Shown here: piece by piece, positions 1 to 43,248 of the stretch
How the letters are laid out: each line of letters opens with the position of its first letter
Position numbering within the stretch: the first letter of the stretch is position 1
Source: Octopus sinensis
Lineage: Eukaryota
Length of the DNA stretch: 43,248 bases
Direction: 5' to 3'
NCBI RefSeq assembly: GCF_006345805.1
Contig: NW_021826242.1
Coordinates: forward strand, 1-43,248
The notes under the pieces: generated by a model
Databases searched by the model: none
The model's input: only the letters and a program-made list of their open reading frames with translations
Told to the model about the DNA's origin: nothing
Program-made: the position numbers and the translations under genes

Positions 1-215
1 AAAACTATGATGTTCCCCACACTACTTCTCCTTGTGATCAGAGATGCACCTATAATCATCCAATAAGGGACATGCTCAACTGATTAAGGTCAAACAACTG
101 ACAAGCAAATCTGTGGTATTGAGCAGAATATTTGCTGCAGCCCATCTCTTACACCAAGACAAAACACATACATGATAACACTTCCAATCAGTTAAGATCA
201 GAAGCCATGAGTGCT
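1..215 (-). repeat. Probable interspersed-repeat remnant, truncated by window edge
   Basis: Resembles a common octopus repeat from memory only; no second copy in the window. Confidence 0.3.
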
Positions 216-881
216 AGTGCCGCCCATTGTTGAAATGTTCAGATCATCGTATTCACACATAAAATAAAAAACGATGACATATTGTTACCATGGTATTCTT
301 TCATATAAGATATCCTAATCCATGTCCATTACATTTCAATGACTGTAAAACCTTATTATAAAAACAGAATTATCGCGTGAAAATTTTTCTGAGCCCTAAG
401 CTACTTACACTGGCCGTATATTCCCACTGAACTAGTTATCCACACATTTTAAAATTTATCTTCTCCTCAACGTTTGCATACCGTATCAGATATCTATATC
501 AATGGTATTATCACTAATATTAAAATATTTTAATCATAATATATCTTAAATTTTAAATACCATTATATTCATAATACCATTTCTTATCTTTTCATAATTC
601 ATGAAAAACATTTCTTATCTGTTATTCTTATCTATTAGTTCTCTTAATTAATATATTTATATATATATATTTTTAATTCACTATTTTATCAATACCATTG
701 AAATAATGTTTCTTATCTTTTTTAGTCACCATACAGATAATAATACATATATTTAAAAAACAGCAACTACAAAATTCCTCTACGTTCTACGTTTACAAAC
801 ATTGTAGGAAGGCAAGCGCAAAGTATTAACGAGAAATCCGTGAACAACGGTTAATTGACATAATGTATCGCATCAGCCTTA

Positions 882-1454
882 TAATGGGTGGTCCGGAAAG
901 TTCGTGCCGATTTATAGCAGCTTACATTTTGACTTATTTTAGAACATGTTTGAGTCCATAAAATAGGATTTGACTACACCTCCATTTAGAGCACAGTTTA
1001 AGCTATCTTTTCGTGGAAGAAGGTTTATGTTCCTATAACCTGTGTTAATTCTGTAATCCTTTAAATTAGAAGATAACAAAGTTCATTTTCGGCACTTGAT
1101 GCTTTTCTTTTTCCGAAAAGGGAAAAATGCCTCACAAGCAACCAAAGAAATATGCGCAGTTTAAGGTGATGTTCCTTTATCCGAAAGAAATGTACGGAAG
1201 TGGTTCGCAAGGTTCCGAGCTGGAGATTGTAGCCTTATTGATAAAGAGCGGTCAGGCAGACCATCCACCACAGATGATGATCAAGTCATTCATGGAGAAT
1301 AACACACATTACACAACCCGAGAATTGGCAGAAAGCCTCAACCTATCAAAATCTGTCGTTCATGAGCACCTGGTAAAGCTTGGGTAATGGCAAGTATTTA
1401 TTAACCTTCTTCTTTCCTTTAAAAATGGGCACGAACATTCCGGACAACCCAATA
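882..1454 (+). mobile_element. Internally deleted mariner, about 573 bp, copy 1 (DNA-binding-domain ORF decayed)
   Basis: TIRs TAATGGGTGGTCCGGAAAGTTCGTGCCGATTT and AAATGGGCACGAACATTCCGGACAACCCAATA; relic of HFRHLMLFFFRKGKNASQATKEICAV...ERSGRPS...TTRELAESLNLSKSVVHEHLVKLG*; ATG lost, premature stop and frameshift; homologous to 26538-27111. Confidence 0.92.
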
Positions 1455-1638
1455 TTTTATTGCTTTCTGTCATTCTTCCTTTATTGCTTGTCTGGTTTAC
1501 ATTATTCTTTGCTTCGTCCCTTTTCTGTTGTTTATTATTTGTATAAAGAACCATTCCCAATTTCCTGCAATAACTGGTCTGCACATAGCCTTTGTCACAA
1601 AACCATATTTACCGCAATAACGATGGATTATCTACTTG

Positions 1639-1848
1639 GGAGCTGGCAGAACCGTTAGAACGCCGGGCGAAATGCTTACCGTTAATTCGTCTTTCTTTAT
1701 GTTCTGAGTTCAAATTCCCCTGAGGTCGACTTTGCCTTTCATCCTTTCGAGGTCGATAAATAAAGTACCAGTTACGCACTAGGGTTGATCTAATCAACTG
1801 CCCCCCTCCCCCAAAATTTCTGGCCTTGTGCCTAGAGTATAAAAGAAT
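1639..1848 (+). mobile_element. SINE family A (GGCGAGCTGGCAGAATCG... / CCTTTCATCCTTTCGGGGTCGAT body)
   Basis: Matches more than 15 other copies in the window. Confidence 0.85.
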
Positions 1849-2074
1849 GTCAATTTGGGGAGAAAAAGATGTAGCCGTGTAGCGTTCAACTTTCAACTAC
1901 TGTGCATATATATATATACACACGTACATACATACATACATACATGCACACATACACATACGTGAAATTGTAAAGATCTTCTGGACGATAAATAACGAAG
2001 AATGTGCAATGTCCTTCTCTCGTCTGTGAATTTCCAGCTTGTTTCTTTATTGTGTCTTTGTTTAATTTTTGGAA

Positions 2075-2108
<34 letters not shown>

Positions 2109-2112
<4 letters not shown>

Positions 2113-2422
2113 CAACATGATCACCATGACCGACCAGGCTATCAGATGTTGCTACACATCGCTGGTCACAATGCGCTTCTCTTTGTTTTAGCCTTCAAAT
2201 GACGCCACCCCGCTGGCTAAGTGAGCAGGCTAACAGAAGAAAGAGCGAGAGAAAGTTGTGGCGAAGGAGTACAGCAGGGATCGCCACCACTCCCTGCTGG
2301 AGTCACGTGGAGCTTTCAGGTGTTTTCGCTCAATAAACACTCACAACGACCGGTATGGTAATTGAAACCGCGATCCTACGACCGCGAGTCCGCTGCCCTA
2401 ACCACTGGGCCATTGTGCCTCC
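2109..2422 (-). mobile_element. tRNA-derived SINE family E, inserted in a (TA)n tract
   Basis: Pol III A-box-like TGGCCCAGTGGTTAG and B-box-like GGTTTCAATTACC on the minus strand; head and body shared with 6522-6815. Confidence 0.8.
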
Positions 2423-2439
2423 ACACACACACACACACA

Positions 2440-2621
2440 CACATATATAGAGAGAGATATATGTACATATATAAATACATATATAAATACTATATATATA
2501 CATATATAGATATATACATAATATATATATATATATTATATATATACATATATATATATATATACATATATATAATACATATATATATATATACATATAT
2601 ATATATAACATATATATATAC

Positions 2622-2684
<63 letters not shown>

Positions 2685-2702
2685 CATATATATAATATAT
2701 AC

Positions 2703-2735
<33 letters not shown>

Positions 2736-2763
2736 CATATATAGATATATATATATATATATA

Positions 2764-2848
<85 letters not shown>
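2440..2848. repeat. Long degenerate (TA)n microsatellite
   Basis: About 400 bp of TA with CA interruptions. Confidence 0.97.
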
Positions 2849-2850
<2 letters not shown>

Positions 2851-3211
2851 ACGAGAATGAGTCTTCAACACCGAACTGAGGGATAGAATTTCTTTATGTG
2901 CGTATTAAGACTACCATTGCTTTCATGTTAAGAAAACTATCATATCTTAAAAGACAATCTATATATACATGCATATATATATATGCAAACGCGCGCGCAC
3001 ACACACACACACACATATATATATGCACATACAGATACATATATGAGTACAAGACGTCACCAAATGGTAAACAACGTGAAATACGAAAGCAAATGAGATC
3101 AATACGAAAACAACGAGAGAAACAAATGGAAAACAGGACAAGTAACATAAAGAACGACGCTTTGTCAGTTGTCGACTGTCATTTCGAGGAGAAGATAGAT
3201 AGCCAAGTTAT

Positions 3212-3297
3212 GGAGGTGTAAACATACGAACATCGGTTGTCAAGCGATGGTGGGGGACAAACACAGACACACGAACAAATACATATGCATATATCTA

Positions 3298-3357
<60 letters not shown>

Positions 3358-3558
3358 TATATTATATATATATATATACATACATACACGACAGGCTTCT
3401 TTCGGTTTCCATCTACCAAATCCACTCACAAAGCCTTGATCGGTCCGAGACTATAATAGAAGACACTTGCCCAAGGTTCTAAGCAGTGGGACGAAACCCG
3501 GAACCATGTGGTTGGTAAACAAGCTACTTACCACACAGCCATTCCGCCATTCCTGCGC
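3212..3558 (-). mobile_element. tRNA-derived SINE family B with internal TA microsatellite, 3' part missing
   Basis: Reverse complement of GGCTGTGTGGTAAGTAGCTTG...GGTTCCGGGTTTCGTCCCACTG; homologous to 24992-25467 and 39300-39764. Confidence 0.85.
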
Positions 3559-3564
3559 GTATAC

Positions 3565-3594
<30 letters not shown>

Positions 3595-3601
<7 letters not shown>

Positions 3602-4101
3602 AAACTCTAGTTGTGTGAGTGTCTGTCCCCTTCGATTTAGATTCCTAACTCCTCCCACATTTTGCGGTGCAGTTTAACCAAATTCGGGTATCTTATAGTC
3701 GTGATTCATATCGAGCCCGTCTGACCATTAGCGCGCGTCAACGATGAGGCTACGATTTTAAAAATAATTTAACATCATTTTTTATTCCATTTTAATGCAT
3801 AAAATGCATCGTGTGTCGATGGCAGCGGATTTGGCGTCCACGCTCACAGTTGCACCTGTTTGCTTCTCCCCCTTCCCTCCCTCGTGAAGCTGTGGGGAAG
3901 GGAGTGTAAAGAAATCAACGTCGTAATGCGTTGTGAAGGAGACCAGCGTTCTTTTAGAACAACGACTTCATGGCTCGAAGACACCAAAACAAAAATGGCT
4001 AAGAAAGCCCGAATTGGCATCTATAAGGGAAGTAACTCTCTAAAAATGCTTATATAGTTATTTCCCTTACAAACCCGAGCAACGCCGGGCGATACTGCTA
4101 G
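3595..4101 (+). mobile_element. Non-autonomous Helitron, tandem copy 1
   Basis: 3' hairpin CCCGAGCAACGCCGGG, 8-nt spacer, terminal CTAG followed by T; high identity to copies 2 and 3. Confidence 0.8.
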
Positions 4102-4136
<35 letters not shown>

Positions 4137-4162
4137 ATGCGTGTGTGTGCGTGTATGTGTAC

Positions 4163-4200
<38 letters not shown>

Positions 4201-4213
<13 letters not shown>

Positions 4214-4707
4214 TCTAGTTGTGTGAGTGTCTGTCCCCTTCGATTTAGATTCCTAACTCCTCCCACATTTTGCGGTGCAGTTTAACCAAATTCAGGTATC
4301 TTATAGTCGTGATTCATATCGAGTCCGTCTGGCTATTAGCGCGCGTCAACGATGAGTCTACGATTTTAAAAATAATTTAACATCATTTTTTATTCCATTT
4401 TAATGCATAATTTTTCGTGTGTCGATGGCGGCGGAGTTGGCGTCCACGCTCACAGCTGCACCTGTTTGCTTCACCCCCTTCTCTCCCTCGTGAAGCTGTG
4501 GGGAAGGGAGTGTAATGAAATCAACGTCGTAATGCGTTGTCAAGGAAACCAGCGTTCTTTTAGAACAACGACTTCATGGCTTGAAGACACCAAAACAGAA
4601 ATGGCTAAGAAAGCCCGAATTGGCATCTATAAGGGAAGTAACTCTCTAAAAATGCTTATATAGTTATTTCCCTTACAAACCCGAGCAACACCGGGTGATA
4701 CTGCTAG
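4201..4707 (+). mobile_element. Non-autonomous Helitron, tandem copy 2
   Basis: Same unit; CTAG at 4704-4707. Confidence 0.8.
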
Positions 4708-5214
4708 TATATATATAAAACTCTAGTTGTGTGAGTGTCTGTCCCCTTCGATTTAGATTCCTAACTACTCCCACATTTTGCGGTACAGTTTAACCAAATT
4801 CGGGTATCTTATAGTCGTGATTCATATCGAGCCCGTCTGAGTATTAGCGCGCGTCTACGATGAGTCTACGATTTTAAAAATAATTTAACATCATTTTTTA
4901 TCCATTTTAATGCATATTTTTCGTGTGTCGATGGCGGCGGAGTTGGCGTCCATGGTCACACCTGCACCTGTTTGCTTCTCCCCCTTCTTCCCTCCCTCGT
5001 GAGCTGTGAGGAAGGGAGTGTAAGGAAATCAACGTCGTAAAGCGTTGTCAAGGAGAACAGCGTTCTTTTAGAACAACGACTTCATGGCTTGAAGACACCA
5101 AAACAGAAATGGCTAAGAAAGCCCGAATTGGCATCTATAAGGGAAGTAACTCTCTAAAAATGCTTATATAGTTATTTCCCTTACAAACCCGAGCAACGCC
5201 GGCGATACTGCTAG
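4708..5214 (+). mobile_element. Non-autonomous Helitron, tandem copy 3
   Basis: Head-to-tail with copy 2; CTAG at 5211-5214. Confidence 0.8.
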
Positions 5215-5260
5215 TATATATATATATATATTATATATATAATATATATATATATATATA

Positions 5261-5302
<42 letters not shown>

Positions 5303-5308
<6 letters not shown>

Positions 5309-5637
5309 AACAAAAACGCACTAGAAGACATTAAAAGATTCGGACAGATAAACGAGACAAAGGCGGAGAGAAACAACAATTAGAAGGAGAGGCAAACAAA
5401 GACGAGTCAGTCGTGGCTTTCTTTCCTCAGTCAGGTTCCGGAAGTTACGAGCATTTTGGGCAGTTACACAACAACGCAAGGACGTGGAACAAATACAGTA
5501 TTATTGGACGCTCAGGAAAGAAGGAAAGAAAGAGGGTTTAACGTTTCGAGCGGAGCTCTTCGTCGGAAACATACGAGAAGGAAAGATCCAGAGAAGGGAA
5601 GACAGAGGGAAAAAATCGCCAACGGTACACACGCGGT

Positions 5638-5640
<3 letters not shown>
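5303..5640 (-). mobile_element. Penelope-like (pLTR-type) retroelement remnant
   Basis: Contains a minimal HHR motif at 5536-5570; 5305-5478 is homologous in reverse to 13303-13470. Confidence 0.55.
5536..5570 (-). ncRNA. Minimal type-I hammerhead ribozyme motif (dimer type)
   Basis: GUUU-CCGACGA-A-GAGC(UCC)GCUC-GAAA-CG-UU/AAAC: stem I GUUU:AAAC, stem II GAGC:GCUC, palindromic stem III ACGU, GUU triplet; U4C variant core. Confidence 0.65.
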
Positions 5641-5674
<34 letters not shown>

Positions 5675-6089
5675 GTGTGCTTAACTACCTTTGAATGATT
5701 AAGAATACCTGTCCAGTGTTCTTAAACAATCCTGCATATTGATGCTTACCAAGCTTATCTCATCCACCGAATTACTTACTAGGCGTTATTAATTGAATAA
5801 ATTTTTTGGTTCCTATTTTTGTTAGTTTTATTTCTATTTTGATTACATTTGCATAATTTACAAATAATACTGATAGTTGCCGAAAATTTTACATGTTCAT
5901 ATTGACACGGTTGTATGATGAGAGATTTACGTCAAGTCTACCATCATTACGAAATCATTTTTAACAGACTGAATTACATTATAAACCGGACAAAGATTTA
6001 CTTCGCTGATTACGAAAGAACAAGACCAAAATATTGTCAATGATGCTTGCCAGAAAAATGAATGCAGTATTCGTCGTTTGACTAATATT

Positions 6090-6487
6090 CTTTTCTACTG
6101 GAAGTACAAGGCCTCGGATTTTGGGAAACGGATTAAGTCGATTACATCAACCCCAGTGTGCAATTGCTACTTATTTAATCGACCCCGAAGGGATGAAAGG
6201 CAAAGCTGACCTCGGCAGAAGTTAAACTCAGAACGTAGCGGCAGACGAAATACCTATTTTTTTACTACCCACAAGGGGCTAAACACAGAGAGGACAAACA
6301 AGGACAGACAAACGGATTAAGTCGATTATATCGACCCTAGTGCTTAACTGGTACTTATTTAATCGACCCCGAAAGGATGAAAAGCAAAGTCGACCTCGGC
6401 GGAATTTGAACTCAGAATGTAGCGGCAGATAAAATACAGCTACACATTTCGATGGCGTTCGAACGATTCTGACAGCTCGCCGCCATT
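6090..6487 (-). mobile_element. SINE A host containing a Tx1-tailed SINE A insert
   Basis: 17-bp TSD GTC(G/A)TTTGACTAATATT at 6073-6089 and 6488-6504; tail at about 6255-6320 followed on the minus strand by GGTATTTCGTCTG. Confidence 0.85.
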
Positions 6488-6521
6488 GTCATTTGACTAA
6501 TATTATTCCCCAACAGAGTGG

Positions 6522-6815
6522 TAGCACATGGCTTAGTGGTTAGAGCAGCGGACTCGCGGTCGAGGGATCGCAGGTTCGAATCTCAGAGCGGGCGATGTGT
6601 GTGTTTATGAGCGAAACACCTAAGCTCCATGCAGCTCCGATAGAAAGTAATGGCGAATTTCTGCTGACTCTTTCGCCACAACTTTCTCTCACTCTTTCCT
6701 CCTGCATCTTGCAGCTCACCTGCGACGGACCGGCGGCCCGGCCAGGTGGGGAAACTGTACGCCAAGGAAACCGGCCCTTATGAGCCAGGCATGGGTCGAG
6801 AAGGAACAAACATTT
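6522..6815 (+). mobile_element. tRNA-derived SINE family E with alternative tail
   Basis: A box TGGCTTAGTGG, B box GGTTCGAATC; tail CCTGCGACGGACCGGCG... also at about 35722-35820. Confidence 0.8.
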
Positions 6816-6825
6816 CCCAAGAGAG

Positions 6826-7125
6826 TGGGGCGAGCTGGCGGAATCGTTACCGCACCGGAAAAGCAAAGCTTAGTGGGTTCTATGTCATCGACCTACGTCC
6901 TCCGCTGAAATTACTATCCTTGCTCAAATTTGAAACCAATCTAAGGGAAGGCGGCGTGCTGGCAGATTTTCGTCTGTTTTAACTTTTTGAGTTCAAATTC
7001 CGCCTTGGTCGACTTTACCTTTCGTCCTTTCGAGATTAACAAAATAAATACCAGTTGAGCATTGAGACTCCGTAATGGAGTTATGCACTCGCCCGAAATT
7101 ACTAGGCCTATGCAAAAATTTGAAA
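6826..7125 (+). mobile_element. Degenerate SINE A fragments
   Basis: Head at about 6826-6865 and a second head/body at about 6948-7125. Confidence 0.6.
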
Positions 7126-8171
7126 ACAATATTATTTCCCAAGTGTTTATCAAAATTTAGTTTGTATTGCAACGCTTTATACATTAAACATGAACATTAG
7201 CTTACCGACTGAAATAAATTCACTGCAAAACAAGTTGCCAATAAGAAATAAATTATATTCTACTATTTTTCTCTCGTCTTCTTGAATTTCTGATTGCTTC
7301 AGCCTTTGTATCGAACGTCACTTCGATTTTCTTGCTTATCTCCATTTTTATTTTCCCGTTTCTTTCTTGTTTTATGTACGTCAATCATTGTCAATTCTCA
7401 GCTACACAAATACCTCATTCTGCTTCATATATTCCAAGTCTCTTTTACATCCATTTCTACGTCTTTGTTGCCTAGAAACTACAACAAAATATGGAAAAAA
7501 TATATTTCTCATGCGTGTCAGAGCTGACCGAATATGGACCACTCTCTAAAAACACCATATTTTTCTCTTTTCTTTTAATAGTTATTGATTTCAAAATACA
7601 CATACATACACGCATACATACATACACACATACATACATACATCATATATATTTGATTTTGTAAAAAAATGTCAAAATGTTCATATTCCCATATTTTTCT
7701 TCATTTTAGACATTAAAAAAATTTATTTTAATCATTTTTATATATATTTTAGAATAAAACTCGCTCTATTGCTTTTTAATACTTTATTTCATCCTTATCC
7801 GATTATTGATCCTTATAGCGATTTGTGTAGCATGACAGTTCGTTTTTCTTGTTCGTTTTCTTTTGTCTCTCTCTTTCTATATTGTTTATTGTGTATGTAT
7901 TCTTTTACACCAATGGTAATTGAATAACATGACAACCCAAAGCGCAATGTCATCTCAGGAATTTTTAATATAATGGCTAAGATAAATTTTAAAATATTAA
8001 ACGTATTATGACAAAAGTTGAAATATTTTCCTTCCCGTTCAAAACCGTAGTACATCTTATTTAAATTACCATGGAGACGAAACAAAATTTTATTCTAAGT
8101 AGTAAAGAAAGCTATTTGTATTTTATATACACACATCACGAATGCGTATATATATATATACGCATTTAAAT

Positions 8172-8205
<34 letters not shown>

Positions 8206-8337
8206 TATTATGAATATGTACATACGTATTTATGTGTCTGCATACATATCCCAAATACATAATTGATTGTTTTATAGTTCATGTAATTAATCACACTAAA
8301 CATGCACTGAATGAAGAGCACAATACCGATTGTAGTG

Positions 8338-8760
8338 ATAGAGCTGGCAGAATCGTTAGCACGCCGTATTAGCAGTATTTCATCCGTCTTCACGTTCTGA
8401 GTTCAAATTCGGCCGAGGTCGATTTCGCCTTTTATCCTTTCGGGGTCGATGAAATAAGTTCCAGTTGAGTACTGGAGTCGAAGCAAGTGACTATCCCCCT
8501 CTCCCATATTTCGGGCCTTGTACCTATAGTAGAAAGGATTATGATCATAATCAAGACAGCGAGATGGCAGAACGCCGGGCAAAATGTTTAGCGGCTTTTT
8601 GTCCGTCTTTACGTTCTGAGTTGAAATTCAGCTGAGGTCGACTTTACTTTTCAACCTTTCGGGGTCAATGAAATACTGGTTACTCACTGGGGTCGATGTA
8701 ATCGAATAGCCCCCACTCCCAAAATTTCAGGCTCTTTTGCCTATAGTAGAAAAGATTATG
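8338..8760 (+). mobile_element. Two tandem SINE A copies
   Basis: About 8338-8540 and 8555-8760; both end TAGTAGAAA(A/G)GATTATGAT. Confidence 0.85.
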
Positions 8761-9068
8761 ATTATTACTAATGGCGGCCGTTCACTTCGAATTTTCACTT
8801 CTCAAAAGTGTCTTGTATAAGGAAGCTTTCCTTAATTACAGTAGTATATAAGTAGTACCATATTTATAAGAGAGAAAAATATATTAGAGGCAATTTGTTC
8901 GATTGAAACCCTTCAAGATGTACCCTAGCGTGATCCCAGTCCATTCACTGAAACTAGTAATAGATAAAAGATAGGGTAGAAGGCATAGGTAAAAGACAAG
9001 GGGGAAGCTGGTAAGGACAACTTCACTATGTACTTTGTCGGCTTTTCAGTAATGGCTCTTTTGAATTG

Positions 9069-9413
9069 ACCTCAACCGGAATCCATATGGCCCCTGAGAG
9101 TCTGTTTAAGGTTTTTGGGGATCCAAGTACAAAATAATGAATTGGAGATTCACAGTAGTATTTTAAGGGCCCCTGAAAAATTTCGCTTTAGATATACATA
9201 TAATAGTAGTATTGCAAGAAACAGCTAGATTTCTTTCTCTAGCATTTTACATAGTTCAACCTACACAACATAATGTGTCAAAAACAAAATAAGAATTTTG
9301 AAAGACGTTTCTATAAAACTAGTGTTTAAACATCGAAAAGCTATGGGGGTCCGCTAAAATAAATTAGTAATCAAAGGGATCCACAGATAAAAAAAAAATG
9401 TTGAGAACCCCTA
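9069..9413. mobile_element. Probable hAT-type MITE, left TIR eroded
   Basis: Right end GTTGAGAACCCCT; left CTCAACC; internal GG(G/A)TCC subterminal motifs. Confidence 0.5.
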
Positions 9414-9444
9414 ATTTATACAAATAATCAGTGTTATGTTCTCC

Positions 9445-9590
9445 ATATTTGATCTAGTACTTATTTCATCGAAAGAATTAAAGACAAAGTCAACCTCGGC
9501 GGAATTTGAACTCAGAACGTAAAAGTCAAAAGAAATGTTACCAAGCAGATCGTCTGACGGACAATGAATTCTGCTAATTCGCCACCTTCT
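9445..9590 (-). mobile_element. Degenerate SINE A
   Basis: CAAAGTCAACCTCGGCGGAATTTGAACTCAGAACG. Confidence 0.7.
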
Positions 9591-9648
9591 TAATAATTAT
9601 TACTATTTCTAAATCTCATAATGAGAAATATTCAGCGACAGTACTTTA

Positions 9649-10039
9649 GAGTAAAGATTGTTTGCCAACATAGCATGGCAGTCATGGTTTAGGACGAATG
9701 TTGCTGTAATTTAGCCCCAGGAGACATCGTCTCCAACTGGCTATACGACACGATCTGTGTCCTTATATTTTCGAACAAGGGAATCTAGCATCTCCCACTC
9801 ACTCAAAACAATATCTGTGTATCGCGATTTCTGTGCTGATGAAGGGAAATAATCCGGAAATAGCGATACACAGATACTGTTTTGAGCTGAGTGGAGGTGA
9901 TAGATTCCCTTGTTTGAAAATATAAGGACACAAATCGTGTCGTATAGCCAGCTGGAGACGATATCTCCTGGGCCTAAATTACAGCAACATTCATCCTAAA
10001 TCAGGACTCCCATGTTATGTTGGCAAACAATCTTTACTC
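9649..10039. repeat. Long inverted repeat (arms about 183 bp, spacer about 25 bp), probably Penelope-derived
   Basis: 9649-9831 is the reverse complement of 9857-10039 at roughly 90% identity by eye. Confidence 0.95.
9830..9874 (+). ncRNA. Minimal type-I hammerhead ribozyme motif at the hairpin apex
   Basis: UCUGUG-CUGAUGA-A-GGGA(AAUAA)UCCG-GAAA-UAGCGA-UA/CACAGA; stem I 6 bp; the opposite arm preserves the palindromic stem III version AUCGCGAU. Confidence 0.72.
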
Positions 10040-10060
10040 CAACAATAATTCTGTCTGCAA

Positions 10061-10271
10061 GGCGGCGAGCTGGCAGAATCGTTAGCACACCGGGCGAAAT
10101 GCTTAGCAGTATTTTGCCTGTCTTTATGTTCTGAGTTCAAATTCCGCCGAGGTTGACTTTGCCTTTCATCCTTGCCTTCATTCGGAATCGATAAATTAAG
10201 TACCAATTGCGTATTGGGGTCAACTGGCCCCCTCCACGAAAATTTCGGGCCTTGTGCCTAGAGTAGAAAAG
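10061..10271 (+). mobile_element. SINE A, full length with TSD
   Basis: 17-bp TSD AATAATT(C/T)TGTCTGCAA at 10044-10060 and 10272-10288. Confidence 0.9.
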
Positions 10272-10288
10272 AATAATTTTGTCTGCAA

Positions 10289-10470
10289 TAAGTACAAGGC
10301 CTGTGATTGGGGTTAGTCGGACACAACAACAGCAGTGCTCAACTGCTACTTATTTTATCGACCTCGGAGGGATGAAAGCCAAAGTCGATGTCGATGGAAT
10401 TTGAACTTACACTTAATGTGTCGGAAGTAATGCCTCTCGGCATTTTGTCCGACGCACTAACGATTCTGCC
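10289..10470 (-). mobile_element. Degenerate SINE A, tail-to-tail with the previous copy
   Basis: Reverse complement of the family A body. Confidence 0.7.
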
Positions 10471-11351
10471 TACTCGCTGCATTCTTAATAATAATAATAA
10501 TAATAATAACGATTTCTAAGTTTAGTACATGTCCTTGTATATATTCTATTAATTCCAATATAATAAAAGGCAAAGTCTAATTCATTACGTCGTGAATGCA
10601 ATGAAGCGTAACGAAACACAAGGTATTTAGTCCTACACTACACTTTCCTACTTCTACTTTAACAAGAATATCAGTTTTAGCTATTACAATAATAGCTAAG
10701 GTTTTTTGTATTTTTAAAAAAATTAAATATTAATCTCGATTAAGGAAAGGCTCGCGATCTCACCCACCCTTCTTTATCATGAACACCTCTCATCCGTACC
10801 ATATACTTACCCCTCCATCCTGCACCCTTATCTCCGAACTATACCACATATTTGCACCCTGAATCCATTCCAAGTACCCATACCACACATCCACCCCATT
10901 CTCTTCGCGAAATATTAAAAAACACGAAACTCAGTGAAGTAAAATGATGACATAATGGATTCTAAGAATGGATTAACTCATTTTCCTTTCCTGCATGGAA
11001 ATGCATCATGCAGTAAGTTTCATTAGGTGCAGCGAATTTCTGGGTTGCTGATTGGCTCGTTAAATGAAGCGTGGCAATTAATCAACCAAAGATAGCAAGT
11101 ATCGGCAAGGAAGTCGCTCGAAGTGAAACTAGAGCACATCTGTGAAAAATGAGCTGATTCATCAAAAATTTCTAATTGCAAACGCAGCTGAATTTAAAGA
11201 AAGGGTAAAGTAACGGATTAAAATGCCTTACACAATTTAGCTTCGTCATCCGATATTCTGAGTTCGAATTCCACCGGGGTAAGTAATAGTAAACATTTTT
11301 TTTTTTATACAACCAAGGGCAATAAAAATAATTAAGTCATTGATCGTTTAG

Positions 11352-11990
11352 GTAGTGGTGTGGCTGTGTGGTAAGAAGTTTGCTTCCTACTCGCATGGTT
11401 CTGTGTTCAGTCCCACTGCGTGGAACTTCGGCGAGTAGATTTAGTAGATAGAAACTGGCAGAAGCTTGTATCTATCAATTTATCTATCAATCTGTGTCTC
11501 TAAGTTCCCACCATGAAGGCGTGTGGCTTAGTGGTTAGGGGCATTCGGCTCACGATCGTAAGGTCGAGAGTTCAATTCCCAGCGACGCGTTGTGTCCTTG
11601 AGCAAAACACTTTAATTCACATTGCTCCAGTCCACTTAGCTGGCAAAAATGAGTATTACCTGTATTTCAAATTGCCAGCCTTGTCACTGAATCTCCCTGC
11701 GAATTACGTTAAGTGTACACGTGTCTGTGGAGTGCTCATCATATCAGCAGAGACCCTCGTCATCTGAACCGATGGAGTGCTCCTTTTAGAAAATATGTTC
11801 CCACCATCGCTCATCAACCGTTGATGTTTTGTTTGCGCTCCACTAGCGGCTCGGGAAAAGGGAAACAAAATATTCAGTTCTAGGCTTAGCGATAAGTACT
11901 GGGTCAGTCCATTCGACTATAACCCTTCGAGGCGGTACCACATCATGACCGCAGTTTAATGACTAAGACAACTAAACGAAACAAAAAGAC
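11352..11990 (+). mobile_element. Old SINE B interrupted by SINE D
   Basis: 5' half at about 11352-11470, 3' half at about 11800-11990. Confidence 0.7.
11515..11796 (+). mobile_element. tRNA-derived SINE family D (CTTGAGCAAAACACTT body), nested insertion
   Basis: A and B boxes; 11-bp TSD GTTCCCACCAT at 11504-11514 and 11797-11807. Confidence 0.88.
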
Positions 11991-12015
11991 AGCAAATATT
12001 TTCAGCGATTTTTAT

Positions 12016-12277
12016 TTCTACTCTAGGCACAAGGCGTTGTAAATTTTGGATGAAGGGGGCTAGTTGATTACATCGACTCCAGTGCGTAACTGGTACGTAT
12101 TTCAATCGATCCTGAAAGGATGAGAGGCAAAGTCGACCTCGGCGGAATTTGAACTTAGAACGTAGCGGTAGACGAAAGTTCTGATTTCAAATTCCGCTAA
12201 GGTCGACTTTGCCTTTCATCCTTTCGGGGTCGCTATATTAAGTACCAGTTTCGGGGTTTGTGCCTAGTGTAGAAAAG
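12016..12277. mobile_element. Head-to-head pair of 5'-truncated SINE A copies inside one TSD
   Basis: Minus copy 12016-12177, plus copy 12178-12277; about 21-bp TSD AATATTTTCA(G/A)CGATTTT(T)ATT at 11995-12015 and 12278-12298. Confidence 0.85.
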
Positions 12278-12357
12278 AATATTTTCAACGATTTTATTAC
12301 AGTTGAAGGTCATATTGCAGGAATCGTAATTTATATTGCAATATATTTCAAAGAATA

Positions 12358-12569
12358 TACGAAGGCGGAGCCGAAAAGTTCCTGCTTTGGGTTAAAGAAA
12401 ATACAAGAGGATCAGTTATGATTTTATTCAACATATTCCTAAGATTCACACACTTATTGTAGCGGTCCCTCAGTGCTTCTAAGTCCTGTAAAAGAACTCA
12501 GAAGGTTTGGCCTCCAATCAGGCCTTTCGCAATACCCATAAAGCCGGGACTTTTTAGCACCTTCTTGTA
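12358..12569. mobile_element. Mariner-derived MITE, about 212 bp
   Basis: Imperfect TIRs TACGAAGGCGGAGCCGAAAAGTTCCTGCTTT and AAAGCCGGGACTTTTTAGCACCTTCTTGTA; TA flanks; homologous to 42439-42648. Confidence 0.75.
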
Positions 12570-13302
12570 TATCTATCTTAACAATTCCTCTCCAATCTTT
12601 GAATGCAATGAATATGAAACATAGTAAAACATAGAACCATTGAGTGAGTAAAAAGATTAGGGTCTTTCGTCATGAGTTCGACTCCCGGTGGCACGTTGTG
12701 CCTTTACTATTTTTAAACAATTTGTGATAGCTTACAAACAGAATATGTTTTTCCATTTCGGGGAACATAAAATTTTAATCTATTAATTTTAATATAAAAA
12801 TAAAACACAGGACTGCGTATTTTGAAACATAAAATATGCATGCGGCCATGATTGTTCGTTAATGAGGTCTCTCACAGCTTTATTAAAACAAACATGAAAA
12901 ATCTTCAATTCCAAATTGGAATAAGCAGATTCTCCTTGTAGACTCATTTAAATTGATTGCATTAAGTAAACAGTTTTATATGTTCATAATAGAGTAACTA
13001 TTAAGCATTATATGGAATACTGCACAAATGCATAAAAACAAACAAAGTATGAAATATGGTCACCTTAAAGGAATAACATTACTTTATATCCTACCTAACG
13101 TAGAAGATAGATTTTGTATATCTTACATAATTTGTATGTTTTAACTAATTGAAAGACAGCCACAATAACGCTTAGTAAGTAATTCGGTGGACGAGATAAG
13201 CTTGGAAGCATTAATATGCAGGATTATTTAAGAGCACTGGACAGGTATTCTTCATCATTCAAAGGTAGTTAAGCACATATGTATATATATCGAACCATCT
13301 CA

Positions 13303-13470
13303 AGTGTAAATGCCCGAAATGGTCGTGACTTCTTGAACTTTACTGAGGAAAGAAAGCCACGAATGACCCGTCTGTTTTTTGCCTGTCCTTCTAATTGTTG
13401 TTTCTCTTGCCTGCCTTTGTATCGTCTATCTGTCCGAACGTTTTAATGCCCTCTATTGCGTGTTCTATTT
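13303..13470 (+). repeat. Fragment of the same Penelope-like repeat as 5303-5640
   Basis: ACTGAGGAAAGAAAGCCACGA...CCTTCTAATTGTTGTTTCTCT...TATCTGTCCGAA matches the reverse complement of 5305-5478. Confidence 0.75.
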
Positions 13471-13590
13471 ATATACATACATACATACATACATACATAC
13501 ATACATACATACATACATACATACATACTTATGTATATAAACGAAAGACAGGTCTATGAACAACAAGCAGGACGCTCTGCAATATATACA

Positions 13591-13664
<74 letters not shown>

Positions 13665-13725
13665 TACATATATACATACATGCATACATACATACATACA
13701 TACATATATATATATGTATGTATAT
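13470..13725. repeat. (CATA)n/(TA)n compound microsatellite
   Basis: Direct reading. Confidence 0.95.
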
Positions 13726-15412
13726 ATTCTTGCTAGTTATTACGTAGATTGACGATTTGTTTGCTTCTACAGATACACGTATTCTGTAGCCCGTCATAGT
13801 ATCGAAAGAAAAGCGCTGATAACACAGCAGTAATTCAATACATATGTGTGGTTGAGTGTGTTTATGTGCGTATAAAGTTATTATTATGTCTACGAAAAAC
13901 TGTAGATCACATTTGCGTATATTTTCAAGACGAAAACTTTTACTTAGCTGTCAAAATTGCTACGAGAACCTATCATATATATATATATATATATATATGT
14001 ATGTCTTCTTCCATGCCTATGTGTATACGTGTTTGTGTTTAAGCACAATAAGGATCAGATGTATTTTAGCTATTATATGTTGTTATGCAACATAGTTTTT
14101 TAAAAAAACTCATACGAGGAAGCATATTTTTAAATAAATACGTTAGAAACTTTTTGCAACACCAGTAAAAGAAATGAAGTTCTCAAAAATTAATGCTTAG
14201 ATTTCATAACCAGTAGCGTCGTGACATTTCTTTCATTTTTTTTTTTTGTTCTGCTGTAGTATTGTTGTTGATAACGCTGTTGTTGTTGCTGTTGTTGTTG
14301 CTGTTGTTGTTGGTCTTGTTATTGTTGTTGTCGTTGTTGGTGCTCTATTTTCTATTAGTTGCGTTCTCGTTCATTCACAACGGATAATGACGTCATTAGT
14401 AAACCCAACACCGACCTCATGCTCTCCGTACTACGCCATGCTCCATACGCTTGATTTTCTTCTTCTCTCCTAACCCGTTTCTCCCATTTGCTCATTGCAG
14501 CCTCACCTCACCCCACCCCCCAATCCTTCCCTCATCTATTTACCTACCCACACACCCTTTACCAATTCTGCAATTATCACCGCCATCAAATACACTTTTC
14601 TATAGAGGCAAATATTCATAGCCTCTTTAAAACCAATTCTGCTCTTTTTTTTGTTATATAGCCACAAAGACAAAAAAAAAAAAAATTAAAAAAAAAACAC
14701 CAACAGCACAACACAAAAATTGCAAAAATAAAAAAAAAGCAAAAAAATCCCCAAAATAGTTTTAAGGCGATTTACAAGAAAAACTTGCAAATGTCAGCAA
14801 GACTCTACTTCCTCTAACTGCCTCGTCAAGCGATTGATCTCTGGACCGGCGTGTCACTAAAATCAAGCCACATTTCTCATCGTATTCAATTTGTTTCTTG
14901 CAGTTATTATCAAAGATTGAATTAAATCAACATTCCTCTCTTAATATCACTTCCATTATAAGTGATGAATACACATGCCATACTGTACCACGCTGTCAAC
15001 TTCCTTACAACTCACAACTTTAAACCCTTTGGCTCTCTGCCTCTTTCTCACTCCCTCTCTCTCTCTCTCTCTCTCTGTTTCGCTCTTTTCCATAAGATTC
15101 TCTCTAAATGTCTCTCAACAATTTCTCTCACCCTCTATTTCTCTCATTCTCTTTCAATTCGTATCTCTCTCCCATTTCACCTTCAGAACTTTCTCGTGAC
15201 AAGTCATTATCCTTTCTTATTCTCATAACCAATCGTCTCTTCGCTTTATTCTTCTCTTTTTCACTCAGTCTTTCTATTTGCTTATCTCTTTCTTTCCCTC
15301 AATCCCTCCCTCCCCACCTCCCTCCTCCCTCCATCTTTGTTTCCCCCTCTCTCTATATATATATGCATACGTGTGTGTATATATATATAATATATACGTA
15401 TATATATGTATG

Positions 15413-15499
<87 letters not shown>

Positions 15500-15524
15500 G
15501 TATGAGAGAGAATAGTTCATGTCA

Positions 15525-15765
15525 TCAAAGTGACACTGGGGTACAAATATACGAAGCCCAGTGTACCCATCATGACTAACCGTCTGATAATGGTACACCA
15601 CATTGGCATCACAACTATATGTGCACAACATGAGAACTCATATCAAGATAAACAGCGCATGATCTTGCAGTTGGGGCCCAGTTAGAATTTTCTTCAGGTT
15701 GAGTAGCCCATCTTGCTCAAAAGGTCCCTGAATAATGTTTCTTTAAGGATGACAAATGAAACACC
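15525..15765. repeat. Probable interspersed repeat, unclassified
   Basis: Resembles a common octopus repeat from memory only; single copy here. Confidence 0.3.
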
Positions 15766-15804
15766 TATGCCTTTCACCTATGGCCTTGTCACATATTCTA
15801 AAGG

Positions 15805-15903
15805 ATCACTCCATCGGTTCCGATGACGAGGGTCTCTGCTGATATATGATCACTCCACAGACACGTGTACACTAACGTAATTCGCAGGGAGATTCAGTAC
15901 AAG
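15805..15903 (-). mobile_element. SINE D 3' fragment
   Basis: Reverse complement matches about 11690-11785. Confidence 0.8.
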
Positions 15904-15939
15904 CATAGGTTTCATTTGTATCAAGGTATTTATTGTTAT

Positions 15940-16171
15940 AAGGCAGCGAGCTGGCAAAAACGTTAGCACGCCGGGCGAAATGCTTAGCGGTATTTCGTCT
16001 GCGTTACGTTGTGAGTTCAAATTCCGCCGAGGTCGACTTTTCCTTTCATCCTTTCGGGGTCGATAAATTAAGTACCAGTTACGCACTGGGGTCGATGTAA
16101 TCGACTTAATACCTATGTCTGTCCTTGTTTGTCCCCTCTGTGTTTAGCCCCTTGTGGGTAATAAAGAAATA
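15940..16171 (+). mobile_element. Full-length Tx1-tailed SINE A with TSD
   Basis: TSD AGGTATTTATTGTTAT at 15924-15939 and 16171-16186; tail 16114-16170. Confidence 0.9.
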
Positions 16172-16200
16172 GGTATTTATTGTTATTATTATTATTATTA

Positions 16201-16245
<45 letters not shown>

Positions 16246-18116
16246 TACGGTCAGTCAAAGTAAGCGGCCACTTATTGGAGACATTTGGTATCGCACGCTT
16301 AGTCCGTCAGGGCTGCCCGCTGTCGCCTCTTCTGTACGTATTGGCACTCGAGCCACTACTGTGGAAACTGGAACAGTTAAAGGGTGTCCCTTTCGAACTG
16401 GGACAAGGAAGAGCAGTGTTGGCGTACGCGGACGACGTCACCGTCATGGTGTGAGACGCTTCCGAAGTGGAGACGATCGGTACCATCCTAAAAGAATATG
16501 AGTCGGTTGCAAGGGCTAAAGATCAACTCCAACAAATCGGTAGGTTTGCGCGGTTGGGTTCCTGGAGGGGCAGGACGATGCCATCGGACGATGTCGTTGG
16601 ACGCTGTACCGATGGACCAGTTAAACTGCTCGCGGTCTGGTGTGGTCCCGACATCCAGGTTGATAAGAACTGAGACGAGGAGGCGAACAGAGTGGCCAGT
16701 CTTACCCAGAAATGGACTGAGAAGTAGCTGTCCCTGAAAGGTTGGACAGAGGTTGCGAATGCTTACATCGCCTCCGTTATCAATCATCGCCTGACCGTCG
16801 TACCTTGTCCTGGTTACTGCTTGACCAAGTTAGAACGCCTCTTATTTAAATTCTTGCAGAAATGACATATTCCAGTGGCCAGGCGGTCAGTCTGTTGCCA
16901 GTATCCTCTGAGTGGCAGATTAGGTATGCTGTGGCTCTTAATGCACAGGCACACTCTTAGGTTACCCCACCTGCAACGATTTCTGGACGAAGAGCGTGTG
17001 TGGGCTCCGTTTGTGAGGCCCGTCTTTCCGCGGCTTGTCTCCTTGACGGAGCTGCAGTCCTAGGTGAAGAAAAGACCGAGCCTGGGTGCCTGGTACCTAG
17101 AATATCGTCAGGTGCTCACAGCCTTCTACAAGTCGGACAATTGGATTAGTGGATGTTCTGCTTTAGAAATTTATAGAGGATTAGTGGCGGCGAATTGCGA
17201 CGATGTTCTCGGGGTGACTCTGCGAGCGGACGAGAACAAAATGGCTAGTATGTTCCGGTTGGGAACTATCATAATTTCCAGATGTCTTTGGCTTGCCAGT
17301 GATACGGGAGCGGGGGGTGGTGCTATGTGTTCGAAATAAACTCTACAGGCACGGATGTGCTGTTAGACGGACTCGGCCGAAGTGCCTGAGAGTGACGAAA
17401 CTGTTCTGCACGCCCTCGTTCAGTGTCCGGGTATTGCTGACTTGTGGAGTTATATCGAACGGCTGCTGTCAGTGCGGGACGGATCCATCTGTCGGCTATG
17501 TCTGTAGTGATGATCGCACCGCCGCCCTCCTTCAATTGAGCAGGTAAGGCAGTTTTCCTTTGCCTGGTGGACAATCGAGCAGGCAAGGCAGTTTTCCTTT
17601 TTTGATGGACAAGGCTGAAAGGCATGAGGACAGATACATTCCTCTTTGGTAGAGCTCTCATTGACTTCTTCAAGTTGAAAAGGAAATTGAGAGTGGAAAG
17701 GGAAGTACTGTCTTTGAGTGAGTTTACTGAAAGGTGGGTGAAAGTTGCGGAAATGGCAAGAGTGGATGGTACCTCTCTAAATGTAGACCTGTGAGTCGGA
17801 GAGAAAGAATTAGAGAGAGCACTTGCTCCTGGGGTTCTAGGAAAATCTCGGACAGTGGGGTTCCTCGATTACCCCTAGAGGCACTCCCGTATCAGGAGGG
17901 TCACATCTCTATCTATCATCCCCGCCACTTTATTTTTTTAAAACCTCTGTATGCTATGCATGTGGCCCTTCTTTTTCAGTGAATACCGTGTGTACTTACA
18001 TTATTTTTTTTTATCATTTCATTATATGTAAACCCCAACACTTTATGTCTGTTTTTGTATTGTCCCCCTCATACTTCGCCCTTGTGGCAAATAAATGAAA
18101 TCATCATCATCATCAT
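16246..18116 (+). mobile_element. 5'-truncated degenerate non-LTR retrotransposon, L1/Tx1 clade
   Basis: RQGCPLSPLLYVLALEPL (from 16305), YADD (16425-16436), KINSNKS, LSLKG..EVANAYI, CCHC-like ..KC..SDETVLHALVQCP (about 17377-17430), ORF stop 17792-17794, 3' UTR with AATAAA and a (CAT)n end; multiple stops and frameshifts. Confidence 0.92.
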
Positions 18117-18122
18117 TATTAG

Positions 18123-18262
18123 AAAGGCGGCGAGCTGGCAGAATCGTTAGCACGTCGGGCGAAATGCTTAGCGGTATTTCGGCTGCCGTAACGTTGTGAG
18201 TTCAAATTCCGCCGAGGTCGACTTTGCCTTTCATCCTTTCGGGGTCGATAAATTAACTCCCA
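18123..18262 (+). mobile_element. SINE A, 3' part missing
   Basis: Near-consensus head and body. Confidence 0.85.
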
Positions 18263-18283
18263 TTAATTATTATTATTATTGTT

Positions 18284-19035
18284 TGTATATATAGAAGGCA
18301 AGATGTGTGTGTGTGTGTGTGTGTGTACGTGATTGTAGTTCATGCACAAATTAGCACGCATGTCGCTCAAATTTTAGGAGGACATTCGTCAACATCCTAT
18401 CTGGGTTTTGTCAACTTATTTTTTTCCCGAGACACCCGCGGATAGCGGTAAAATTCTATTTTCAGCGATAGCTTTTAGTAGTAAAACCTATTTTCAGCCA
18501 TAGCTTTTTGACGGTGTCTAACAAAAAAAAAAAAAAAAAAAAACGATAAAGAAAAGTGGAAGAGAGTTTCACAGCCTCTGAACAAAAAAAAAGGGGAAAG
18601 ACAAAGTGAGAGATTGAGAGAGGGAGAGAGTAAGTGACGACGTTCATAATAAATAAAATGTAAAATGTTTTGTTTTTTCTTAAAAAATGTTTTGTTTTTT
18701 CTTAAACACGAGATATAGTGATTCAGGATGTTTTCGAAAGACACTATATTTTATAATCATAGTATATATACTTTCTCACACAACAATTACAATATATTTA
18801 TTTTAAATCATTTATTTATTTTAAATCGTTCATCTTTCTCCCTCCTCTCTCTCTCCTCTCTCTCTCTCTCACACACACATTACTTTGGGTGCGAAAGAGT
18901 TTTGTTTTTATTTTATGCCGAGTAAAAAAAGTATTTTGTTGAGAGTCGATATTACTTAGTTCGGTTCGAAATAAAGAACTTGATTAGCTTAATAATCGTA
19001 ACTTTATCCCGGGCAAGGCCGGGTTATACTGCTAG
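18284..19035 (+). mobile_element. Probable second non-autonomous Helitron family
   Basis: 3' hairpin CCCGGGCAAGGCCGGG, TTATACTG, then CTAG|T (19032-19035); 5' boundary inferred from TATATATAGAAGGCAAGATGTGTG, which resembles the start of the other Helitron. Confidence 0.55.
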
Positions 19036-19949
19036 TTATTATTATTATTATTATTAGGTAACCGATCAGTGCAGCACCAGACAAAATACCTTGCCGATGC
19101 TAGTTACGTGTTTATACATTCCAAATTCAAATTCCACCTTCTTGGCATCGTCTTTCATCTTTCTGAGAACGATCAGACGCGATATGTACGATAGATGGAC
19201 TGCGATCGGCTCGGTCAAAAACACTGCCTTTAAAAACAATTGGACGCCTTATGTCAATATAAGGGACCAAATTCTTTCTTGCCCTTTTCCTCTCTTGCAG
19301 TTTCTTCTTTTTTTCAGTTTGTGCCTCAGTCTTTCATGTACCTGATCCCTGTTTTCCTCCCTCCAGTATTTGATCTGTTTATTTCACTCTTCCTTCTCTC
19401 TCCCTCCCTCTTTCTCTCTTTCTCTTTCTCTCTCTCTCCCTCCCTCTTTCTCTCTTTCTCTTTCTCTCTCTCTGTATTTCCATTACTATTTTTTACTTCC
19501 CTCGTGTATTGCTTCCATTTTCATCATAAATATTGCTTCCGCCACCGCTTCTACAACCATCACTAACACCACAACCAACATCCACATCCCATCGACGACA
19601 ACAACAACAACAACAACAGCAGCAGCAGCAGCAGCAACACAGCTCCTTCTTACACATCTATCATTTCTAAAAACCATGGCGATGCATACAAATTAGAATT
19701 CCACCGACAGAATGAATCCGAGGTTTGATAGATTTGAACGTCTATACGTGTGAGCATGACAGTGTGAGCGTATCTGTGTGTATGCGATTGCATCTGTGTT
19801 GCGCTTGCGTATATATGTATGAATGTACGTGTGTATTTGTATCTGTGTGTGTGTTTGCACGTGTGTTTATGTGCTTGCGGGTGTGTAAGAATGCAAACGT
19901 TTAAACGCTATAAATACAAGTTGTTTATATAAATGTCGTAGTGAAGCAT

Positions 19950-20043
19950 GTATGTATACATACATACACATACATACATACATACATATGTGTGCGTATA
20001 TATATATATATGTGTGTGTGTGTGTATGTATATGTATATGTTA

Positions 20044-20074
<31 letters not shown>

Positions 20075-20228
20075 ATATATATATATAATATATATATGAT
20101 ATATATATATATATGTATAATGTATTATTATATATTATATATATATATATAATATATATTATATATTATATATAATATATATATATATATATATGTATTA
20201 TCTATATGTATAAATATATATATATGTA

Positions 20229-20268
<40 letters not shown>
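19950..20268. repeat. (CATA)/(TG)/(TA) microsatellite block
   Basis: Direct reading. Confidence 0.95.
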
Positions 20269-20271
<3 letters not shown>

Positions 20272-20579
20272 TCATAAAGCATATTGTTATACCTGTGCGT
20301 ATAATATATCTGCACATGAATGATTTATATTTCTGCTTTGTTGCTTCGTTGTTAATAAAAATGTTTTTCATTCTCCGTGTCGTGAAAATCCATAGCACCA
20401 TTCATTCCTCTTCTCATTTATCATTCGGTGCCTTCTGCTCCGAGTTCAAATTCCACCGAGCTTGAGCCTTGACCTTCGTCCAATCGAGGTCGAAAAAAGT
20501 AAAGTACCAGCTGAGCACTGGGTTGATGTAATTTGTCATTTCCCCCCCACCACCGCCATTACTCAGGCTAATCTTGATT

Positions 20580-20700
20580 AAGGAGGGCTATGATCAAGGC
20601 TTTCCTACTGTGACCATCTATTCTGCTGTATTAAATATGGTATCTAAGACGCCAGGGTATGATATGATGAAGTTTGAAGTGCTATTGATAGCATTAGAGG
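20580..20700 (+). repeat. Unclassified interspersed repeat fragment (TTCCT(A/G)CTGTGACCAT...TATCTAAGA...GTATGAT)
   Basis: Related fragments at about 31981-32050, 32445-32570 and 32888-33010. Confidence 0.6.
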
Positions 20701-20714
20701 TTTTAGAAGCTGTT

Positions 20715-21935
20715 GAAATCCTTTCTATTATAGGCACAAGGTCTGAAATTTGGGGGAGGGGGACAGTCGATTACATCGACCCCAGTATTCAACTGGCACT
20801 TGATTTATCGACCCCGAAAGGATGAAAAGTGAAGGTAACATCGGTGGAATTTGAACTCAGAACGTAGCGACGAGCGAATTACCGCTGAGCATTTCGTCCA
20901 GCGTGCCGCCTTCTTTAGAAGCAGTAATGATGATTTCAAATTTTGTCACAAGGGCAGATTGGATGAGGGGATTGAATCGATTACATCGACCCCAGTACGT
21001 AACTGGTACTTATATAATCGACCCCGAAAGGACGAATACCAAAGTCGACCTCGGCGGTAGAAGCAGTAATGATGTAGTGGAATAGCAAAAGGCTGGTGCG
21101 TTCAATTTATTTTGAAGGGTTTGACTTCCCATATGTCTGGAGTTTGTACCAGTCAAACAGTCGGATCAGTTCAAGGGAATATTACTTTCGGAAAATATAT
21201 GGGCTAGTATTTACACCTTTCGTGCTTTCGGGGTCGATAAATTAAGTACCAGTTGTGTACTGGGGTCGATGTAAGCTACTAACATTCTTCCCCAAATTTC
21301 AAGCCTTGTGTCTATAACAGAAAGGATTGTAACTGCTTCTAAAACCTGTAATGCTAACAATAGCATCATTAATTTTAAACTGAGGGAGAGCGGCGACTTC
21401 CTAGAATCGTTAGCACTCAAACAAAATGTTTAACGGTATTTCGTTATATAACGGTCGATAAATTAAGTACCAGTTACGCACTGGGGTCGATATGATCGAC
21501 TTAATCCGTTTGTCTGTCCTTGTTTGTCCTATCTGTGTTTAGCCCCTTGTGGGTAGTAAAGAAATAGGTATTTCGTCTGTCTTTACGTTCTGAAGTAAAA
21601 TTCCACCAAGGTCGACTTTGCCTATCATCCTTTCGGGGTCGATAAATTAAGTACCAGTTGCGTACTGTGGTCGATCTAATCGACTGGCCTCCTCTCCCCA
21701 AATTTCGGGCCTTGTGCCTAGAGTAAAAAAGAATCGTTAGCACCCCGAACAAAATGCTTAGCGGTATTTCGTCCTGCTTTGTGTTCTGAGGTCAGATTTC
21801 TCCGAGATCGACTTTGCCTTCCATCCTTTCGGGGTTGATAAAATAAGTACCAGTCATGTACTGAGGTTCACGTAATCAACCAGCTCTCTATTTCCCTAAT
21901 GAATTTTAGGCCTTGTATCTATAGTACAAAGGTTT
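20715..21935. mobile_element. Cluster of at least five SINE A copies on both strands
   Basis: Minus 20715-20910; minus 20933-21057 (17-bp TSD TAGAAGCAGTAATGATG at 20916-20932 and 21058-21074); plus 21222-21325; plus 21385-21735; plus 21735-21935. Confidence 0.85.
21445..21566 (+). mobile_element. 5'-truncated Tx1-tailed SINE A inserted inside an older SINE A
   Basis: 10-bp TSD GGTATTTCGT at 21435-21444 and 21567-21576; 8 extra nt TATATAAC at the 5' junction. Confidence 0.85.
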
Positions 21936-22167
21936 ATTCTTAAACCGGGGTAATCATGGAACAGGAGATATGCCAACCCAGTTCTCGCAACACTAAACAT
22001 CACTAGCAGCAACAGCGGCAGCAGCAGCAGCGGCGGCGAGAGCAACAGCGGCAAGAGCAGTAGCAGCAGCAGCAGCAGGACTACCATTTCATCGTCTGAT
22101 GGCGAGGGTGAAATGGCAATAACGAAGAAAGAAATTTCCAACATGTCGCTGAAAAACATGAACCATT

Positions 22168-22230
22168 GAAATAAAATAAAATAAAATAAAATAAAATAAA
22201 ATAAAATAAAATAAAATAAAATAAATAAAA
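22168..22230. repeat. (AAAAT)n pentanucleotide repeat
   Basis: Direct reading. Confidence 0.95.
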
Positions 22231-22547
22231 GTTTCAGCATCCTGCTCAAACCAACAACGATGCCATTCTAGATTCCTCAGAACAACGCCGATACCAAAAC
22301 AACAATGGTACTTCTCCTCAGACGACGACGAGTAAGAGGAATTAAAATCCATCGCCCTTCGAAAAAAATCAAAGCAGGATACCATAGATATAACAGCATA
22401 TTTCTGGGACATGGAATATTACGGGGATGTGTTGATCAACGCCAAAATAAACAGAGGATGGAATATAGGAGGCACTGAAATGATCGAATGCTAAATGATT
22501 GTTATAGTAATGACCTATTAGTAATGATAGTAGCAGCGGTATTGTGA

Positions 22548-22900
22548 AGGCTTAGTGGTTAGAGCGTCGAGTGGTTACGATCGTGAGGTTGTGATTTCGA
22601 TTTCCGGGCCAGGTTGTGTGTTGTGTTCTTGAGCAAGACACTTTATTTCACGTTGCTCCTGCTCACTCAGCTGTGGAGATGAGTTGCGACGTCACAGGTG
22701 CTAAGCTGTATCGGCCGTTGTTGCCTTTCTCTTGGATAACATATGGAGAAAGGAACCTGATATGCATGGGCGACTCATGGTCTTCCTTGAAACAGCCCTA
22801 GGTTGTACGTTCGCCGGAGAGGCGATTTTCCGCCCAGACTTGTACCCTAGAGGGAAGCCTCTTAGGTGCACCGATGGTCAATCGTGACCGACGGAGCCGA
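22548..22900 (+). mobile_element. tRNA-derived SINE family C (CTTGAGCAAGACACTT body, distinct tail)
   Basis: GGCTTAGTGGTTAGAGCG head, B-box-like TTTCGATTTCC; body shared with family D. Confidence 0.75.
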
Positions 22901-23232
22901 GTTTAGTAGTTGTAGTAAGGCGGCAAACTGGTTGAGTCGTTGCCACCGCGGGCAAATGCTTAACAGCATTTTGTCCGTTTTGTGTTCAGATGATTGTTAT
23001 AATGAATTAAACTAAGTATATCTTGACGATGGGGGTTTCTTATCATATCGCTTTGGTATCGAACCCAGGATTACATATTAGTAAAGCGAACACACACACA
23101 CACACGTGCAAATAGATATATTTAATCATACACAGCATGATGCATTTAGAATTTACACATGTTTCAGTAACATATTTAGACTTGAATGCAATCAAGCTCA
23201 ATCACACGCACGCACACGCACACACACACACA

Positions 23233-23282
<50 letters not shown>

Positions 23283-23869
23283 GCGTGCATGTTCGCGAAT
23301 ACATGCATACACTCGTGCACACACTTATTCATGCACATACGCACACAACGTACGCGCACGTTCAACACATACGAATGTAATCGGTAGAGAGGAAACAAAA
23401 CCAAAGACGGATGGAAAGAGTGAGGAAGAGGAAAACAGAGAGGGAGAGAGAATGAGAGAGAGAGAAAGTAAGAGAGAGAGAGTGTATGGGAGAGGGTAAA
23501 GAGTATGAGAGAGAGGGAGAGTGAGAGAGAGAGTGTGTGTGTGGGAGTGAGGGAGAGAGAGAATTATAGAAAGTGTGTGACAGAGTGCAAGATATATCAC
23601 TCCAAGATTCTTTGGTCAGAATACATAGAATGGTGAATCAGACACGGAGGCACCATGACAGAGCTGCCAGCTATAACACTGAACAGAAGCCACACCTTTA
23701 TTGGAATGGTTGGTATTGATGGTGGAAAGGGTTCATAATTTGTTTGTATGGGGATGGGGAAGGAGCGCGATGGTAAGGTGGTGGACAATGGGAGAGGAAG
23801 AAGTATAGGTTATTGCTGAGAAGAGGAGGAGGAGTGATACAAACAGAAGATAGATAAACCTATAAATAG

Positions 23870-23871
23870 AA

Positions 23872-23954
<83 letters not shown>

Positions 23955-24011
23955 TGTGTGTGTGTGTGTGATGGTGGAGATAAAATATGGATAGAAAAAG
24001 GCAGAAGGACA

Positions 24012-24077
<66 letters not shown>

Positions 24078-24480
24078 CTGTCCTTCTGCCTAGATAGATA
24101 GATAGACAGAAAGGCAAACAGAATAGCCATAGATATACATAAATAGGTACACATATGGACAGATAGACAGGAAAATAATTTGAGAGACAGATAAATAACC
24201 AAATAAAGAGATAGACAAACAGATAGACAGACATATGGAGAGACAGACAAGCAGAAAGATGAATTGATAGAAAGAGAGATAGACAAACAGATAGATGAAT
24301 TTACGGAAAGGTAGACAGACAAAAAGATAAATAGACAACTAGATGGATAGATAGACAGACAAATAGATGAACAGATATATAAAAAGAGAGATGATTGGGC
24401 AGAAAGATAGATGAACAGACGGATAGATAGAGAGAGAGAGAAACAAACAGATAGATAAATTAATAGATGGATAAAGGTGG
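23870..24480. repeat. (TA)/(AG)/(TG) and degenerate (GATA/GACA)n block
   Basis: Direct reading. Confidence 0.9.
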
Positions 24481-24920
24481 ACAGACGCAAAAAGAAAGTG
24501 ATAAAAACAGAGCAGGTAATAATAAAGAAAGGTAAAAAAAAAATCAGATAATGTAGTACAGACGGAGAACAATAAATAGCTGATGGTGGATAAGTAGATA
24601 TGTAGATAAAGAGATCAATATATTCACACCTAACCATTAATAAAATATACGAGGAAATAAAGAAATAAATATAATTAAAAAACCAAACAAAAAAAAGATC
24701 TAGTACCCATGGGAAGAAGCGATAGTCTGTGATAGAAAATAACCCCCAAAAAACACAAAAAGGTAAAAAAAAAAAAAGCAAAGAAGCAAATTTGCTAAAT
24801 GAATTTAGAAAAATAAGACTGCAAGTCAATTTTGATGCTGCAGATAATACCCGCCATAGATGGGAAGACGGATAAAGAATATAGATCTATAAATAGATAA
24901 TTGCATGCAGAAAGATCGTT

Positions 24921-24959
<39 letters not shown>

Positions 24960-24991
24960 ATTTATTATTGCTATATATATATATATATATA

Positions 24992-25145
24992 GGCGCAGTG
25001 TAGTAAGAAGATTGCCTCCCAACCACATGGTTCCGGGTTCAGCTCCACTGCGCAGCACCTTCACCAAGTGTCTTCTACTATAGCCTCGGTCGACCAAAAC
25101 CTTGTGGAGGATTTGGTTGACGGAAACTGAAAGAAGCCCGTCGTG

Positions 25146-25188
<43 letters not shown>

Positions 25189-25467
25189 TTATCTCTCTCT
25201 CTCTCTCTCTCTCTCTCTTTATATATATATATATATATTTATAAATTTACACGTATGTGTCTTTGTGTTTGTCTCTTTCACCATCGCTTGACAGCCGATA
25301 CTGGTGTATTTACCTCCCCGTAACTTAGCGGTTCAGCAAAAGTGTCTAATAGAATAAGTACTAGGCTAACAACGAATAAGTCATGGGGTTGATTTCTTCG
25401 ACTAAAAAATCCTTTAAGGCAGTACTCCAACATGGCTGCAGTCAAATGACTAAAGCAAGTAAAAGAA
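24992..25467 (+). mobile_element. SINE B, near full length, with internal (ATCT)/(CT)/(TA) microsatellite
   Basis: Head, body, internal repeat and CATGGCTGCAGTCAAATGACT tail. Confidence 0.88.
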
Positions 25468-25481
25468 GACACACACACACA

Positions 25482-25880
25482 TCTTTATATATAAAAGAGA
25501 AGTTGTGTGTCTGTCACCTACGATTTAGACTCCTAACTACTCCCACATTTTGCGGTGCAGTTTAACCAAAACCGGGTATCTTATAGTCGTGATTCATATC
25601 GAGCCCTTCTGGGTAATAGCGCGCGTCTACGATGAGTCTACGATTAAAAAAAAAAAAATTACCATAATTTTTTTCCATTTTAATGCATTTTTTTCGCTAT
25701 TATATAAGGGAAGTAACTCTCTAAAAATGTCTACGATGAGTCAACGATTTAAAAAAAATTTACCATAATTTTTTTTCCATTTTTAATGCCTTTTTTTGCT
25801 ATTTTTTGGCTATAACTCTCTAAAAATGCTTATATAGTTATTTCCCTTACAAACCCGAGCACGCCGGGCGATACTGCTAA
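25482..25880 (+). mobile_element. Non-autonomous Helitron, short variant of the 3.6-5.2 kb family
   Basis: A|TC 5' end, hairpin then CTAA|T 3' end; lacks the middle segment and carries an internal duplication of about 110 bp. Confidence 0.85.
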
Positions 25881-25984
25881 TATGGTATATATGTGTGTGT
25901 GCGTGTGTCTATTTCTGTGTATTTAAGTGCATACACATACATACATACATACATACATACATACATGTGTATTTTAAAAAATTC

Positions 25985-26247
25985 TATCTTCTACTTGTTT
26001 CAGTCATATCCCTGCGGCCATGCTGGAGCACCGCCTCGAAGAACCTTTGTAGAACGAACCGACACCACTACACTTTTTTTGGTTTTGTTATTAAGCCTGG
26101 TGCTTACCCTATATTTCTTTTGCGGGACCGGTAACTTACGTTGACGCAAGCACACCATCACCGGTTGTCAGTCAGTGGTGGGGGTCAAACACATACTCAA
26201 ACACACACACACACGCACGCGCTCACACATACACACACACGCACGCA

Positions 26248-26287
<40 letters not shown>

Positions 26288-26382
26288 ACGTGCTTCTTTC
26301 AGCTTCCATTTACTAAATCTACTAACAAAGCTTTGGTCTGTTCGTGGCTATAGTAGAAGGCACTTGCCGATGGTGCCACGCA
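25985..26382 (-). mobile_element. SINE B, head missing
   Basis: Reverse complement of the family B tail and body. Confidence 0.8.
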
Positions 26383-26537
26383 TATATTATATGAGTCTAG
26401 GACATTTACTCACCATGGACAATAATTCCCTCGCCAAGGACAATTACCCGCGAGGACAACAGATGATAATTTAAAACTGCTTAATATATAGGAGAGGGGG
26501 TAATTAACCAAGTGGGATAATTATCCTGATACGATAT

Positions 26538-27111
26538 TATTGGATTGTCCGGAAAGTTCATGCCGATTTTTAAAGGAAAGAAAAATGTCAATACTTGCCA
26601 TTACCCAAGCTTTACCAGGTGCTCATGAACGACGGATTTTGATAGGTTGAGGCTGTCTGCCAATTCTCGGGTTGTGTAATGTGGGTTATTCTCAGTTAAT
26701 GACTTGATTTGGTTATCATCTGTAGTGGATGGTCTGCCTGATCGCTCTTTATCAATAAGGCTACAATCTCCAGCTCGGAAGTTTGCGAACCACTTCCGTA
26801 TAGTTCTTTCGGATAAAGGAACATCACCGTAAACTGCGCATATTTCTTTGGTTGCTTGTGAGGCATTTTTCTCTTTTCGGAAAAAGAAAAGCATCAAGTG
26901 CCGAAAATGAACTTTGTTATCTTCCATTTTAAAGGGTTACAGAATTAACATAGGTTATAGGAACATAAACCTTCTTCCACGAAAAGATAGCTTAAACTGT
27001 GTTCTAAATGGAGGTATAGTCAAATCCTATTTTATGGACTCAGCCATGTTCTAAAATAAGTCGAAAAGTAAGCTACTATAAATCGGCACGAATTTTCCGG
27101 ACAACCCAATA
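26538..27111 (-). mobile_element. Internally deleted mariner, about 574 bp, copy 2
   Basis: TIRs TATTGGATTGTCCGGAAAGTTCATGCCGATTT and AAATCGGCACGAATTTTCCGGACAACCCAATA. Confidence 0.93.
26601..26927 (-). CDS. Intact 108-aa ORF encoding only the N-terminal bipartite HTH DNA-binding domain of a mariner transposase
   Basis: MEDNKVHFRHLMLFFFRKEKNASQATKEICAVYG...WFANFRAGD...ERSGRPS...TTRELADSLNLSKSVVHEHLVKLG*; no DD34D domain; expression unknown. Confidence 0.7.
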   Translation of the reverse strand: MEDNKVHFRHLMLFFFRKEKNASQATKEICAVYGDVPLSERTIRKWFANFRAGDCSLIDKERSGRPSTTDDNQIKSLTENNPHYTTRELADSLNLSKSVVHEHLVKLG

Positions 27112-27404
27112 TATATGTGTATCTTTATATACACTTATGTGCACACACTACAAACACACTCATAGTTATAGATATGTGTGTCTGTAAAACGAAAGCGAAC
27201 TAAGGGAAATAAGTCAAACTGGCTTGAGACTTGTAATTGAAGAATGAAGACTAATTATATTAGATAACAAACAAGCTATAGTATTGATTTATTGAAATTA
27301 TCTCTGCTTTCAAGGGTTGTTGAACTAACACTTGCTAGCAATTGGTAGTAACTGCAAATGAGAAAGTAAATAATCTTAAAACGTTAAGAATTCGTCAAAA
27401 TTGT

Positions 27405-27600
27405 TTCCCACCGCCGCTTGCTAACCAGTGTTTGTTTACGTCCCCGGAGCTTAGGTGTTCAGCAAATGCTGACTGATAGAATAAGTAACAGGGTTAAAAA
27501 AAAAAACAAACTAAGTACTAGTGTCGACTTGTCCGACTAAACCCTTCAACGTGGTACCCAAGCATGGCCGCAGTCTGATAATGACTGAAAGAAGTGAAAC
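27405..27600 (+). mobile_element. SINE B 3' half
   Basis: GTTTACGTCCCC...CATGGCCGCAGTC...ATGACTGAAA. Confidence 0.75.
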
Positions 27601-27677
27601 TCACATGCACACACATACACATACACACACACGGAAACACGGACAGACACCCCCCTTTAGATAGTTGCATCACTCAA

Positions 27678-27710
<33 letters not shown>

Positions 27711-29142
27711 TGGAGACACGGACAGGCCCCCCCCCCCTGATTAGGTGTACTTACACACTCAAACATACACACATATACACACATTCACACACACGATACT
27801 CCCCTCTTGCATCGTGTACTAATTCGAACAATGGTCTTTGCTCAGATTTAGACATTGTTAATTATCAAATTCCTCTTAGTGCACAAAAACAAATATATAT
27901 GAGCTACGGTTCCGTTTTCGGATATGATCTTGAAAGGAAAAAAAACAAAAAACAAAAACAAAACATAAAGCAGCAGTATGTTTTTTAAGCTCACGTAACG
28001 TATCGCAAATATAGATATATAAAATACTGCTTTGTACAGCTGCTTTAATTAATCTCAACTTGTTTCCAATACTGTCTAGTAAAAATCGGTTAGCTTTTTT
28101 GATTGTAATTGTACTTAACTCATTCTTTACTTTCACGCATAATTTCACAATGCCGAGTTATTTGTAGAACAATTTGATTCTGTAATTAACTGGATATATT
28201 TGCGCAATGTACTTAGAAGACCTAACGGCAGCATTGAAGAACTTCCATAACAAGAACAAATGAGATTCTGGAATCATTTCCTCTCGAAGCCTATTTCTCA
28301 TTCAGCAGCATTTGACGATGAAATATTCCCCAATTTCGCAATATATGTTTTTATTTGTTGTGGTTATTTATATCGCAGAATATTGTAATAATTCAAAAAT
28401 TAGGTCTGTAAGCTATAAAGACATTATTTAAGCACTTGTGTTAGAAAACACATTCATAGCTTTTCAGCTAATAGTTCTAGATGAAAGCCAAGCCAGACAT
28501 CTGCACCTATATCATATCCAAATAGGTTTTAGAACAATCGACGTGCCATTATTTTAAAAGAGATGATTACACTCGTACGCAAAAGCACCAATATAAAAAT
28601 ACGTAGTCACGGTTTTGGTTAATACGTTAGCTTCTTAATCATATAGTTTCGAGTTCGATTACTTTACGTGGCATATTCCGCACATAAATTGTACCATAGC
28701 TTCGATTCAACCCCACGAAGTCTTGTGTAATGAAGTATATTAGAAACTATACAGGAATTCTTTCTGTGGATTGTAGCAATGCTTGTGTGGTAGCTCCAGG
28801 TCTTGGTGTAGTAATGAGATGAAATGAATATGATTGGAATGCCTTTGCTACTGGAGTTCTTTGATCTCTCTGCGGTTAAACAAAACAGCAACAACAACAA
28901 CTACAAAGCTTCTAATACGGATGGAGAAATACGAAGCATTGCATTGGTACGGTGGTAGAACACCTTTCATGTTTACAGCAGATGTGGGTTCGCGTCCCAC
29001 GAGCAACCTCTGAATTTTTTCATCCGAGGGAAACCCAATATTAATCCAATATTTGTAAGATATTAAATATAGTGTACCACTGTAAAAAAACGATTTCATG
29101 TCTGTTTATAAATTCTTATCAAATATACAACTATATATACAT

Positions 29143-29310
29143 AGGCGTGGGTGTGGGTGGGTGGTTAGAGGCTTGCTTCCCAACCACGTGGTTCCGGGTT
29201 CAGTCCCACTGCATGGTATCCTGGGTAAGTGTCTTCTACTATAGCCTTCAGCCGACCAAAGCCTTATGAGTGGATTTGGCAGACGGAAACTGAAAGAAGC
29301 CAGTTGTAAT
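29143..29310 (+). mobile_element. SINE B 5' half
   Basis: GGTTCCGGGTTCAGTCCCACTGC...GACGGAAACTGAAAGAAGCC. Confidence 0.82.
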
Positions 29311-29320
29311 ATATATATAT

Positions 29321-29361
<41 letters not shown>

Positions 29362-29365
<4 letters not shown>

Positions 29366-29580
29366 CTTTACTACCCACAAGGGGCTAAACACAGAGGGGA
29401 CAAACAAGGACAGACAGAGGGATTAAGTCGATTACATCAACCCCAGTGCGTAACTGGTACTTAATTTATCGACCCCGAAAAGATGAAAGGCAAACTCGAC
29501 CTCGGCAGAATTTGAACTCAGAACGTAACGACAGACGCATTTCGCCCGGCGTGCTAACGTTTCGCGCAGCTCGCCGCCTT
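29362..29580 (-). mobile_element. Tx1-tailed SINE A ending in a (TA)n tract
   Basis: Minus strand ends ...CCCCTTGTGGGTAGTAAAGAAATA then TATATA. Confidence 0.87.
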
Positions 29581-29584
29581 CCCC

Positions 29585-29639
<55 letters not shown>

Positions 29640-29830
29640 CATCGGCTATTTATGCATGGTTGTATATGCATTCAATTTCGTATCTATTTATGAAACTCTT
29701 TCTCTCGCTCTCTCTCTTCTCTCTTCTCTGTCCCTCTTTATCTCTCTCCCACTTTCTTTCTCTCTCGCTGTCTGTCCGTTTGTCTGTCTATCTATGTGTC
29801 TGTATCTGTCTCTCTCTTTATCTATCTATC

Positions 29831-29888
<58 letters not shown>

Positions 29889-30295
29889 CATGTATGTATA
29901 TATCAAATTATAAATAAATACACCTGTGTAGTTTTGTATAAATATTCATGCCAATCGTTATATACTCCTTTGAATAAATATATTTGCATTTGAAAATTTT
30001 GAACCTAATACATATTTGAATTTCTGTATTCGAAAACCATCCGTAAATTCTACATAAACAGTGAAACTAAATCTAAAAACATGAAAGACGAACGAACATA
30101 AATTAGCATAATTTGAAAACATACGCACACACTCGCCCCCCACCACACTTTCTTTCTTTTTTCTTTCTTTCTTTCTTTCCTTCTCTCTGTCTCCCTCTCT
30201 TTTCCTCCCCCCTCTCTCTATGTCTAAGTCACAGATACATCATTTAGCCCAAAAACTAAATAATTTAGCTCTCAAGGGGATTACCTCTTTTGCAT

Positions 30296-30301
30296 ATATA
30301 T

Positions 30302-30333
<32 letters not shown>

Positions 30334-30395
30334 ATTATATATATATATACATATACATATATACATATATAATTATATATATATATATCTATATG

Positions 30396-30452
<57 letters not shown>

Positions 30453-30470
30453 TATATATATATTATGTAT
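30296..30470. repeat. (TA)n microsatellite
   Basis: Direct reading. Confidence 0.95.
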
Positions 30471-31416
30471 GTATGTAAATATGTCTATATAATGATCATA
30501 GGAGGGGAGGGTAAAAGAATACAGTGAAAGATCAGGTATAGAAGGAGAATATCTAGGGAATATGCAAATTAATGATTATGTATAATGAATATGCATGCAT
30601 TTGTACCTATATCAGTTTTATATAGGTGACATTTATATAGCATTTAGGTACAGAAACATTATCTGTGTGTATGTTTGTATGTGTGTGTGTGTGTGGTGTA
30701 TGTATGTATACGAGCGTGTGTTTTGGTGCATGTATGTGTGTAGTTTAGCCAGTAAGTCACATTACACGTGCTAACAGAGACACTCATCTGTGTATCTCTG
30801 TTTCTTTATCTATCTATCTATCTATCTACGTACCTATCACTGTCTGTTTGTTTGGCTGTATGTATGTATCTATCTATATATCTATCTCTTTATATATGTA
30901 TGTATGAATGTATGTGTGTATGTATATATATAAGTGCGTGTGCATATATGTGCATGTATGTATATATAAGTGTATGTAAATGCATATATATATATATATG
31001 TATATATGGATAGATAGATACATACATGCACGTGCATACATACCTACAGACATAGCTTTATATATATACAAAGCTTTCATTCTGTTACATCAAAGTGGAA
31101 AAGACGACTTAGTCCTGAGAAAACCGTCATGTAGATATGATTGTATATATGTACATGTGTGTGCGTGTGTATGTGTGTGTGCGCGTGCGCAGGGTGCACC
31201 TGTTCTGTCACACAAATGTTTTCCAAGTTGATATCCCTCTCTAAGATGTAAGACTTTCTCAGGATAAATGTTTCCACTGGAGTAAACATCTTCAGATACT
31301 GAATTACTTCTCATTAAACGAGACACCGAAGTTTGTCGACAAAAATCGTTAATTTCCGGTTGAGCGCAGAATTGCTTTTCGATACATGAAGAGGAGAGAG
31401 TGAGAAAGACTTAGAC

Positions 31417-31456
<40 letters not shown>

Positions 31457-32049
31457 AGAAGAAGTGAGATAGATAATGGGAGAAAAAGAAGAGAGAGAGA
31501 GAGGACGAGAGGGGAAGGGAGAGTTGAAAATGTGAATAAGCGTGAAGGCAGCAAAATTTGGAAATATTTTAAACGTCTGATCCGCTGAGAACCAAATTAG
31601 TTCTTTGAAATTCTTTGTTTTTATCTAATTATTCCATTTGACGTATCTGACAATTAAAGACATTTTGTTTTTTTGAAATCCTATTTCAATGATTCTGCTC
31701 AAGTTCTAAGATAAAGTGACAGACAATTGTTGACCATTTTCTTTCAGTCTGGAGGTTTTTAGAAAGAATTTAATTTATATTTAATGTAAAATCGACTGGC
31801 GATTAATCGAGTTTGGCTTGTTTTGTCTTAACGCAGAACCTTTATATTTAGAAAACAAAAGGACGAAATATGAAGTATCGTGACGTTCATATATTTTCTA
31901 AAGTTATTTGAGGCTTTTTAATAATAGAATAATATTGTAGCTATTTTAGTAGATTACACCCATACTAGTCCTAATCAATGGGGGCCTAGGATCAAGACTT
32001 TCCTGCTATGACCTTCCCTTCTATTGGACTAAATATGGTATCTAAGACA

Positions 32050-32395
32050 CTCTTTTACTCTTTTACTTGTTTCAGTCATTTGACTGTGACCATGCTGGAG
32101 CACCGCCTTTAGTCGAGCAAATCGAGTCTAGGACTTATTCTTTGTAAGCCTAGTACTTATTCCATAGGTCTCTTGCCGAACCGCTAAGTTACGGGGACGT
32201 AAACACACCACATCAAGCGATGTTGGGTAGACACGACAGGCTTCTTTAGTTTCCGTCTACCAAATCCACTCACAAGGCTTTGGTCGGCTCGAGGCTATAG
32301 TAGAAAACACTTGCCCAAAGTGTCACGCAGTGGGACTGAACCCGGGACCATGTGGTTGGTAAGCAAGCTACTTACCACATTGTCACTCCTTCGCC
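32050..32395 (-). mobile_element. SINE B with the internal microsatellite deleted
   Basis: Both halves present and joined directly. Confidence 0.85.
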
Positions 32396-32573
32396 CGTAG
32401 TAGAATATGATTTGATGGACATTTAACAGATATTGTTCATACACCCATGGTTAGGACTTCCCTGCTGTGACCATAGCTTCTGATAAGTTGATATCTAAAT
32501 GACATCTAAGACAGTGGGGTATGATTTGATGATGGTTTAACAAGTATTCTTAGTATCACAATATTAGGAGTAA

Positions 32574-32760
32574 TTCCAGTTGATCCGATCAACGGAATAG
32601 CCTGCTCCTGAAATTAACTTGCAAGTGGCTGAGCACTCCACAGACACGTGTATCCATAACATAGTTTTTAGGGAGATTCAGTGTGACAGCGCGTCGCCGG
32701 GAATCGAACTCACGACTTTACGATCGTGAACTGGATACCCTAACGTCTAGGCCATGTACC
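32574..32760 (-). mobile_element. SINE D, internally deleted
   Basis: Head GGGAATCGAACTCACGAC (reverse B box) and tail CACTCCACAGACACGTG. Confidence 0.78.
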
Positions 32761-33129
32761 TTCACATCAGGAGCAATAGAAATGCGGTAAACAGGCGAAA
32801 AAAAATCGTGCGCCCATTTATCTTTGGTTTGACTTTACATAAAGGTTTACGTAAACCTTTACATAAAGGTTTGACTTTACATATTTCTAGGGTCGATGTT
32901 CCTGCTGTGACCATTCTCGCCTATCGTGTTTCACATGGGTATCTAAGATGCTGGTGTATGATTTTGAGATTTGACTGCTGTTTCTAGCATATCGAGCGAC
33001 CACGAGGAGTCTTCGTCACTTGCTTCGTCGAGTGTTATGTGAATCGGGTAAAAAACCGTGTTGTGTTCAAGACGCGTTTGAACGCTTTTAAAATGAAACA
33101 TGGTATAATTTTAGGTGCAAAGATTGATA

Positions 33130-33306
33130 AGTAGTTATGAACCTTGTCGTCTAGCCAAGGGGGTTCGGGTTCAGTTCCAGAGTGCGGGCGGCAACTTCAT
33201 AGGTGACTTTGATTATTGCTCTGGGCTGACCAATGTCTAGTGAGTGAATTTGGTGGTCGGAAACTGTGAGGAAATCCGTCGTATGTATGTATGTATATAT
33301 ATGGTG

Positions 33307-33349
<43 letters not shown>

Positions 33350-33780
33350 ATGTATAATGTACTGATCATGATTGAAAATTCAACAAAAGTGTACTCCATC
33401 TGCCTTCTCAGTTTTTCCTCGTTTCTTTTATTATTCAATTTCTTTAGTTCGTTATGATATGTGGTTTGCGCCTTAAGAATATGTTGGAGTTTTCTCAACA
33501 TATGAAACTATTTGTAGCGCATTAATACATGTATTTTGACCTTTAAATAAATAATATATGTGTGTGTGTGTGTGTGTGTCCTTCTCCCCACCACCTCTTG
33601 ACAATCGTTGTTGGTTTACTTACGTCCTCGTACCATAGCGATTCTACAAAAAGAGATCGATGCAATAAGTATAAATTTTAAAATACATACTGGGGTCGAT
33701 TTGTTCGACTCTAACCCTTCAAGGTTGTATCCCAGCATGACTGCTACCCAATTACTGAGACAGGTATAAAAAAAGGATAA
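33130..33780 (+). mobile_element. Degenerate SINE B split into two halves
   Basis: 5' half at about 33130-33295, 3' half at about 33580-33780. Confidence 0.6.
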
Positions 33781-33932
33781 AAATACTCCGATATCTACAT
33801 CTTTCATGCACGCTGACTCAATAATACGACGTTTGAGCATTGACCGAAATATCAACGTCGGCGTATCCTCGTTATCACCGCTGTTTCTATCTTAGTTCAC
33901 CAATTCAGTTGCAGCCAGTAATAGTGTTCACA

Positions 33933-34807
33933 TACGAGGGCTGATCAATAAGTATCTGGCCTGTTGCTATAGTAACGAAGTTAAAGCATGCAGAGTAAAG
34001 CCGCTGGGCAAAGATCTTTAACTCTGCTCTACTGTGCATGCGCTCTAAGTTTTAACGTTCTAGCTCACTTCCACTGTTTACAGAGTGCTTGGAAGGAAGG
34101 TGTGTAGCGTGTGATCGTTTCATTGACCATGAGAGAGAAAGTTGACATGGTGACACCTGCTCAGAGGCCTACGAAAAGTTGCAGAAAGTGTCTAGAGAGG
34201 AGTGTATGAGCCGCTCACAAGTGTACGAGCGTTTCAGATGTTTCCAAAATGGCAGACAACTATCGATAGTGACGAACGTTCTGGGAGACCCGCAACCAGC
34301 AGAACTGAGAAAACATCGCAGATGTGCGTGCAGCTGTGGGAAGACATCGCCGAATCACTATCCGTGAGTTATCAGAGGGTGTGCAGATTAGCTACGTTGA
34401 GTTCAATCCATTATCACTGAAGATTTAGGTTTGAGACGCGTTTGTGTCAAAACTTCTTTTAGCTGACTAAAAAGACGCTCGGTTTTCAGTTGCACAAAAT
34501 CTTCTTGATTGTGTCGGAAACGATGAAAACATTTGCGTAGGTCTCTGATCAGATATCGCCAAGCTTTTGGCAAAATTTGATGCAGATTCTTTGCTCAACT
34601 ACCTCTGTCATTGGCAATGCGACGATCACACGCTACACACCTTCCTTCAAAACACTACTGTAAACAGCGGAAGTGAGCTAGAACGTTAAAACTTAGATCG
34701 CATGTACAGCAGAGACTAATGTCAATCTGTACCAAGCAGTTTTACTCGACTTGCTTTAGCTTCGTTACTATGGCAACAGTACGGATACTTATTGATCAGA
34801 CCATGTA
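33933..34807. mobile_element. Mariner fold-back derivative (two 5' ends facing each other), 875 bp
   Basis: TIR TACGAGGGCTGATCAATAAGTATC; long inverted arms (right arm 34532-34807); plus-strand relic CMSRSQVYERFRCFQNGR...SDERSGRPATSRTE...; minus-strand relic MTEVVEQRICIKFCQKLGD. Confidence 0.88.
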
Positions 34808-35121
34808 TGACTCGAATCACTGCATAATTACGGAGTGAGTTATTAATTTAGAACGATGAGTCCAACTTTTGTTTGAGTCATAATATCATCAGTTCTTGAC
34901 CAACAATAAAAAATCAGAAATAAATATCGCCTTGTTATCTACTGACATCAATCAAGCTGTATGGCTTGTAATAGATGTGATTGCGTAACAGGCTTGCTTC
35001 GTGATTCTTTCTATGATTTACAATTGCGCAATAAAATTGATTTAATTTGAAAGAATCTCTTGTAATAATGACTTGTATCGTCCTTACTGTAGAGTTAAAA
35101 CAAACGTGGTTTTTGAAGTAC

Positions 35122-35156
35122 GTGTATCATTATCCTCCTCCTCCTCCTCCTCCTGC

Positions 35157-35208
<52 letters not shown>

Positions 35209-35315
35209 CAACCATCATCATCATCCTCATCATCCTCATCATCATCATCATCCTCATCATCATCATCATCATCGTCGTCATCATTATCATCATCATCATC
35301 GTCGTCGTCGTCGTC
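35122..35315. repeat. (TCC)/(CAT)/(CGT) trinucleotide block
   Basis: Direct reading. Confidence 0.95.
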
Positions 35316-35402
35316 TCTTTTGCCGAACCACTGAGTTACGGGGACGTAAATACCCCAGCATCGGTTGTCAGGCAATGTTGGGGGGACAAACACAGACACA
35401 CA

Positions 35403-35445
<43 letters not shown>

Positions 35446-35611
35446 GGACGGGCTTCTTTCAGTTTTCCGTCTACCAAATCCACTCTCAAGGCTTTGTTCG
35501 GCCCGAGGTTATAGTAGAAGACACTTGCCCAAGGTGACACGCAGTGGGACTGAACCCAGAACCATGTGGTTGGTAAGCAAGCCACTTACCACATAGCCAC
35601 TCCCACGCCTA
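35316..35611 (-). mobile_element. SINE B, 3' end missing
   Basis: Near-consensus head and body. Confidence 0.85.
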
Positions 35612-35825
35612 TGACCGTAAGATTGTGGTTTCGATTCCTGGACCGGGTGACACGTTGTGTTCTTGAGCAAAACACTTCATTTCACCTTGCTCCAGTCCAT
35701 TCAGCTAGGGAAAATGAGTAATCCTGCGACGGACCGGCGTCCCGTCCAGGTTGGGAATTTCTACGCCTCTGAAATCGGCAAACCGGTCCTTATGATTTGG
35801 TATGACTCGAGAAAGTAACATTACC
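35612..35825 (+). mobile_element. 5'-truncated SINE with C/D body and the tail seen in 6522-6815
   Basis: TGTGTTCTTGAGCAAAACACTT body joined to CCTGCGACGGACCGGCGTCCCGTCCAGG tail. Confidence 0.75.
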
Positions 35826-36109
35826 TTTACCATTTACTATTATACCAAAAGATTTGAATAAACAAGATCTTGAATTTAGAATGCACAGTGCTATTAAAGA
35901 TACTGAAACTCTACTAATTCCGTTACTTCCCTGCCCTGGCTGGTTCATGAATTTAATAGCGCCAAGAAAAGATGGAAGACGAAGTTGACCAACGCGTAAT
36001 TTGAAATTAAATTGAAGAGAAACGGAAGAAGTAACCACAAGCCCCAAACCCTGAGCTCTTCTCCGGTTCGCTGTAATATTGGTTTTAAATTTTGGCACAA
36101 GGACAGCCA

Positions 36110-36295
36110 TTTCGGGTGAAAGGTTAAGTCGATTATATCGACCCCAGTGCTCAACTGGTACTTTAATCTATCGACCACTGAAAGATGAAAGGCAAAGTCG
36201 ACCTCTGTAGAATTTGAATTCAGAACTTAAGGACAGATGAAATGGCTTTTATCTTTTTACCCGCTATGCTAACGATTCTGCCATTTTACCACCTT
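36110..36295 (-). mobile_element. Degenerate SINE A
   Basis: Reverse complement of the family A body and head. Confidence 0.75.
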
Positions 36296-37565
36296 AATAC
36301 AATAGAAGTGTACTATTACTGTACTATTACTGTACTATTACACTAAGAGATTTTAACTGACGCCCTTTCGAACTTAGAACGCACAGAACTATAACAGATA
36401 CTGATGATGTACTAGTTCCTTTAGTTCACTGCCCTGGCTGGTCCATGATTTTATTAGCGCCAAAAAGATAAAGTTAAACCTTCAATTCAAATTGATCTTA
36501 GAGAGAAGAGCTACGAGAAACATCATTACAGGACCGAAACCCTAACGTCCCCTCCAGTTCGTTGCCTTTCAATGTGGTTAATTTAGATTATACTTTTGCT
36601 ACTATATAATATTAATACCTGAACGATGCTATATAGAATTAAAACTGTTGATGCTCAAGATTTAGGGACTGATTTATCTCTTGTCACAGTTATTTGAATT
36701 TAATGCATTTAAATTTTGACCTTTTCAATATTTCATGCCATTGCCCTACGGGCATTGCACGAAAGATATCTGAACCCTCCTCTGTAACATTTCTGTGATT
36801 TGCGCATACATATCTAAACAGTTTGTTTTGTAGTTATTTATTGCGATTTTGTTCTAGAAGAAATACTGCTACATCTAAATTCCTTAAAGCGGTAATTCTT
36901 TGCAGAGAAATGACATTCGTAGGAAAATTTAATGATTCTATATTTATCCAGTGAATCGCTATCCATTAATGCGGTATTATATGACAATGCATAAGATATA
37001 AACAAATACTCGTTTTTCCCAATGTGAGCAAGGAAAACGAAACACAGATGAGAATGTAGTTTATAGACTTTCTGTTGTCAGCATATTTCACGAGTTCTCA
37101 ACACATATTCGTTATCAAAATACTGAAACATACGGCTTGTTATAAAAAGATATCACATTACACCATTATTGGTTATCTTTGTAATCCAGTAAAACTTCAT
37201 TTAATAATTCAGAACCGATCTCTTACTCGTTAGTTGTTTTTTTTACAAATGCGTTAATGGCGAAGACACAGTAAAACAGTATTACATCACATATGAAAAC
37301 TCCCTGTAATATCTATTTTATCGTGGAACATGAACTCTGCTCAAAGACTCGCTTTAATGGAACAAGCTGTGTTGACTCTTTACTCTGTACTCTTTTACTT
37401 GTTTCAATCATGTGGCTGTGGCCATGCTGGAGCACCGTATGATGAGGAGCATTACTGATCTTGGAACTTGTCTCTTTCAAATTAATACTTTAATCTAATC
37501 GCTCAATAGATTGAGCTCCACGTTGTGGTTTCTTGAAAAAAGTTCACCTCTATAATTTTTTAGTA

Positions 37566-37610
<45 letters not shown>

Positions 37611-37732
37611 TTATTTAAAAGCAGCAGAAATTCAACAAATCCAGTTACTCGGAGTTTCACGTTCCCGTTCGTCGGACAGTTTGTGAAACAACGAGTAACA
37701 GGTTTTGTTGAATTTCTGCTGCTTTTAAATAA
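37611..37732. repeat. Inverted repeat (41-bp arms), probably Penelope pLTR-derived
   Basis: 37611-37651 versus 37692-37732 with about 2 mismatches; inner GTTTCAC/GTGAAAC stem. Confidence 0.92.
37637..37682 (-). ncRNA. Minimal type-I hammerhead ribozyme motif at the hairpin apex
   Basis: AAACUGU-CCGACGA-ACG(GGAA)CGU-GAAA-CUCCGAG-UA/ACUGGAUUU; near-palindromic stem III ACUC-C-GAGU; the other arm carries the better-pairing stem I strand ACAGGUUU. Confidence 0.6.
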
Positions 37733-37808
37733 AGCATATTACTCTACCCCTAGTATTTTGGGTACTATTTTTTCCACCTTGTTTCACATTTATGTGTTTA
37801 CTCCGGTA

Positions 37809-37844
<36 letters not shown>

Positions 37845-38347
37845 TGTATGTAGTATGTATGTATGTATGTATGTATGTATGCATGTATGTATGTATGTAT
37901 TTATTATTTTGTTATGTATATATATTTGTATGTATTCATGTATATACGTAATATTTTATTTTCAGGTATACACCTCGTTGTATGCCGCTTAATGTCCGTT
38001 CACAGTATTCGGTTATCTGATGTTAACAATAGCGTGGAGGTATATATCATTGAATTTAGGTCAGGAATTCGATTGCGTCTGTAAATTTTATTAAAAAATG
38101 AGAAAAGAAATGGAATTCAAGAGTCTCGAGAATTCCAATTTCTTTGTCTTAAATCATATATGTATGTGTGTGTTTGCGTGGATGAATGTATATATGAGTC
38201 TGTGTGTTTGTACATGCATACATACACACAATTATATATACATATATTATATATACATTGTAACGGACATCATATATCTCCTAAAATTAGGTAAATGTTC
38301 TTCTGGTATGCTGTAGTAGTAGTAGTAGTAGTAGTAGTAGCAGCAGC

Positions 38348-38380
<33 letters not shown>

Positions 38381-39249
38381 GGTGGTGGTGGTGGTGGCGG
38401 CGGCAGTAGTTGTTTTTTGCTATTGGCGTATCTTTTTTTTATGCTTACCTTTTTGCGTTAGTTTTTGTCAGTTTTTATTATATATATATAATTTAATTTT
38501 TTTTTTTAATAATTTTTTTTTTCCTGGCAGAAGGTGTGAAATTACTCTGAAACTTTGTCACCGAATAATTTCTGTTGAGGGATTTTAACTCTGAGATGCG
38601 TATATAAGATATAATATTATTCAAGAATATTTCTTTACATTCAAAGACAGGTATCCACAATAGTCAAAACATGATATTCCACCTGAATACATTTTTCCTG
38701 CGGAAATATATTCTGGATATTAATATTTGTTCCGTTCTATTTTCGTATTTTTTTTTAACGTTCACCTGTATTCTTGATATTTCTTAAAGATTCTTCCATG
38801 GGAGCGCATCTTAATATTTTTTCGGTTTGAAAATTCCGACAAGATTCCTGGGAGATCTCACCTGATGCAATTTTCATTGGATTTACTGAAATAATTTTTA
38901 TGGACAGATTTTTGGCAAATATTTACATAAGACACGAAGAAAATCTTAATTTGTTTCCGTTCCTTAATCTCTCAACGAATATTAGTGAAAATAGAAAAAT
39001 TCACATGGTGGAACTCACAAACATGCGCACACATATGCAACACGCTGTCACATATTGATGCACAAATAAATTTTCTCGTTACCTTATACTCTATTTTTCT
39101 CTCTATCACACGTACGCACAGAGAGCCTCATTGACGCGCACGAATACACCACAAGAAGAGTTTCGACTGTACCGGCATGTACACGTGTGAGCATGCGTAC
39201 ATACATATACATAGGTATATGTATATATATAATGTATGCGTCTATATGT

Positions 39250-39298
<49 letters not shown>

Positions 39299-39299
39299 A

Positions 39300-39464
39300 G
39301 GCGCAGGAGTGGCTGTGTGGTAAGTAGGTTGCCTACCAGTAACATGGTTCTGGGTTCGTTCCCAGTGTGTGGCACCTTGGGCAAGTGTTTTCTGCTATAG
39401 CCTCGGGCCGACCAAAACCTTCGTGAGTGGATTTGGTAGACGGAAACTGAAAGAAGCCTATCAC

Positions 39465-39527
<63 letters not shown>

Positions 39528-39764
39528 TGTGTGTATACATATATATGTGTGTGTGTATATGTATATATGTATATGCTTGAGTTTGTGTTTGTTCCTCCGA
39601 TGTTGGTGTGTTTACGTCCTCGAAACTTAGCGGTTCGGTAAAAGAGTCCTATAGTACTAGGGTTACAAAGAATAAGTCCTGGGGTCGATTTGTGCGACTT
39701 AAAGGTGGTGCTCCAGCATGACCGCAGTCAAATGACTGAAACAAGTTAAAGAAAAAGAATAAGA
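39300..39764 (+). mobile_element. SINE B, full length, with internal TA/TG microsatellite
   Basis: GGCGCAGGAGTGGCTGTGTGG head through AATGACTGAAACAAG tail. Confidence 0.9.
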
Positions 39765-40174
39765 GGATGTATATATATGTGTGTGTATATATATATGTAT
39801 ATATATACATGTATAATAAATGCACATACACGCGCATGTATTTTTTGATGATTTTGTTATACAATGTTAGCTAATATACACGCTTGAAGTGTGTGCGTTC
39901 TATTTATTTTTATACACCATATACATACATACGAACATACATATATAGCTAAATTATTTCAGTCATGCGTACGTACATACATACATAATATATACATACA
40001 TATATACACATATAGATAGATTCAAAGACACATGTCCACTAGCCCAGTTATCTACCTACTAACACCTTACCCACCTACCTCCCTACATACGTGCATATAT
40101 ACAAATTTATCTCATTATACATATGTTTTTGTGTGTGTGCATGTGGGTATATATATATGTGTATATATGCATAT

Positions 40175-40205
<31 letters not shown>

Positions 40206-41528
40206 CATGCACTCCCATCCTTATGTGTATATTCATAAGCACGTACGTACACACACACACCTCGCATACACTCACATATATATTCTTGTGTGTAGGATGG
40301 CAAGATACGTGTACATTCAGGCGTTAATATTAAGATATTGCTGTACACAAAAAATGTTTTCTAGTCGCAATAAAACTTTTTTATGACTGTATTGTCATAA
40401 AATTGTAAAGAAGTGGACTTTAGTGAATTCTATCGGGGTCCAAGATGAGACCGCATTTTGACTTTGTACAATTAATTGCTATCTTTGAACACCTCTGAAA
40501 TCTGAACATTACATAAATACACACGATATGTGCATGCGCAGTTTTTTCTCTCTCTTTCCCTCTCACTGTCTCTCACATTCTATTTCATTCCTCTCTCTCT
40601 TTCTCGCTCTTACTCGGGCTCTCTCTCTTTCTCTCTCTGTCTCTCCTGTTACTGTTTCTCTCAAACAATGGCTATGTTTCTCGCAAACAATGATTACATC
40701 CATCCATAGTTATTCAAACACCATTCTGAAAGCCAGATACAGGCAACATTTATCGAGAAGCGGGCTGCATGAGACATTGTTAATCTCAAAGCAGATCGCA
40801 TTATCAAAAATATTCGAGGTAAGTTTTTGTTGGTGTGCAAAGCAAAAAGTCTCGCGGGCTGCAGTTTTCCAATAGCTGCTTTAAACGCTTGCCTTCCTAT
40901 GAATGTATGAATATAGAGCTGCAAAATTTTCCTAAATCAATAGCTATTTATCACCAGCCAAAATGGGAGCGAAACATGATCCCTGCAATCGCTAACCGAA
41001 AGACGCTGGAGATTTTATGCAAATATTAACTCTCACTGTTGTCACAGGACATGGTTTCTTTTAGGGTTATCTCCCTTAGTTTTTAACTGTAATGGAAGCC
41101 TGTTTCATGAGGCAGTGAAATCAGTGCAAGATACAGGCTTCTAACTTCCTGACGCATTACTTAGGCAGATATACACATAATACCAAGACACTCTTGAGTG
41201 CCACTGGTGACATGTAACGTAATACAACCATTCACGTGACCTTCTCGTAGGTGACTAAACTGGAAACCTCAGTAAGCTTGCTAAGTGAGGAGGGTGACTT
41301 TCACACATTGCGGGATTAAAAGCAAAGCCCGCCACAAGGAGGTGGAACTCATAGGCGTCAACAGCCATCAAATAGAGACTATATTGAGAAGTTAACCTCA
41401 ATGGCAAAAGATCCCCGAGCCAGGGTCGCAGCGAAGTCATGGGAAGCAGCATAGCAGATGTAAAGATGAGCGTATTGAATTTCATTCGGCAAATCTACAC
41501 GGCATAAGCTTGCATATATATATATATA

Positions 41529-42438
41529 TATTGGGTTGGCAACTAATTCCCGCCGTTTTTTTAAATTTTGGAATTCATTGCGTTTTTAAATTTTGGAATC
41601 TATTTTGTTTTTTTTTTCTAGTTAATTTTAGTTAATTTTTGTTCATTTTCAAATCATTAAAATGGAAAGTCAAGTTAAGAAAAACGAGCATTTTAGACAC
41701 CTCCTTCTTTTTGCTTTTAATCAAGGTTCTAAGGCCGCAAAGCTGTTCTCGACATTTGTGCTGTCTATGGAGAGTGTGCCATAGCTGAAAGAACCGCTCG
41801 TGACTGGTATACCAAGTTCAAGAATGGAAATTTTGACCTCAAAGACGCACCTCGTTCTGGCCGTCCAGTTGAGTCCGATGAAGAGCGATTAAACCAACTT
41901 TTGCACGAAAATTCTCGTCAAACGGCAAGGGAACGGGCAGAGAAAATGGAAGCTCCCACACTGCTATAGAGAAGCATCTTCACTCGATGGGAAAGGTTCA
42001 GAAGAATGGAGCATGGGTTCCGCATGCTTAAGTGACAACAACAAAAATCAACCAACCACAAACTCCGCTGGTTTGCTTGCTCGTCACCGCTCAACTCATA
42101 GACACAAGCAACGATTTCTTTACCGAATCGTTACTGGCGACAAAAAATGGTGCCTGTACGTCAATATGAAGCAGCGTAAAAAATGGCTTAGCCCCGGTAA
42201 ACAAGCGACACCGCGCGAGAAACAAGATCTTCATCCACGTTAAACGATGTTATGCGTATGGTGGGACAGGAAAGGGATTATCCATTACGAATTGCTTGAA
42301 CGGAACCAAACGGTCAACGCGGAACTCTGTGTTCAACAGATCGAACTACTCAACACGGCTATTCAACAGAAAAGACCTAATCGGCAGCATAGAGTTCTTC
42401 TGCGGCACGACAACGCCCGCCCTCATATCTCCAATATG
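41529..42438 (+). pseudogene. 3'-truncated mariner element with disrupted transposase
   Basis: Left TIR TATTGGGTTGGCAACTAA; MESQVKKNEHFRHLLLFAFNQG, DAPRSGRP, WVPHA(L), IVTGDKKW, HDNARPH motifs; frameshifts and stops; third catalytic Asp and right TIR absent. Confidence 0.92.
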
Positions 42439-42642
42439 TTGAAAAAGTTCCTGGCTTTGGATAAAAGAAAATACAGGGGGATCAGTTAATTAAGATTTTA
42501 TACAACACATTCCCTTCTCCGATTTACACACTTATTATAGCAGTCCTTCAGTTTTTCTAAGCCCTGAAAAAGAACTCGGAAATTTGGGTCTCCAACCAGA
42601 CCTTTCACGACACCTTTAAGGCAAGTAACTTTTCTGTATTCC

Positions 42643-42648
<6 letters not shown>
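42439..42648. mobile_element. Degenerate second copy of the 212-bp mariner MITE
   Basis: AAAAGTTCCTGGCTTTGG...; minus-strand C-terminal relic GLEKLKDCYNKCVNRRRECV. Confidence 0.7.
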
Positions 42649-42673
<25 letters not shown>

Positions 42674-42719
42674 TTGTCGTATTTATGTATATGTATGTAT
42701 ATATATATATATTATATAT

Positions 42720-42751
<32 letters not shown>

Positions 42752-42899
42752 GTATATACATACATACACACATATACATATATATATACACACGTATACA
42801 TATACACACGCACTCCAACGCACCCACGCCCACACCGCCATACACCCCCTACACGCGAACTCACAAACATATATACGGCAGGCCTCCACACATTCTCTA

Positions 42900-43010
42900 C
42901 ATTCACTTATAAGGAATTGGTCAGGCCGAGGTATAGTAGAAAACACTTGCCCAAGATCCCGCTCAGTGAGATTGAACCTGAAACTATGTAGTTGTAAAGC
43001 GGGCGCACTA
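42900..43010 (-). mobile_element. SINE B 5' fragment
   Basis: GGCCGAGGTATAGTAGAAAACACTTGCCCAAG. Confidence 0.7.
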
Positions 43011-43248
43011 AGCACACATACACACACACACACACACGCACGCACACACACACACACACACACACATACGCACATACACACACACATACATCGCCGATGT
43101 AGATTTTGTTAACGTGTTCGGTCTAACCGCGGTCCGGATTATATTAATCTCCATTAATATATATTGTTGTCCAAACGCTGGTCCAGTTCAATACCGGGAG
43201 CAATTGGCCCTTTATTTTATTTGTTTGTTCCCTTTTTCCTTCCTTCCT

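What the first reader, a model, noticed from the sequence alone, without database searches (positions are those of the whole stretch)
15924..21576. Tailed SINE variant appears to target GGTATTT, including a fixed site in its own parent SINE family
Four copies end ...CCCCTTGTGGGTA(A/G)TAAA(G/A)AAATA. Three are followed immediately by GGTATTT. At 21445-21566 a truncated copy sits inside an older SINE A between GGTATTTCGT duplications. At about 6255 the same internal position is used. At 15940-16171 the target is non-SINE DNA with a 15-16 bp TSD beginning GGTATTT, which argues against a fixed dimer. The fourth copy (29362) abuts (TA)n. Tx1-clade LINEs are known to be sequence-specific (for example Tx1L in Tx1D, Keno in U2, Mutsu in 5S). 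Inference: a SINE that uses a site-specific Tx1 endonuclease and lands in SINE safe harbours. The sample is only four copies.
Basis: partly seen in the sequence, partly recalled or inferred. Interest (0 to 1): 0.82.

Follow-up and report, generated by a model that had tools for sequence, protein, structure and literature searches.

The report
Octopod SINE that prefers GGTATTT sites
A short retrotransposon in this octopus-like genome is joined by its 3' end to the same 7-base sequence GGTATTT in three of four copies. This probably reflects the target preference of the L1/Tx1-like LINE that moves it, so it is a modest new example of a known behaviour, and the sample is tiny.

Summary
The sequence facts hold. 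Four copies carry the tail CCCCTTGTGGGTARTAAARAAATA, and three are followed at once by GGTATTT (chance about 1e-11). One copy (15940-16171) has a perfect 15-bp target duplication, GGTATTTATTGTTAT, in non-SINE DNA, so GGTATTT comes from the target.

Two readings need correction. The copy at 6255 is a dimer: tailed SINE plus a SINE A unit starting at position 49. It is flanked by its own 17-bp duplication, so it moved as one unit. The copy at 21445 is probably also a 5'-truncated dimer, inserted with a 41-nt duplication into another SINE. It is probably not an in-place insertion with a 10-bp duplication. Composite elements therefore exist. Their second units differ by a block, so the junction formed at least twice.

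A candidate partner LINE fragment lies at 16254-18102. It has RT and a zinc-binding domain, is closest to human L1 ORF2p, and has a homologous tail with a conserved hairpin. In an Argonauta hians locus, a full-length relative and its SINEs show duplications starting TAT(T) at 9 of 11 junctions. A target preference is therefore a property of this LINE lineage.

Tx1 clade membership, the role of the endonuclease and the "safe harbour" idea were not tested. About half of the window's GGTATTT sites lie in SINEs anyway. I class this as a new member of a known kind.

The parts
15940..16171 (+). Full-length tailed SINE (tSINE, 232 nt) ending ...CCCCTTGTGGGTAATAAAGAAATA
   Evidence: It served as the reference copy for the self-BLAST.
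15925..15939 (+). 5' copy of the 15-bp target-site duplication GGTATTTATTGTTAT. The 3' copy is at 16172-16186, at the left edge of an (ATT)n microsatellite.
   Evidence: The repeat is perfect, 15/15, in non-SINE DNA.
21445..21566 (+). 8 nt of filler (TATATAAC, 21445-21452) plus a 5'-truncated tSINE (element positions 118-231, 21453-21566)
21567..21734 (+). SINE A-type unit from position 49 (GGTATTTCGT...) to its tail ...GCCTAGAGTAAAAAAGAAT. It is either the rest of a host SINE (reading A) or the second unit of a truncated dimer (reading B).
21384..21444 (+). SINE head, positions 1-58, ending GGTATTTCGT. Its last 40 nt (21405-21444) match 21732-21772 at 36/41.
21732..21931 (+). SINE A-b unit that starts at position 18 (AATCGTTAGCAC...), directly after the preceding tail. 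Under reading B it is the remainder of the SINE that was split by the dimer insertion.
6255..6486 (-). Full-length tSINE, the first unit of a dimer
6090..6254 (-). Second unit of the dimer: a SINE A-type sequence from position 49 (GGTATTTCGT) to the tail ...CCAGTAGAAAAG. It is a hybrid subfamily carrying TTAATCCGTTT.
6073..6089 (-). 3' copy of the 17-bp duplication AATATTAGTCAAAYGAC that flanks the whole dimer. The 5' copy is at 6488-6504.
   Evidence: The match is 16/17.
29361..29580 (-). tSINE copy inserted in a (TA)n/(CA)n microsatellite. It has a 13-nt internal deletion that removes its own GGTATTT site.
16254..18102 (+). 5'-truncated, decayed L1/Tx1-like LINE (the C-terminal part of RT plus a zinc-binding domain and the 3' UTR). 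It ends ...GCCCTTGTGGCAAATAAATGAAATC. It is preceded by (ATT)n and followed by (ATC)n/(ATT)n.
20932..21057 (-). 5'-truncated SINE with a LINE-like tail ...CCCTTGTGACAAAATTTGAAATC, flanked by a perfect 16-bp duplication ATCATTACTGCTTCTA (21058-21073 and 20916-20931)
18122..18265 (+). SINE A copy with an unoccupied GGTATTTCGG site at 18173. It shows what the empty state of position 49 looks like.
10060..10274 (+). Full-length SINE A-a with the duplication AATAATTYTGTCTGCA (10044-10059 and 10272-10287). It shows that SINE A uses a different target start (AAT).

Best explanation
The tailed element is an octopod SINE. Its last ~60 nt, including a small conserved hairpin (a 4-bp stem with a CUUGU loop), are shared with an L1/Tx1-type LINE lineage that encodes an APE endonuclease, RT and a zinc-binding domain.

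The SINE is copied into the genome by target-primed reverse transcription. The acceptor is preferentially a site whose duplicated part begins GGTATTT. This is a longer version of the TAT(T) start seen for the related LINE and SINEs in Argonauta. I attribute the choice mainly to where the LINE endonuclease nicks the bottom strand (5'-AAATACC^); this step is inferred, not shown.

The abundant SINE A family carries GGTATTTCGT as its conserved positions 49-58, and this is the only TATT in its consensus. SINE units are therefore frequent acceptors simply because they supply many of the sites.

A tSINE nested there has no T4 terminator before the end of the host unit. Pol III can therefore read through, and the resulting dimer RNA (tSINE plus SINE A 49-end) is re-mobilised through the SINE A tail. 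That would produce the composite at 6073-6504 and probably the truncated one at 21445-21734.

Shown:
- the junctions and the duplications;
- the tail homology and the hairpin covariation;
- the LINE domain content;
- the Argonauta motif.

Inferred:
- the endonuclease as the determinant;
- read-through transcription;
- which LINE is the partner.
For: - Three of four tails abut GGTATTT, where none is expected by chance.
- A perfect 15-bp duplication beginning GGTATTT lies in unique DNA.
- The second units of the two dimers differ by a block (TTAATCCGTTT against GGCCTCCTCTC) and are only 81% identical. The junction with position 49 therefore arose at least twice.
- The tail is homologous to LINE 3' ends from the window, a metagenome contig and Argonauta.
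- The hairpin is 84% paired against 68% in shuffles, with a covariation score of 0.43 against 0.165; 0 of 500 shuffles reached the observed value.
- The Argonauta LINE has ORF1 (a weak CCHC hit), Exo_endo_phos, RVT_1 and zf-RVT. Its RT matches human L1 ORF2p at E = 3e-51.
- In Argonauta, 11 junctions follow ...GAAATC: 9 start TAT and 7 start TATT (p about 1e-13). Five duplications contain the motif in both copies; a sixth has TATTTG in its 5' copy and CATTTG in its 3' copy. There are two tandem SINE-TSD-SINE-TSD arrays.
- SINE A copies in the same window use different starts (AAT or GATT), so the motif is not a general property of the locus.
- There is no T4 run between the tSINE end and the end of the dimer.
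- Literature: Tx1 LINEs are often target-specific and can pass that preference to SINEs (PMC4494074). L1-Tx1 families are recently active in Octopus vulgaris (PMC13282606).
Against: - There are only three GGTATTT junctions, and only one has an unambiguous duplication made in place.
- The fourth copy sits in (TA)n, so any specificity is not absolute.
- The one LINE copy in the window, and a SINE with the same GAAATC end, are followed by ATCAT..., not GGTATTT. Their tails also differ from the tSINE tail. No LINE with the matching tail or target was found.
- Several SINE subfamilies that share the hairpin have different junction motifs in one genome, and these partly merge with their own 3' ends (AAT, GATT). 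That pattern fits RNA-primer pairing at least as well as several distinct endonuclease specificities.
- In Argonauta the duplication starts exactly at TAT. Here it starts two bases earlier, at GG.
- No endonuclease was tested.
Confidence: 0.5

Rival explanations
1. Homing guided by the RNA, not by the endonuclease. SINE (pol III) and LINE (AAUAAA in the tail) transcripts run into the downstream flank, so the RNA from a copy sitting at GGTATTT ends ...GAAAUAGGUAUUU.... The endonuclease nicks loosely in AT-rich DNA. Priming succeeds where the nicked bottom strand (...AAATACC-3') pairs with that carried-over flank, so each generation recreates the same junction.
For: - Subfamily-specific junction motifs occur within one genome although all share the same tail hairpin.
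- For SINE A-a and A-b, the motif (AAT, GATT) is present once at the junction and also in the 5' copy of the duplication. This is what pairing of an RNA end with the primer produces.
- There is no T4 terminator near the tSINE ends.
- The LINE tails contain AATAAA.
- The SINE A tail joined to AGAAT|CG of another SINE at 21732 shows 5 nt of such overlap.
Against: - Seven nucleotides of required pairing is long for TPRT microhomology.
- The homology between the unique site and the SINE site stops exactly after GGTATTT.
- The Argonauta elements end in C, followed by TAT(T), with no overlap between element end and target.
- In known Tx1, R1 and TRAS elements the endonuclease is the main determinant (established knowledge, cited in PMC4494074).
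Confidence: 0.2
2. The two SINE-internal junctions are RNA-level chimeras. The reverse transcriptase copies a SINE A RNA (or a fragment whose 5' end is at position 49) and jumps to the 3' end of a tSINE RNA, as in U6-L1 chimeric retrocopies. The product integrates once, with one duplication. The GGTATTT at the unique site is then a coincidence.
For: - The 6255 composite has the exact anatomy of such chimeras: a complete upstream unit ending at its true 3' end, a 5'-truncated downstream unit and a single flanking duplication.
- The 21445 case can be read the same way.
- Hybrid SINE subfamilies and other chimeric joins are seen in the window and in Argonauta.
Against: - It needs two independent jumps at the same nucleotide of SINE A.
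- It also needs an unrelated 7/7 match at the unique-DNA insertion (about 1e-4 by chance).
- No reason is known for an RNA end at position 49.
- There is no complementarity between the cDNA end and the tSINE RNA 3' end.
Confidence: 0.1
3. There is no 7-base specificity. The machinery has only the short TAT(T)/AT-rich preference seen in Argonauta. Position 49 is hit because it is the only TATT in a very abundant SINE, and the GG at the single unique site is luck.
For: - The Argonauta duplications start at TAT(T), preceded by varied bases.
- The fourth tSINE copy is in (TA)n.
- The SINE A consensus has a single TATT (read from the alignment).
- The sample is tiny.
Against: - TATTT occurs 314 times in the window, and only 6 of those are GGTATTTCG. 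Two of three hits at the SINE site would therefore be unlikely under a plain TATTT rule.
- In both cases where two copies can be compared, the duplicated segment starts at GG, not at TAT.
- The GG at the unique site has a prior of about 0.035.
Confidence: 0.15

Closest known systems
SINEU (especially SINEU-3) mobilised by Tx1-Mar LINEs in crocodilians (Kojima 2015, PMC4494074)
   Same: A SINE inherits the target preference of an L1/Tx1-type LINE. The preferred target lies inside another abundant transposon. Tandem copies sandwich a duplicated target, as seen here for Argonauta SINEs and for window SINE A-b.
   Different: - SINEU has snRNA-derived heads and targets one position of a Mariner DNA transposon, with a 16-bp duplication, in most copies.
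- Here the motif is about 7 bp, also occurs in unique DNA, and sits in a sister SINE.
- The LINE partner with the same target has not been found, and n = 3.
Site-specific Tx1-clade LINEs: Tx1L in Tx1D, Keno in U2 snRNA genes, Kibi and Koshi in (TC)n and (TTC)n (Kojima and Fujiwara 2004; Christensen et al. 2000; as summarised in PMC4494074)
   Same: APE-type endonuclease LINEs of the L1/Tx1 group with sequence-directed integration. The LINE copies seen here abut ATT/ATC microsatellites or TATT sites.
   Different: Those families use long, defined targets. Here only a short motif is seen, and clade membership was not tested.
Human L1 and Alu with the endonuclease consensus TTTT/AA
   Same: A SINE borrows a LINE's TPRT machinery. 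A short nick-site consensus shapes the first bases of the duplication. The RT of this lineage is closest to L1 ORF2p.
   Different: There is no poly(A) tail. Recognition is apparently through a specific 3' tail hairpin. The motif is longer and is not complementary to the RNA end.
UnaL2/UnaSINE1 'stringent' LINE-SINE pairs (Kajikawa and Okada 2002)
   Same: A shared 3' tail with a conserved stem-loop close to the 3' end. Covariation is seen here.
   Different: The LINE clade is different. Function of the hairpin was not tested here.
U6-L1 and other template-switch chimeric retrocopies; dimeric and composite SINEs
   Same: The composite at 6073-6504 is a complete upstream unit fused to a 5'-truncated downstream unit inside a single duplication.
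   Different: The fusion point is the same nucleotide in two different composites. It also equals the target of a solitary insertion. This points to DNA-level nesting followed by read-through rather than random jumps.
Octopus tRNA-derived CORE-SINEs (OR1/OR2, Ohshima and Okada 1994; 'tRNA-Core' in PMC8967140)
   Same: From memory, the central part (...TTTCATCCTTTCGGGGTCGATAAATTAAGTACCAG) resembles the CORE domain. SINEs of this class dominate octopus genomes.
   Different: This was not compared with the published consensus sequences. Rfam and ARAGORN find no tRNA in the head.

Membership tests
SINE mobilised by a LINE through a shared 3' tail | The 3' end is homologous to the 3' end of an autonomous LINE | tested here: met
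   Alignment of the tSINE tails with three LINE 3' ends (window, L001, Argonauta) and with Argonauta SINEs. The shared hairpin shows covariation.
SINE mobilised by a LINE through a shared 3' tail | Short, non-coding, multicopy, flanked by target-site duplications | tested here: met
   The element is 232 nt. There are 4 tailed copies and 22 SINE hits in 43 kb. The duplications are 15 and 17 bp.
SINE mobilised by a LINE through a shared 3' tail | Head derived from a pol III-transcribed RNA gene, with an internal promoter | tested here: inconclusive
   A- and B-box-like motifs can be read in the sequence (TGGCAGAATCG; GAGTTCAAATTCC), but ARAGORN and Rfam find no tRNA.
Tx1 clade of non-LTR retrotransposons | ORF2 with an APE endonuclease, RT and a C-terminal CCHC/zinc-binding domain | tested here: met
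   The Argonauta relative has Exo_endo_phos, RVT_1 and zf-RVT. The window fragment has RVT_1, and its homologues have zf-RVT. This architecture is shared with the L1 clade, so it does not discriminate between them.
Tx1 clade of non-LTR retrotransposons | Phylogenetic placement of the RT within Tx1 rather than L1 | not tested
   No Tx1 reference sequences were available. The closest solved structure is human L1 ORF2p. The literature lists L1-Tx1 as the L1-like LINEs of octopus, which is a lead only.
Target-specific LINE/SINE (Kojima's criterion: one kind of sequence in more than 20% of flanks) | The same sequence recurs at the 3' junction or duplication of independent copies | tested here: met
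   tSINE: GGTATTT at 3 of 4 junctions. Argonauta: TAT at 9 of 11 and TATT at 7 of 11. The samples are very small, and the recurring sequence is a short motif, not a repeat family.
Target-specific LINE/SINE (Kojima's criterion: one kind of sequence in more than 20% of flanks) | The autonomous partner LINE shows the same target as the SINE | tested here: not met
   The only LINE copy in the window is followed by ATCATC...ATTATT, and the L001 copy by (ATT)n. Their tails end GAAATC, not GAAATA, so they may not be the true partner. In Argonauta the LINE and its SINEs do share TATT.
Target-specific LINE/SINE (Kojima's criterion: one kind of sequence in more than 20% of flanks) | The endonuclease cleaves the target sequence specifically | not testable with these tools
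   This needs biochemistry.
Template-switch chimeric retrocopy (U6-L1 type) | A complete upstream RNA copy fused to a 5'-truncated downstream copy, with one duplication around both | tested here: met
   The 6073-6504 composite. The same anatomy is also produced by read-through transcription of a nested copy, so this feature does not decide the mechanism.

The most novel reading that the evidence does not exclude
A SINE subfamily homes with about 7-bp specificity to a conserved site between the promoter boxes of its sister SINE family. It then uses the host SINE's tail to spread as read-through dimers, a form of SINE-on-SINE parasitism. The site may be chosen by pairing of a carried-over flank in the RNA with the nicked target, that is, RNA-templated homing rather than endonuclease recognition.
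Probability: 0.2. Interest if true: 0.65.

Novelty: new member of a known kind. Interest (0 to 1): 0.4.

Why it matters
SINEs make up a large share of octopus genomes (11.6% in O. vulgaris), yet how they choose insertion sites has hardly been studied.

If the GGTATTT preference holds genome-wide, three things follow:
- It would give a second clear case, after the crocodilian SINEU/Tx1-Mar pair, of a SINE inheriting target choice from an L1/Tx1-type LINE.
- It would explain nested and dimeric SINE families in octopods.
- It would offer a compact system (a 7-bp motif, a 60-nt tail and a small hairpin) for separating the roles of endonuclease nicking and RNA-primer pairing in target-primed reverse transcription.

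If it does not hold, this is an ordinary short nick-site preference.

Tried and rejected
**Attempts to get more copies from the same species all failed:**
- Exact-pattern scans for the tail found nothing in metagenome contigs, bacterial and archaeal genomes or viral contigs.
- Scans for the SINE core found nothing in viral contigs or genomes.
- A looser tail pattern in metagenomes gave only chance hits, L004-L006.
- A protein search with the antisense ORF of the SINE found nothing.
- A search with the window's mariner transposase fragments found no cephalopod proteins.
- A window ORF is not on record.
- The contigs for P0004, P0005 and P0006 were missing or ended before the LINE tail.
- A full-text search for the SINE core sequence found no paper.

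**Readings I rejected:**
- GGTATTT is the element's own 3' end. It is present in the 5' copy of the duplication at 15925, and it is absent after the (TA)n copy.
- The two SINE-internal cases are one segmental duplication. Their flanks are unrelated and their second units differ by a block.
- The primer pairs with GGUA inside the tail. The product would then lack the last ~12-14 nt of the tail, and it does not.
- The inverted SINE pair at 12062-12290 is a footprint of nicking at the site. It is simply two 5'-truncated copies lying head to head.
- The inverted duplication at 20680-20832 and 21213-21365 supplies an empty site. The homology ends 19 nt before the SINE.

Full report
**What is in the sequence**

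The window is AT-rich (38% GC), full of microsatellites and dense in SINEs. A 232-nt query finds 22 SINE hits in 43 kb. The tail CCCCTTGTGGGTARTAAARAAATA occurs exactly four times: at 6255-6278(-), 16148-16171(+), 21543-21566(+) and 29361-29384(-). None is expected by chance.

Three tails are followed at once by GGTATTT. The fourth is followed by (TA)n. GGTATTT occurs 14 times in the window on both strands, against 9 expected from composition. The chance that it follows at least 3 of 4 junctions is about 1e-11. The core observation is therefore real.

**The clean case**

The full-length copy at 15940-16171 is flanked by a perfect 15-bp direct repeat, GGTATTTATTGTTAT, at 15925-15939 and 16172-16186. 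The repeat lies in DNA that is not SINE, at the left edge of an (ATT)n tract. The 5' copy contains GGTATTT, so the 7-mer comes from the target and is not the end of the element. The (TA)n copy, which ends ...GAAATA|TATATA, also shows that the element ends at GAAATA.

**The copy at 6255 is a dimer that moved as a unit**

Read on the minus strand, the layout is a full-length tailed SINE (6486 to 6255) followed by a SINE A-type unit from position 49 (GGTATTTCGT...) to its own tail (6254 to 6090). The whole composite is flanked by AATATTAGTCAAATGAC (6488-6504) and AATATTAGTCAAACGAC (6073-6089), a 16/17 match. It therefore retrotransposed as one RNA using the SINE A tail. Its duplication starts AAT, as for other SINE A copies.

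**The copy at 21445 is ambiguous and probably also a dimer**

- *Reading B.* The inserted piece is filler plus the tSINE fragment plus the following SINE unit (21445-21734). It landed in another SINE and made a 41-nt duplication.
- *For B.* The head upstream (21405-21444) and the SINE that starts exactly where the 'host' tail ends (21732-21772) match at 36/41. They share the unusual variant AACAAAATG, and the upstream piece is closer to that copy than to any other SINE in the window.
- *Also for B.* It explains why a 5'-truncated SINE abuts the tail with an AGAAT overlap. It explains why the duplication starts AAT. It leaves a plausible outer duplication for the split SINE, ATTAATTTTAAAC (21368-21380) against TTTATTCTTAAAC (21933-21945), a 10/13 match.
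- *Against B.* Its duplication is 41 nt, whereas eight others in this system are 12-17 bp.

I consider B at least as likely as A. Under B, the 'GGTATTTCGT duplication' is only the overlap between the long duplication and the start of the dimer's second unit.

**Independence of the junctions**

The second units of the two composites are 81% identical and differ by a block: CGACTTAATCCGTTTCCC against CGACTGGCCTCCTCTCCCC. They are therefore not copies of one master dimer, and the join between the tSINE 3' end and SINE position 49 formed at least twice. With the unique-DNA insertion, that makes three events.

**The LINE**

A 5'-truncated, decayed LINE lies right next to the first copy, at 16254-18102. 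Its translation carries RT motifs (RVT_1) and a C-terminal zinc-binding region. It ends ...GCCCTTGTGGCAAATAAATGAAATC, which is homologous to the SINE tail. It is the only fragment of this LINE in the window.

The best named relative is a protein of Argonauta hians (49% identity). This, together with the SINE homology below, places the window in an octopod.

The Argonauta locus L003 holds a full-length element of about 5.8 kb (6886-12650):
- ORF1 has only a weak zinc-knuckle hit, below Pfam's cut-off.
- ORF2 has Exo_endo_phos, RVT_1 and zf-RVT.
- A 17-bp duplication TATTTTTAAAATTTGTA flanks it.
- Its RT is closest to human L1 ORF2p among solved structures (E = 3e-51), and its endonuclease to the L1 endonuclease.

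The lineage is therefore L1/Tx1-type. I could not test Tx1 against L1. The literature lists L1-Tx1 as the L1-like LINEs of octopus, with 13 recently active families in O. vulgaris.

**A shared tail hairpin**

The LINE 3' ends, the tailed SINE, SINE A, other window SINEs and the Argonauta SINEs all share a 4-bp stem around a CUUGU loop, about 10 nt from the 3' end. Across 19 tails, 84% of cells pair, against 68% in shuffles and 24-47% when the partners are slid. Three of the four pairs show double changes. The covariation score is 0.43 against 0.165, and 0 of 500 shuffles reach it. This fits recognition of a specific tail by the LINE reverse transcriptase, and it suggests that all these SINEs depend on one LINE lineage.

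**Target preference is a property of the lineage**

In the 22-kb Argonauta locus, 11 junctions follow ...GAAATC. Nine start TAT and seven start TATT (p about 1e-13). Where both copies can be read, the motif is in the duplication:
- TATTTTTAAAATTTGTA
- TATTATCTTTSTGCC
- (C)TATTTCAAGGAA
- TATTTATTTYCATTAC
- YATTTGTCAAAC
- TATAGRYCAGCAC

Two tandem SINE-TSD-SINE-TSD arrays occur there, and one occurs in the window for SINE A-b (GATTATGAT...). Kojima described the same hallmark for SINEU-3 and Tx1-Mar.

Within the window, other subfamilies have other starts:
- SINE A-a starts AAT (AATAATTYTGTCTGCA, AATATTAGTCAAAYGAC, AATCGTTAGC).
- SINE A-b starts GATT.
- The GAAATC-ended SINE at 20932-21057 starts ATCATT, within a perfect 16-bp duplication.
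- The LINE is followed by ATCATC.

**Interpretation**

The simplest account has four steps:
1. The tailed SINE integrates by target-primed reverse transcription at sites beginning GGTATTT, an extended form of the lineage's TAT(T) preference.
2. SINE units carry that 7-mer at their conserved position 49, which is also the only TATT in the SINE A consensus. Six of the 14 GGTATTT sites in the window are such positions, so SINEs are hit often. No 'safe harbour' selection is needed.
3. Nested copies have no T4 terminator before the host's end.
4. They are therefore transcribed as dimers and re-mobilised through the SINE A tail.

A plain TATTT rule fits poorly. TATTT occurs 314 times in the window and only 6 of those are GGTATTTCG. 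The duplicated segment also begins at GG.

**What remains open**

The determinant of the site is not known. The endonuclease is the classical answer for Tx1, R1 and TRAS elements. However, the subfamily-specific motifs, which partly merge with each subfamily's own 3' end, also fit pairing between the nicked target and the RNA 3' end. That RNA end could include a flank carried over by read-through.

An RNA-level template jump could make the dimers, but it does not explain the unique-DNA site.

The matching autonomous LINE was not found. The nearby LINE has a different terminal sequence and a different flank. All of this rests on three junctions.

**Comparison and verdict**

The closest precedent is SINEU with Tx1-Mar in crocodilians: a SINE that borrows an L1/Tx1 LINE's target preference and lands in another transposon (PMC4494074).

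The present case would differ in three ways. The motif is short and also occurs in unique DNA. The carrier of the motif is a sister SINE. Nested copies are re-mobilised as dimers.

I class it as a new member of a known kind and of moderate interest.

Noticed in passing
window tails, e.g. 16140-16171, 18070-18102, 10242-10274; L003 12620-12650: A conserved 4-bp hairpin with a CUUGU loop, about 10 nt from the 3' end, is shared by LINE, tSINE, SINE A and Argonauta SINE tails. Compensatory changes support it (84% paired; covariation score 0.43 against 0.165 in shuffles).
   Followed up: yes
window 16187-16253 and 18103-18121, 18266-18285; L001 2020-2105: The LINE copies in the window and in metagenome contig L001 are embedded in, or followed by, ATT/ATC microsatellites. 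The tSINE at 15940 sits at the edge of the same (ATT)n tract. This could be a microsatellite target or a tail made by the element.
   Followed up: partly
window 8341-8530 and 8569-8753: Two SINE A-b copies lie in tandem and sandwich a repeated target, GATTATGATYAT (8537 and 8754). The same SINE-TSD-SINE-TSD layout occurs in Argonauta (L003 14820-15310 and about 1477-2090).
   Followed up: partly
window 29361-29580 (-): This tSINE copy has a 13-nt internal deletion (CTTAGCGGTATTT) that removes exactly its own GGTATTT site, and it has four extra G at its 5' end.
   Followed up: no
window 6090-6254 (-): The second unit of the dimer is a hybrid. Its body carries the tSINE-type TTAATCCGTTT segment but has a SINE A-type tail. 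This suggests recombination or template switching between SINE RNAs.
   Followed up: partly
window 20680-20832 (-) and 21213-21365 (+): An inverted duplication of about 150 bp covers the 3' part of a SINE A-b copy and its flank (GATT..AAC.GCTTCTAAAACCT.TAATGCTA.CAATAGCA).
   Followed up: partly
window 12062-12290: Two 5'-truncated SINE A copies are joined head to head, one antisense from its tail to about position 68 and one sense from position 53 to its end. The sense copy starts inside the GGTA|TTTCGT site.
   Followed up: partly
window 1100-1384 (+), 26604-26936 (-), 41733-42486 (+): There are decayed mariner/Mos1-type transposase fragments (HTH_48 and DDE parts). The best database relatives are only 62-66% identical, and none is from a cephalopod.
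   Followed up: partly
window 3441 (-), 25092 (+), 32285 (-); L003 4034 (+): Another repeat, with the motif GACCAAAGCCTTGTGAGTGGATTTGGTAGACGGAA, is shared between the window and Argonauta. It is probably a further SINE family and has not been characterised.
   Followed up: no
LINE and SINE tails (e.g. window 18085-18090; L003 12633-12638): The LINE tails contain a canonical AATAAA about 6 nt before the element end (AGTAAA or AATAAA in the tSINE). LINE transcripts should therefore extend into the flank before polyadenylation, yet the copies carry no poly(A).
   Followed up: no
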